The translations under genes were made by a program, and so were the position numbers. From NCBI GenBank assembly GCA_965219095.1, contig CBDCMT010000001.1, forward strand, positions 1,568,001-1,632,000: a stretch of 64,000 bases of DNA. Reading direction: 5' to 3'. The notes under the pieces were generated by a model. The model was not told where the DNA came from, ran no database searches, and saw only the letters and a list, made by a program, of their open reading frames with translations. This DNA comes from Bdellovibrionales bacterium (GTDB lineage Bacteria; Bdellovibrionota; Bdellovibrionia; Bdellovibrionales; UBA1609). Of the stretch, positions 1 to 64,000 are shown piece by piece (positions within the stretch are counted from its first letter, which is position 1; each line of letters opens with the position of its first letter).

Positions 1-7
1 CTATAGT

Positions 8-637
8 ATGAAAATTCTTAGTATTGATACATGTTCTTCTCAAGGAAGTTTAGCTCTCATAGAAGACAAAAAGGTTCTTCATATAAGTTCTTGGAGTTAC
101 CACGAAAAAAAACATAGTGAAAAGCTCATTTCTCTAATAGAGGATTTAAAGGAACACCTCTCCTCTCTTACCCATTTAGCTGTAACCTTAGGGCCTGGAA
201 GTTTCACAGGAATTCGTATAGGAATGAATGTGGCTAAAACAATAGCCTATAGCTTTAATCTACCTCTTTATGGGTTTCATTTTCTTGAAATCATGGCTTC
301 TTCTTTTTTAGATGAAAACAAGAAAGTTCTCTCTCTTTTAAACGCTCAAAAAAACCAACTATTTGCAGCTCTTTACCAAAAAAACAAAACTCTTCTTGAA
401 CCTCAAGTGATCAATTTAAACAACCTTCCTTCTGAAGCTCTTTATTTTGTAGGAAGAGATTTAGAAAAGTTTGAATTCCCCTCTTCTTGGAAAAGAATTC
501 ATGAAAAAGAACCTATAGCTTTAACCATGACATCCTTTCTTTCTAAAGGAAAGCTTAAAACTTTTGAAACCTTGCTTCCTATTTATATACGTCCTTCATC
601 AGCAGAAGAAAACTTAGCAAATCATGAAAAAAAATAA
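8..637 (+). CDS. tsaB: tRNA threonylcarbamoyladenosine biosynthesis protein TsaB
   Basis: N-terminal ILSIDT, HSEKL and GPGSFTGIRIG motifs; C-terminal LPIYIRPS. Confidence 0.93.
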   Translation: MKILSIDTCSSQGSLALIEDKKVLHISSWSYHEKKHSEKLISLIEDLKEHLSSLTHLAVTLGPGSFTGIRIGMNVAKTIAYSFNLPLYGFHFLEIMASSFLDENKKVLSLLNAQKNQLFAALYQKNKTLLEPQVINLNNLPSEALYFVGRDLEKFEFPSSWKRIHEKEPIALTMTSFLSKGKLKTFETLLPIYIRPSSAEENLANHEKK

Positions 638-1595
638 AATCTTTTTTAAAATTCCAAAACACTTATCCCATATAAGAGCTGACAAGGCTCTTAGTTTTTG
701 TCCTGATATAAAAACAAGAACAAAAGCTCTTTATTTAATCAAAACCTCTAAGATTTTTTTAAATGGTAAGAAGATAAAAGCTTCCCATAAAGTAGAAGAA
801 GGTGAAGTTTATGAAGTAAATCTTATCAAGAAGGAACCTTTAAACCTCAAGCCATACTCTTTGAATCTTGAAATTTTCTTTGAAGATGAGCATTTGATTG
901 TTTTAAACAAGCCTTCAGGTCTTGTCGTCCATCCCAGCCTAGGACATCAAGAAAAAACTTTAGTCCATGCTTTGTTAGCTCACACAAAAGATCTTTCTGC
1001 AGGTTTTGATAAAACACGACCAGGCATTGTTCATAGATTAGACAAAGAAACAAGCGGTCTCCTTGTAGTGGCTAAAACTTATGAGGCTCTTTACGGACTA
1101 GCTTCTCAATTCAAAAAAAGAAAAGTTAAACGGATCTATGAAGCTTTTATCTTAGGTCATTTAAATACCAAACAAGGAACTTTTAAAACCTATTTAACAA
1201 GACATCCTAAGGATAGAAAAAAATTTGCCTCCACTCAAGATATAAAAAAAGGAAAACTTGCTATAACACATTACAAAGTAATAAAAGAGTACCCTCAAGG
1301 GATTTGTTTTGTAAAATGCCAACTTGAAACAGGTAGGACCCACCAAATCCGCATTCACTTCTCTGAAACCGGACATCCTATTTTAGGAGACCAGGTTTAT
1401 AGTACAAATAAAATATGGCAAAAAATAAAGTCTGAGAAATTTAGAAAAGATATTCTCTCTTTTGAACGAATAGCTTTGCATGCAAGCCATATAGCCTTTT
1501 CACATCCCATAACAAAAGAAGTTTTAAGTTTCTTAAAACCATGGTCCCAAGAAAAGAGTTTAAAAAACTTTATAAGCACTCACTTAAACTCATAA
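624..1595 (+). CDS. rluD: RluA/RluD-family 23S rRNA pseudouridine synthase
   Basis: S4-like N-terminus, NKPSGLVVHP, catalytic HRLDKETSG, LETGRTHQIR, LHA motifs. Confidence 0.88.
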   Translation: MKKNKIFFKIPKHLSHIRADKALSFCPDIKTRTKALYLIKTSKIFLNGKKIKASHKVEEGEVYEVNLIKKEPLNLKPYSLNLEIFFEDEHLIVLNKPSGLVVHPSLGHQEKTLVHALLAHTKDLSAGFDKTRPGIVHRLDKETSGLLVVAKTYEALYGLASQFKKRKVKRIYEAFILGHLNTKQGTFKTYLTRHPKDRKKFASTQDIKKGKLAITHYKVIKEYPQGICFVKCQLETGRTHQIRIHFSETGHPILGDQVYSTNKIWQKIKSEKFRKDILSFERIALHASHIAFSHPITKEVLSFLKPWSQEKSLKNFISTHLNS

Positions 1596-1832
1596 TTATA
1601 TCTGTTATTTTTCTAGGACACTAGATCACAAAAAAAGATCAACTGATTAAAATACTTTGCTTTTTTGTAACTCGATTTTTAAACTGAGTTACGGAAAAAT
1701 CCATAACACAAGAAGTTATTTCCTTTTATTCTTTCACACAAAGTTATTCTTTTAACAAAGAATAGGAATCTTTTCCTTTGAAGTTAGAGGACAAGACTCA
1801 AAACCAAATAACAAAAAAGGAGGGACTTTGTT

Positions 1833-1959
1833 ATGAAAAAAACTAATACTAACATTTTTACTTTTTATGCCTTTCGGGAAACCTTCTTATGGGAGCTTTG
1901 TAAAGGCAGAAAATCAAAGCTTACTTTTACAAAGTTCAATGGAAATTACAATAATAATA
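1833..1959 (+). pseudogene. Frameshifted, truncated paralog of the secreted protein at 29178-30011
   Basis: Removing one A from the A7 run after ATG gives MKKLILTFLLFMPFGKPSYGSFVKAENQSLLLQSSME, alignable with MKKLILTFLFLMSLGGLSYGDVVEEGVQSLTLQASLE; upstream DNA is also homologous. Confidence 0.75.
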
Positions 1960-2128
1960 GTTTCCTCAAAAGAATCTGTGGGTTCCTGGAGATTCTTTTG
2001 AGGAAGCCAAAAGAACTCCTCACGGAAATCTGTGGGTAAAAGCACCTAAGAAACATCCTCCTCGTAGGAGTCAAGGGCTGTTAAAAACCCGACTTACCTT
2101 TTACCTACAGATTCTTTTGAGGAGGCAT
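1959..2128. repeat. Cluster of IS-end remnants (ISL3-like ends CCTCAAAAGAATCTGTGGGT and one end of the IS66-type MITE)
   Basis: Same motifs recur at about 29066, 30495-30580, 39983, 57872, 63245 and 63832. Confidence 0.7.
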
Positions 2129-2675
2129 ATTTTTAATGTCTTCATATTGGTCTTTATCTAACGGCTCAAATTTAATGTCAACAAACGAAAGATTAATTCC
2201 CAGACCTATCACTTTCGTACTGACATCATGAAGATCCACTCCATTTCCATTCATTGATAAAATTACACCAATACCAACTGCAAAATTCAAACCCAATTCC
2301 ACCCCCCTTAAAATGGCTAGTAAAAATATCTTGAATTTGATTTCCAGAAAGGAACCTTATACCCATACTTTTGTTAAGTTCAAGTATCCTCAAAAATAAA
2401 ATCTTGCCCCCTCCTACAAGAATCATTTTAACTGGTAAACGTATAGACTTCATATCCATTGATACAATCACCACCTCCCCCTCTACTTCATTAGTGTTCA
2501 AATAAAACCCAATATTATCTGTCGAATTATTCGAAAGCGGATATGGTTCAAAGTAAGCTTTAACAAGATGAGCTATTCTGTCTGTATGCTTATCTTTACT
2601 ATTCTCTATACTTTCACCTGCAAAAGAAGTTATAGAAAATAAAAATAATGATCCAAGAAAGATTATTTGTTTCAT
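2105..2675 (-). pseudogene. Hypothetical signal-peptide protein split by a frameshift
   Basis: ORFs 2226-2675 and 2105-2302 join if one G is removed from the G6 run at 2302-2307. Confidence 0.55.
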
Positions 2676-2689
2676 TTTTATCTCTCCTT

Positions 2690-4223
2690 GTAACTGCTCA
2701 CCTACATTGTTCAGTTATCCTTAACTTTAGACCTGTTTTAAGATAAAAGTCTTGCTCTTACAGATTTTCTTTTAAATACTCTTTTCAAATGACAATAAAT
2801 AAGACCTCCATCAGAAATGAGATTGAAAATATAAGAAGTGACTTTGATAAGCTTGCAAAGAAAGGTTCTGTGCCTACTGAGATTTCTGTGATTGTTGAAT
2901 CTCTCTTTAAGGTTGTGAACATTCTGATTGTTGTGTTTTTAGAAAAACAGGTTCGAAAAAATTCCAGCAACAGCGGTCTTCCTCCTTCGCAAGATTTTAG
3001 TCGTCAAGGGAATCGTAATAAGAAAGCTAGTGGGAGTCAGAAAAAGGGTTCTAGACTTGATAACAGTAAAGATACAAAACAGTGAGGAGACTGTCTCTCC
3101 CTCAGAGTGTTCTCAGTGTGGGATGTTTTTAAAGACAGCAGAGGTAAAAAGCCTTGAGAAGCGTAAAAAGATTGATATTTTTTATGAAATTCAGACCCAT
3201 ACTGTAACTTCTGAAGTTAAGAATTGTCCCTCATGTGGAGCTAGAAATAAAGGTCAATTCCCTAAAGGTATGAGTGGTCCTCTTCAGTATGGTATAGGCA
3301 TTAGAGCTTCCATCATCAATTTCATTATAGTTCAGATGCTGTCTTTTAGAGCGTGTTGGGGAACATTACATGGGGCTTATAGGTCGAATGATTTCTCCTG
3401 CAGTTATGTTGAGATACATTGCTGAATTAGGAGAGTTTCTTAAAAGTTGGGAAGAGCAGATGAAAGAAAAGATACTTGAATCAGAGGTCATTCATGTTGA
3501 TGAGACCTCTATGAGGGTTAAGGGTAAAAACTACTGGATTCATACTTATAGTTCAGGAGAATTAGTCTTGCAGTTTCTCCACCTTTCAGGTGGAAAGGAA
3601 GCCATAAAAGATATTGGTCTCTTGGATAGATATGCAGGAGTGCTTGTGCATGATTGTTGGAGTCCTTACTTTTGTTATGATAAGATAACTCATGCTTTGT
3701 GTGTGGCTCACCTTTTGAGAGAGCTTAAATTTATAGAAGAAAGCAATGGATTCAAATGGGCTACAAATCTCAAAAAACTTCTTAAAGAGACTGTGGAGCT
3801 AGTTCATAAAAAAGAGTCAAGAGTTCTGACTCAAAAAGAGTACGAAACTCTTCAGAGAAGGTATAGGAGTATTCTTACAAAAGGCTTAAAAGAGCTTCCA
3901 GAATTTCCTAAGAAAAATGGCAAGAAAGGACGAATAAAGCATACACAAGCTCAAAACCTTTGGCTGCGATTTAAAAAGTATGAAGCAGAAATACTGTGTT
4001 TTTCTAAAAGAAAGAACGTAGATCCTACTAATAACAGAGCTGAAAGAGATCTAAGAATGACTAAAGTGAAAAAGAAAGTGTCAGGGTGTTTCAGAACAGA
4101 AGAAATGGCGAAATATTTTTGTCGTATTACCAGCTATGTTAAAACAATGAGAAATAGAGGGTATTCTTCTTTAGAAGCCATCTCTATGGCTTTAAATAAA
4201 AACTTACGAGAGTGAGCAGTTAC
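2690..4223 (+). mobile_element. IS66-family element (compact ISBst12-like), copy 1, frameshifted transposase
   Basis: TIR GTAACTGCTCAC...GTGAGCAGTTAC; NSSNSGLPPS, Zn-ribbon, HVDET, LCVAHLLREL and TNNRAERDLR motifs. Confidence 0.93.
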
Positions 4224-4443
4224 TGTAAAGGAAGAGTCATTAAAAATGGAAAGGAAATGCAGGAAGTTTTTTCTTAGGTGATTAGAATATTCGTGACCGT
4301 ATGCAAAAAAAATTTTTATATTTTTTGTAAATGGAGAAGTGTTTTTTCTTTTTAATAAACACTCTAAAAATTTAACAGAGTTTGATTAAAAAGCTAGAAC
4401 GCTATGCGTTAAAAGAATGTCGAATTAATTTTTGGAAATGATA
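4224..4443. repeat. Composite repeat (end of an unassigned IS plus IS630 left end) shared with 9531-9764 and partly 48985-49112
   Basis: Reverse-complement similarity visible by direct comparison. Confidence 0.8.
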
Positions 4444-4486
4444 TTAGTCGCAAAAACACAGGCTTAATCGAAAAAAAGGGAAAATA

Positions 4487-4639
4487 CCCTTTGAGGCCTT
4501 AAAAACCAGGCCAGCTAAAGGGTTTAGAATTTGTCTCGGGAAGCTCACTCCTTCTGCAAGTACTTTAGGGTCACTATCATGTCTTAAACCAGTGACCTGT
4601 CTTTTTGATTTACCGTCGAATTAATTTCTGTAATTGGTA
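4487..4639 (-). mobile_element. Orphan IS110 5' non-coding segment fused to 25 bp of IS630 TIR
   Basis: Reverse complement matches 57815-58235 once the MITE there is removed. Confidence 0.75.
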
Positions 4640-4668
4640 TTACCTTAGATGTGTTGGAAAAAATCCTT

Positions 4669-4684
4669 TGTTCTACGTGGAACA
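4669..4684. promoter_or_regulatory. parS: parS centromere-like site
   Basis: TGTTCTACGTGGAACA, one mismatch from the palindrome TGTTCCACGTGGAACA, 130 bp upstream of parA. Confidence 0.8.
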
Positions 4685-4814
4685 AAAAACTTTTCCAAGA
4701 AAAGCTTATAAAATTTTTATTTTTTCTTTTGAAAAACGGCTCAATCCTGTGAAGCTTTCAATTTTTTTGAATAAAAACCTTGTATTAGAAAGGACTGGAT
4801 TATAATCTTCAAAC

Positions 4815-5639
4815 GTGCCACATCATAATACGACAAAAATCATCTGCGTAGTGAATCAAAAAGGAGGTGTTGGAAAAACAACCACTTCTGTCAACCTCTC
4901 TTCAGCCCTCAGTCTGTTGGGAAAAAAAGTCCTCCTTCTTGATTTAGACCCTCAAGGAAATGCTTCTAGCGGTCTTGGTGTGGATAGAAATGATCCTAGA
5001 GGTCAAATTTATCAAGTCCTTGTTGGAGAAAAGCATCTTTCTGAGCTTATTTACCCTACAAACATAGAAAACCTCTTTTTAACTCCTTCTAATATAGATT
5101 TAGTGGGAGCAGAAGTTGAGCTTATAGGAAAAAAAGACAAACAAGCACTTTTAAAAGAAAAAATAAGACCTTTATCTAAGTCTTTTGATTTTATTTTTAT
5201 AGACTGCCCTCCTTCTTTAGGCTTATTAACTCTTAATGCTCTTGTAGCAGCTCAGTCTTTCCTAGTTCCTCTGCAGTGTGAATATTACGCCCTTGAGGGT
5301 TTAAGCCAGCTTCTTTATACAGCAAGTTTAGTCGAACGAGACTTTAATTCTCATTTACAATTAGAGGGCATTGTACTCACTATGTATGATAGTCGCAACA
5401 ATTTAAGTGAACAAGTCAGAAAAGAAGTTCTTTCTCATTTTTCTGATAAAGTGTTTCAAACTGTCATTCCAAGAAATGTCAGACTCAGCGAAGCCCCTTC
5501 TCACGGAAAAAATATTTTTTCTTATGATAAAAAATGCTTAGGAGCTCAAAAGTATAAAGAGCTAGCCTATGAGGTATTAAATAAATATAGTTTAATAAAT
5601 GATTTTAAGGAGGAGTTTGATGTCTCAAGAAACGTTTAA
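4815..5639 (+). CDS. parA: Chromosome partitioning ATPase ParA/Soj
   Basis: NQKGGVGKTTT deviant Walker A, DLDPQGNASSG, IDCPPSLG, IPRNVRLSEAPSHG. Confidence 0.96.
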   Translation: MPHHNTTKIICVVNQKGGVGKTTTSVNLSSALSLLGKKVLLLDLDPQGNASSGLGVDRNDPRGQIYQVLVGEKHLSELIYPTNIENLFLTPSNIDLVGAEVELIGKKDKQALLKEKIRPLSKSFDFIFIDCPPSLGLLTLNALVAAQSFLVPLQCEYYALEGLSQLLYTASLVERDFNSHLQLEGIVLTMYDSRNNLSEQVRKEVLSHFSDKVFQTVIPRNVRLSEAPSHGKNIFSYDKKCLGAQKYKELAYEVLNKYSLINDFKEEFDVSRNV

Positions 5640-6513
5640 AGATAAAAAAAGAGGTTTAGGAAAAGGGTTGGATAGCCTTTTTAAAGAAACTGAAAAAATT
5701 TCAAAAAACAGAATACCTCAGCCTGCACTTTCATCAGAAGGCTATAGAAACTTAGAGCTTATAAAAATTAAAATCGATCTTGATCAGCCAAGAAAAACCT
5801 TTTCAGAAAAATCCCTTGAGGAGCTTTCTCAATCCATTTTAAAAAATGGAATCTTACAACCTCTTGTTGTTTCTGAAAACAAACAAGGCTTTTACCATAT
5901 TATAGCTGGAGAAAGACGTTTTAGAGCTGCACAAAAAGCAGGTCTTAAGAAAGTTCCTGTGATCATACGTGCTGTCGAATCAAAAAAAGAAACTTTAGAG
6001 GTTGCTTTGATTGAAAATTTGCAAAGAGAAGATCTGAATGTTTTAGAAGAAGCAGAGGCTTATGAAAAACTCATCAGAGAATATCATATGACACAAGTCC
6101 AAGTGGCTGAAGCTGTGAATAAGGAACGTTCTACTGTGGCTAACATTTTAAGGATTTTAAGTTTACCCTCATCAGTAAAAACCTACTTACAAAAGGGGGA
6201 GCTTTCTTTAGGTCAAGCTAAAGTTTTGTTATCTTGTCCTATAAAGGCTTTGCAAATAGAGTTTGCAAAAAAGGCCGTAAAAAACCAACTCAATGTGAGA
6301 AAATTGCAAGCTCTTGTTAGTTCGCATACGAAGAAAAGTTCAAACTTAGAGACAAAAAGAGATCTTTCTTTTCTTAAACCTTTAACTAATCAGCTTGAAA
6401 AAAAATTCCGTACAACAGTTCGGATCAACTATAGAGGAGGAAAAGGTACTATTGAAATGGAGTTTTATTCTAATGAACAATTAAGCGAATTAGTTAAGAC
6501 GTTAAGAACGTGA
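5620..6513 (+). CDS. parB: Chromosome partitioning protein ParB/Spo0J
   Basis: GLGKGLDSL, QPRK, GERRFRA, ENLQREDL, HTH; start placed at the ATG after AGGAGG. Confidence 0.95.
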   Translation: MSQETFKDKKRGLGKGLDSLFKETEKISKNRIPQPALSSEGYRNLELIKIKIDLDQPRKTFSEKSLEELSQSILKNGILQPLVVSENKQGFYHIIAGERRFRAAQKAGLKKVPVIIRAVESKKETLEVALIENLQREDLNVLEEAEAYEKLIREYHMTQVQVAEAVNKERSTVANILRILSLPSSVKTYLQKGELSLGQAKVLLSCPIKALQIEFAKKAVKNQLNVRKLQALVSSHTKKSSNLETKRDLSFLKPLTNQLEKKFRTTVRINYRGGKGTIEMEFYSNEQLSELVKTLRT

Positions 6514-6833
6514 GTGATAACATTACAGGTCTTTTAGAGAAGGGGGTTGTTTTTGAAGGGCGACTTAGTTTTGAAGGAACTGTACGAATTGGAGGAGAGT
6601 TGAAAGGAGAGATCATTACACAGGGAACTCTTATCATTGAAAAAGGTGCTAAAGTTGAAGCTCAAGTCCAAGCAAAAAAAGTTTATTGCTCAGGAAGCTT
6701 TTCAGGAGAAATAAAAGCCACCCATTCTGTTGCTATGTATGTCCCTGCTGTTTTTAAAGGGAAAGTCCTCTCCCCCTCTTTAAAAATTGAAGAAGGGGTA
6801 GTTTTTGAAGGATTCTCACAGAGGCTCTCTTGA
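6510..6833 (+). CDS. Bactofilin (polymer-forming cytoskeletal protein)
   Basis: Beta-helix repeats FEGRLSFEGTVRIGG ... IEEGVVFEG; coupled to parB. Confidence 0.88.
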   Translation: MSDNITGLLEKGVVFEGRLSFEGTVRIGGELKGEIITQGTLIIEKGAKVEAQVQAKKVYCSGSFSGEIKATHSVAMYVPAVFKGKVLSPSLKIEEGVVFEGFSQRLS

Positions 6834-6897
6834 GTCTATAAAGAGCCTGTAAATTAAATTGTATAACTACTGCTCCTTTTTATGAGTTTACTTCTTA

Positions 6898-7943
6898 ACC
6901 TGAGTTTCGACTTTTTTCAGGGCTAAAGGCTAGCTAATATAAACAAATACCTCAGACTTTTGTAAGATTTTCTTGAAAAAGCAACTTACAAGAAAAAACA
7001 CCTTGAGAGTTATAAAAAACATACAAGGAGGTCTTAAGATGTTTAATTCTAATTCTAATTATATCATATCAATTTATGTTCTTGTCGATGATTTTTTAAC
7101 CCCTCTCATACAGCAGCATCCAGAACTGGTTTGCCAAAAATAAAGGAGGTTTTTCTTCTGCTTATCTCCCAGAGAAATTATCACTCTCTATCTTACTTTT
7201 CCAAAGTTCTGGCTTTAGGAATTTTAAAGCCTTTTACCAGTTTGCAAAAGTCTATCTTAAATCTTATTTTCCTAAAATGTTGTCTTACTCCCGATTTGTG
7301 AACATCAAAAAAGACATGGCTTTTTTGATGTTTCTTTTCTCGACAAGCCTTACGAGTAAAACCACAGGCATATCATTTATTGATTCCACATCGATTTTTC
7401 TTCAAAAATAAAAGAATAGGACGAAATAAGGTGTTCTAAAAGTTAGCTAAAAAGAGGCAAAAGTAGTATGGGCTGGTTCTTCGGATTTAAACTCCATATT
7501 GTTATCAATCACCTAGGAGAACTTTTAAGTTTTACCTTAACTCCGGGAAATGTAGATGATCGAAAGCTAAGTTATGGATTTATAGTAAAGGGTTGGTGGA
7601 AAAACTCTTTGGGGACAGAGGTTATATTTCATCAGACCTTTTCAAAAAGCTTTTAAAGAAGGGAGTTAATTATTACAAACGTCAAATTAAATATGGAGAA
7701 TAAATTGATTCCCTTATTTGACAAGTTGATGTTGAAAAAACGTTCTGTTATGGAGGTCAGTGATTGGAGTGTTAAAAGGAGAGTTTCATCTTGAGCATTC
7801 TCGCCATCGTAGCCCATAAAACTTTGTCATCAATCTTTTAGGTACTCTCATCTCTTACTTGCTTAAAACCTAAAAAACCCTCCATTCAACTTAAAACTCA
7901 AAACAGGAGCTTCTGAACAATATATAAAAGTCGAAACTCGGGT
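6898..7943 (+). mobile_element. IS982-family element, degenerate
   Basis: TIR ACC(T/C)GAGTTTCGACTTTT; GWFFGFKLH motif; multiple stops and frameshifts. Confidence 0.88.
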
Positions 7944-8027
7944 TAATAGAAGTATCTGGGAGAAGTTTTGAAATACAAGAAGCCATTGAAAAGTGTATAA
8001 AATAAAGCACTAGAACAAAATAAAATC

Positions 8028-8063
8028 AACTCTTTATCTCCCGATATCGGGAGATAAAGAGTT
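8028..8063. repeat. Perfect 36-bp palindrome abutting the stop codon of 8064-9434
   Basis: AACTCTTTATCTCCCGATATCGGGAGATAAAGAGTT. Confidence 0.8.
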
Positions 8064-9434
8064 TTATAGACGCCCTTTATCATATTGATTCCAAAAATTA
8101 TACTTCCTTTTATTATTTTTTTTAATTTCTAAAAAATAAGCATCGTGAGTTTGAATTCCCATCCAATCCTTTATATCTTTACTAAGACTATCAAGACAGT
8201 GAAGGTAATCTGCTCCATTTTGATAGGCTTTTGATTTCCCTCCCTCTAAAATAGAATTCAATAAAGCACGATAGAGAATTGTTGCAATAAGAGGTTTTTG
8301 ATTGTGACTGAAAATATCGGCCCATATCGTAGGATTGTAGTGATTTCCATTAATATATTGTTTTCTGTTAAAGATATAATCACCAGCCTCATCAATAAGT
8401 TCTAACTCCAACATAAAATTAACATCTTCTATGTCTAACTGTTTATTTTGAAAGATAAGAGCAACTTCATTTTTCAAAAGCTTTTGTCTTTTGTTCTTTC
8501 CCTCAATAGCTATAACTTCATCAAACTTTTCCTTTGTTCGATACTCGTCGTCCCTAAAAGCCTCCCACACAATTTCTTTTTGTTTCTTTTTATCTCCTAA
8601 CTTTTTATAGATTTCTAATAAAAGCTCATTAACTTCATCAACTGAATCCCAGAAATTATCTTTATTAATTTTCTGTAAATAGGAGAGAGCCTTTTTAGGA
8701 TCACCGCAAAAAAGCCACATCTCTCCTAATTTAAAGAGGTCGATTTCATAATCGCTTCCACCTCCAAGCTTGATGACTTTTTCGTAGAGAAGAGGATCTT
8801 TCGTAGCCCATGCCATACGTTCTAACAAAGAAGTGCTACGTATTTTTTTAGATTTATAAAGCTTCCAAAGTTTATCTATAATTCTTCTTATCTCTTTTTC
8901 AGGTAGAAATTCGCCTACTTCGATGCTCAGTTCATCACGAAGTCCATACTCATCTTTAATAACCAAATTAAATAAAATATCAGAAACCCATTCTTTATTC
9001 TTACATTGTTTTGCATACTTTCTGAAAATATTTGCTGCATCACAGTTAAAAATGATTTCGATTTCTCCATCGGAATCATCACAAGATTCTATAATATTAC
9101 CGTCTGCCTCAAAGAACTCTTTTATTAAAGATAGACCCTCTTCAGGAGTAAGATCTGACTCTTTTAGATCAAACAACAGTTCCTCTAGTTGACGAGCAAA
9201 TGCCTCTGTATAATGTCTAGGAATAAAGATCTCTGTATATTTTTCCAGTTTTTTTCTAAAACGCACATAGTGTTCATCTTTTCTTGATGCTAGTCTTTCT
9301 AAAGTAGAATGAACATTCTCATTTTGAAGAGATGCCCTATAAAGGGTTTCAACAAGAATTTTCTTATCTAAATTTAAAAGCTTTTTACCTTTTCTGGATG
9401 AAAGAAAATTATTAACCGAGTCTTCTCTTTCCAT
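8064..9434 (-). CDS. Helical hypothetical protein (DUF6880-like)
   Basis: 456 aa with GGAG RBS; DDSDGE motif and C-terminal LYRALLNSIL...KAY..GADYL...H..Y...K.K..FW pattern. Confidence 0.55.
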   Translation of the reverse strand: MEREDSVNNFLSSRKGKKLLNLDKKILVETLYRASLQNENVHSTLERLASRKDEHYVRFRKKLEKYTEIFIPRHYTEAFARQLEELLFDLKESDLTPEEGLSLIKEFFEADGNIIESCDDSDGEIEIIFNCDAANIFRKYAKQCKNKEWVSDILFNLVIKDEYGLRDELSIEVGEFLPEKEIRRIIDKLWKLYKSKKIRSTSLLERMAWATKDPLLYEKVIKLGGGSDYEIDLFKLGEMWLFCGDPKKALSYLQKINKDNFWDSVDEVNELLLEIYKKLGDKKKQKEIVWEAFRDDEYRTKEKFDEVIAIEGKNKRQKLLKNEVALIFQNKQLDIEDVNFMLELELIDEAGDYIFNRKQYINGNHYNPTIWADIFSHNQKPLIATILYRALLNSILEGGKSKAYQNGADYLHCLDSLSKDIKDWMGIQTHDAYFLEIKKNNKRKYNFWNQYDKGRL

Positions 9435-9530
9435 ATTTACTCCTCCTTATGAAAGACTTCAACTAAAGATATCTCCGATTAGCTATAATCTTTTTCAAGC
9501 TCACACTTGTCAAGTTTTTTCTCTTTATAA

Positions 9531-9764
9531 TACCATTTCCAAAAATTAATTCGACATTCTTTTAACGCATAGCCTCCTGGCTTTTTAATCAAACTCTGTT
9601 AAATTTTTAGAGTGTCTATCAAAAAGTATGTCAAGAAAAAACACTTCTCCATTTACAAAAAATATAAAAAATTTTTTTTGCATACAGTCGCGACTATTAC
9701 ATCTAATCACCTAAGAGAAAACTTCCTGCATTTCCTTTCCATTTTTAATGACTCTTCCTTTACA
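9531..9764. repeat. Composite repeat, inverted partner of 4224-4443
   Basis: IS630 left end TACCATTTCCAAAAATTAATTCGAC plus the same unassigned segment, same junction to IS66. Confidence 0.8.
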
Positions 9765-11298
9765 GTAACTGCTCACTCTCGTAAGTTTTTATTTAAAGCC
9801 ATAGAGATGGCTTCTAAAGAAGAATACCCTCTATTTCTCATTGTTTTAACATAGCTGGTAATACGACAAAAATATTTCGCCATTTCTTCTGTTCTGAAAC
9901 ACCCTGACACTTTCTTTTTCACTTTAGTCATTCTTAGATCTCTTTCAGCTCTGTTATTAGTAGGATCTACGTTCTTTCTTTTAGCAAAGCACAGTATTTC
10001 TGCTTCATACTTTTTAAATCGCAGCCAAAGGTTTTGAGCTTGTGTATGCTTTATTCGTCCTTTCTTGCCATTTTTCTTAGGAAATTCTGGAAGCTCTTTT
10101 AAGCCTTTTGTAAGAATACTCCTATACCTTCTCTGAAGAGTTTCGTACTCTTTTTGAGTCAGAACTCTTGACTCTTTTTTATGAACTAACTCCACAGTCT
10201 CTTTAAGAAGTTTTTTGAGATTTGTAGCCCATTTGAATCCATTGCTTTCTTCTATAAATTTAAGCTCTCTCAAAAGGTGAGCCACACACAAAGCATGAGT
10301 TATCTTATCATAACAAAAGTAAGGACTCCAACAATCATGCACAAGCACTCCTCCATATCTATCCAAGAGACCAATATCTTTTATGGCTTCCCTTCCACCT
10401 GAAAGGTGGAGAAACTGCAAGACTAATTCTCCTGAACTATAAGTATGAATCCAGTAGTTTTTACCCTTAACCCTCATAGAGGTCTCATCAACATGAATGA
10501 CCTCTGATTCAAGTATCTTTTCTTTCATCTGCTCTTCCCAACTTTTAAGAAACTCTCCTAATTCAGCAATGTATCTCAACATAACTGCAGGAGAAATCAT
10601 TCGACCTATAAGCCCCATGTAATGTTCCCCAACACGCTCTAAAAGACAGCATCTGAACTATAATGAAATTGATGATGGAAGCTCTAATGCCTACACCATA
10701 CTGAAGAGGACCACTCATACCTTTAGGGAATTGACCTTTATTTCTAGCTCCACATGAGGGACAATCCTTAACCTCAGAAGTTACAGTATGGGTCTGAATT
10801 TCATAAAAAATATCAATCTTTTTACGCTTTTCAAGGCTTTTTACCTCTGCTGTCTTTAAACACATCCCACACTGAGAACACTCTGAGGGAGAGACAGTCT
10901 CCTCACTGTTTGTATCTTTACTGTTATCAAGTCTAGAGCCCTTTTTTTGACTCCCACTAGCTTTCTTATTACGATTCCCTTGACGACTAAAATCTTGCGA
11001 AGGAGGAAGACCGCTGTTGCTGGAATTTTTTCGAACCTGTTTTTCTAAAAGCACAACAATCAGAATGTTCACAACCTTAAAGAGAGATTCAAAAACCACA
11101 GAAATCTCAGTAGGCACAGAACCTTTCTTTGCAAGCTTATCAAAGTCACTTCTTATATTTTCAATCTCATTTCTGATGGAGGTCTTATTTATTGTCATTT
11201 GAAAAGAGTATTTAAAAGAAAATCTGTAAGAGCAAGACTTTTATCTTAAAAACAGGTCTAAAGTTAGGGATAACTGAACAATGTAGGTGAGCAGTTAC
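9765..11298 (-). mobile_element. IS66-family element, copy 2
   Basis: Same TIRs and ORFs as copy 1. Confidence 0.93.
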
Positions 11299-11358
11299 TT
11301 ATTACTTTAGTGAGAGCCGTTCAGCTTGTTCTGTTAAAGAACTCTTGGGGTCTTATAA

Positions 11359-12401
11359 ACCCGAGTTTCGACTTTTATATATTGCTCAGAGGCCCCTGTT
11401 CTTGAGTTTTAAGTTGAATGGAGGGTTTTTTAGGTTTTAAACAATAGGAGATGAGAGTACCTAAAAGATTGATGACAAAGTTTTGTGGGCTACGATGGCG
11501 AGAATGCTCAAGATGAAACTCTCCTTTTAACACTCCAATCACTGTTTCCACAACAGAACGTTTTTTCAACATCAACTTGTCAAATAAGGGAATCAATTTA
11601 TTCTTCATATTTAATTTGACGTTTGTAATAAGCTTAACTCCCTTTTTTAAAAGCTTTTTGAAAAGGTCTGATGAAATATAACCTTTGTCTCCAAAGAGTT
11701 TCCCCACCAGCCCTTTACACAAACCTATAACAGGCTTTCGATCATCTACATTTCCCTGAGTTAAGGTAAAACTTAAAAGTTCTCCGAGGTGATTGATAAC
11801 AATATGGAGTTTAAATCCGAAGAACCAGCCCATACTACTTTTGCCTCTTTTTAGCTAACTTTTAGAACACTTTATTTCGTCCTATTCTTTTATTTTTGAA
11901 GAAAAATCGATGTGGAATCAATAAATGATATGCCGGTGGTTTTACTCATAAGGCTTGTCGAGAAAAGAAACATCAAAAAAGCCATGTCTTTTTTGATGTT
12001 CACAAATCGGGAGTAAGACAACATTTTAGGAAAATAAGATTTAAGATAGACTTTTGCAAACTGGTAAAAGGCTTTAAAATTCCTAAAGCCAGAACTTTGG
12101 AAAAGTAAGATAAAGAGTGATGATTTCTCTGGGAGATAAGCAGAAGAAAAACCTCTTTTATTTTTAGCAAACCAGTTCTGGATTGTTGTACGAGAGGGGT
12201 TAAAAAATCATCGACAAGAACATAAATTGATATGATATAATTAGAATTAGAATTAAACATCTTAGACCTCCTTGTATGTTTTTTTATGACTCTCAAGGTG
12301 TTTTTTCCTTATAAGTTGCTTCTTCAAGACATCTTACAAAGAACTGAGATGTTTGTTTATATCAGCTAGCCTTTAGATCTGAAAAAAGTCGAAACTCGGG
12401 T
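11359..12401 (-). mobile_element. IS982-family element, frameshifted
   Basis: TIR ACCCGAGTTTCGACTTTT at both ends; GDKGYIS, KRSVVETV, EHSRHRS motifs. Confidence 0.9.
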
Positions 12402-12447
12402 TATTAGTTAAGCTCAGAGGCTCAGCGTGCAACAAAGCCGTTAGGAG

Positions 12448-12795
12448 TTATAAACTAGGCTTCCACACAGCAAAACCTATAACCAAAGTGCTTAGAACAA
12501 AAATCAAGAGCATCCAGAAGTATATTTTTGAAGGATGGCGTCTGATGAAAAAAGACAAAGAACCTAAAACAAACCACAACACTAACTTAGCGTAAATCCA
12601 AAAATCCAAAGCAAAAGAAGCTTTTGCTATAATACCAAAGCCTGATATAAAAAGTAAGACAAGAGCAATACCACTTAAGATCATACTTTTTTTACGAAAA
12701 CGTTCCTGAGTTAAACCTACTGTTAAAACTCCTAAGCTCAGTATCAAAAGTGCAAAAGATGAAACATGAAGCCACTTATAAAACTCATAAGACAT
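12448..12795 (-). CDS. Small 4-TM membrane protein (SirB2-like)
   Basis: Y..YK.LH start, four hydrophobic segments, WIYAKL and terminal KP. Confidence 0.6.
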   Translation of the reverse strand: MSYEFYKWLHVSSFALLILSLGVLTVGLTQERFRKKSMILSGIALVLLFISGFGIIAKASFALDFWIYAKLVLWFVLGSLSFFIRRHPSKIYFWMLLIFVLSTLVIGFAVWKPSL

Positions 12796-12910
12796 GTCTT
12801 GATCCTAATCAATTCGTATTCTTTTAGCCAAGAAAAAATATGTTTTTTTTAGTTTTGTAAAAAAATAAGGACTTTAGTCCTTATTTTTTTACAAAACCTT
12901 GTCTCATATA

Positions 12911-14047
12911 TAGTGCTTCCGTTTAGGTTTTCAGGTTCCTAAGATGGAGAAGTTATCAGTTATCAAAGTTTCTAATTTAGGCCTGTGTTTTCGTATTCCT
13001 CTAAAAAATTGACTTAAACTTCCCTTGAAATCGTCATAGTTTTCATAATATCGATTCGCTGTGACCTCTTTTTTCATAAACTTCCAAAGCCTTTCTATAG
13101 GATTTAAATTCAGTGAGTACGGAGGAAGATAAATAAGTTTTATATTCAACTCTTTCGCTAACTTCTTGACAGACTTCGATCTATTGTATCCGGCCCCATC
13201 TAAGATAAGATAAATCTCTTTTTCATCGGAATACTTCTTAATGAATATGATAGAGCATATCACATAGAAAAACTTCGTTAACTGTCTTATAACTCCTGAC
13301 TACCGTCTTCAAACTATTGATCTCAATAGCTCCACAAACATTCACTCTTTTTCTCCAGCCTGAATTGGTCTTCACTTCAAACTTCTTACCCTCTCTTATC
13401 CAACCATATGAAATCGTAGGGCCCCACTCAGGATGTGTGGAATCAGCAAAGTAAACAGGACCGTCTTTCTTCTTAATTCTCTTGTATTTACGCACAAACT
13501 TTTCCTGCTCTTCTTTCTTTGCCTTACCCGGTATCGCTGTGGCTTTTTTATAAGAAAAACCAAGGCGATGGAGAAGATCAATCACACCACTTGTTGAGTA
13601 CGTAACACTAAAATTCTCCTCAATGAATTGGATGACAGACTGTGATGATGGAAAAATTCTTTTCTCTAATTCCTTTAAAAGCATTTTCTCCTCTTTCTTA
13701 GTTAAAAAGGACCTTTTAGGGTTGTAATTGTCGTTGATTAAGCACTCTATCCCACCTTTGTTATAACGATTTCTACAGGCTCTTATCGTGCCCTCATCAA
13801 TGAAAAGAAAACGGGAAATATCTTTACACAACTCACCTTTATCTAAATGGAGAATTGTCATAATCCTTTTTACGTATTTAAGATTTTTCTCTAGAGATAG
13901 TTCATAGAGTAAATCTTTTCGCTCTTTTTTTGATAGAAACCCTGACATATGAAACTATTTTTTAAAATAAATGACTTTTTATCAAGGCCTTAGAATAAAA
14001 ACTAGACCTCAACTCAAAAAAAACGGAAAACTTAAACGGAAGCACTA
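12911..14047 (-). mobile_element. IS630-family element type B, frameshifted
   Basis: TIR TAGTGCTTCCGTTTA(G/A)GTTTT with TA flanks; YFADSTHP, ILDGAGY, LPPYSLNLNPIERLW. Confidence 0.92.
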
Positions 14048-14065
14048 TATATTGTTCTTAGAAAC

Positions 14066-14944
14066 TCAAGCTTTAATATCAGCTATTTTCTTCATCAATA
14101 AGGCCCCTGAGATTTGGAGAATCAACATAACAAAAAGTAGAATCCAGCCTAAGGTTGTCTGAAATAAAGGTCTAGCATAGGTAGGATTGGTAATAAGAAT
14201 AAGACCTAAAACAACAAGGGGAATCACTGATAAAATACGCCCCTGATTGCGACTTTGAGTCATCATTGCTTCAATCTTTTTTTGGATGCGACTTCTTTCT
14301 CTCAAGGTTTCTGATATGACATCAAAAGTTTCACTCATATTTCCTCCTGTTTCTTTAAGAATATTCACACCACTAACAAACATATGCATATCATATTGAT
14401 CGATCCTATCAGCCATTTCTTCTAAAGCTTCTTCTAAAGGCATCCCTAAACGAAATTTATTAAGGGCAAGTTGAAATTCTTGCCCTAAAGGCCCTCCTTC
14501 ATTCTTGATCACCCTCTCCATGGATTGAGATATAGATAAGCCACTTCTAACACCATTGCTTAAAATCACAAGGCTATCGACCATTTGTGAAACAATCTTA
14601 TGCGATCGTGTGATCCAAAGATTCTTCATTATGTTTCTAGGAATAATAAGACCTGCTAAAATCACAGGTACTGCTAAAAGAAGTCCTAAAACAAAGTTAG
14701 GTAGACAAAATAAAATGACAACAAGACCTAAACCATAACTAATAGACACTAAGCCAATAGTAAGTTTTCTGGAATCTATCTGTATAAGCATTTTATTCGT
14801 AATGGATGAAATTTCTTCAAATGTAAAAAGAAATTTCTTATGAAAAAAGTCAATGACTCTTTTGTTTAAGAAATAAACTGAAACAAAAACCAAAACTCCA
14901 AAAAATGTTACTGTTAAAAACTGACTTTCTATAATCCAACCCAT
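14066..14944 (-). CDS. tadB: Tad pilus inner-membrane platform protein TadB
   Basis: T2SSF domain (SGLS..., PLGQEF, ETGGNM); follows the TadA ATPase. Confidence 0.85.
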   Translation of the reverse strand: MGWIIESQFLTVTFFGVLVFVSVYFLNKRVIDFFHKKFLFTFEEISSITNKMLIQIDSRKLTIGLVSISYGLGLVVILFCLPNFVLGLLLAVPVILAGLIIPRNIMKNLWITRSHKIVSQMVDSLVILSNGVRSGLSISQSMERVIKNEGGPLGQEFQLALNKFRLGMPLEEALEEMADRIDQYDMHMFVSGVNILKETGGNMSETFDVISETLRERSRIQKKIEAMMTQSRNQGRILSVIPLVVLGLILITNPTYARPLFQTTLGWILLFVMLILQISGALLMKKIADIKA

Positions 14945-14947
14945 ATC

Positions 14948-17143
14948 CTACTTCCTTTCTACAACTGTTTTTTTCATACTTGAAGTATGTTCAGTATTTC
15001 TTCTGAGCTTCAAACCTTTTCTTAAAGATAAAGTTTTAGAAGGTCTTTTAACTTCTTCTACTTTCTCTCCTGTAAACAAATATCTTGGAATATGAATCCC
15101 TCGGTTTTCAAATTTTTCAATAAAAGTAGGAATGGCTCCTGTGGCCTGAAATTGCCCTAAGATTTTTCTGTTTTTATCAAAGCCCTCTTCTTTAAAACGA
15201 AAGACTTCTTGTAAAGTGAGTACATTCGACTGTATGCCTGCAACTTCTGTGATGTTAGTGATTTTACGACTTCCATCAGAAAGACGTGAGATCTGTACAA
15301 TCAGTTGTACCGCTGAGCCAATTTGTTCTCTTATAGCCTTTACAGGAAGTTCTAAACCTGCCATCATAGAAAGATTCTCTAGACGGGAGGTGGCTTCTCT
15401 AGGGGAATTAGCATGAACTGTTGTCATGGATCCATCATGACCTGTGTTCATCGCAGAGAGCATATCCAAGGCAGCACCATCACGACATTCTCCTACAATA
15501 ATGCGATCAGGTCTCATTCTCAGACTATTTTTAACTAGGTCCCGAATGGTAACAGCACCAGCATCTTCCATATTTGCCGGCCTTGTTTCTAACCGAACCA
15601 CATGCCCTTGAGCTAGTTGTAATTCTGCTGCATCCTCTACAGTGACAATTCTTTCATTAGCAGGGATATAGCTTGAAAGTAAATTTAAAAGAGTGGTTTT
15701 ACCAGAACCGGTTCCTCCTGAGATGATAATGTTCAAACCCTGTTCTACACAAATTCTTAAAAAATCCAACATAGGTTTTGTTAAAGTGTTCCAATTCAAA
15801 TACTTGTCTGACGTTACTGTTTCTTTTGCAAATTTACGAATGGTAATGGAAGGGCCGTCAATTGAGAGGGGTTCGATGATAGCATTGACTCTACTACCAT
15901 CAGAAAGCCTTGCATCTACGTAGGGAGTTTTTTCATCAATCCTTCTTCCTAAAGGAGTTACAATTCTTTCTATAATGTTTCTTAATTGAAGATTTGATGT
16001 GAAATTCATTTTTGTCAAAATCAGCTTTCCCTTTTTTTCTACAAAAACTTTATCACAACTATTTACCATAATTTCAGTGACTGTGGGATCACTTAAAAGT
16101 TCTTCTAAAGCACCTAAACCTAAAGCTTCATCTAAAACTTGTCGTATGACAAGAGTTCTTTCAGAGCGTGAAAGTTGTGGTGCTTGTTTTGTCACAATTT
16201 GACTGATCGCTCTTTGTGTCTTCTGTTCTAATTCTTTTTCTTTCTTAGGGTCTCCTTTGGTATTGGTTAAATCTTTTCTTAAATCAATTTCACGTATGAG
16301 TTCCTTGTGAATCATTATCTTTAAATTTTTTAAAAAATCTATAGATTCTGATTTTTGCGAAACAGAGAGAGGCTTTTTTTTCTCTCTCTGCTCTAACTTC
16401 TGTAAAATGCCTGAAGTTAAATGTCTTACAACTTGATGATAAGCTCCTATAAGAGCAACAGCCTGCCTCTGTAAAACAAAGGGAGTGCTAGTTTTTATAG
16501 CTTGTGAGGTAATAATGTCATCTTGAGGTAAAGAAGCTAAAACAGGCCTTTTTAAAGTTTGTGAAAACTGTTCTTGTGTCAGATCTCTTTGAGAGTATTT
16601 GTTCAAAACAAGAAAGAACATATCATTTGCAAACATAAAATAACTTAAATCATTCATCTTCTTTCTTGTTTGGTGAAGACATAGAGAGTCTGGATGAGAG
16701 ACTACAAGTCCTATAGTAGCTTCATTGAGTAGTGTTTTTTGTGCCTCTCCTAATTCATGACCTATATCTACAATAATGTATTCGTAATAAGATTTAAGAC
16801 TTTTGAGTTTATTTACTAAAAGTTGGCTTTCAACTTGTGTTTCTTCTTCAGGGTTTAAAATTAAAGGTAAATAATTTAACCCCGTAGAATGTTCATAAAT
16901 AAAGGTCTTCAATCTTTTTTCATCTAATGGACCTGTCCATTGCAAAAGTTCATCTAGTTTTTTCTTAGGCCTAGCTCCTAAAAGAAACGTTAAGTCACAA
17001 GCCGACTGTTTGTCTAAGTCCATAAGTAAAACAGAAGATTTGGTTTCAATCTTCATAGCACAAGCTAAATTAGTGGCAAAAACACTTTTACCTACACCTC
17101 CCTTGCCGCCTAAAATAGCAATGACAAAACTTTGTTGAAACAT
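14948..17143 (-). CDS. tadA: Fused CpaE/TadZ (MinD-like) and CpaF/TadA pilus assembly ATPase
   Basis: N-terminal GGKGGVGKS domain; C-terminal GGTGSGKTT, LRMRPDRIIVGE, MNTGHDGSMTTVHAN. Confidence 0.9.
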   Translation of the reverse strand: MFQQSFVIAILGGKGGVGKSVFATNLACAMKIETKSSVLLMDLDKQSACDLTFLLGARPKKKLDELLQWTGPLDEKRLKTFIYEHSTGLNYLPLILNPEEETQVESQLLVNKLKSLKSYYEYIIVDIGHELGEAQKTLLNEATIGLVVSHPDSLCLHQTRKKMNDLSYFMFANDMFFLVLNKYSQRDLTQEQFSQTLKRPVLASLPQDDIITSQAIKTSTPFVLQRQAVALIGAYHQVVRHLTSGILQKLEQREKKKPLSVSQKSESIDFLKNLKIMIHKELIREIDLRKDLTNTKGDPKKEKELEQKTQRAISQIVTKQAPQLSRSERTLVIRQVLDEALGLGALEELLSDPTVTEIMVNSCDKVFVEKKGKLILTKMNFTSNLQLRNIIERIVTPLGRRIDEKTPYVDARLSDGSRVNAIIEPLSIDGPSITIRKFAKETVTSDKYLNWNTLTKPMLDFLRICVEQGLNIIISGGTGSGKTTLLNLLSSYIPANERIVTVEDAAELQLAQGHVVRLETRPANMEDAGAVTIRDLVKNSLRMRPDRIIVGECRDGAALDMLSAMNTGHDGSMTTVHANSPREATSRLENLSMMAGLELPVKAIREQIGSAVQLIVQISRLSDGSRKITNITEVAGIQSNVLTLQEVFRFKEEGFDKNRKILGQFQATGAIPTFIEKFENRGIHIPRYLFTGEKVEEVKRPSKTLSLRKGLKLRRNTEHTSSMKKTVVERK

Positions 17144-18634
17144 CTAGCCCCCCATTTTAAATTTATCTTTAATTGTTTCTACACCCTCGCTAGCTGAGGT
17201 TTTAATGCGAGGTGTGATGAAAATAACAAACTGTTCGTTTCGTTTATTATAACCTTTTGAAGTGTAAAGACTTAAAACAGGATTCGCAGAAGCTGATTCT
17301 GGAAGTTTGTTAAAATCCACAATGCGAGAACTATCCACTAAACCTCCTACAGCAACACTTTGGCCATTTCTCACCACCATTTCAGATTGCACTTGATTTT
17401 TTGAAACAATGGGGACTCCCCGAGCTTGACCTGTAAAGTGACTGCTCGAAAACCTCATTTGCATGGAAACACTGTTATTTCTATTTCCCACAATGGTCGG
17501 AGTCACTTCTGAACTCACTCCTGCGTCTGCTGTATGAGTGATTAAAGTTCCATTAGGTCCTCCTGTTTGATAGGGTACTTTTGTAACAGATTCTAAAACA
17601 CCCTTTTTTCCTTCTTCTACTGTTAAGCTTGCACTCTGCAAAACCCTAGCATAACCATGCTCTTTAGCCCAATTCAATTTGGGTAAAAGATTAGAAATAG
17701 TAGCCGTCAGTTGACTTACAAAACCTCTTTGCTCTTGATTTTGACTAGGAAGGCCTATAGTCAACTGTGTCTCATCAGAAATTCCTGGAGTCCATTGAAA
17801 ACGAAAGCTCTTATTAAAATCTTTTTTCATTTGTACAAAATGTATAACAAGGTGAATAGCTTTTTTAGGATCAGGTGTAGGTCTTTTTTCAATAGTGATC
17901 ATATTAATGATTTGATTTCTGTTTCTGGCTTTGACTTTTGCTCCAAAAGCCTCCTCTAAAACAAGATCGGGAATATAAGCTAAGGCAATGGTTTCAATGT
18001 CTTTTCTCTTACTTACTAAATCCACTGAGCCTTGTAAAATAAAGTTTCCGTTCACTGTACGAACTGTAATGTTAGAAGAGATTCTTTGAATTTGAGAATC
18101 TGATTGAATGAGACTAGCAATTTTTCTTTCCGCAATAGGGTTTAAAGACACTAAAGAGGTAGCTTTATCAGGGTATCTTTGAAGTACGTTATAAATACGT
18201 GTTATCTCTTGAGGTAGAAGCACGTAGCCATCTAATAAGACTTTATTGTTTAAAATTTTAACACTTACTCCATCAATATCTTGAATTAAGCTTTTGATCT
18301 CATGAGCTGTTTGAATTAAGTTTGTCTTTTGTATACTTACATGAAACTCATAGATGATCTTTCCTGTTTTACGATTTTCTATCAAAAAAACTGTGGTTCC
18401 CTCTTTTTTAGGTTTGAACCGAAAAGTCCTTTTCTTTGCTGAATAGCTTACTCTTAAAAATTTCCTCCAAGATCCTGAAGTTTTAAAACTCCTAGGAAGA
18501 CCTTCTACGATTTCATCATGGTCAAGTCCTATATAAAGATTTAAAAATCGTTTAATTCTTTTAGAATCATCAGCCCATAACTCAAAAGTAAAAAAATTCA
18601 ATAAAGTTAACAATAAAAAAATTTTCATCATCAT
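17144..18634 (-). CDS. cpaC: Tad pilus secretin (CpaC/RcpA-like) with BON-like domains
   Basis: Signal peptide; secretin C-terminus GQSVAVGGL...VIFITP; operon context. Confidence 0.78.
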   Translation of the reverse strand: MMMKIFLLLTLLNFFTFELWADDSKRIKRFLNLYIGLDHDEIVEGLPRSFKTSGSWRKFLRVSYSAKKRTFRFKPKKEGTTVFLIENRKTGKIIYEFHVSIQKTNLIQTAHEIKSLIQDIDGVSVKILNNKVLLDGYVLLPQEITRIYNVLQRYPDKATSLVSLNPIAERKIASLIQSDSQIQRISSNITVRTVNGNFILQGSVDLVSKRKDIETIALAYIPDLVLEEAFGAKVKARNRNQIINMITIEKRPTPDPKKAIHLVIHFVQMKKDFNKSFRFQWTPGISDETQLTIGLPSQNQEQRGFVSQLTATISNLLPKLNWAKEHGYARVLQSASLTVEEGKKGVLESVTKVPYQTGGPNGTLITHTADAGVSSEVTPTIVGNRNNSVSMQMRFSSSHFTGQARGVPIVSKNQVQSEMVVRNGQSVAVGGLVDSSRIVDFNKLPESASANPVLSLYTSKGYNKRNEQFVIFITPRIKTSASEGVETIKDKFKMGG

Positions 18635-18684
18635 CCTCTTTTGTGTTTTTTGAGGTCTTCATCTCTTTAACAGTCTCTTTACAG

Positions 18685-19566
18685 TCATAAATCAATAAAA
18701 GGACCTTTCTTTTTCTTAGAAGGAGCAATACGTGCTGGTTTTAAAATTTTTCCTGAAATTCTGCGAGATGCTTTTTTTACTTCTTTCTTAAAAGATGATC
18801 TTTCTAAAACGGTATCTTGGGTGGTCACACTGAGACTGTTGAGTTTTGTGTCTGTAGGGTGTCTTAGGGTTAAAAACAAAGAAGAGGGTGAGGTTGCTAA
18901 AATGTAAATAAGTTTTTGACTTTCTACAGGTGTTACCTCTAAAGTCAAATTAGAAAAACTTGTGTCTCCTCGCAAACGAAAAGTTCTTATGCCGTTCCTT
19001 TGTTCTTCTTGTAAAGCAGGCAGTTGGTTTGTGATACGAAAACCTGTGGCCAACACCACAACATTTTGAAGAATCGTTCTAACTATTTTTGTTTTGTTTA
19101 AACCTTTTCCTACTTCAATGGCTGATAAAACATCCACACGATCCCCAGGAACAATCAACTTACCAATTCCTCTTATATCATCCACAGGTACTGTCACAGC
19201 TCGTCTCTCAGGGGTTACTTGTATGGAAAGACCTGTTATTTTATCAGGGGGAGAAAGTTTATTAGATAAAATTTCCTCTCCTTTTCGAATAGGAGCTAAA
19301 GCCACATATCCTATCACTTCCTCAGGAGAACGAACAGCTTTAGGTTGGAGAAACTCTACAGGTTTTTCTCTCACCTCCAGCATCGTCTCATTGATTGTCC
19401 GCATTTCCTCTATATCTTGTAAAGCCACCACTACACGCTGTTTAGTGCCAAACTTTTGGGATAAAGCTTGAGATTTCTCATTAGTGTAACTGTAAAGTAA
19501 AAACATAGCTAACAGGCCGGCAAATACAGCCACCCATAAAGTTCTTCCCTCTTGAAATGAATTCAT
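18685..19566 (-). CDS. cpaB: Flp pilus assembly protein CpaB/RcpC
   Basis: SAF domain, RAVTVPVD..G..LIVPGDRVDV, ILQNVVVLA, TLEVTP. Confidence 0.9.
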   Translation of the reverse strand: MNSFQEGRTLWVAVFAGLLAMFLLYSYTNEKSQALSQKFGTKQRVVVALQDIEEMRTINETMLEVREKPVEFLQPKAVRSPEEVIGYVALAPIRKGEEILSNKLSPPDKITGLSIQVTPERRAVTVPVDDIRGIGKLIVPGDRVDVLSAIEVGKGLNKTKIVRTILQNVVVLATGFRITNQLPALQEEQRNGIRTFRLRGDTSFSNLTLEVTPVESQKLIYILATSPSSLFLTLRHPTDTKLNSLSVTTQDTVLERSSFKKEVKKASRRISGKILKPARIAPSKKKKGPFIDL

Positions 19567-19613
19567 AAAGCTTTTCCTTTCTTTTTTCCTTTTTTCAGGC
19601 CCTTAGGCCAGAA

Positions 19614-20129
19614 TCAATCTCCACAACCAGAGTGAAGGCAAATACCATAAGCCACCTTAGACCACACAGGGTTCACTCCTTGTTTGCTGTATCGGATTCT
19701 TGTTTGAATATCTTGATACAAAGTTTCATTATGATAAGCGGAATCAGGCTCTTGAAGGTCTTCAGAAACTATACCTAAGTTAAGAGAAATATACTGATAA
19801 GGTGCATGAAATACGTTAGAAATACCTTCTCTCTCTTCTCCATCGATTATAGCATGAAACCGAAAACCTCGGTTGTAAAAATGTGTGATTCTGTCTCTAG
19901 GAACATCGATTCTAAAGTACTGCAGATGAGTTCTGTGACGAAACGTCTCATAAGCATAAGCTCTTGCCCCTATACTGTTTAGAGTTGCTGAATGTAAAAT
20001 ACCCCAAAAACCAAACAAAAAACTTGTTATAGCGACAAAAAGAATCAAAAAAGCAGCAAGTTCAATAGTAGCAAAACCTTCTTGTTCTTTTCCAGAATTC
20101 TTTCTTTGCCTCTTATACATCTTTAACAC
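19614..20129 (-). CDS. TadE/G-like minor pilin
   Basis: G-FATIE prepilin motif followed by hydrophobic helix. Confidence 0.65.
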   Translation of the reverse strand: MLKMYKRQRKNSGKEQEGFATIELAAFLILFVAITSFLFGFWGILHSATLNSIGARAYAYETFRHRTHLQYFRIDVPRDRITHFYNRGFRFHAIIDGEEREGISNVFHAPYQYISLNLGIVSEDLQEPDSAYHNETLYQDIQTRIRYSKQGVNPVWSKVAYGICLHSGCGD

Positions 20130-20737
20130 CCATTATCCCCATAACTTTGAGGCAAATTCTGTATAGAATTTGAAAAAGAAAATCTCCTTACAATCTCTTC
20201 ATACCTTGAACGATGAAAGTCTTGACACTCCTTTTGTGTTATCTCTCTTCCTAAAAAACTTCTTATCTCCGTTGTAAAACCATCATGTTCAAGGTTAGTT
20301 AATCCTAAGAAGGGGATATTAAAACTTAAGATGGGAGCTCTAAAAGTAAGCCACAGGCCTATGAAAATATCTTTTTTTTGACTCCTTCCCCCCACATCAG
20401 AACCCTCAAACCTCTCTCGCAGACCTGTTCTCACACTTCCTCTTTCGATTTGAAACCATCCGTTACTTTTGAAAAAAGGATTTAAAACAGAGCTTTCTAA
20501 AAGACGTGTAACTTTATCAAAAGCTAATTTATTTTGATCTTCTGGTGTATGATGGCTTGCTAAGTAATGTCTTGCTCCTGCGTAAGTGATGTATTGAGTA
20601 ACTTCAATAACACTTAAACAAAAAGCAAAGATGATAAACAAAAAAAGCAAGAAAAAAGCAAGTGTAAAAGCATAAACTACATCAATAAAAATCATACCTC
20701 TTTGATTGAAGAGAGGATTTGTTTTTTTCAAATTCAT
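20123..20737 (-). CDS. TadE-like minor pilin
   Basis: NQRG-MIFID motif, hydrophobic helix, YAGAR. Confidence 0.62.
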   Translation of the reverse strand: MNLKKTNPLFNQRGMIFIDVVYAFTLAFFLLFLFIIFAFCLSVIEVTQYITYAGARHYLASHHTPEDQNKLAFDKVTRLLESSVLNPFFKSNGWFQIERGSVRTGLRERFEGSDVGGRSQKKDIFIGLWLTFRAPILSFNIPFLGLTNLEHDGFTTEIRSFLGREITQKECQDFHRSRYEEIVRRFSFSNSIQNLPQSYGDNGC

Positions 20738-20976
20738 CGAACATCGTCTCCTTTTTGTGATAAGTGGTTATGAAGATAGTTAGGATGCTTTCTCCTCTCT
20801 GTCCATTCTCCATTCCTTACCATATGATCTAAACGGATCAATGGCTCTCTTACTATACGATTTAAAAATTCATTAGCGTCTAAGGCTCCCACCACAGCTC
20901 TAAAAAGTCCTAAGAAAATTAACATAATTAAAATCGATTCTAAAACAGCCTGACCTTTTTTATTGATGAACTTCAT
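20734..20976 (-). CDS. Small TadE-like pseudopilin
   Basis: KKG-QAVLE motif; likely start MKFINKKG. Confidence 0.65.
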   Translation of the reverse strand: MKFINKKGQAVLESILIMLIFLGLFRAVVGALDANEFLNRIVREPLIRLDHMVRNGEWTERRKHPNYLHNHLSQKGDDVR

Positions 20977-21484
20977 AAAACACCTCTTGTATTGATAAGA
21001 ATGTAACTTAACCAACCCATAAGAAAAGGAAAGCTGAAAGGAATTCTATGAGCTTTTTCTGGATTTAAATAAAAATTCATGTTCACTAAGTTTTTTAAAA
21101 AGACTTTCAAGTTTTTTTGAAACAGAATAACAAAAAATCCAAAGACAAAAGCCCAACATAAACTGTAAACAAAGGTCTCTAAAACAAGCACTCCATGATG
21201 AAGAAAACCAAAAACACTAAAAAACTTCACATCTCCTCCTCCTAAGCCTCCTATAAGATAAAGAGGAGAAGTGCATAGAAAAGCTATGCTGAAACCTAAA
21301 AAACTCTCTATGAAAAGTGTTTTCTGTATTTTAAAATCTAACCCATATACTTTAAAAAGAAGAAGGCTTAAAAACACAACAAAACTTATCACAACAAATT
21401 GGTCTGGTATTTTTTTTGTTTTTATGTCAAAAAAAAACCTATCAAAAGAAACATACTTGTCACAGAGAATACAATAAAACTCAT
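20973..21484 (-). pseudogene. cpaA: A24 prepilin peptidase CpaA/TadV, frameshifted at a T9 run
   Basis: GGGDVK and IPFS motifs; DIKTKKIPD (first catalytic Asp) is in frame with the body but out of frame with the ATG at 21484. Confidence 0.78.
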
Positions 21485-21488
21485 AGAT

Positions 21489-21686
21489 CTACCTCTTAAG
21501 CCATTCCTGAACTTGGCCCTTATTTTTAAATTCACGGCCTATAGTCATATCCTTTTCTAAACGAGAACCTAAATAAGTTCCCGAAGTTTTAAAAATATGA
21601 ATAGGGCTATAATCGCTTGTAATAAGTGCTGGAAACAAAACAGCCACATAAATTAAGAGAAGCAAAATCATTTCAAGAGTCATCAT
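21489..21686 (-). CDS. Small pilin-like protein
   Basis: Short ORF with Glu followed by hydrophobic helix, between flp and cpaA. Confidence 0.5.
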   Translation of the reverse strand: MMTLEMILLLLIYVAVLFPALITSDYSPIHIFKTSGTYLGSRLEKDMTIGREFKNKGQVQEWLKR

Positions 21687-21735
21687 AAGAACATTCCTCC
21701 TTCTATCATGGTTAGGGTGAGATCATTTAAAACCC

Positions 21736-21936
21736 TTAATCTCCTGAAAAGTTGGAAATTTGCTGGGTCAAATTACCAATTTTATCTTGAAAAGCAGTTT
21801 TAATCTCTCCCCTGAAGAAAACAAGCACTGCTACAATGATAAGAAGAATAAACACATACTCTGTCATGCCCTGACCACTTTCGTTAGTTAGAAATTTTTT
21901 GAACTTTTGTATAAGCTTGCAGTCTCTTTTTTTCAT
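21736..21936 (-). CDS. flp: Flp family type IVb pilin
   Basis: ESG-QGMTEY motif, 66 aa, strong AGGAGG RBS. Confidence 0.88.
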   Translation of the reverse strand: MKKRDCKLIQKFKKFLTNESGQGMTEYVFILLIIVAVLVFFRGEIKTAFQDKIGNLTQQISNFSGD

Positions 21937-22231
21937 AAAATCCTCCTTACTTTTATTTTACCAGTGATAACTTATCGACAAAACCATATGTTTTCTAAAG
22001 AGACATGTCTTATTTTGATACATAAAGCTAAAATAGGTCAAAAACCCCTACCATAGTCCAGCTATGGAGATGCGTCCTATTCCAACACGCACCAGTCCCA
22101 TCAAGCTCAGCTCCTAATGACCGTTTTTGATTCGACTATCCGAGACCTTAATCCACCTTTTTTAGAAGACAGATCATCTCATGGTTTTATTCCTTGTTTA
22201 TCAGGTTCTATCCGACTAACGAGCTTTTTTT

Positions 22232-23089
22232 GTAACTGCTCACTCTCGTAAGTTTTTATTTAAAGCCATAGAGATGGCTTCTAAAGAAGAATACCCTCTA
22301 TTTCTCATTGTTTTAACATAGCTGGTAATACGACAAAAATATTTCGCCATTTCTTCTGTTCTGAAACACCCTGACACTTTCTTTTTCACTTTAGTCATTC
22401 TTAGATCTCTTTCAGCTCTGTTATTAGTAGGATCTACGTTCTTTCTTTTAGCAAAGCACAGTATTTCTGCTTCATACTTTTTAAATCGCAGCCAAAGGTT
22501 TTGAGCTTGTGTATGCTTTATTCGTCCTTTCTTGCCATTTTTCTTAGGAAATTCTGGAAGCTCTTTTAAGCCTTTTGTAAGAATACTCCTATACCTTCTC
22601 TGAAGAGTTTCGTACTCTTTTTGAGTCAGAACTCTTGACTCTTTTTTATGAACTAACTCCACAGTCTCTTTAAGAAGTTTTTTGAGATTTGTAGCCCATT
22701 TGAATCCATTGCTTTCTTCTATAAATTTAAGCTCTCTCAAAAGGTGAGCCACACACAAAGCATGAGTTATCTTATCATAACAAAAGTAAGGACTCCAACA
22801 ATCATGCACAAGCACTCCTGTATATCTATCCAAGAGACCAATATCTTTTATGGCTTCCCTTCCACCTGAAAGGTGTAGAAACTGCAAGACTAATTCTCCT
22901 GAACTATAAGTATGAATCCAGTAGTTTTTACCCTTAACCCTCATAGAGGTCTCATCAACATGAATGACCTCTGATTCAAGTATCTTTTCTTTCATCTGCT
23001 CTTCCCAACTTTTAAGAAACTCTCCTAATTCAGCAATGTATCTCAACATAACTGCAGGAGAAATCATTCGACCTATAAGCCCCATGTAA
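22232..23089 (-). mobile_element. IS66 3' half, truncated by IS630
   Basis: Matches the other copies from the right TIR to CCCATGTAA. Confidence 0.92.
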
Positions 23090-24499
23090 TACCAATTACA
23101 GAAATTAATTCGACATTTTCATGTTCAAATTTAAAATTTTAAAATTGACTTAAGGAAAAGCTTCAGTTAGGAGATTTTAAAAAAACTTCTTTTGAGGGGA
23201 GGTGAGTTTTCATAAGATATGTTTATTTCAGGTATATCTATTTGTTGTGTGAATCGATTGATGGGTTAAAATAAGTGAAAAAGTGAGGGTAAAATTTAAA
23301 ATGACAAAAATCAGTTAAACAATTTAATTTATAGGTTCAAATTAATTTACAAGCTTGATTCATCTTGTTGTTTTGCCCAAGATCGAGTGCATAATTTTTT
23401 AATCCTGCCCTCCTGATCGCAAAAAGTATTCCAGGCCTCACAACAAGTATTCAGTATATGGTCATAGTTTTTAAAACATGCATTCGATAATTTGATCCTT
23501 CGTAATTGTTGCCAGACTTGTTCCATGGGATTTAATTCTGGACTATAAGGAGGTAAAGGCATCAGGGATAAATTCTTAGGAACTATCAAAGTCTCTGTGG
23601 TATGCCAACTGGCTCTGTCCATTAAAACAATTCCATGATAGTTTTCTTGAATATTTTTAGATATCTCATCTAAGTGAATTTGCATCATCCCTGAATTACA
23701 TTCCGGTAAGATCCAAGCACAGCCTTTATCTCTATCCGGACAAACTGCTCCAAAAATATAAGTGGATAAAAATTGTCTTTGTCTCACAACTCTAGGCCGT
23801 GTGCCTTTTCTTGCCCAAATCCTACTCAAAGAACCTTGCTGAGCTTATTCTGCATTCATCCTGCCACCAAATCTCTATTTTATGAGTCTGAATCTTTTCC
23901 TTTATTTTCTCCACCTCTTCTGGAAAATGTTCCTTAAACTGTTCCATAGCTTCTTGTGAAGTTTTAGGATGAAGAGAACGACCACTGATCCATACAATAT
24001 TAAGACGGTCTAAAGAAACATAAACCCCAGAAAGAGAATAGCAACAGTCAAATTCATCTGCTAAAAGTTCCTGTATTCCCTTTGCTCCTATGCTTCCTCC
24101 TTCTCTCTTGTCTTGAATTTCATCTAACTTGATTTTGAAGTTCTCTTCTTCTGTTACTGGCAAACGAGGCTTGCGTCCTCTGCCTTCTCGATCTATCAAT
24201 CCCTCGTAATCAAAGTCTACAAAAAAAGACTGTAACCAGGATTTGATACTGTGACGGTGATACAAAACCATACCTGCTGTTTCTTGAATCGATTTTCCTT
24301 CTTGCATATGCTGCAAAGCCAATAATTTTGTCTTGATGTTGGCACTTCTTTCTACTTTGTAAGTAGCTAGAAAATTATACCCTTGAATCTGTGTAACTAA
24401 ATCTTTTTTCGACATGACTCTAAAAATTTAACAGAGTTTTATCAAAAAGCCAGGACGCAATGAGTTAAAAAAATGTCGAATTAATTTTTGGAAATGGTA
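23090..24499 (-). mobile_element. IS630-family element type A, copy 1
   Basis: Ends TACCAATTACAGAAATTAATTCGAC / GTCGAATTAATTTTTGGAAATGGTA; WWQDE, MDRASWH, PPYSPELNPMEQVW. Confidence 0.92.
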
Positions 24500-25069
24500 T
24501 TATACACAGGTTTTAGGTTGTTTCTGTGGCCCCGGCCCATTTTACAAGTTTGCAAAAGTTGTTTAGCCTTTTTAAAGAATGTTTGTAAAAGTAACATCAA
24601 AGTCTAAGGGTAAAAAAAGTGTACGGATTGTAGAGTCTGTTTGGCTTAAGGGGAAGTGTGTACAAAAGACCATTCGTTCTATGGGTATTTTTGCAAGCGA
24701 TAAGGAAGTTAAAAAAGCTAAGAAGTTAGCAGAAGAGTTGATCATAGACATTAAGAATCAAAGAGATCCTGTGCTTCTAGGTTGTGAGGAGCTAGTTTAT
24801 GGTAAAAGGCCTAAGGAGAAGAAGAAGAAAGAGAAGAAAAAGCGTGTTGTTTGTGGTATTGAGAAAGTTTTTAATGAGCTTTATGCTGAGTTAGGTTTTG
24901 TAAATTTGATTGAGGGTACAAAGAAAGATTTAGAGTGGAATGATATTTTAAAGCACTGTGTTTTATCAAGAGTTTTTAATCCAGAATCAAAAAGAGGTAG
25001 TGTAGAAACACTTTTTGAAGATTTTAACCGACAGATTCCTTTAGAGAAAGTTTATAGGGCTATGGATCG

Positions 25070-26320
25070 TGATCTTCCCCCAAAAAAGTGGACAGTTTTT
25101 ATGTTCTTAAAGCCCTCCTTTGTTTAAATTCTTTTGGGCTCATGTATTTCAAGGAAGAATGCATTCTTACCTTGTTATACCAATCCATGTAAATTGCAAT
25201 TTTTTTTTCCAACTCTTCCTTTGTTGTACAGTCTTTGTATTCCAGTTCATCCTTCAACGTATGGAAAAAGCTCTCCACAAACGCATTATCATAACAATTT
25301 CCTTTCCTAGACATAGATTGCTTGAGGCCAAAGAATTTCAATTCTTTTCTAAACCCTTCACAACAATATTGAACCCCTTGATCCGAGTGGATTATCAAGC
25401 CCTCTAAGTTCCCAGAAACAGATTGGACTGCGGCTCTCAGAGCCTGTTTTGAATGAACCCCGTCCAAGCTCTCACAGAGCTTCCAAGACTTAATCTCTCG
25501 ATTATAGACATCTAAAAATACAACCAAATACAGAAATTTATCTCTAAAAGGAATATAGGTTAAATCCGAACACCATACCTGGTTTTCTTTTCCTGCTTGG
25601 CTCTGTCCTGTCTTAAACAACCGAGGAGACTTAATCATGAGAGGGTTATTCTTTGTTGTTCTAGGAACATAGGGTTTTTTCTGACGGGCACTGAGATTCT
25701 TTAGTTTCATAATTCGAGCTACTTTGTTTTCTCCAGCACTCACTCCGCAACGCTTTAATTCCCTATACACCCTGGGGGAACCATAACAGCCTTTATTTTT
25801 TTTAAAAATAGATTCTATGTTTTTCTCCAGATTTTTATCCTTTTCAAGCTTTCCCCTGGTTTTTAAAAAACTATAAAAACCAGAACGAGATCCTCTTAAT
25901 AATTCGCAAATGCGAAGCACTGGATGCCCTTTCTCTTTTACATAAAACATAGCCTTAAATCTCATTTCAGGATTTCCTTTGAAAAAAAAGCCGCTGCCTC
26001 TTTCAATATACCTACACTCCGCCTCTCATAGACCAGCTCCTTTTTTAACCTCTTTATTTCCTCCAATGCCGAAGCCAAGTCATGGGAAGCTTGTCTTTCT
26101 ACTTCAGGCTTTAGAAAACGCTTCCAAGAGCTTATCACTTGGAAATTTCTCAGTCCTAGCTTCTCTGAGGCTTCCTTTGCACCTATTTCCTCTGCCAATT
26201 CAATGGCTTGCTTTTTAAACTCTTCCGAGTACTGTTTTACTTTTTCCATTCTTTCTTTTACCTCCATTTTATGGAGACTTTAAGAGAAAATTGACTGTCC
26301 GCAGAAACAGGGGAAGTTCA
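25070..26320 (-). mobile_element. IS3-family element (orfA 25962-26267, orfB 25099-25965), apparently intact
   Basis: TG...CA TIRs, 3-bp TSD TCG, WCSDLTYI, HSDQGVQY, GNCYDNAFVESFF. Confidence 0.95.
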
Positions 26321-27118
26321 TCGTTTTTATCCTTTTATTGAGACCTCGAAGAAAAAGGTATCTGAGAACACCTTGTCTTTGTTTAACCATGAGGTGGATG
26401 TTTTGCTTTATGATGTGACGACCTTGTATTTTGAGAGCTTCTCAGAGGATGAGATTCGCAGGTTTGGTTTTAGTAAAGATTGTAAATTTAAAGAGACACA
26501 GGTTGTTTTGGCACTTATGACAAACTCACAAGGGCATCCTATAAGCTATGAACTTTTTCCGGGCAATACAAGTGAGGGGGCTACACTGGTAGAGTCTATA
26601 AATAAGCTAAAGACTCGTTTTAATGTAAGAAGAGCTGTTTTAGTAGCTGATAGAGCTATGTTTGTAAGAAAGAATTTAGAGACTATGGATAAGATGGGGA
26701 TAGAGTATGTTGTGGCTGCAAAGTTAAAATCCCTTTCTAGCAAGAAAAAAGAAGAGGTTTTAAGTTATAAAAACTATAAGCCCACCCAAGTGGCTTGTGA
26801 TACATCTCATCTTTTTTGGGTGAAAGAGCTAGAGCATGAAGGAAAAAGATTGATAGTTAGTTATTCGAACAAAAGAGCCAAAAGAGATCAAAATCAAAGA
26901 GAGCGTTTGATCAATCGTTTGATGAAGAAAGTAAGAAACAAGGAGATTCCTGTGAGTCAGTTGATCTCCAATCATGGGACCAAACGTTTTATTAAAGTTG
27001 ACAATGTGAAAGTGAGCATAGATGAGGAGAAAATAGAAAAAGAAGCTTTGTGGGACGGTCTTCACGGAATTATAACAAATGTTCAAAACAAGACAGCCAG
27101 TGAGCTTTTAAGTCGTTA

Positions 27119-28530
27119 TACCAATTACAGAAATTAATTCGACATTTTTATGTTCAAATTTAAAATTTTAAAATTGACTTAAGGAAAAGTTTCAGTTAGG
27201 AGGTTTTAAAAAAACTTCTTTTAAGGTGAGTTTAAGTTTTCATAAGATAAGTTTATTTCAGGTATATCTATTTGTTGTGTAAATCGATTGATGGGTTAAA
27301 ATAAGTGAAAAAGTGAGGGTAAAATTTAAAATGACAAAAATCAGTTAAACAATTTAATTTATAGGTTCAAATTAATTTACAAGCTTGATTCATCTTGTTG
27401 TTTTGCCCAAGATCGAGTGCATAATTTTTTAATCCTGCCCTCCTGATCGCAAAAAGTATTCCAGGCCTCACAACAAGTATTCAGTATATGGTCATAGTTT
27501 TTAAAACATGCATTCGATAATTTGATCCTTCGTAATTGTTGCCAGACTTGTTCCATGGGATTTAATTCTGGACTATAAGGAGGTAAAGGCATCAGGGATA
27601 AATTCTTAGGAACTATCAAAGTCTCTGTGGTATGCCAACTGGCTCTGTCCATTAAAACAATTCCATGATAGTTTTCTTGAATATTTTTAGATATCTCATC
27701 TAAGTGAATTTGCATCATCCCTGAATTACATTCCGGTAAAATCCAAGCACAGCCTTTATCTTTATCCGGACAAACTGCTCCAAAAATATAAGTGGATAAA
27801 AATTGTCTTTGTCTCACAACTCTAGGCCGTGTGCCTTTTCTTGCCCAAATCCTGCTCAAAGAACCTTGCTGAGCTTATTCTGCATTCATCCTGCCACCAA
27901 ATCTCTATTTTATGAGTCTGAATCTTTTCTTTTATTTTCTCCACCTCTTCTGGAAAATGTTCCTTAAACTGTTCCATAGCTTCTTAATGAACTTTTAGGA
28001 TGAAGAGAACGACCACTGATCCATACAATATTAAGGCGGTCTAAAGAAACATAAACCCCAGAAAGAGAATAGCAACAGTCAAATTCATCTGCTAAAAGTT
28101 TCTGTATTTCCTTTGCTCCTATGCTTCCTCCCTCTCTTTTGTCTTGAATTTCATCTAACTTGATTTTGAAGTTCTCCTCTTCTGTCACTGGCAAACGAGG
28201 CTTGCGTCCTCTGCCTTCTCGATCTATCAATCCCTCGTAATCAAAGTCTACAAAAAAAGACTGTAACCAGGATTTGATACTGTGACGGTGATACAAAACC
28301 ATACCTGCTGTTTCTTGAATCGATTTTCCTTCTTGCATATGCTGCAAAGCCAATAATTTTGTCTTGATGTTGGCACTTCTTTCTACTTTGTAAGTAGCCA
28401 GAAAATCATACCCTTGAATCTGTGTAACTAAATCTTTTTTCGACATGACTCTAAAAATTTAACAGAGTTTTATCAAAAAGCCAGGACGCAATGTGTTAAA
28501 AAAATGTCGAATTAATTTTTGGAAATGGTA
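27119..28530 (-). mobile_element. IS630-family element type A, copy 2
   Basis: Both ends present; removal with one TTA restores IS1634 codons SRYRDLW. Confidence 0.93.
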
Positions 28531-29177
28531 TTACAGAGATCTTTGGAGAATAGAAGAGGCTTTTAGAGTGAATAAGACGACGTTAAAGATGAGGCCTGTT
28601 TATCATTGGAAAAAAAGAAGAATAGAAACTCACATTGCCATTTGTTTTTTAGCCTATGCGATCTCTTACACAATGGTTTATAAACTCAAACAAGCAGGAC
28701 TTAATTTAAGCTTTGAAAGAATGAGAAAGATCTTAAAAAGAGATCAGTACAGTATTTTAAAAGAAAAAAAGACGAAAAAACTTTATCGCCTTCCCTCAGG
28801 TTGTACAAAGGAAGTAGAAGAAATTTACAGTGCTTTTTCGCTTAAAAGAAACTCTTTTATGAGCCTCTTTTCCACAACATCTGCTGAATCTGCTGACCTT
28901 TAAAAAACCCTTTCCTGTGGCCCCAAAAATTGTAACTATTTGAAATTATTCACTTGTTGCAGTGTGTTGTGTCGAAGTCAGGAAAAAATAAATCAAAAAT
29001 AAAGATAACTCCTAACTTGGAAGGATATCTTATATCACAGCATTGGAAAACTGACAGAACCTCAGGGAATCCACAGATTCTTTTGAAGAGGCAAAAACTT
29101 TAGTTGTGCTCTCTAAAAAGAAAAAAGGCTGAAACCAAATTCCAGCCTCTCTTTTTAAGTGTGATAGTTGTGTTGTT

Positions 29178-30011
29178 TTAATCTTCCCAAGAGTTAACAC
29201 CGTAAACATCAGAGGTTTGACCGTTGTCATCTGTAAATTGAACAATGTAAGTACCTCTAAAAACAGAAACAAAATTCTCTTCCTTTTTTACATCATAAGT
29301 GTGACTAACAGCCTTTCGTCCATCTGAATACCAGAAAAAAGTAAAGGTTCCGTCAGTAATTTTCCGATAAAAATATGGAACTTCATAACTTCCATCTTCA
29401 TTAAATCTTATAATTTTAGCATATTCATCAAGGTTTTTTGATTTCGTATATTTACACATAGTTTTTGCATCAGGACTGTACTTCCCATATAAATTACACC
29501 ACATATAAGCTCTACTAGAATTTATATAAAAATCTCTGATCATAAAATCTTGCATTTTCTTGTTAGTAAAATCCCAATAAAGAGAGTACTTTTGACCTTG
29601 AGGATTGATTGTAATTTTGTCAAGATCGATATCAATTAGAGCTTCTTCTTTCACTTCAATAGATTGCGTTGTGCTACTATATATTAAATGATAAATTCCT
29701 TTGTTAAGAGGCACCTCTTTGTTTAATTGTTTTCTTGTTAAGTAATAGCAACTACGTTTTTTGGGAACCTCGAGAGTTCCTTCGCAGGCAAAGATAGCAT
29801 ATTCAGAATCTTGCCCTTCTCCTGGGATGCCATTAACCCTTAAAATCCCTATAGGAGGAGTTACTGCTAAGGGTGAAGCCTCCAGAGAGTGATGTGATTG
29901 TTCTAGTGAAGCTTGTAAAGTTAAGCTCTGAACCCCTTCTTCTACGACGTCTCCATAAGAAAGTCCTCCTAAAGACATCAAAAATAAAAATGTTAGTATT
30001 AGTTTTTTCAT
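29178..30011 (-). CDS. Hypothetical secreted protein
   Basis: 277 aa, Sec-type signal MKKLILTFLFL, AGGAGG RBS, paired cysteines. Confidence 0.7.
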   Translation of the reverse strand: MKKLILTFLFLMSLGGLSYGDVVEEGVQSLTLQASLEQSHHSLEASPLAVTPPIGILRVNGIPGEGQDSEYAIFACEGTLEVPKKRSCYYLTRKQLNKEVPLNKGIYHLIYSSTTQSIEVKEEALIDIDLDKITINPQGQKYSLYWDFTNKKMQDFMIRDFYINSSRAYMWCNLYGKYSPDAKTMCKYTKSKNLDEYAKIIRFNEDGSYEVPYFYRKITDGTFTFFWYSDGRKAVSHTYDVKKEENFVSVFRGTYIVQFTDDNGQTSDVYGVNSWED

Positions 30012-30594
30012 AACGTAAAATCCCTCCTTTTCTAATGTTTTTTCGTTATTTTGTTTCCTAAGTCTTATTTTCTAACCTAATAATAAAGGAAAAGACTCCT
30101 ATCCTTTGTTAAAAGCATACCTTGTATGAAAAAAAAAAGAAGAGATAACTTTTTGCGTTATGATTCTTATTTAGGGGTGGTAAAAGGTTTTAAGCTAAAG
30201 TTTAAAAAACACAGTTAAATAAAAGCTATTTATTTTTCTACTTTTTTAAATCTTAAAGTTAATAGGACAAACCAGTAGATTTACTATGCTTAGATGTCCA
30301 TCTCTAGCTTTTCTTATGGTTTTTAATGGCATCTTTGTTTTCTCTTAATTCCTGTGCTTATCATTTCTAATGTCTAGATTTGTAGGTGAACTTTTTTTTA
30401 GTGGGGTCTTTTAAGTGGAGCTTATTTTGTTAATTAAGCCCTACTTAACCTTCATTTTAAAAATAAGAACTGTCAAACAAGAATCTCAAAGAACGTAAGT
30501 TGGTTTCTTAAGGGCCTTTGACTCCTACGAGGAGGATGTTTCTTAGATGCTTTTACCCACAGATTCTTTTGAGGAGGCTAAAAAATAAGCTAGT

Positions 30595-30969
30595 ATGAGC
30601 GTAGAAAATGAGATAAGATATTGTTTAGATGCTAATATTTTTAAGAAGCTTGGAACACAATCTATCCTAGAAATATATTTACAACCTTATTATGATAAGT
30701 TGAGCGAAGTTTCTCTTAATGTTATTATTCTTCAAATCATCTTTGATGAAATTCAAGAAGATGAAGAACTCAGAAAGTGGATAGAAGATAACATGTTGCA
30801 GAACAGACCTGTTCAAATAAATGAAGATGTACAGAAAGAAAGTATGACTTTAATGAAGCAATATCAAACAGAACCTACAGGCAAGGGTGCTAGTGTTCTG
30901 ACCAGTAAATTTTTTCACAATTTTCAAGCCTTTAATCCAGGTCATTTTATTAAATTATTTTTATATTAA
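30595..30969 (+). pseudogene. PIN-like (DUF4411-type) protein, 3' truncated
   Basis: YCLDANIF PIN start; C-terminus runs into IS-like sequence after CTAG near 30890. Confidence 0.5.
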
Positions 30970-31125
30970 AAAGAATAAAAGTGAAATGTTTAGAGTTATA
31001 CCAATTCCAAAAGTTAATTCTACATTTTCATGTATAAGTTTGGATTTTTACTTCTAGAAATTTATAACTTTTAAGTATGGGTAAAGAGTGTATCAAATTC
31101 ATTGGAAAGATATGATTCTCTAATG

Positions 31126-32659
31126 GTAACTGCTCACTCTCGTAAGTTTTTATTTAAAGCCATAGAGATGGCTTCTAAAGAAGAATACCCTCTATTTCTC
31201 ATTGTTTTAACATAGCTGGTAATACGACAAAAATATTTCGCCATTTCTTCTGTTCTGAAACACCCTGACACTTTCTTTTTCACTTTAGTCATTCTTAGAT
31301 CTCTTTCAGCTCTGTTATTAGTAGGATCTACGTTCTTTCTTTTAGCAAAGCACAGTATTTCTGCTTCATACTTTTTAAATCGCAGCCAAAGGTTTTGAGC
31401 TTGTGTATGCTTTATTCGTCCTTTCTTGCCATTTTTCTTAGGAAATTCTGGAAGCTCTTTTAAGCCTTTTGTAAGAATACTCCTATACCTTCTCTGAAGA
31501 GTTTCGTACTCTTTTTGAGTCAGAACTCTTGACTCTTTTTTATGAACTAACTCCACAGTCTCTTTAAGAAGTTTTTTGAGATTTGTAGCCCATTTGAATC
31601 CATTGCTTTCTTCTATAAATTTAAGCTCTCTCAAAAGGTGAGCCACACACAAAGCATGAGTTATCTTATCATAACAAAAGTAAGGACTCCAACAATCATG
31701 CACAAGCACTCCTGTATATCTATCCAAGAGACCAATATCTTTTATGGCTTCCCTTCCACCTGAAAGGTGTAGAAACTGCAAGACTAATTCTCCTGAACTA
31801 TAAGTATGAATCCAGTAGTTTTTACCCTTAACCCTCATAGAGGTCTCATCAACATGAATGACCTCTGATTCAAGTATCTTTTCTTTCATCTGCTCTTCCC
31901 AACTTTTAAGAAACTCTCCTAATTCAGCAATGTATCTCAACATAACTGCAGGAGAAATCATTCGACCTATAAGCCCCATGTAATGTTCCCCAACACGCTC
32001 TAAAAGACAGCATCTGAACTATAATGAAATTGATGATGGAAGCTCTAATGCCTATACCATACTGAAGAGGACCACTCATACCTTTAGGGAATTGACCTTT
32101 ATTTCTAGCTCCACATGAGGGACAATTCTTAACTTCAGAAGTTACAGTATGGGTCTGAATTTCATAAAAAATATCAATCTTTTTACGCTTCTCAAGGCTT
32201 TTTACCTCTGCTGTCTTTAAACACATCCCACACTGAGAACACTCTGAGGGAGAGACAGTCTCCTCACTGTTTTGTATCTTTACTGTTATCAAGTCTAGAG
32301 CCCTTTTTCTGACTCCCACTAGCTTTCTTATTACGATTCCCTTGACGACTAAAATCTTGCGAAGGAGGAAGACCGCTGTTGCTGGAATTTTTTCGAACCT
32401 GTTTTTCTAAAAACACAACAATCAGAATGTTCACAACCTTAAAGAGAGATTCAACAATCACAGAAATCTCAGTAGGCACAGAACCTTTCTTTGCAAGCTT
32501 ATCAAAGTCACTTCTTATATTTTTAATCTCATTTCTGATGGAGGTCTTATTTATTGTCATTTGAAAAAAGTATTTAAAAGAAAATCTGTAAGAGCAAGAC
32601 TTTTATCTTAAAACAGGTCTAAAGTTAGGGATAACTGAACAATGTAGGTGAGCAGTTAC
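31126..32659 (-). mobile_element. IS66-family element, copy 3 (full length)
   Basis: Same TIRs and ORFs. Confidence 0.93.
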
Positions 32660-32999
32660 AGAACTTAAACATAAGGAAAATCCCTTCTGAAAAAAGCTTC
32701 AGAGGGGGCTAGAATGTTTCTACAGTCTCTAAGCTCTTAAAAAATGAAAAAAAATATGGATGACAAGCCTTTTTGAAAAACTTTTTTATCAATGACTTAC
32801 TTTCTTGCTTGACTGACTGGTCATCCATATGAGCAAATTGAAGTGTTTTTTAGCAATTAGATTAATGAGCAGGACAATAAATATTTCAGTTATGTTTGAT
32901 ATTTCATCCCTTTTTTCTTACTTCTAAAAATAACGAACTGGGGGGTGAGAGTCAATTGATTTAATATGCTAAACCTTAGCTCAAGAAAGGAAGTGAAGG

Positions 33000-33420
33000 A
33001 TAGCTAAGAAGATATGAATTAACAACTAAAACATGGAAGAAGATAGAGTTTTTACTTAGCGATCGGAAAAAGACAGTAGGAGTTAGAAGCAAAAAACAAC
33101 TGACAATTTGTTAGCTTAAGTCCTATGGATCTTGAGGACTGGGACCTCGGAGGTCTCTTCCGGAACGTTATGGACACTCAAAGAACACGTTTGCTTTCAT
33201 TTCACTCGTTGGGAGAAATCTGGAATTTCTAAAGAAGATTTTTTCTCATCTTATAAAAGATTCTAAAAATAAATATCTTTCTATTGATAACACTATAGTA
33301 CGATCTCATCAGCATTCTTCTGGTGCAAAAAAGAAGCAAAAAAAGAAGAAGATTGAAGAAGACTTTGGCTTTGGGGTACTTCAGAGGAGGTTTAAGTGCA
33401 AAAATTCATCTTACTAAGTG
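33000..33420 (+). pseudogene. IS5-family (IS427-like) transposase remnant
   Basis: Frame fragments RRYELT..W, WILRTG, LPERYG, SIDNTIVRSHQHSSGAKK. Confidence 0.7.
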
Positions 33421-33764
33421 TCTAGCAAAAAGAAAACATGGATGATTTTAGGATGTCCGGCAAGGCTATCTGATTGATATAAATATACTTTATATAATAC
33501 TGAAGATTCTTTGAATTCAAATTAAGGAATAATTTTTCCAAAAAGTCTTAAAATGATACAGTTTAAGAGGGTTAGAATCTTCTTAGTTTTTGGCTTTTTC
33601 TTTACAATTGATTGGGAAATTTTTGTTACTAAAAATAAATCATAAAAATTTTAGTAAAAAAGGCTAGTTTTGTTTCAAAAAAAAACAATTGCTTAATAAA
33701 AAGTTAATATTCATGTTCAAAAAAGTTTTTACAGAGTATAATTAAGGCTGGAGGCTTTTGATTT

Positions 33765-36700
33765 ATGTTCTTAAAGCAAAGAGGAGTTTTCTTAATAGAA
33801 GCACTTGTGGCTATTTTAATTTTGGCATTTGTAGCTTTAGGTTCTGTTGCTATTATTCTTTACGAAGAGGGAAATACAGCGAAAATAAAAAATCAAATTT
33901 CTGCACAAAATTATGGCTTGGTTGCTATGTCTCATCTTGTGTATGAGGATATCTGCACTCAAACTTTGACTGGTAAGGATTACCCTCTTGATGGTTTAAA
34001 AGTTGATGTTCCCGAACTTTTATCTTTCGATCTTGATCCTTCAGACTCAGTCTTACCTCGTACCATTTTAAAAAGTGGCGAGAAATACGGACATGGTTCT
34101 TCTGAAATCAAGGTGGAAGAAATGTTTATAAAAAATATTTCTGGAGATCTGGATGGAAGTCAAAACACCATTTGTGAATCTTTACCTTTGAATGTTCAGG
34201 AAAAAAGAACAGCTGAAAAGATCGTACATCCTCTGAAATTAAAAAAAGAACAAATCGTAGTACTTAAAGTCAGCACAAAAATGAAGTCCCTTTCTTTGGG
34301 TACTAACCATACGTGTGCGGTTTTAGGAGATGGGGGCTTGTGGTGCTGGGGGGAAGGAAGTGAGGGTCGTTTGGGAAATGGAGACACCTCGGAACAAGTT
34401 TATCCTGTATCTGTGAAAAAAGAAGATGATAATGATTTAAAAAATGTTACTGAAGTTTCTGCAGGCGATAGCCATACATGTGCGGCTTTAGGAAATGGAG
34501 AGGCTCGGTGCTGGGGGGACGGAGCTCAAGGTCTTTTAGGGGATGGAAACATTGGTTTCGATAAATCTCATCCTGTGGCTGTTAAATCTGTAGATGGTTC
34601 TGGATATCTGAAAGATGTGGTCTCTATTTCTGCAGGCCGTTATCATACTTGTGTGATTTTAGGAGATGGAGAGGCTCGGTGTTGGGGTAATGGAAGTGAT
34701 GGCCGTTTAGGAAATGGAGGCTCTCTCCTTCAAAGTCGTCCTGTGCGTGTGGAAGAAAGCCCTGGAGTGCCTTTAAAAAATGTTGTTTCTATTTCTGCAG
34801 GAGGTAAACATACTTGTGCGATTTTATTAGGTGGAGAGGCTATGTGTTGGGGAGATGGATTTTATGATCAGTTAGGGGATGGAGGTAATTCCGACCAAAC
34901 CCTTCCTGTGCGTGTGGAAGAAAGCCCTGGAGTGCCTTTAGAAAATGTTGTTTTTATTTCTTCAGGTGAGAACCATACTTGTGCGATTTTAGTAGGTGGA
35001 GAGGCTATGTGTTGGGGACTTGGATCGAGTGGTCAGTTAGGAAATGAAAGTTTTAACAATGAAAAACATCCTGTAGCTGTTAGATCTGAATATGGTCCTG
35101 GAAATTTAAAAAATGTGACCTCTATTTCTGCAGGCTATGAACACACTTGTGCGGTTTTAAGAAATGGACAGGCTCGGTGTTGGGGAAAAGGCCATAAGGG
35201 TCAATTAGGAAATAATACGTACGGCGATGAGCTTCGTCCTGAACCTGTGAAAAATAAATTGGGTACAGACAATTTACAAAATGTCATTTCCATTGTTGCA
35301 GGTGAGTATCATACGTGTGCAATTTTAGTGAGTGGACAGGCAGTTTGTTGGGGAGAGGGAGACAAAGGTCGTTTGGGAAATGGAGATACCTCTCCAAAAA
35401 ATCTTCCCGTAGTTGTTAGAGAAAAAGGAGGAGCTGAGCCAGGACTTAATTTAACAGAAAATGTGCGTGATATTTCTATAGGTGATTTTCATACTTGTGC
35501 AGTTTTAGTAAATGGTCAAGTACGGTGTTGGGGACAGGGAGCTAATGGTCAGTTAGGAAATGGAAGTACCTCTATCATAAACAGTCTTCCTGTGGCTGTA
35601 AGAGATGAAATGGGTAGAGGAAACTTAAAAAATGTACTTAAAATTTTTTCAGGCCATTATCATACCTGTGCAATTTTAGTAAATAGAAAGGCTATGTGTT
35701 GGGGATTGGGAACGAATGGTCAATTAGGAAATGCAGATAACTCCGATCAAACCTATCCTGTATTTGTTAGATCTGAAAGTGGTCCTGGAAAGTTAAACAA
35801 TGTTATTTCTATTTCTGCAAGCCGTTCCTATACCTGTGCGGTTTTAGGAAATGGAGAAGCTCGGTGTTGGGGTAATGGAAGCAATGGTCGTTTAGGAAGA
35901 GGCACTTCCAGCAAAAACCGTCCTGTGGCTGTTAAGGCTGAAAGTGGTTCTGGAAATTTACAAAACGTGGCCTCTATTTTTGCAGGCCATCATCATACCT
36001 GTGCAGTTTTAGTCAATGGAGAGGCTCGATGCTGGGGACTGGGAAGGAATAGTCAGTTAGGAAATGGAGCTAAACCTAACATACAAATTCGTCCCGTAAT
36101 AGTAAAGAAGAATGCTTCTGATCATTTGAAAAATGTGGCCTCTATTTCTGCAGGACAGAATAATACCTGTGCAATTTTAAGAAATGGAGAGGCTATGTGT
36201 TGGGGACTTGGAGGGTGGGGTCAGTTAGGAAATGGAGACACCTTGGAACAAGAATATCCTGTATCTGTTAAATCTTTAGATGGTTCTGATAATTTAAAGA
36301 ATATTGTCTCTCTTGCTCAAGGTTGGTTCCATACCTGTGCAGTTTTAGTCAATGGAGAGGCTCGATGTTGGGGGAGAAGAAATCAAGGTCAATTAGGAGA
36401 TGGTATTATTTCTAACGAGTCATCTTTGCTACCTGTAGTTGTAAAAAAAGATGGTAATCCTTTACAAAATGTGGTCTCTCTTTTTGCAGGCCATTATCAT
36501 ACTTGTGCGGTTGTGAGAGATGCGGATGCGTATTGTTGGGGTAATGGAACTCGGGGCCAGTTAGGGAATGGAGATACTTCTACGGAAAAATCTCTTGTGG
36601 AAGTAAATTTAAGTGAAGAAATTATCAATTTAAAATTTTCAACAAATAGTTTTGGAGTAGGAGCTTCACATGCTTGTATGATCCTCAACAATGATCAAGT

Positions 36701-39311
36701 GAGTTGTTGGGGACAGGGAGCTAGTGGTCAGTTAGGAGATGGAGGAAGTGGTGCAAATTATCAAAAACTTCGTCCTGTGATTGTGGAAGTAAGTCTTGGA
36801 GTAGCTTTGGAAAATGTCGTCTCTCTTGCTGTAGGCGATCATCATACCTGTGCAGTATTAGAAAATAAAGAGGCATGGTGTTGGGGACAGGGAGCTAGTG
36901 GTCAGTTAGGAGATGGAGGAAGTGGTGCAAATTATCAAAAACTTCGTCCTGTGGCTGTTAAGGCTGAAAGTGGCTTAGGACACTTAACAAATATTACTTC
37001 CATTTCTGCAGGCTATGCTCATACTTGTGTAGCTTTAGAAAATGGAGAAGTAAGGTGTTGGGGGGATGGAAGTAGTGGTCAGTTAGGAAATGGAACCCCT
37101 TCCAACCAAAACCGTCCTGTAGCTGTTAGATCTGAAAGTGGTTCTGGAAATTTAGAAAATGTGGTCTCTCTTTCCGCAGGCTATAGTCATACTTGTGCTC
37201 GTTTAGGAAGTGGGGAGATACGATGTTGGGGGAGTGGAAGTAGTGGTCAATTAGGAAATGGGAGTAGTACTGACCAATCTCGTCCTGTGGCTGTTAAGGC
37301 TGAAAGCGGTCCTGCAAATTTACAAAACGTGTTTTTTATTTCTGCAGGAAAAGAACATACCTGTGCAGTATTAGAAAATAAAGAGGCTCGATGTTGGGGA
37401 AAAGGTGATAAAGGTCAATTGGGAGATGCAGGTGTTTTAACTCAAACTCGTCCCGTGGCTGTGCAAGAATACGAAAATTCTATAGGTTCTGATCTAGAAA
37501 ACTTGAAAAAAGTTATTGGCATTTCTGCAGACCGTAGTCATCATACATGTGTTCGTTTAGAGATAAATGGTGGTAAAGAAGAGATAAAATGTTGGGGAGA
37601 GAACAATGTTTTTCAGTTAGGAAAAAGAAATGTTAATTCCCTAAACATTCCTTTTGATTCTGTCGTAGGGGAAGATGAAAGTCCCTTTAAGAATCGTAAG
37701 GATGGCAATGGAAAACTTTATTTAGGAGAAGGTTTGTCCTGTGTTTCTTATGATCCTGATCCTCAACTTGATCCTGATCCTCCTGATTCTCGCCCTAACA
37801 ACTTATACTGTTGGGGAAAAGTTAAAGATGACAGCTATAATGATAACATTCCGTATGTTCGTAAATTAGACATAGATCATCAATATCATACTGCCACATT
37901 AGTAAGTACTATTAATATTACACCACAGTATATAAGGCCTCAGATTTCTATAGGTGAAAAGCATACTTGTGCTCTTTTAGATCACAAACCTTGGTGTTGG
38001 GGAAAGGATGATGAAGTTCTCTTAGGAAGATCATCTTCTGGAGATGGAAACAAACCTCAGTCTGCGGATGAAGTGGATACTTTAGATAACTTTTTTGAGA
38101 TTGTTTCAGGAAGTGAACATACTTGTACTCTTTTCAAAGAAGGTAGTGATCATGGTGGTAAAGTGAAATGTTGGGGAAAAGGAAGTAGTGGTCGTTTAGG
38201 GAATAATGCTTCATCTGACAGTTCTGAGCCTCAGTTTGTGGTAGCTACAGGAGGATCAGGGGAACTTACAGATGTAGTTTCTATTGTGGCAGGTGAGAAT
38301 CATACCTGTGGTCTTCTTGATACAGGAGAGATGGTTTGTTGGGGGAAAAATAACGATGGCCAATTAGGAGATGGAACAAATGTTGATAAAATGAGCCCTG
38401 CTTATGTAAAGGTGAGTGATTCTGAAAATTTAGAAAATATCATTCAAATAGCAGCAGGACATAACCGTACTTGTGTTGTTTTAAATGACTTAACAGCTAA
38501 GTGCTGGGGATTAGGTTTGACTGCATTGTTTGCTGACAACACCTCTATGATTAAAGGTGCTAACTCTAGGACCTTAAGTTCTGTTTTAGATGTATTTCCT
38601 TCTTCTGATCATACATGCACCCGTATCTTGCATGTTTCAAGTGATAACAGGGAAAGAAAAAAAGTCTTGTGCTGGGGAAGCTCTGTTCCAGGAGTGAACT
38701 CTAGTTTTGTAGCAGATAATCCTCAATTCACTCAAGTTTCGGATCCTGATGAAGAGATCGATCAAATCTTTTTAGGCACCTCTCATATATGTGCCCTAAA
38801 ACAAAAGGAAGTAAGTTGCTGGGGAAGAAATAATCATTATCAAGCAGGCGAAATAAGTGATCTTTCATCTCCTAAAGTGGTTTCAGAGCTTTCTTCGGGA
38901 GTTCATCAAATCGCTTCTGGATTTAATCACAATTGTGCAATCAAGGGAGAGAAGATCTTATGTTGGGGTAAAAACAGTGACGGCCAGTTGGGAGATTTAA
39001 GCACGGATAACAATCACATTCCTGTAACTGCTTTTTTTACCTGTTCTTTCAGAGGAATCTTATTTACAATAATTATGAAAAAAAAGGAAAGTATATTTTC
39101 TTTAGGACAAACCTCTGAGGTGGAGTTTTCACGCCCTCTTAATATAGCTATAAGAATTAATCCCGATGGTAAAGAGGTCATTGACAAGTGTATAGGGTTT
39201 AGAGATAAGCATGTTATGGGCAAGGAATGCACAGGATCAAATTCATTTGCCATGGGTTTTGATGAGTTAGGGCAACCTATTTGTAAAAAAATATGGAGTA
39301 ATGGACCTTAA
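33765..39311 (+). CDS. Giant prepilin-signal protein with 28 RCC1/BLIP-II-like repeats
   Basis: KQRG-VFLIE N-terminus with hydrophobic helix; 28 HTC...CWG...GQLG units counted. Confidence 0.88.
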   Translation: MFLKQRGVFLIEALVAILILAFVALGSVAIILYEEGNTAKIKNQISAQNYGLVAMSHLVYEDICTQTLTGKDYPLDGLKVDVPELLSFDLDPSDSVLPRTILKSGEKYGHGSSEIKVEEMFIKNISGDLDGSQNTICESLPLNVQEKRTAEKIVHPLKLKKEQIVVLKVSTKMKSLSLGTNHTCAVLGDGGLWCWGEGSEGRLGNGDTSEQVYPVSVKKEDDNDLKNVTEVSAGDSHTCAALGNGEARCWGDGAQGLLGDGNIGFDKSHPVAVKSVDGSGYLKDVVSISAGRYHTCVILGDGEARCWGNGSDGRLGNGGSLLQSRPVRVEESPGVPLKNVVSISAGGKHTCAILLGGEAMCWGDGFYDQLGDGGNSDQTLPVRVEESPGVPLENVVFISSGENHTCAILVGGEAMCWGLGSSGQLGNESFNNEKHPVAVRSEYGPGNLKNVTSISAGYEHTCAVLRNGQARCWGKGHKGQLGNNTYGDELRPEPVKNKLGTDNLQNVISIVAGEYHTCAILVSGQAVCWGEGDKGRLGNGDTSPKNLPVVVREKGGAEPGLNLTENVRDISIGDFHTCAVLVNGQVRCWGQGANGQLGNGSTSIINSLPVAVRDEMGRGNLKNVLKIFSGHYHTCAILVNRKAMCWGLGTNGQLGNADNSDQTYPVFVRSESGPGKLNNVISISASRSYTCAVLGNGEARCWGNGSNGRLGRGTSSKNRPVAVKAESGSGNLQNVASIFAGHHHTCAVLVNGEARCWGLGRNSQLGNGAKPNIQIRPVIVKKNASDHLKNVASISAGQNNTCAILRNGEAMCWGLGGWGQLGNGDTLEQEYPVSVKSLDGSDNLKNIVSLAQGWFHTCAVLVNGEARCWGRRNQGQLGDGIISNESSLLPVVVKKDGNPLQNVVSLFAGHYHTCAVVRDADAYCWGNGTRGQLGNGDTSTEKSLVEVNLSEEIINLKFSTNSFGVGASHACMILNNDQVSCWGQGASGQLGDGGSGANYQKLRPVIVEVSLGVALENVVSLAVGDHHTCAVLENKEAWCWGQGASGQLGDGGSGANYQKLRPVAVKAESGLGHLTNITSISAGYAHTCVALENGEVRCWGDGSSGQLGNGTPSNQNRPVAVRSESGSGNLENVVSLSAGYSHTCARLGSGEIRCWGSGSSGQLGNGSSTDQSRPVAVKAESGPANLQNVFFISAGKEHTCAVLENKEARCWGKGDKGQLGDAGVLTQTRPVAVQEYENSIGSDLENLKKVIGISADRSHHTCVRLEINGGKEEIKCWGENNVFQLGKRNVNSLNIPFDSVVGEDESPFKNRKDGNGKLYLGEGLSCVSYDPDPQLDPDPPDSRPNNLYCWGKVKDDSYNDNIPYVRKLDIDHQYHTATLVSTINITPQYIRPQISIGEKHTCALLDHKPWCWGKDDEVLLGRSSSGDGNKPQSADEVDTLDNFFEIVSGSEHTCTLFKEGSDHGGKVKCWGKGSSGRLGNNASSDSSEPQFVVATGGSGELTDVVSIVAGENHTCGLLDTGEMVCWGKNNDGQLGDGTNVDKMSPAYVKVSDSENLENIIQIAAGHNRTCVVLNDLTAKCWGLGLTALFADNTSMIKGANSRTLSSVLDVFPSSDHTCTRILHVSSDNRERKKVLCWGSSVPGVNSSFVADNPQFTQVSDPDEEIDQIFLGTSHICALKQKEVSCWGRNNHYQAGEISDLSSPKVVSELSSGVHQIASGFNHNCAIKGEKILCWGKNSDGQLGDLSTDNNHIPVTAFFTCSFRGILFTIIMKKKESIFSLGQTSEVEFSRPLNIAIRINPDGKEVIDKCIGFRDKHVMGKECTGSNSFAMGFDELGQPICKKIWSNGP

Positions 39312-39436
39312 AAATAGTGTTTTATTTCCTAAATTCGAGATAAATTTTACTCACTAGGATTTTCCATTCTAGGTCACCTCAAAAAAACTCCATTTCTATA
39401 GGGAAATACAGGAATTTTCAATCCAAAGAAAAATAA

Positions 39437-39470
39437 TACCAATTACAGAAATTAATTTCTGTAATTGGTA
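39437..39470. repeat. 34-bp perfect palindrome formed by two IS630-A right ends, flanked by TAA/TAA
   Basis: taa-TACCAATTACAGAAATTAATTTCTGTAATTGGTA-taa. Confidence 0.88.
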
Positions 39471-39650
39471 TAACAAATGTGTTTTTCCACAGACCCTCCT
39501 TAAAAAAGTCTCATTGCGTTATGTAAATAAAGTACAAAAAGCCATGGAAATTTTATAAAACTTATAGATTCATTTGCTTTTTTGTTCTAATTGCCCTAAA
39601 ACCTTTTTGAGTTTAATTATATTTTTTTAAAAAGGTAAAGAAAGGAGTCT

Positions 39651-39884
39651 ATGTTAGTTCTTACAAGGAAAGTTGGCGAAACTTTGATCATTGATGATAA
39701 CATTAAGGTTACTGTTGTGGACATTAGAGGAAAGCAAGTACGTATTGGTATTGAAGCACCCTCTCATGTGTCTGTAAACAGAGAGGAAATATTCAAAGCT
39801 CTTCAAAAACAAAACAAAAAATCAGCACAAACTGATCACAAACTTCTTACTGAAATTACAAAAAAACTGGATGAAATATTTTGA
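39651..39884 (+). CDS. csrA: Carbon storage regulator CsrA
   Basis: [14 protein letters not shown]...[14 protein letters not shown]. Confidence 0.96.
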
Positions 39885-39982
39885 ATCAAGCCCTTCACTT
39901 TAAGTATTATGGCCAGATAAAGTAAAGAGAAGATTTTTCAAATCAAAGCTGAGTTCTAAGTGATTGATGAAACCACTATTGA

Positions 39983-40460
39983 TGGCTCCTCCCGGGAATC
40001 TGTGGGTAAAAATCAGTTACACAATTTAATTTACAGACTCTCTGTTGTGGAGGTCAGTGATTGGAGTGTTAAAAGGAGAGTTTCATCTTGAGCATTCTCG
40101 CCATCGTAGCCCACAAAACTTTGTCACCAATCTTTTAGGTACTCTCATCTCTTACTTGCTTATACCATTTCCAAAAATTAATTCGACATTCTTTTAACGC
40201 ATAGCATCCTGGCTTTTTGATCAAACTCTGTTAAATTTTTAGAGTCATTTCGAAAAAAGATTTAGTTACACAGATTCAAGGGTATGATTTTCTGGCTACT
40301 TACAAAGTAGAAAGAAATTCCAATATCAAGATAAAACTCCAAGCTTTGCAGCATATGCAAGACGGAAAATCGATTCAAGAAACAGCAGGTTGAACTTCCC
40401 CTGTTTCTGCGGACAGTCAATTTTCTCTTAAAGTCTCCATAAAATGGAGGTAAAAGAAAG
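39983..40460. mobile_element. Mosaic of IS fragments (ISL3-like end, IS256-like end, IS982 piece, IS630-A 5' piece, IS3 left end)
   Basis: Each piece matches a longer element elsewhere in the window. Confidence 0.8.
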
Positions 40461-41993
40461 GTAACTGCTCACTCTCGTAAGTTTTTATTTAAAGCCATAG
40501 AGATGGCTTCTAAAGAAGAATACCCTCTATTTCTCATTGTTTTAACATAGCTGGTAATACGACAAAAATATTTCGCCATTTCTTCTGTTCTGAAACACCC
40601 TGACACTTTCTTTTTCACTTTAGTCATTCTTAGATCTCTTTCAGCTCTGTTATTAGTAGGATCTACGTTCTTTCTTTTAGCAAAGCACAGTATTTCTGCT
40701 TCATACTTTTTAAATCGCAGCCAAAGGTTTTGAGCTTGTGTATGCTTTATTCGTCCTTTCTTGCCATTTTTCTTAGGAAATTCTGGAAGCTCTTTTAAGC
40801 CTTTTGTAAGAATACTCCTATACCTTCTCTGAAGAGTTTCGTACTCTTTTTGAGTCAGAACTCTTGACTCTTTTTTATGAACTAACTCCACAGTCTCTTT
40901 AAGAAGTTTTTTGAGATTTGTAGCCCATTTGAATCCATTGCTTTCTTCTATAAATTTAAGCTCTCTCAAAAGGTGAGCCACACACAAAGCATGAGTTATC
41001 TTATCATAACAAAAGTAAGGACTCCAACAATCATGCACAAGCACTCCTGTATATCTATCCAAGAGACCAATATCTTTTATGGCTTCCCTTCCACCTGAAA
41101 GGTGTAGAAACTGCAAGACTAATTCTCCTGAACTATAAGTATGAATCCAGTAGTTTTTACCCTTAACCCTCATAGAGGTCTCATCAACATGAATGACCTC
41201 TGATTCAAGTATCTTTTCTTTCATCTGCTCTTCCCAACTTTTAAGAAACTCTCCTAATTCAGCAATGTATCTCAACATAACTGCAGGAGAAATCATTCGA
41301 CCTATAAGCCCCATGTAATGTTCCCCAACACGCTCTAAAAGACAGCATCTGAACTATAATGAAATTGATGATGGAAGCTCTAATGCCTATACCATACTGA
41401 AGAGGACCACTCATACCTTTAGGGAATTGACCTTTATTTCTAGCTCCACATGAGGGACAATCCTTAACCTCAGAAGTTACAGTATGGGTCTGAATTTCAT
41501 AAAAAATATCAATCTTTTTACGCTTCTCAAGGCTTTTTACCTCTGCTGTCTTTAAAAACATCCCACACTGAGAACACTCTGAGGGAGAGACAGTCTCCTC
41601 ACTGTTTGTATCTTTACTGTTATCAAGTCTAGAGCCCTTTTTCTGACTCCCACTAGCTTTCTTATTACGATTCCCTTGACGACTAAAATCTTGCGAAGGA
41701 GGAAGACCGCTGTTGCTGGAATTTTTTCGAACCTGTTTTTCTAAAAGCACAGCAATCAGAATGTTCACAACCTTAAAGAGAGATTCAAAAACCACAGAAA
41801 TCTCAGTAGGCACAGAACCTTTCTTTGCAAACTTATCAAAGTCACTTCTTATATTTTCAATCTCATTTCTGATGGAGGTCTTATTTATTGTCATTTGAAA
41901 AAAGTATTTAAAAGAAAATCTGTAAGAGCAAGACTTTTATCTTAAAACAGGTCTAAAGTTAAGGATAACTGAACAATGTAGGTGAGCAGTTAC
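40461..41993 (-). mobile_element. IS66-family element, copy 4 (full length), with 8-bp TSD
   Basis: TIRs present; AAAGAAAG on both flanks. Confidence 0.94.
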
Positions 41994-42210
41994 AAAGAAA
42001 GAACGTAGATCCCACTAATAACAGAGCTGAAAGAGATCTAAGAATGACTAAGGTGAAAAAGAAAGTGTCAGGGTGTTTCAGAACAGAAGAAATGGCGAAA
42101 TATTTTTGTCGCATTACCAGCTATGTTAAAACAATGAGAAATAGAGGGTATTCTTCTTTAGAAGCGATCTCTATGGCTTTAAATAAAAACTTACGAGAGT
42201 GAGCAGTTAC
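41994..42210 (+). mobile_element. IS66 3' fragment in opposite orientation
   Basis: Matches the last 217 bp of the element including the right TIR. Confidence 0.9.
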
Positions 42211-42220
42211 GATAAAGATG

Positions 42221-43168
42221 CTAAATGTTATCTAGGCGAGACCATAAAAGATGATCAGCTAAAGTCAACCAAGCCATACATTCTAAAACAATAAGAGCAC
42301 GAGGAATGATACAAGGATCATGACGTCCTTTTTTTGCTACATCTAACACAGAAGACGTGGGTTTAAACACCACTTTTAAATGAATGTCTTTTCCTGTGCT
42401 TATACCACCTTGAATACCACCATAAGGATCTAAGTCTCTAGATGTGTGAAACTGTGTTCCTTTTTCAAAAACTCCCTTTAAACCAGAACCTACTTCAAAG
42501 CAAGAAACAGCCCCTACACTCATCATACTAGAGGCGAGATCTGATTTTAATTTTTTAAACACAGGCTGCCCTAAACAAGAAGGAGGTGAGTGAATGATCA
42601 CTTCACATACACCTCCATAACTTTCTCCTTTTTGCTTAGCCTGTTCTAAGAAACAAGTTAGATCATTTTGAGTAAAATTTTTTAAAGGGCCTATTTGTTT
42701 TATACGTGAGGTGATGTTTGTGCTTTTATGAACTTGATGAAAAAACATTTGTGCTACACTTCCTCCTATCACTCGACTAAGAGTTTCTCGACCAGAAGAT
42801 CTTCCTCCTCCCCTAGAATCAGTGTGAATAAATTTTTTTTTTAAAATCTCATCCGCATGACCTCGCCTATCTTTTAAATTTTTATACTCTTCAGCACGAG
42901 CGTCTTGATTGAAAACGATCATAGCAATAGGAGTTCCTAGTGTTTTATTTTGATAAACACCGCTTAAGACAAGGGGTCTGTCATCCTCTTTTCTTGCACT
43001 TAACCAGGGATGGGTTCCGGGCCTTCTCCTTTTGAGCTGAGATGTAAGTAAATCTTCTTTCCAAAAAACCCCTGAAGGACAGCCCTCAATAACAACACCT
43101 AAAGCTTTTCCATGGCTTTCTCCAAAGGATGTAATATGAAAAATCTCGCCTAAACCGTTAGCTGACAT
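42221..43168 (-). CDS. aroC: Chorismate synthase
   Basis: SFGESHG, RGGGRSSGRET, GGIQGGIS, FKPTSS, GRHDPCI. Confidence 0.96.
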   Translation of the reverse strand: MSANGLGEIFHITSFGESHGKALGVVIEGCPSGVFWKEDLLTSQLKRRRPGTHPWLSARKEDDRPLVLSGVYQNKTLGTPIAMIVFNQDARAEEYKNLKDRRGHADEILKKKFIHTDSRGGGRSSGRETLSRVIGGSVAQMFFHQVHKSTNITSRIKQIGPLKNFTQNDLTCFLEQAKQKGESYGGVCEVIIHSPPSCLGQPVFKKLKSDLASSMMSVGAVSCFEVGSGLKGVFEKGTQFHTSRDLDPYGGIQGGISTGKDIHLKVVFKPTSSVLDVAKKGRHDPCIIPRALIVLECMAWLTLADHLLWSRLDNI

Positions 43169-43313
43169 AAATCAAGCCATACCACCTTTCTCTTTTTCTG
43201 ACAAACATAGACTTAGTGTGAGGTTTTTTGTTACCCCTTTAAGCACTTTTTAGTCTTTATCTTACATAACATGCTTGTCTAAAGGTTAAAAAAAGATTAA
43301 ATTATGTAAAATT

Positions 43314-44822
43314 ATGAAAAATCATAACTTGCGAGTTTTTTTATCTCAACAACCTTTAGACAAAGAAAAACAATTGGCCTACAAGTTAGCAGAGCTTAGT
43401 TGTGAGAAATCTCCCTTGGATAAGAAAGCTCAAGAAATGGTAATTAATAGAATCATTGATAACGCTTCCGTAGCTTTAGCTTCTTTGAATAGATCACCTG
43501 TACGAACAGCTCGTCTGCAAGCTCTTGCACATCCCCATCCTAATGGAGCTAGTCTTTTTGGCCTTCCTTCTTCTCAAAGGTTCTGTGCTGAGTGGGTCGC
43601 TTGGGCTAACGGTACAGCTGTAAGAGAACTTGACTATCATGATACTTTTTTAGCCGCCGATTACTCTCATCCTGGAGATAACATTCCTCCTCTTTTAGCT
43701 GCAGCTCAACAAAAGCATTGTAAAGGAAAGGATCTTCTACGTGCTATACTAACGGCTTATGAGATTCACATTAATTTGGTAAAGAGCATTTGTCTTCATA
43801 AACACAAGGTAGACCATATGGCCCATCTTTGTCCTTCCACAGTAGCAGGTCTTGGAACTTTATTGAATCTGTCTGTAGATGAAACTTACCAAGCAATACA
43901 ACAAGCCGTTCATACATCCATAACCAGCCGTCAATCGAGAAAAGGAGAAATATCTAGCTGGAAAGCTTTTGTTCCGGGTTATTCTGGGAAGTTAGCCATT
44001 GAGGCTGTTGATCGTGCTATGAGATCAGAAAAATCTCCTTCGCCTATTTACGAAGGAGAGGATAGTGTTGTAGCTTGGTTTTTGGATGGGAAAGAAGCTT
44101 CTTATGAAGTATCTCTTCCTGAAAGAGGGGAACCTTTCTGTGCTATCTTAGAATCTTATACAAAGGAACATTCTGCTGAATACCAATCACAAGCTCTAAT
44201 TGATTTGGCTTTTGAAGTAAGAGAAGACATTGAAGATTTTGAAAAAATTAAAAAGATTATAATCCACACAAGCCACCACACTCATTTTGTCATTGGCACA
44301 GGCTCTGGAGATCCTCAAAAATTTGACCCCTTTGCTACAAGAGAAACCCTAGACCACAGTATCATGTACATTTTTGCTGTAGCTTTACAAGACGGAGTTT
44401 GGGATCATGTAAAAAGTTATTTGCCTAAGAGGGCTCAAAGAGATGATACTATAAGGCTTTGGAAAAAAATCCAAACAGTTGAAGACCCTTATTGGACCCG
44501 ACGTTATCACTCCCTCAATCCTAAAGAAAAAGCTTTTGGAGCTAAAGTAGAAATTATCTTTAATAATGGGTCTTCTTATAAAAAAGAGCTGGCTTTAGCT
44601 CATGCTCACCCTTTCGGAAAAAAACCTTTTCAAAGACAGGATTATATAAGAAAATTTGATCAACTCACCTGCGATGTTATTGATAAAAAAGAAAGGGATA
44701 GATTTTTAAATTTAGTTCAAAACTTAGAAAATTTAACAGAAAAAGAAGTTCTGAACTTAAACATTTGTCTTCCTTTAGAAAAAATTCAAAGTAACAAAAG
44801 AGATGAGAGAGGAATTTTTTAA
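43314..44822 (+). CDS. prpD: 2-methylcitrate dehydratase (MmgE/PrpD family)
   Basis: RELDYHDTFLAADYSHPGDNI, GEISSWK, ETLDHSIMY. Confidence 0.93.
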   Translation: MKNHNLRVFLSQQPLDKEKQLAYKLAELSCEKSPLDKKAQEMVINRIIDNASVALASLNRSPVRTARLQALAHPHPNGASLFGLPSSQRFCAEWVAWANGTAVRELDYHDTFLAADYSHPGDNIPPLLAAAQQKHCKGKDLLRAILTAYEIHINLVKSICLHKHKVDHMAHLCPSTVAGLGTLLNLSVDETYQAIQQAVHTSITSRQSRKGEISSWKAFVPGYSGKLAIEAVDRAMRSEKSPSPIYEGEDSVVAWFLDGKEASYEVSLPERGEPFCAILESYTKEHSAEYQSQALIDLAFEVREDIEDFEKIKKIIIHTSHHTHFVIGTGSGDPQKFDPFATRETLDHSIMYIFAVALQDGVWDHVKSYLPKRAQRDDTIRLWKKIQTVEDPYWTRRYHSLNPKEKAFGAKVEIIFNNGSSYKKELALAHAHPFGKKPFQRQDYIRKFDQLTCDVIDKKERDRFLNLVQNLENLTEKEVLNLNICLPLEKIQSNKRDERGIF

Positions 44823-44824
44823 AA

Positions 44825-45721
44825 ATGTTATTTTCATCTAAAAGTCCTTACGAAAAAAGAGCTCAGTTGAAAAAAAATCTCAGAAATAATAAGCTTTTAA
44901 GATTTCCAGGAGCTTTTTCCCCCCTTGTAGCTATGATGATTGAAAAGTTAGGTTTTGACGGTGTTTATGTTTCAGGAGCCGTTTTGTCAAATGATCTAGG
45001 TTATCCTGATATTGGCTTGACTACTTTATCGGAGGTAAGCTCCAGAGGTTCTCAAATGGCTCGAGTCACTTCACTTCCTACTCTTATAGATATTGACACA
45101 GGTTTTGGAGAAACTATTAACGTGGCTCGTACAGTACAAACTCTTATTGAACAGGGCCTTTGTGGGTGCCATCTAGAGGATCAAGTCAATCCCAAACGTT
45201 GTGGACATTTGGATCACAAAGTTTTAGTGGATACCTCTTGTATGGTACAAAAAATTAAATCCGCAAGGCAGGCTAAAACTGATCCTAATTTTCTTGTAAT
45301 AGCTCGTACAGATGCTCGTCAGATGGAAGGTTTTGAAAAGGCTGTTAAAAGAGCTAAAAGTTATAGAGATGCAGGAGCGGATATGATCTTTCCTGAGTCC
45401 CTAAAGTCAAAAGAAGAATTTGCAGCCTTTAAGAAAGCTCTAGGCGATACCCCACTTATGGCTAACATGACAGAATTCGGCCACTCTCCCCTTCTTTCAG
45501 CCAAAGAACTTGAAGATCTTGGTTATCATCTGGTAATTTATCCTGTGACAACTTTAAGACTTGCTATGAAATCTGTAAAAAATGGTCTTAAAGAGTTAAA
45601 AGAAAAGGGAACTCAGAAGAATATGTTAGACAAAATGCAGGAGAGAAAAGAACTTTATGAACTTTTGGAATATGAAATGTACAATACATTTGATAAAGAT
45701 ATTTATAACTTTAAGCTATAA
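44825..45721 (+). CDS. prpB: 2-methylisocitrate lyase
   Basis: DIDTGFG, EDQVNPKRCGH, ANMTEFG. Confidence 0.95.
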   Translation: MLFSSKSPYEKRAQLKKNLRNNKLLRFPGAFSPLVAMMIEKLGFDGVYVSGAVLSNDLGYPDIGLTTLSEVSSRGSQMARVTSLPTLIDIDTGFGETINVARTVQTLIEQGLCGCHLEDQVNPKRCGHLDHKVLVDTSCMVQKIKSARQAKTDPNFLVIARTDARQMEGFEKAVKRAKSYRDAGADMIFPESLKSKEEFAAFKKALGDTPLMANMTEFGHSPLLSAKELEDLGYHLVIYPVTTLRLAMKSVKNGLKELKEKGTQKNMLDKMQERKELYELLEYEMYNTFDKDIYNFKL

Positions 45722-45735
45722 GAAAGGAGACAATA

Positions 45736-46869
45736 ATGGCTGAGCAAATGAATGTAAAAAAAGGTCTAGAGGGCATTGTTATAGATGAGACAAGAATTGC
45801 GAAAGTGATTCCAGAAAGCAATTCTTTAGTGTACCGTGGTTATACGGTACAGGATTTAGCTAAGACATGTCAGTTTGAAGAGGTAGCTTACTTACTTTGG
45901 TATGAAGAACTTCCCACAGAAAATCAACTAAATTCTTTCTGTAAAAAAGAAAGCTCTTTAAGATCTCTTACAAAAGAAGCTAAAGAAGTGATCATGTCTT
46001 TAAGTAAAAAATCTCATGCTATGGATGTGGTTCGTACAGGTATTAGTTTTATTGGAGCTAATGATGAAAGAACTTTGGAAACCTCAAGAACGATCAATTT
46101 AGAAAAAGCTATCAATTTATTAGCAAAAATTCCCACCATAATTGCTCTTGACTACAGAAGAAAAAAATCTTTACCTGTGCTGGAACCTAAAGAAGATTTA
46201 AATTTGTCAGAAAACTTTTTTCATATGTGTTTTGGAGAAGTTCCTGAAAAGGAAGTAGTCAAAGCTTTTGATGTGTCTTTGATATTATATGCAGAACACA
46301 GTTTCAATGCTTCTACATTTACAACAAGAGTGATTTCATCGACTCTTTCTGATCTTTACAGTGCTGTTTGTGGTGGCGTAGGAGCTTTGAAAGGGCCTCT
46401 TCATGGAGGAGCTAATGAACAAGTCATGTACATGTTAGAGAAGATTAAAGACCCTTCACAAGCTCGTGAATGGATGCTTCAAGCCCTTAGGGAAAAAAAG
46501 AAAGTCATGGGTTTTGGACATCGTGTTTATAAAAAGGGTGATTCACGAGTTCCTACTATGAAAAAATACTTAGAAAAACTAAGCGAGATCAGAGGAGAGA
46601 AAAAGTGGCTTGAGATCTCTAATGAATTAGAAAAGACTATGATTGAGCAGAAAAACATTTACCCTAATTTGGATTTTCCTGCAGGACCGGCTTATTATTT
46701 AATGGGTTTTGAGATTGAGATGTTCACTCCTGTTTTTGTTATGAGCCGTATTATAGGATGGTGTGCCCATATTATGGAGCAAATTGATAACAATCGTATT
46801 ATAAGGCCTTTAAGTTCTTACACAGGACCCTCAGAAAGAAAAATAATCCCTAGGGAAAAAAGATCTTAA
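45736..46869 (+). CDS. prpC: 2-methylcitrate synthase
   Basis: YAEHSFNASTF, GPLHGGANE, MGFGHRVY, PNLDFP; in operon with prpD and prpB. Confidence 0.92.
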   Translation: MAEQMNVKKGLEGIVIDETRIAKVIPESNSLVYRGYTVQDLAKTCQFEEVAYLLWYEELPTENQLNSFCKKESSLRSLTKEAKEVIMSLSKKSHAMDVVRTGISFIGANDERTLETSRTINLEKAINLLAKIPTIIALDYRRKKSLPVLEPKEDLNLSENFFHMCFGEVPEKEVVKAFDVSLILYAEHSFNASTFTTRVISSTLSDLYSAVCGGVGALKGPLHGGANEQVMYMLEKIKDPSQAREWMLQALREKKKVMGFGHRVYKKGDSRVPTMKKYLEKLSEIRGEKKWLEISNELEKTMIEQKNIYPNLDFPAGPAYYLMGFEIEMFTPVFVMSRIIGWCAHIMEQIDNNRIIRPLSSYTGPSERKIIPREKRS

Positions 46870-47104
46870 TTTTTTATTGATCTTATATTAGGAAATTAAG
46901 AAGCAAGGGTTTTGTAAATTTTATAAATTGATTGTTTTTCTTGTAAGAACATTCTTTCCTATGTTATATTTATTTTGTTTTAAATAAGTCCTCCTATGAA
47001 GGAAGATATGAAAGTTTAACTCTTTCTTAAAAGTGAAGGTGTTTTAAGAAGTGCTGAAAAAATCATACGGAGATATAATAAGGTTAACTGAAGAAGGTGT
47101 AAAA

Positions 47105-47677
47105 ATGAAGAATCCTATAAAAAAAAATATTTCATTGGCTTTGATTTGTCTTTTATCTTTTATTTATTTTTTTGTTTCAAGAGCATCAGACTTTGAAGAT
47201 CAAAAAGATGAAAAGACACACAAACCTATGCTGTACTTTCATGAATCACTTCAAGTAAAGCATAAAAACAGTCAAACTTTTTATATATTTTATATGACAG
47301 AAGAAAGTAATTCTTCTCAAAAAAAGGACTTACAGTCCAGAGGTTTTCTTGTCAAATGTCATCCTTCCCCTCAACAAAATCTTCAAGGACAAAAGCACAA
47401 TTTATGCAAAACTTTATTGAGTTACACTGATATTAATCAGGAGGGATATAATTCTTTCAAAAAAGCTTTAAATTTACTTTCAGAGATCTTAGAGAACTCC
47501 TATCAAAGAGCTTCCAAAACAGATGATTTAACTTTTATGGATTATGTTTTAGATAGGCTTTCTTTAGTTGATACGCCATTTAAATCAGATCAATTAGAGA
47601 TTGTCATTGATCAAACATATGAAATCTATTTCACACAAAGTATAAAAATAAAAGAAGAATTTGAAACTCTCTTTTAG
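47105..47677 (+). CDS. Hypothetical exported protein
   Basis: Signal-like N-terminus MKNPIKKNISLALICLL. Confidence 0.55.
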   Translation: MKNPIKKNISLALICLLSFIYFFVSRASDFEDQKDEKTHKPMLYFHESLQVKHKNSQTFYIFYMTEESNSSQKKDLQSRGFLVKCHPSPQQNLQGQKHNLCKTLLSYTDINQEGYNSFKKALNLLSEILENSYQRASKTDDLTFMDYVLDRLSLVDTPFKSDQLEIVIDQTYEIYFTQSIKIKEEFETLF

Positions 47678-47878
47678 AATTTTTAAAAGTTATATTAGGA
47701 ATCTAAATTCGAGATAAGTTTTACTCATTACACAGAAAACTGACATCACAATAGCTGAAAGGAATAGTTTTCTCGATATTTACTTGTAATAGTCAGTTTG
47801 TATTGTCTTCATTTATACAAATTTAGTTTGCAAGCTCCACAATTTAGCTTAACAACGTCTTTTCTATTTCTATAGAGT

Positions 47879-48559
47879 TTATTTGTTCTGACCTGTAAAA
47901 TGAAACCCCGGAGAACATGATAAGTCATCGATATGTTCATAAAGATCAGGATTAATATGATTCCCTAAATTATCTAAAATAAAAATAATTCCTTCCCTTC
48001 TAGCCAGCTTTGCAGCAGAAACAAAATCTGCATCTCCTGAGATTAGCACAATACGCTCGACTTGCTTTTTCAGGGCCAAAGAAGCAATATCTACACCAAT
48101 TTTAATATCTGCTCCTTTTTGAACTGAATCATAAGTCACATCTTTCTCCTCTAAATCATTCACTGTTATATGTTTTGAAAGAAGGGCCTTGTTTTTTTTT
48201 GATGAAATTTTCCAGTTCTTTCGGTTTTGAAGGTGTCCTATCCTTAAAGCTACTTTTTTTTTCTTCTTAAGTTCTTCAAAAAAAGACTTTCTAAATATAG
48301 CTTCTGGATGTTGTGTAAAATCAATCACTTTGTTGGTGATAGGATGTAAGACGTTGATACTTAAAGGTGCACAATCGTAATAGAAAACACGATAAAGATA
48401 GTCAATTTCTCCTCCTCTATTACTTTCATGTTCTAAATGGGACTCACAGATTTTATAAAGAAAATCAGCCACTATTTTAGGGCTGTTGGTTTTTTCGTTA
48501 TAACGAAAATACCTCTTAAGAAAAAATCCACCATCAACTAATACAGCTGTTCTAACCAT
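47879..48559 (-). CDS. NYN-domain (LabA/DUF88, PIN-fold) nuclease
   Basis: AVLVDGGF, YRVFYYD, QKGADIKIGVD, LISGDADF, ARREG motifs. Confidence 0.9.
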   Translation of the reverse strand: MVRTAVLVDGGFFLKRYFRYNEKTNSPKIVADFLYKICESHLEHESNRGGEIDYLYRVFYYDCAPLSINVLHPITNKVIDFTQHPEAIFRKSFFEELKKKKKVALRIGHLQNRKNWKISSKKNKALLSKHITVNDLEEKDVTYDSVQKGADIKIGVDIASLALKKQVERIVLISGDADFVSAAKLARREGIIFILDNLGNHINPDLYEHIDDLSCSPGFHFTGQNK

Positions 48560-48586
48560 ATCTTGATCATAACATAAAAAGAATAT

Positions 48587-48646
48587 AAAAAAACCCCTTG
48601 GGCTTGGAGGACACTGTATATAAATATGCCACCTGCCCAAGAGAAC
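48587..48646 (-). ncRNA. Putative structured leader RNA ending in a terminator-like U7 run upstream of the NYN gene
   Basis: UCUCUUGGGC pairs with GCCCAAGGGG; inner GG-U-GGCAU / GUGUC-CU-CC helix; followed by U7. Confidence 0.55.
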
Positions 48647-49329
48647 TATTACTTTACTTATGAATCAAAAAGAAGTAAAAGTCAACTCCAAGACTTTCAT
48701 CTGTACGAAAAACAAGGAAAAAAAGAACAATGAGTTCTATTCAATATGAAATTTTTATTCATTTCATATCGTGAAATAATTACAATTTTATCAGTTCCTA
48801 GAATCAATTTGCCAGTGCAAACGGAGAATGGCAAGCTTAGGAAAAAGAGTAGCCACCTAAGGAATTTATGACAATCTCAGTTTTGATAATAAAGGGGGCT
48901 CGCACAAATTATAGGGGGGAGGAAATCTATAAAGCTCATCTTATTATCAAGGAAGGCTTTGAAAAGCCTGGTCATCCATATGAGTATGTCAAGAAAAAAC
49001 ACTTCTCCATTTACAAAAAATATAAAAAATTTTTTTTGCATACGGTCACGATATTCTAATCACCTAAAAGAAAACTTCCTGCATTTCCTTTTTATTTTTA
49101 ATGACTCTTCCTTCACACATTTTAAAGAAAACATATTCCTATCATGCATCTATCTGAACCTTTTTTAGTTTTAAATCATGAATTTCTTCCAGGGATTTTA
49201 AACCTTAGGTTATAGTAAATTTCAGGAATAGAGGATGTGCTATTTGATAGAATGAATTTTTTATAAATATCGGTAAATAGAAAAACCAGTAACCTGCTTT
49301 TTCTATTTACCGATAGCAGCAAGAATTTT

Positions 49330-49590
49330 CAAATCATAGGAGCTTCAGGTGTGAAAGATTCCTTGTGAACCTTGTTCAAGTTATCTTAAAGATAAGTTAG
49401 TAAAAATCGTATTGATCTTTTAAAGAAACATCTTCCAAAGGTGTCCGACTTAAAGATGCTAACTAATAAAAGCTTAAAAAAAATTAAATTTGAAATTAAC
49501 AAAAAACCATGGAATGTCTTGACTGGAGAACACTCTATGAAGTTATGATAGAAAAAATTCTTACACTAGATGGTATGCAGTTGGGGTTCA
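49330..49590 (+). pseudogene. IS30-like transposase 3' remnant
   Basis: Fragments LLKKHLPK.SDL...INKKP and CLDWRTLYEV resemble the IS30 C-terminus. Confidence 0.55.
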
Positions 49591-49881
49591 TTTCTTTAGA
49601 TCAATTAAAAAATATAAGCCAAAACAAAAATTAAATTGTAATAAAGATATAGAACTAAGGGAAAAAAAATTCTTGAAAAAGTCTTTGAGCTATCATAAAA
49701 GAAGTGTGGAATCTCTGATTAAGATGATGGCTCTTAACAAAAGACAGCTTGAGGTATACTGGAAATCCAAGCTATTGTGAGATGGAACCTCTTCTAAAGA
49801 AGAGGGGTTTTGTAAAATAATTTTAAATTTATGCAATAAGGCCTTTTTTTACTTTAATATCAATAAGTTTTTTGCTATATA

Positions 49882-49953
49882 TAGTGAATACGCTTAGATT
49901 TTCCTGTCGATTTCTCTAGAGAAAAAAACCTGAAAATCTAAATGAAAGCACTA
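49882..49953. mobile_element. Degenerate ~70-bp MITE with IS630-B ends
   Basis: TAGTG...GCACTA with TA flanks; alignable with 51110-51179. Confidence 0.75.
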
Positions 49954-49969
49954 TAGATTAGAGGAAAGT

Positions 49970-50587
49970 ATGGGACGTGCAAGAATAGAGACGTTTTATG
50001 ATAAAATAGGACCCATTTATAAATGGCTTCATTATAACTTCTTTTTTAAAAAATGTTTTAAAACGGCTATTGATTTATGTCATCTTGATGAAAACACTCG
50101 TGTGTTAGAGGTAGGTGTTGGTACAGGTCATTCTTTCCAATATTACCCTAAAAACTGTTCTGTTACAGGAATTGATATCTCACAAGCTATGTTAAAACAA
50201 GCTCAAAGAAATATTCGCGAAAAAAAAATTAAGAATATAAATTTAAAAAAGATGAATGCCACACAAATAGATTTTCCTGATCACTCCTTTGATTATGTTA
50301 TGGCTTTTATGGTTTTGAGTGCCACAAAAAATCCAGTGAAAGTTTTAAAAGAAATGAAGAGAGTTTGTAAATTGGGAGGAAAAATTGTATTTGGAAACCA
50401 TTTTTTAAGCCATAATAAGTGGATCTCTTTTGGAGAAAAAACATTTCGATCCTTTTTTTATTGGTTTGGCTTTGATCTAGCTTTAGATCTTGAAATGTTA
50501 ATAAAAAAAGCTCATCTCCATACTTTAAAGAAAAAAACTGTTCATAAATTTTGGACTGTTATTTTAGTAGAAAACAAAAAGATATAA
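49970..50587 (+). CDS. Class I SAM-dependent methyltransferase, PmtA-like
   Basis: VLEVGVGTG, GIDIS..ML, FPDHSFDYV, EMKRVCKLGG..NHF. Confidence 0.75.
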   Translation: MGRARIETFYDKIGPIYKWLHYNFFFKKCFKTAIDLCHLDENTRVLEVGVGTGHSFQYYPKNCSVTGIDISQAMLKQAQRNIREKKIKNINLKKMNATQIDFPDHSFDYVMAFMVLSATKNPVKVLKEMKRVCKLGGKIVFGNHFLSHNKWISFGEKTFRSFFYWFGFDLALDLEMLIKKAHLHTLKKKTVHKFWTVILVENKKI

Positions 50588-50611
50588 GAGTTTCTGTAAT
50601 ACAAACTGCTT

Positions 50612-50944
50612 ATGTATGATACAGAAAAATGGGTATCAAAAAAATACAGAAGCCATGACTTACAAAGACTTTGTAAACGTTTACTCAAATATCGAGATGA
50701 AATTTATACTTTCATTAAGTCTGGAGTAGACCCCACTAACAATTATGGAGAGAGGGAAATTAGGCCTGCTGTACTTATGAGAAAAATTTCTTATTGCAAT
50801 CGCTCAGAACAGGGAGCCCATAACCAAGAGGTTATGATGAGTGTCGCTCGAACGGCCAAAAAACAGAATCTATCCTTCGTTGACATGGCTCTACTGAATA
50901 CCTCTCTAAACATTAAAATCACTAGAATTTAAGTGAACAGTTAC
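50612..50944 (+). mobile_element. 3' fragment of a second IS66-family element
   Basis: DPTNNYGEREIRPAVLMRK; end GTGAACAGTTAC. Confidence 0.82.
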
Positions 50945-51109
50945 CTTAATTCTGGTCGCAAAAAAATGGCAGAACTTCTTTTGTCACACAAAGCTGATGC
51001 GAATAATGAACCAGCACAAAATGCACTTACGAAAGCAATAGAAAGTGGGGATTTAAGTTTTGCAAGAGTTCTTAATAAAAATGGTGCTAATTTAGGAAGT
51101 AGACTTATA
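50945..51109 (+). pseudogene. Ankyrin-repeat gene fragment
   Basis: + frame reads SGRKKMAELLLSHKADAN...ALTKAIESGDLSFARVLNKNGAN. Confidence 0.6.
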
Positions 51110-51179
51110 TAGTGCTTCCGCTTAGGTTTTCCGGTCGATTCTTTAGAGAAAAAACATGAAAACCTAAACGGAAGCACTA
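51110..51179. mobile_element. 70-bp MITE with IS630-B TIRs
   Basis: TA-TAGTGCTTCCGCTTAGGTTTT...AAAACCTAAACGGAAGCACTA-TA. Confidence 0.88.
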
Positions 51180-51571
51180 TATTTCATCAGATCTTTTTAA
51201 ACTTCTTTTAAAGAAGGGAGTTAAGCTTATTACAAATGTCAAATTAAATATGGAGAACAAATTGATTCCCTTATTTGACAAGTTGATGTTGAAAAAACGT
51301 TCTGTTGTGGAGGTCAGTGATTGGAGTGTTAAAAGGAGAGTTTCATCTTGAGCATTCTCGCCATCGTAGCCCACAAAACTTTGTCATCAATCTTTTAGGT
51401 ACTCTCATCTCTTACTTGCTTAAAACCTAAAAAACCCTCCATTCAACTTAAAACTCAAAACAGGAGCTTCTGAACAATATATAAAAGTCGAAACTCGGGT
51501 TAATAGAGTTTGATCAAAAAGCCAGGATGCCATGCGTTAAAAAAATGTCGAATTAATTTTTGGAAATGGTA
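51180..51571. mobile_element. IS982 3' fragment (to 51500) followed by IS630-A left end
   Basis: Matches 7625-7950 and 24434-24499. Confidence 0.85.
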
Positions 51572-51672
51572 TTAAAACAACTTACAGAATGGATCAATTA
51601 TGCAAGAAGGATAGAAGGACTTGTAATTTTCGATAAAGTATAAAGACTTATTGCATAAACTTTCAAAAAAAG

Positions 51673-51748
51673 ATGACAAGCCTTTTTCTTTCATTTAATC
51701 TGGCTCAAGTATTTTTAAGTGGGAATTTTCCTGCTATGTTCTTTGACA
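51673..51748 (+). promoter_or_regulatory. Putative sigma70 promoter and boxA-like antitermination site for the 23S-5S unit
   Basis: ATGACA-17 bp-TAATCT (51673-51701) and TGTTCTTTGACA (51737-51748). Confidence 0.55.
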
Positions 51749-51829
51749 ATTGAATAGAATAAAAAGGTATACAAGTTCAGTTCATTCTTAGTTGAATGAT
51801 CTTAAAGAATTAGAATATGAAAACATAAG

Positions 51830-54828
<2,999 letters not shown>

Positions 54829-54979
54829 CATTAAAGTTTTCATAAAAATCTTTTTCTTAATAAAAAGATCAGGAGACTAAGAATGAATTGAACTTGTTAA
54901 AAAAAGATATCTTAGAGCTAAGATATCTTTTTAAAAGAGTTTTTAAATTTTTTATTCTATTCGTAATAAAGTTAGTTTT

Positions 54980-55095
54980 GCTGGTGTTGAAAGCGACAGG
55001 GGTACACTTGATTCCATTCCGAACTCAAAAGTTAAGTCTGTCAGCGACGATGGTACTGCAGGGGCGATCCTGTGGGAGAGTAGTGCGATGCCAGC
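54980..55095 (+). rRNA. rrf: 5S ribosomal RNA (ends approximate)
   Basis: GCTGG...CCATTCCGAAC...GATGGTACT...GGGAGAGTAG...CCAGC. Confidence 0.95.
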
Positions 55096-55571
55096 TTTTT
55101 TTTATTTTTTCCTTTTTGTCTTAAATTTTTGTTCAAATAACCTAGACTAGAAAGGCTACAGTAACTGTCTGTAGATAAAATCAAATGATCGATAAAATGA
55201 ATCCCCATAAGTTTAGCTCCTTCTTGAATTCTAATCGTTACCTCAATATCTTCTAATGAAGGTTTGAGGCAAGAAGAAGGATGGTTATGAGCTACTAGAA
55301 AACAAGAAGCATTTTTCTCTATGACTGTTCGGAAAAGGTCTCTGGGATGAAAAAAACAGCTATCAACAGTGCCTTTAAAAAGCTTCTTAAGTCCTAAAAC
55401 ATGGTGAGAAGGGCCTAGGGCTATAACCCAGAACTCTTCTACTAGAGAGGAGATATAAGGTTTTAAGAGCAAAAAAGCTGTACTACTTGAAGAACAAATC
55501 ACAGGTTTTTTTCTCACATTTACTTTAAGCTTTGTTTGTATATCTCTATTTTTTATATTTTGAAAGTTCAT
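55041..55571 (-). CDS. RadC-like JAB domain protein
   Basis: EEFWV, GTVD...HPRD, AHNHPS..PS.ED, DHLI. Confidence 0.85.
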   Translation of the reverse strand: MNFQNIKNRDIQTKLKVNVRKKPVICSSSSTAFLLLKPYISSLVEEFWVIALGPSHHVLGLKKLFKGTVDSCFFHPRDLFRTVIEKNASCFLVAHNHPSSCLKPSLEDIEVTIRIQEGAKLMGIHFIDHLILSTDSYCSLSSLGYLNKNLRQKGKNKKKLASHYSPTGSPLQYHRR

Positions 55572-55579
55572 ACTTTCAA

Positions 55580-56779
55580 GAGGCTGCAAGATATGAGCCA
55601 GCGTCTCAGACGCTGTGAGCTTTTTGGAAAATTAAATGTGTCAAAAGAGGATGTCCCATTTCTCGGTGGAATTCTGTTCAAAAATGGAGCAGATAAGAGG
55701 ACTCTCTGGTGGATTTTTAAGTCCACCTAGGATTTAATAAATATTTAGAATGAATTAAAAATTAAACAAAAGGAGTCCAAAATGAAGAATACAAAAGAAA
55801 AAATATCAATTCAAGAACTATCGGATCACAAGGAGATTCAAGATGCTGTTCATAACTATATGAAGCATAGAATTCTTGACGTAATCTACCGGATATTTAA
55901 TGACGAAGTCACTAAGCTCTGTGGTCCACTATACGATCGAGAGGAAGAATGCATGCGAAATGGAAAAGCGATCCTGGGTCTGTTTATGCTCAAGGACAAA
56001 GAGTTTCGATTCGAAAGCCCAGAGTTAAAAAAGACGGAAAAGATGTCAAACTGCGAACATACTCTGCTTTGAGAAACTACGATGTTTTCACTGAAAAGAT
56101 TCAGAACCACCTTCTCCATGAAGTTTCAACAAGGGACTACGATCCTCTTTTAGAGGAGATCTCTGGTGGCACAGGAGTTAAGAAGAGCTCTGTTTCTAGA
56201 GCTTTTGTAAATTCCTCTAAGAAGGCTTTGGATGAGATGAACTCTAAGGGCTTGTCTGAGCATGAGTTTGTTTCAGTCATGATAGATGGAGTAGGCTTTG
56301 GAGATCGTACAGTGGTGCTTGCTTTAGATATCGACGTGAAGGGCAAAAAACACATTATAACCCGAGTTTCGACTTTTTTCAGGGCTAAAGGCTAGCTAAT
56401 ATAAACAAATACCTCAGACTTTTGTAAGATTTTCTTGAAAAAGCAACTTACAAGAAAAAACACCTTGAGAGTTATAAAAAAACATACAAGGAGGTCTAAG
56501 ATGTTTAATTCTAATTATATCATATCAATTTATGTTCTTGTCGATGATTTTTTAACCCCTCTCATACAGCAGCATCCAGAACTGGTTCCCAAAAATAAAG
56601 GAGGTTTTTCTTGTGCTATGTCTCCCAGCGAAATTGTCACTCTTTATCTTACTTTTCCAGTAACTGCTCACTTACATTGTTCAGTAGATTATGAATTGGC
56701 TTTGAAAGGTAAGTCGGTTATATGACCGACTTACGGACTTTCTTATTTTTTACAGTTACACAATTTAGCTTGCAGGCTC
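55580..56779 (+). mobile_element. IS256-family element, frameshifted and internally deleted or interrupted
   Basis: VSTRDY...SSVSR...MIDG; ends GAGGCTGCAAG / CTTGCAGGCTC. Confidence 0.72.
56360..56659 (+). mobile_element. IS982 5' fragment nested in IS256, cut by an IS66 left end
   Basis: TIR ACCCGAGTTTCGAC; GTAACTGCTCAC at 56660. Confidence 0.85.
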
Positions 56780-56856
56780 AAAAAAACTACACTAATACCT
56801 TATAACCCTACAATACCCTATACACCAAACAAAATAAATTGATTAAAAACTAAAGC

Positions 56857-57330
56857 TTATTGCTTATTACCTTGAATATTGTTTTGAGAACCTGGAAGCT
56901 CAAAGTTATTAGGCAATTGCTCTGAACTGTTTTTAGGAGCATTATAGTTTTTAGCCGCAGAAGCTACTTTTTCTTCAATACTAGGCTCTGTAACTTCCTG
57001 CTTTACTTCCTTTTTATGACCTTCTTTAGCTCTATGGGAGATAACACCTAGTTTGATGAAGTAATCCGTAATACTGCTATCTCCATTTTGAATCACATCT
57101 CTTAAAACTTCTACAGGAGCATAACTTTTTGATTTAAAGACGATTTGGGTTAAAGTAAGTGCCGTTACGTTTTCTTTCGTTTTGTTATCTATCACAATAA
57201 TATCTTCATTTTGTCTTATCATTTTTGCGATATCATCTAAAGTCACATAACAACTTTGTTCAGTATCATATAGTTTCCTATTTTGATACTTTTTAATGAT
57301 CTTTGTTTTTTTTGTCATATCTTTCATCAC
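56857..57330 (-). CDS. PhaR-type polyhydroxyalkanoate regulator DNA-binding domain protein
   Basis: IIKKYQNRKLYDT..S.YVTL.DI..MIR. Confidence 0.85.
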   Translation of the reverse strand: MMKDMTKKTKIIKKYQNRKLYDTEQSCYVTLDDIAKMIRQNEDIIVIDNKTKENVTALTLTQIVFKSKSYAPVEVLRDVIQNGDSSITDYFIKLGVISHRAKEGHKKEVKQEVTEPSIEEKVASAAKNYNAPKNSSEQLPNNFELPGSQNNIQGNKQ

Positions 57331-57617
57331 TACATCCTTTCTTTTATTTACCGAAAAGTTTATAATTTTGCTTTTTTCTTAACTATTTAATTACCCTCCT
57401 TTCTTACGCAAAATCTCACCTTTGTCTAGTTATTATAATATTTAGATGCAATAAGTCAAATTATCTTTTGAAGTTTGAAAAGAGTCGTTACTTTTCTAGA
57501 AAAATGAAAATGAGAACAGTTTGAGATAAAAAAGCATTCTCATCTAGCCCTATTTTCACTCTGGATTGTGATTTTTATAGGATTTAAGCTTTTAGAAGTT
57601 TTTTCCGAGACTGCAAT

Positions 57618-57814
57618 ATGGGAAATATAAGGCTTTTTTTTCCAAAAAAAGAGAAATCTCCTTATAAAACCTGGGATCTGTTTCTGGTAATTTTGAGCTT
57701 TTTGACCTTGATTTTCATACTTTCTGTAGTTTTTTTGACTCTAAGGAATTCTTATAAAATTTCTTCATCCCAGCTTAAAAATGATATGAAAATTCTAGCT
57801 TATCAAATAGGTAA
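57618..57814 (+). pseudogene. Membrane-anchored protein truncated by an IS630-A end
   Basis: Single TM helix; ORF ends inside the TIR at 57815. Confidence 0.5.
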
Positions 57815-57839
57815 TACCAATTACAGAAATTAATTCGAC

Positions 57840-58864
57840 GGTAAATCAAAAAGACAGGTCACTGGTTTAAGGTAAGTCGGTTTTTTAACAGCCCTTGACT
57901 CCTATAAGAAGATGTTTCTTAGATTTTAAAGGAGAAGTTTTTATTGATCTTGTTGTAAAACAAGCTTGAACAAGCCTGTAAGACGTTTTCCTAAGATCTT
58001 CCCCGTTACAAAAGTATTAGAGATAGAATAATTCTTAGTTTTTTTTTTCGTATTGTGATTTTCTTTGTGCTTTATTTTTTTAAGAACCCCCTCCTTATAG
58101 GAGTCAAGGGCTGTCAGACAACCGAGTTACGGTTTAAGCCATGATAGTGACCCTAAAGTACTTGCAGAAGGAGGTGAGCTTTTCGAGACAAATTCTAAAC
58201 CCTTTAGCTGGCCTGGTTTTTAAGGCCTCAAAGGGAAAAGCAAAAAAAAGATGTAAAATAGGATTTCAAGACTTTATTTATAAACAAACCAACAAAGGAG
58301 GAAAATAAAATGTATGATCACTATATAGCCGTAGATTGGGCACAAAGTAACATGGCCATTTCAAGGATGACAGGCAAATCAAAAGATATTAAGACTATGG
58401 ACACGATTTCAGATCTTGGGAATCTTCGTGCCTATTTAAAAACTCTGAAAGGTAAGAAGATATTGACTATCGAAGAGACTACAACTTCGATAGTGGTTGT
58501 ATTCAGAATTAAAGGATAGTGTTGATGAGTTCATAGTCTGTGATCCTCTTCGGAACAAACTTTTAAGTGAAGGGGCTAAAACTGATAAAATTGATGCTGA
58601 AAAACTTGTTTTATTGTTACGCTCTGGCCTTTTGAAACCAGTTTTTCACTCAGGTGATGAATTCATTTACCTTCGTAAGATTGTCAGTGGGTATGAAGAT
58701 GTGGTTAAAAGAGGAGTTCGTGTTAAAAGCCAAAGATCAGCGATAAAGCTATCAGTGCTTATGGGGAGGAGAAAGCATGTTATGAAGCAGAGTTTAAGAG
58801 GCTAAGTAAAAAACACAAAGATATTAGAAATCTTAGTAGCATTCCAGGAATTGGTTCTATCAAG
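57840..58864 (+). mobile_element. IS110-family element: 5' non-coding end plus frameshifted, truncated recombinase
   Basis: YIAVDW, EETT, AKTDKIDAEKL (RuvC-like DEDD) and LSSIPGIG in another frame; AGGAGG RBS. Confidence 0.85.
57872..58130. mobile_element. 259-bp non-coding MITE of IS66 type
   Basis: GTAAGTCGGTT...AACCGAGTTAC ends with about 35-bp imperfect TIRs, 8-bp TSD GGTTTAAG; empty site at 4583-4590. Confidence 0.9.
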
Positions 58865-60137
58865 TTACAAAGTAGAAAGAAGTGCCAACATCAAGACAAA
58901 ATTATTGGCTTTGCAGCATATGCAAGAAGGAAAATCGATTCAAGAAACAGCAGGTATGGTTTTGTATCACCGTCACAGTATCAAATCCTGGTTACAGTCT
59001 TTTTTTGTAGACTTTGATTACGAGGGATTGATAGATCGAGAAGGCAGAGGACGCAAGCCTCGTTTGCCAGTAACAGAAGAAGAGAACTTCAAAATCAAGT
59101 TAGATGAAATTCAAGACAAGAGAGAAGGAGGAAGCATAGGAGCAAAGGGAATACAGGAACTTTTAGCAGATGAATTTGACTGTTGCTATTCTCTTTCTGG
59201 GGTTTATGTTTCTTTAGACCGTCTTAATATTGTATGGATCAGTGGTCGTTCTCTTCATCCTAAAACTTCACAAGAAGCTATGGAACAGTTTAAGGAACAT
59301 TTTCCAGAAGAGGTGGAGAAAATAAAGGAAAAGATTCAGACTCATAAAATAGAGATTTGGTGGCAGGATGAATGCAGAATAAGCTCAGCAAGGTTCTTTG
59401 AGTAGGATTTGGGCAAGAAAAGGCACACGGCCTAGAGTTGTGAGACAAAGACAATTTTTATCCACTTATATTTTTGGAGCAGTTTGTCCGGATAGAGATA
59501 AAGGCTGTGCTTGGATCTTACCGGAATGTAATTCAGGGATGATGCAAATTCACTTAGATGAGATATCTAAAAATATTCAAGAAAACTATCATGGAATTGT
59601 TTTAATGGACAGAGCCAGTTGGCATACCACAGAGACTTTGATAGTTCCTAAGAATTTATCCCTGATGCCTTTACCTCCTTATAGTCCAGAATTAAATCCC
59701 ATGGAACAAGTCTGGCAACAATTACGAAGGATCAAATTATCGAATGCATGTTTTAAAAACTATGACCATATACTGAATACTTGTTGTGAGGCCTGGAATA
59801 CTTTTTGCGATCAGGAGGGCAGGATTAAAAAATTATGCACTCGATCTTGGGCAAAACAACAAGATGAATCAAGCTTGTAAATTAATTTGAACCTATAAAT
59901 TAAATTGTTTAACTGATTTTTGTCATTTTAAATTTTACCCTCACTTTTTCACTTATTTTAACCCATCAATCGATTCACACAACAAATAGATATACCTGAA
60001 ATAAACATATCTTATGAAAACTCACCTCCCCTCAAAAGAAGTTTTTTTAAAATCTCCTAACTGAAGCTTTTCCTTAAGTCAATTTTAAAATTTTAAATTT
60101 GAACATGAAAATGTCGAATTAATTTCTGTAATTGGTA
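58865..60137 (+). mobile_element. IS630-family element type A, copy 3, 5' truncated
   Basis: Essentially identical to copy 1. Confidence 0.92.
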
Positions 60138-60432
60138 TTATGTACATAATCCCCCCCTATAAATATGAACATACTAAAGACACACTATGTTGTCAAGCAA
60201 AAAAATACCAATGAAATCAAATAGTTATAAATTTAATCCTTTCTTGAAGGCGAACTCAGGGGGGGGGAGGAATAAATTCAACTGCCCTTTTAAAAAAATG
60301 GACTGAGTTAAAAAAGTGGGATTAAAATAAAGACCAAAAGCATGTAAAATTTGCAAAAAATTCCAGACGTTTGAAAGGCTGAAAAGACTTTTATCAGATT
60401 TCAAAATTTGAAACAGTTTATTTTATTTTTTG

Positions 60433-60483
60433 TTGACAGTCTGTTTAAAGTAACGTACAACCTAAGTCTAACGTAATACGTTA
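60433..60483 (+). promoter_or_regulatory. Putative promoter with palindromic operator
   Basis: TTGACA-17 bp-TACAAC; TAACGTAATACGTTA at 60469-60483 and half-site TAACGTA at 60451-60457. Confidence 0.55.
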
Positions 60484-60519
60484 AGAAAATGAAATAAACA
60501 AACATAGAAGGAGGAAAAA

Positions 60520-60990
60520 ATGAAAGACAAAAAAATAAGTAAATTAAGTGTAATCACGGCCTATTTGATAATAGGACTTGTAATTCTGGGAAATGCAAGC
60601 AAAGCCACAGCAGAGGCAGAAACTGATAGCTGTAATAATGTTTTAACCATACATGTAGGCTCATGTATTCCTAAAGGCTTTGAATCTAAAGGTTGTCATA
60701 GCTATTCGTTTAGAGAAGGCTATTGGTATAATAGAGGGAAATTAGATTCAACGTACTTAGGAACAAACGCTTATATTCCTGTCATTGAAAATTATATGAT
60801 TATCAATATGAAATCAGGAGATGTTATTAAAAAATACACAAAACAAGTAATTAGGGACGTAGGATCTGAGAGGCATTATTTTGGAACAAGGCTATCCGAT
60901 GAAAGAATAAAGAAAGACTTAGATGCACTCATCACTAGATGTAAAATAAAGAATAAAATAACTTTAAACGAAATGCCTAGATGTGATTAA
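60520..60990 (+). CDS. Hypothetical secreted protein
   Basis: Signal peptide, AGGAGG RBS, several cysteines. Confidence 0.65.
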   Translation: MKDKKISKLSVITAYLIIGLVILGNASKATAEAETDSCNNVLTIHVGSCIPKGFESKGCHSYSFREGYWYNRGKLDSTYLGTNAYIPVIENYMIINMKSGDVIKKYTKQVIRDVGSERHYFGTRLSDERIKKDLDALITRCKIKNKITLNEMPRCD

Positions 60991-60992
60991 AA

Positions 60993-62333
60993 TTGAATGT
61001 CTTAATGAAATATTTAAAAATATTTATCTTAATACAAATAGCTTTTGAAGGTTTAGTGCCTTCAAAAGCTTTTGGTATTCCTCAACACAAAGGAAGTGCT
61101 CTTGAGAGACCTTTTCATTACTCTGATCAAGAAACAGGAGCTGCAAATGTTATTTTAGTAGAAAAGAAGTATTATCTTTACGACCTCTATGAGTTTGGTT
61201 TGCATCTAAGAAAACCTCTGAAACCTGTTGAAGACAGAATGGGGATTTCTATAAAATTAGCTGATATGCTTCCTAAAAAACTTATTACAGAGCCTCAAGT
61301 TTTTAACTCCATTGTCTACATTTTAAATTCCATCTACGACAAATCACCTGAGGTGGCAGAAGAAATTATGGGAGCTTGGAAGTCCTACAATAATTGGTAT
61401 TATATCGATGATGATATAACTAATATCCATGATATTGATAGCTCTCCTCGAAATAAAGAACAAATACACACTATACTTTTTAGAGATGATAAAAAAAAGT
61501 TCATTGTTATAGAAAAGCCTGTTTTTAATCTTCTCCCCTATCTTCACAAAGCAGCCTTGTTCTTTCATGAAGCTTTTTATATACTCTCTAAAGACAAAAG
61601 CTCTTCAGATCATGCTCGCTATTTTACCAGCTTTATCTTTCAAGAAAACTTTTCTAAAGTTTCTTATGAGAAATTTATAGAACAATACGCTCATTTAACA
61701 CAAAAAAACAAATCTTCTTTTTTAACAAAAAAACAATGGGATCATCTTTCCACAAAAAAATATAGAAAGGCCTGTTCTCAAGAAAGAAAAAAACTTCAAT
61801 ATTTAGCCGTACAATTTCATGAAGCCTTTCATCATTATATATCTCAAATTCTGAAAATCAATTTCAAAACAAAACAACCCTTAAAGGCTTATCTTCCTAA
61901 TGGAGGAGACGTTCTAGAATATGATTTAACATCTTCTGTTGTAAAAAGACTTCCTCCCACTCTGCTTTACTTTTCTATAGATAATATCGATTTAGAGATT
62001 TCTCCTTATAATATTAGAGTTCCTCAAAACACTCATCTTCACTTAACAAGACATTTTTTCTATGATAGCAAAGAGAGTTCTTGTCTTCTTTTTGATGTTG
62101 ACTTTATGGTTTATTTTGAAAAGATAAGGGATCAAGCTAAGAAGCAGAAGCAATTTGAAAAAGACAATCTCATGGGACGTTGTTTTGTGAAAAAAGATTT
62201 AAAGGTGATCAACAACTTAAAAACTCTTCAAATTTTCAAAGAGAAGATAATACAATCTAAGAAGTGTTCTCAAGGGGAGTTGTTTCATCTCAACCCAATT
62301 TTAAAACAGTTCGGTGAAAGCAATGGACCTTAA
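60993..62333 (+). CDS. Hypothetical secreted protein with zincin-like HE motif
   Basis: Signal-like N-terminus; YLYDLYE and KAALFFHEAFY motifs. Confidence 0.6.
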   Translation: MNVLMKYLKIFILIQIAFEGLVPSKAFGIPQHKGSALERPFHYSDQETGAANVILVEKKYYLYDLYEFGLHLRKPLKPVEDRMGISIKLADMLPKKLITEPQVFNSIVYILNSIYDKSPEVAEEIMGAWKSYNNWYYIDDDITNIHDIDSSPRNKEQIHTILFRDDKKKFIVIEKPVFNLLPYLHKAALFFHEAFYILSKDKSSSDHARYFTSFIFQENFSKVSYEKFIEQYAHLTQKNKSSFLTKKQWDHLSTKKYRKACSQERKKLQYLAVQFHEAFHHYISQILKINFKTKQPLKAYLPNGGDVLEYDLTSSVVKRLPPTLLYFSIDNIDLEISPYNIRVPQNTHLHLTRHFFYDSKESSCLLFDVDFMVYFEKIRDQAKKQKQFEKDNLMGRCFVKKDLKVINNLKTLQIFKEKIIQSKKCSQGELFHLNPILKQFGESNGP

Positions 62334-63114
62334 GAAACCTACATCAAATCCTCCCGAGCCATATGATTTCTCTACTCTCTTAAGAAATGAATTCATGAAT
62401 CGTTGTCGGAAAAATAAAAGCTACTCTTTACGTGCTTTTTCCTACTCTTTAGGCATTTCTCCTTCCACTCTCTCAGGCTTTATGAATAAAAAACGGCCTT
62501 TGAGTAAAAAATCTATGTTCAAAATTGTAAATGCATTAAACTTAAGCCTTGAAGAAACAAAGAAATATGCAAATAACGAATGGCTTGGTTCTAAAAAACT
62601 CCCATCTTTTCAATCCATTAATTTAGATATTTTTACAGTTATCAGTGAATGGTATCATTTTGCTATTTTAGAACTATTTAATATTAAAGGTTTTGATACT
62701 TCATACAAATCTATTGCACACACTCTTAACATCACGCAAATGGAAGCCAAATTTGCTCTAAGAAGACTTGAAAAGGTCAACCTTGTAGAACCCAATAAGG
62801 AGGGAAAGCTTCAAACCACAGGACAGGGTTTTAATTCTTATTTACAAAAAGACTTTACTAACTCAGCATTTAAAAAACTACACGCTCAATTATTAGAAAA
62901 AGCTACATTGGCTTTAAATGAAATTCACATACAAGAAAGAGACAGCACAGCGATCACTATGGCGGTCCGCCGAAGAGATATGCCTAAAATTAAAAAGAAA
63001 ATAGCTTTTTTTCGTAGAGAGCTATCTAACTTTTTAAAGGATAAAAAAAATGCTGATTCTGTCTACCAATTGGTCATTGACTTTTTTCCCTTATCTAAGA
63101 AGATAGAAAAGTAG
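62314..63114 (+). CDS. TIGR02147/DUF4423-family HTH protein
   Basis: YSLRAF...LGISPS.LS..M..KR.LS, SEWYHFAILEL, VYQL....FPL. Confidence 0.85.
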   Translation: MKAMDLKKPTSNPPEPYDFSTLLRNEFMNRCRKNKSYSLRAFSYSLGISPSTLSGFMNKKRPLSKKSMFKIVNALNLSLEETKKYANNEWLGSKKLPSFQSINLDIFTVISEWYHFAILELFNIKGFDTSYKSIAHTLNITQMEAKFALRRLEKVNLVEPNKEGKLQTTGQGFNSYLQKDFTNSAFKKLHAQLLEKATLALNEIHIQERDSTAITMAVRRRDMPKIKKKIAFFRRELSNFLKDKKNADSVYQLVIDFFPLSKKIEK

Positions 63115-63417
63115 TAACTTCTTGGCACATTTCATATCTTTTTCCAAATGAAGCTCGTCTAAGTGGAACCTTAGCCCTTTATCTGATAAAAAACTTCCTA
63201 TACTGATGTCAAGACTTTTTTAAGTTTGCAAAATGAAAAAAATAGCCTTCTCAAAAGAATTCGTGGGTTCCCATTTAAATACATCTGAATCACGGCCAAA
63301 AAGTTTCTATAAAAATAAAAAGTTGTATGCAGTAAAAGCATTTAGATTTTCTACCCATTTCCCCTATGAGGTTATGATGGAAAAATGGTTGTACTGGATA
63401 AGTTAGGAATAATTTTA

Positions 63418-63831
63418 TCATATTAATTTTAATAAATTAGACTGATTACCCCTAGCAAAATTTAAAGGTAAAGAAGAAATACTTTTTAACCTTTGATTTG
63501 AAATATCAACGTATTCTTTGTTCATTTCAATAGCTATGAAGTTTCTGTTTAGCTTCTTGCAAGCCACAGCAGTTGTTTCACTTCCTGAAAAAGGATCCAA
63601 AACTAATGAACCTTCTCTTGTTGTTAGAGCAATTAAATACTCACATAAAGATAGAGGTTTAACAGTTTTATGATTATTAAAAGTACCTCTTTCATTTTTG
63701 CTAGGTTTTCCAGTTAAAAAAGCCCTATCAATAACTTTACTTATCTCCTCACTAGATAAAACATTAGAAGGAAACATATCTTTTTTTGAGCCCTGCTTAA
63801 GATTTGTATTCACTAAGGAGATATTATGTTT
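63418..63831 (-). pseudogene. C-terminal remnant of an N6/N4 DNA methyltransferase
   Basis: HKTVKPL..., VLDPFSGSETT (Glu at the usual Gly), IAIE...EY; upstream part disrupted by IS ends. Confidence 0.8.
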
Positions 63832-63869
63832 GGCTCCTCCCGGGAATCTGTGGGTTCCCGGGAGGAGCC
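63832..63869. repeat. 38-bp hairpin of two ISL3-like ends
   Basis: GGCTCCTCCCGGGAA-TCTGTGGG-TTCCCGGGAGGAGCC. Confidence 0.75.
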
Positions 63870-64000
63870 TAAAAATACAGGCTTATACCAATTGCAGAAG
63901 GTAAGGTTTTTGTACTTTCTTTAGGACCTAATAAAAAACGAAATACAAGCTCCTCTGATTCCTCAGCTTGTTATGATGATCTTCTTGTATTTTATTCCTT

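Follow-up and report, generated by a model that had tools for sequence, protein, structure and literature searches.

The question raised by the open reading frame at 33765-39311 (+) of the window (the whole stretch of 64,000 nucleotides analysed here) is how a protein that starts like a type IV pilin and continues as a long RCC1 array is built, and what it may do for the bacterium. The frame is uninterrupted (1,848 aa, no internal stop) and is the longest ORF in the 3.11-Mb, 34% GC genome. On sequence grounds it is well supported that a type IV pilin-like protein is encoded, the head of which is split by an array of 28 RCC1 repeats. It is designated as the split pilin below, and its features are collected in Table 1.

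Table 1. Features of the split pilin gene (window positions) and the appended pilin-RCC1 fusions of relatives
Feature	Position	Strand	Basis
Upstream region, likely promoter and ribosome-binding site	33639..33764	+	in common with insert-free paralog P0003: blastn 70% over 332 bp including 5' coding part
Basic leader of 7 residues, the last a Gly; PilD cleavage predicted at G|V	33765..33785	+	sequence; PilFind motif (PMC3244431)
Pilin N-half, aa 8-158: hydrophobic alpha1 with Glu+5, Cys64, first head strands, Cys137	33786..34238	+	P0003 match; profile aa 2-129, E 3e-11; only strong hydrophobic segment
Linker from head into repeat array, aa 159-173	34239..34283	+	missing from paralog; P0039 and P0042 exit at same point
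RCC1 repeats 1-7, predicted propeller 1, aa 174-567	34284..35465	+	one-stretch UVR8 alignment; linker break after 7
RCC1 repeats 8-14, predicted propeller 2, aa 568-960	35466..36644	+	repeat register; divergent allele starts here in two runs
RCC1 repeats 15-21, predicted propeller 3, aa 961-1391	36645..37937	+	repeat register; repeats 19-21 irregular
RCC1 repeats 22-28, predicted propeller 4, aa 1392-1758	37938..39038	+	repeat register; most diverged
Pilin C-half, aa 1759-1812: Cys1760, last head strands, family-conserved Cys1809	39039..39200	+	P0003 match; second-half profile 22.7 bits
C...GF..G..IC module (Cys1822, Cys1840) and stop	39201..39311	+	same module after head in paralogs P0006, P0007
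Pilin with single C-terminal RCC1 propeller, PilX2-like	L072:1162-2859 (566 aa), L075:328-2256 (643 aa), L096:171-2144 (658 aa)		

The N-terminus reads MFLKQRG|VFLIE and continues with 21 uncharged residues. By the PilFind rule (PMC3244431), a signal consists of [GAS]-x4-[DE] within 35 residues and then 14 uncharged residues. Such a class III motif is formed here by G7-VFLI-E12 and the 21 uncharged residues, by which the class III signal (KQRG|VFLIE plus a hydrophobic helix) of the original prediction was confirmed. The signal is non-canonical, with Val at +1 and Phe at +2, and the split pilin scored below the cut-offs of Pfam N_methyl (16.3 bits vs 21.2) and TIGR02523 (22.5 vs 52.2), whereas N_methyl was passed by the paralog P0003 (21.8) and by the relatives P0039 (28.1) and P0042 (25.6). 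With its 1,848 aa the protein lies outside the simple-pilin length filter of PilFind (<350 aa), and the head without the insert has about 245 aa. A single N-terminal hydrophobic helix was found (Kyte-Doolittle peak 3.07), the other peaks (1.9 and 1.7) lying within predicted strands. The N-terminus belongs to a widespread prepilin-type family and is no plain anchor, in agreement with the original prediction. The pairing of pilin and RCC1 as such is already in print.

The reading of this region was checked against Logan contigs from four runs of one study, possibly the source. The signal and both head/array junctions were read by these contigs: 33500-34768 was covered by a contig of run X1 and 38906-39352 by a contig of run X3, each with 0 differences from the window, the two ends being covered separately and no contig running across the entire gene. 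An assembly chimera or an error in the signal peptide was ruled out by these contigs. The frame without a stop and the read junctions bear out the claim of an intact gene over 5.5 kb. At 33783-33800 the GVFLIE codons resemble the canonical GFSLIE altered by a compensating pair of one-base shifts, and they were read as in the window by three sequencing runs.

A split head is supported by a paralog in the same genome, P0003 (245 aa, G000:C2:2221069-2221806), without an RCC1 insert. Residues 5-159 of P0003 match 4-158 of the split pilin (40%, E 8e-29), and residues 158-241 match 1762-1846 (39%, E 5e-14), with no gap on the P0003 side. Since both ends are matched contiguously, about 1,600 residues separate two pieces of the split pilin that are adjacent in the paralog. 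The two genes also have about 120 bp of upstream sequence in common. Between them, dN and dS were 0.43 and 0.93 for the N-half and 0.40 and 1.12 for the C-half (dN/dS about 0.46 and about 0.36, respectively), so that both halves diverged alike and under constraint. A relative with the same ends and no insert, proposed earlier as a check, was therefore at hand in the same genome, and the non-repeat N-part (about 173 aa, previously estimated at ~170 aa) and the Cys-containing tail (about 90 aa with the Cys motifs quoted before) were recovered as described. P0003 is the first of three pilin-like genes of one family (245, 243 and 359 aa) at L001:10070-12697 (G000:C2:2221069-2223699); it evolves fast, has Ser in place of Cys64 and has gained a Cys at 185.

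The assignment of the tail was examined with a profile of the second half of the head, built from 154 rows of other genomes and scored global-in-profile. The split pilin reached 22.7 bits for the segment ending at Cys1809. The next site scored 14.2 and the best of 200 shuffles 15.5; the N-side window and closure at Cys1760 scored 6.5 and 9.4, respectively. Family members scored above 31 bits, by which the tail is read as a diverged family member. The sole match in the split pilin by a HMMER second-half search (1790-1809) was not significant, and neither was the hhalign comparison of the C-half with the family (about 1%). The family profile from 53 heads of other genomes covers residues 2-129 (E 3e-11) and then stops, and a profile containing P0039 and P0042 was stretched over 2-194 alone. 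Cys64 is conserved in the family. The alignments A4 and A9 pair a nearly invariant family Cys with Cys204 of P0003, and A6 and A7 place the last strands of the family on P0003 136-185. Thus, the earlier description of a pilin scaffold with a huge inserted multi-propeller is supported by P0003, by the second-half profile on the tail and by the prepilin-type N-terminus, the propellers themselves being predicted.

P0003 was modelled with AlphaFold2 on A9 (58 rows, chosen among alternative alignments, to which the model leans) at a pLDDT of 71, with a helix at 10-69, strands to 125, a low-confidence loop, and strands at 158-169 and 182-192. The insertion point falls at the end of this loop and the start of strand 158-169, where the loop has only 8-17 residues in 128 of 139 family heads. 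By VIA, pilins or pseudopilins took 8 of the top 13 rows; the best was XcpV (Z 5.3, rmsd 2.9, 82 aligned, on both sides of the insertion site), followed by EpsI (4.8), GspI (4.6) and ComZ (4.0), all of them weak with Z <8. No match was given by Foldseek at E 0.001, and in the ESM Atlas P0003 was nearest to N_methyl clusters (0.95). The model weakly indicates a fold nearest to GspI-type pilins. It also supports a position of the RCC1 array between strands of the head sheet, a placement that is based on P0003 and differs from the last strands given by A6 and A7. An intein as the insert was ruled out by eye, as neither a Cys/Ser start nor a His-Asn end, which mark inteins, is found at the junctions.

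Within the insert, 28 CWG motifs were counted at residues 194-1733, exactly the number given by the original prediction, and Pfam RCC1 (PF00415), RCC1_2 (PF13540) and WD40_RLD (PF25390) were above their cut-offs. Repeats 1-7 align in one stretch with the entire UVR8 propeller (4dnv 9-364, E 4e-42). A terminal L-x-N-[VI] linker motif is kept by 16 of repeats 1-18 and is absent only after 7 and 14, for which precise pair the chance is 1 in 153. Irregular linkers had been expected after repeats 7, 14 and 21; the breaks after 7 and 14 stood, whereas that after 21 is less clean, being the longest join (76 aa) among irregular neighbours. Repeats 19-22 and 25-28 are all irregular, as are most joins from repeat 19 on. 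From the UVR8 alignment, the linker breaks and the seven-repeat offset of P0039 and P0042 described below, the 28 repeats likely form four 7-bladed propellers. A single-sequence AlphaFold2 model of aa 966-1848 was of low confidence (pLDDT 33). Each blade carries a Cys pair. Repeats 1-19 are about 40-60% alike, all vs all, with no identity peak at distance 7, by which the array would have grown blade by blade; duplication of whole propellers inside the gene was ruled out by the lack of a peak at distance 7 or 14.

Contigs of runs X2 and X3 diverge from the window allele near 35457, where repeat 8 begins, and continue in different repeat-like sequence; both alleles occur in run X2, and 35711-36313 is without cover in run X3. 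These departures hint at allelic exchange of propeller 2. At the DNA level, two free-standing RCC1 genes elsewhere in the genome, one of them 7 kb from P0003, are 65-71% identical to the array. These two genes (G000:C2:2228803-2230281 and G000:C1:263980-265428) are near-identical to each other, with signal-peptide-like starts and six CWG repeats, and in both a 19-residue unit is repeated in tandem, differently in the two genes. In the ESM Atlas the whole split pilin was nearest to Saccharibacteria RCC1 clusters (0.90, at a low recognition score and as a lead only).

RCC1 repeats were found in 2 of 147 other representatives among the matches listed, P0039 (1,643 aa) and P0042 (1,337 aa), both of which are single ENA metagenome records that terminate within a repeat and cover the first head half and the array only. 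They share the invariant Pro156 and exit the head there, their repeats starting some 20 residues later, and neither has a second head half before its array (best 10.7 and 12.1 bits, respectively). The array of P0039 opens with 14 homogeneous repeats, which are followed by a block of 7 and by 3 repeats plus an incomplete fourth. That of P0042 opens with 7 repeats, followed by the same 7 as in P0039 and by 3 and a part, the offset being exactly seven repeats. In a midpoint-rooted tree of N-halves (25 rows), the split pilin and P0003 were sisters (98/92), joined by P0039 and P0042 (98/92), with a long branch for P0003 (1.3) vs a short one for the split pilin (0.28). As P0003 nests among array-bearing proteins, parsimony makes it likely that the array was ancestral in this four-protein clade and was lost by P0003. 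Cys137 is apparently matched by Cys in P0039 and P0042 (by eye) and replaced by Gly in P0003, which also lacks Cys1760; a Cys137-Cys1760 staple across the insert is therefore possible.

Searches for further close relatives returned little. By word-index search, the query alone was recovered with split pilin 1-170 (among 515 candidates) and with P0007 (among 229), and only P0042 and P0039 were recovered with P0042 20-195 (among 405). P0003 alone as query matched 1 of 41 genomes, its own. With the clade profile A5, no close member was found in 109 family, 384 order and 401 phylum genomes, nor among the matches listed from genome and JGI contig scans.

The wider family is far more common. A profile of six related proteins of the genome was matched in 88 of 100 genomes of the same family, chiefly across the N-terminal part and up to 15 times per genome, and a five-row profile matched 478 of 1.84 billion representatives at E 0.001, the best 150 of which were examined. 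RCC1_2 was present in 49 of 100 same-family genomes, and most of their RCC1 proteins have signal-peptide-like starts (by eye). In 40 RCC1_2 regions, taken from 150 of 607 matches, 41 RCC1 frames were found with repeat counts clustering at 6-7 and 13-14; three of them begin with a pilin head, in each case a complete head followed by a single propeller. A 2,712-aa non-pilin frame with 28 RCC1 repeats was seen in a relative (L060:5589-13724). By eye, the same pilin head carries other appended cargo in relatives (L008, L019, L037-L056), namely S74-type fibre tails, a Hint-like domain and Cys-rich repeats, and two further family pilins (L002:7145-7954 and L003:6838-7530) have intact heads, one with a terminal collagen-like GPP repeat (Pfam Collagen). 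By their sequences, the pilin heads with appended cargo look like an undescribed family of modular adhesins.

The gene is solitary between IS remnants and csrA and lies outside any pilin operon, csrA being directly 3' on the same strand (window 39651-39884). IS66 occurs in the window and one IS66 transposase start has 41 copies in the genome; of the window, 40% recurs elsewhere in the genome, vs 0% of the gene. Open frames for PilD (PF06750), PilB (TIGR02538, over cut-off) and three secretins are present, as are full-length ORFs read by eye as PilT, PilC, PilS/R, PilM-Q and PilA. The genome also encodes another PilB/GspE-type ATPase and another long secretin, and it has a Gsp-like pilin cluster. 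Apart from these, a Tad/Flp pilus cluster with RcpC and a secretin lies at window 14066-21392, its start cut by IS66 and a ParA-like domain fused in it to a TadA-type ATPase in one 731-aa frame. Genes for 23S and 5S rRNA lie at window 51831-55096 with no adjacent 16S match in the window. Elsewhere, an integrase-like ORF directly follows a pilA-like gene (G000:C1:411277-413237, by eye), and the start of a 1,703-aa ORF (G000:C1:614688-619799) resembles Cas9-type RuvC-I motifs.

From these data the following course is considered probable. The protein would be inserted by Sec and cleaved by PilD after Gly7. Once in the periplasm, its two halves would refold oxidatively into one pilin head around the insert. 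A Cys64-Cys1809 bond would close this head across the insert, Cys137-Cys1760 would staple the points where the insert leaves and re-enters it, and Cys1822-Cys1840 would form a disulfide in the tail. It would then be assembled first in a type IVa pilus, and only at the tip because its bulk would block subunits above it, so that the four propellers could bind prey or host surfaces via variable loops on their faces. Specificity may be changed by gain, loss or exchange of whole propellers. Display on a pilus as an adhesin is inferred from the precedents of PilX2 and ComZ, and a tip-adhesin function is plausible by this analogy.

Four other explanations were weighed. The split pilin may cap a T2SS pseudopilus or remain membrane-bound, with the propellers as an envelope scaffold, a substrate adaptor or a released exoprotein. 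The GspI-type pseudopilins as the best fold matches of the P0003 model, the second ATPase, secretin and Gsp-like cluster, the non-canonical signal and the about 170 kDa of propellers that would have to pass the secretin speak for it. However, that fold is common to GspI, PilV and small T4P minor pilins (Table 1 of PMC7248040), the GspG/H/I/J-like genes form a separate cluster in which the family profile matches the helix only, and the S74 fibres and the single propellers that this head bears in relatives are cargo typical of surface adhesins; we regard this explanation as unlikely. Quite improbable is a head that was complete or dispensable before the array, with the repeats appended as in PilX2 and the tail as a duplicated half-domain of its own, folding independently of the N-part. 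The three same-family fusions are all of the appended type, and A6, A7 and one HMM alignment put the family strands on residues 136-190, but the score of the N-side window is inside the shuffle range (mean 3.8, max 15.7), closure at Cys1760 falls well below the tail, and the tail has the family-conserved Cys and the same next module as intact paralogs.

A non-functional or decaying chimera formed by recombination would be in keeping with the IS66 copies in this IS-rich genome, with the identity of the array to the free-standing RCC1 genes and with the lack of a close relative in the order and phylum genomes. It was judged very improbable against 5.5 kb without a stop, dN/dS <0.5 in both halves, the short branch of the split pilin vs P0003 and two distant relatives in which the architecture begins alike. 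RCC1 effectors of Legionella are translocated by Dot/Icm and act on the host GTPase Ran, and the original prediction had drawn this comparison. It proved not to be relevant, since only the repeat family is in common; an N-terminal pilin helix would hold the protein in the bacterial membrane or filament, the Cys pair per blade suggests oxidised extracytoplasmic folding, and RCC1 proteins of same-family genomes mostly start like exported ones. A host-cell effector acting on Ran is hardly credible here. The tip-displayed pilin with four propellers is preferred to all of these.

The closest functional precedent is PilX2 of TM7x (Nanosynbacter lyticus), a minor pilin with one predicted C-terminal 7-bladed RCC1 propeller (PMC11623550, PMC12206443), the deletion of which was reported to lower host binding from 10.6% to 4.6% (PMC12206443). 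In both proteins a pilin is joined to an RCC1 propeller, but PilX2 has one propeller after the pilin module and no predicted PilD signal, whereas the split pilin has four predicted ones inside the head and a PilFind-type signal. The PilX2-type layout, a single propeller C-terminal to an intact head, is absent here, with 28 repeats and head sequence on both sides. In construction, ComZ (Thermus thermophilus) and GspK of the T2SS are nearer, having domains inserted in the sheet and placed at the tip (PMC8179133, PMC7248040), as is predicted for the split pilin. Their inserts, a beta-solenoid or an alpha-domain, measure a few hundred residues (the whole ComZ chain has 518 aa), in contrast to about 1,600 RCC1 residues that vary by whole propellers and have a natural insert-free paralog. 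By analogy, the split pilin would function like PilX2 and be built like ComZ at several times the size, as a member of neither family.

Modular pilins are common, with >1,200 proteins and 264 architectures reported (PMC8179133). The first sheet of Dataset S1 of that work gives six pilin-RCC1 architectures of one protein each with <=5 RCC1 matches, rows that state nothing on insertion. PilB of Streptococcus sanguinis is alike in that a functional module is grafted on a pilin for display, in its case C-terminally (PMC8179133). The repeat motif is shared with UVR8, the HERC2 RLD and RCC1, from which the split pilin differs by the Cys pair per blade, the tandem array and the predicted export on a pilin, and giant RCC1-only proteins have been described in Oscillospiraceae (10.1101/2023.11.21.568195). 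The MAT fibres of Bdellovibrio bacteriovorus, with a constant anchor, variable tips and a proposed role in prey recognition (PMC10769870), are surface proteins, and pilin-family relatives carry S74-type fibre tails (by eye); MATs are trimeric fibres, and the word pilin is absent from the main text of that paper. The open-access literature searched described neither an RCC1 array within the head of a pilin nor this pilin family. Each element has precedent (ComZ/GspK inserts, PilX2 and the three appended fusions), while the combination is without precedent in that literature.

A broader proposal is offered tentatively, as one that is possible but on balance doubtful. The split pilin would found a clade of giant split pilins, and a disulfide-stapled loop of their head would serve as a slot that takes whole RCC1 propellers as cassettes, with gain, loss or exchange in steps of seven repeats. 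The slot would hold three or four propellers in relatives, none in P0003 and a divergent second propeller in co-occurring strains. The head would tolerate a 170-kDa insert, and the clade would provide Bdellovibrionota with a recognition repertoire at the pilus tip, alongside that of the MAT fibres. The range of pilin design, with appended modules and modest inserts as its present examples, would be widened to a predicted insert of four propellers, with a bearing on what a secretin can pass and on the engineering of pilus display. For the family, the finding points to a large undescribed group of pilin heads with swappable cargo, and for Bdellovibrio-like bacteria it provides a concrete candidate tip adhesin that may act in the recognition of prey or host, with P0003 as its natural control.
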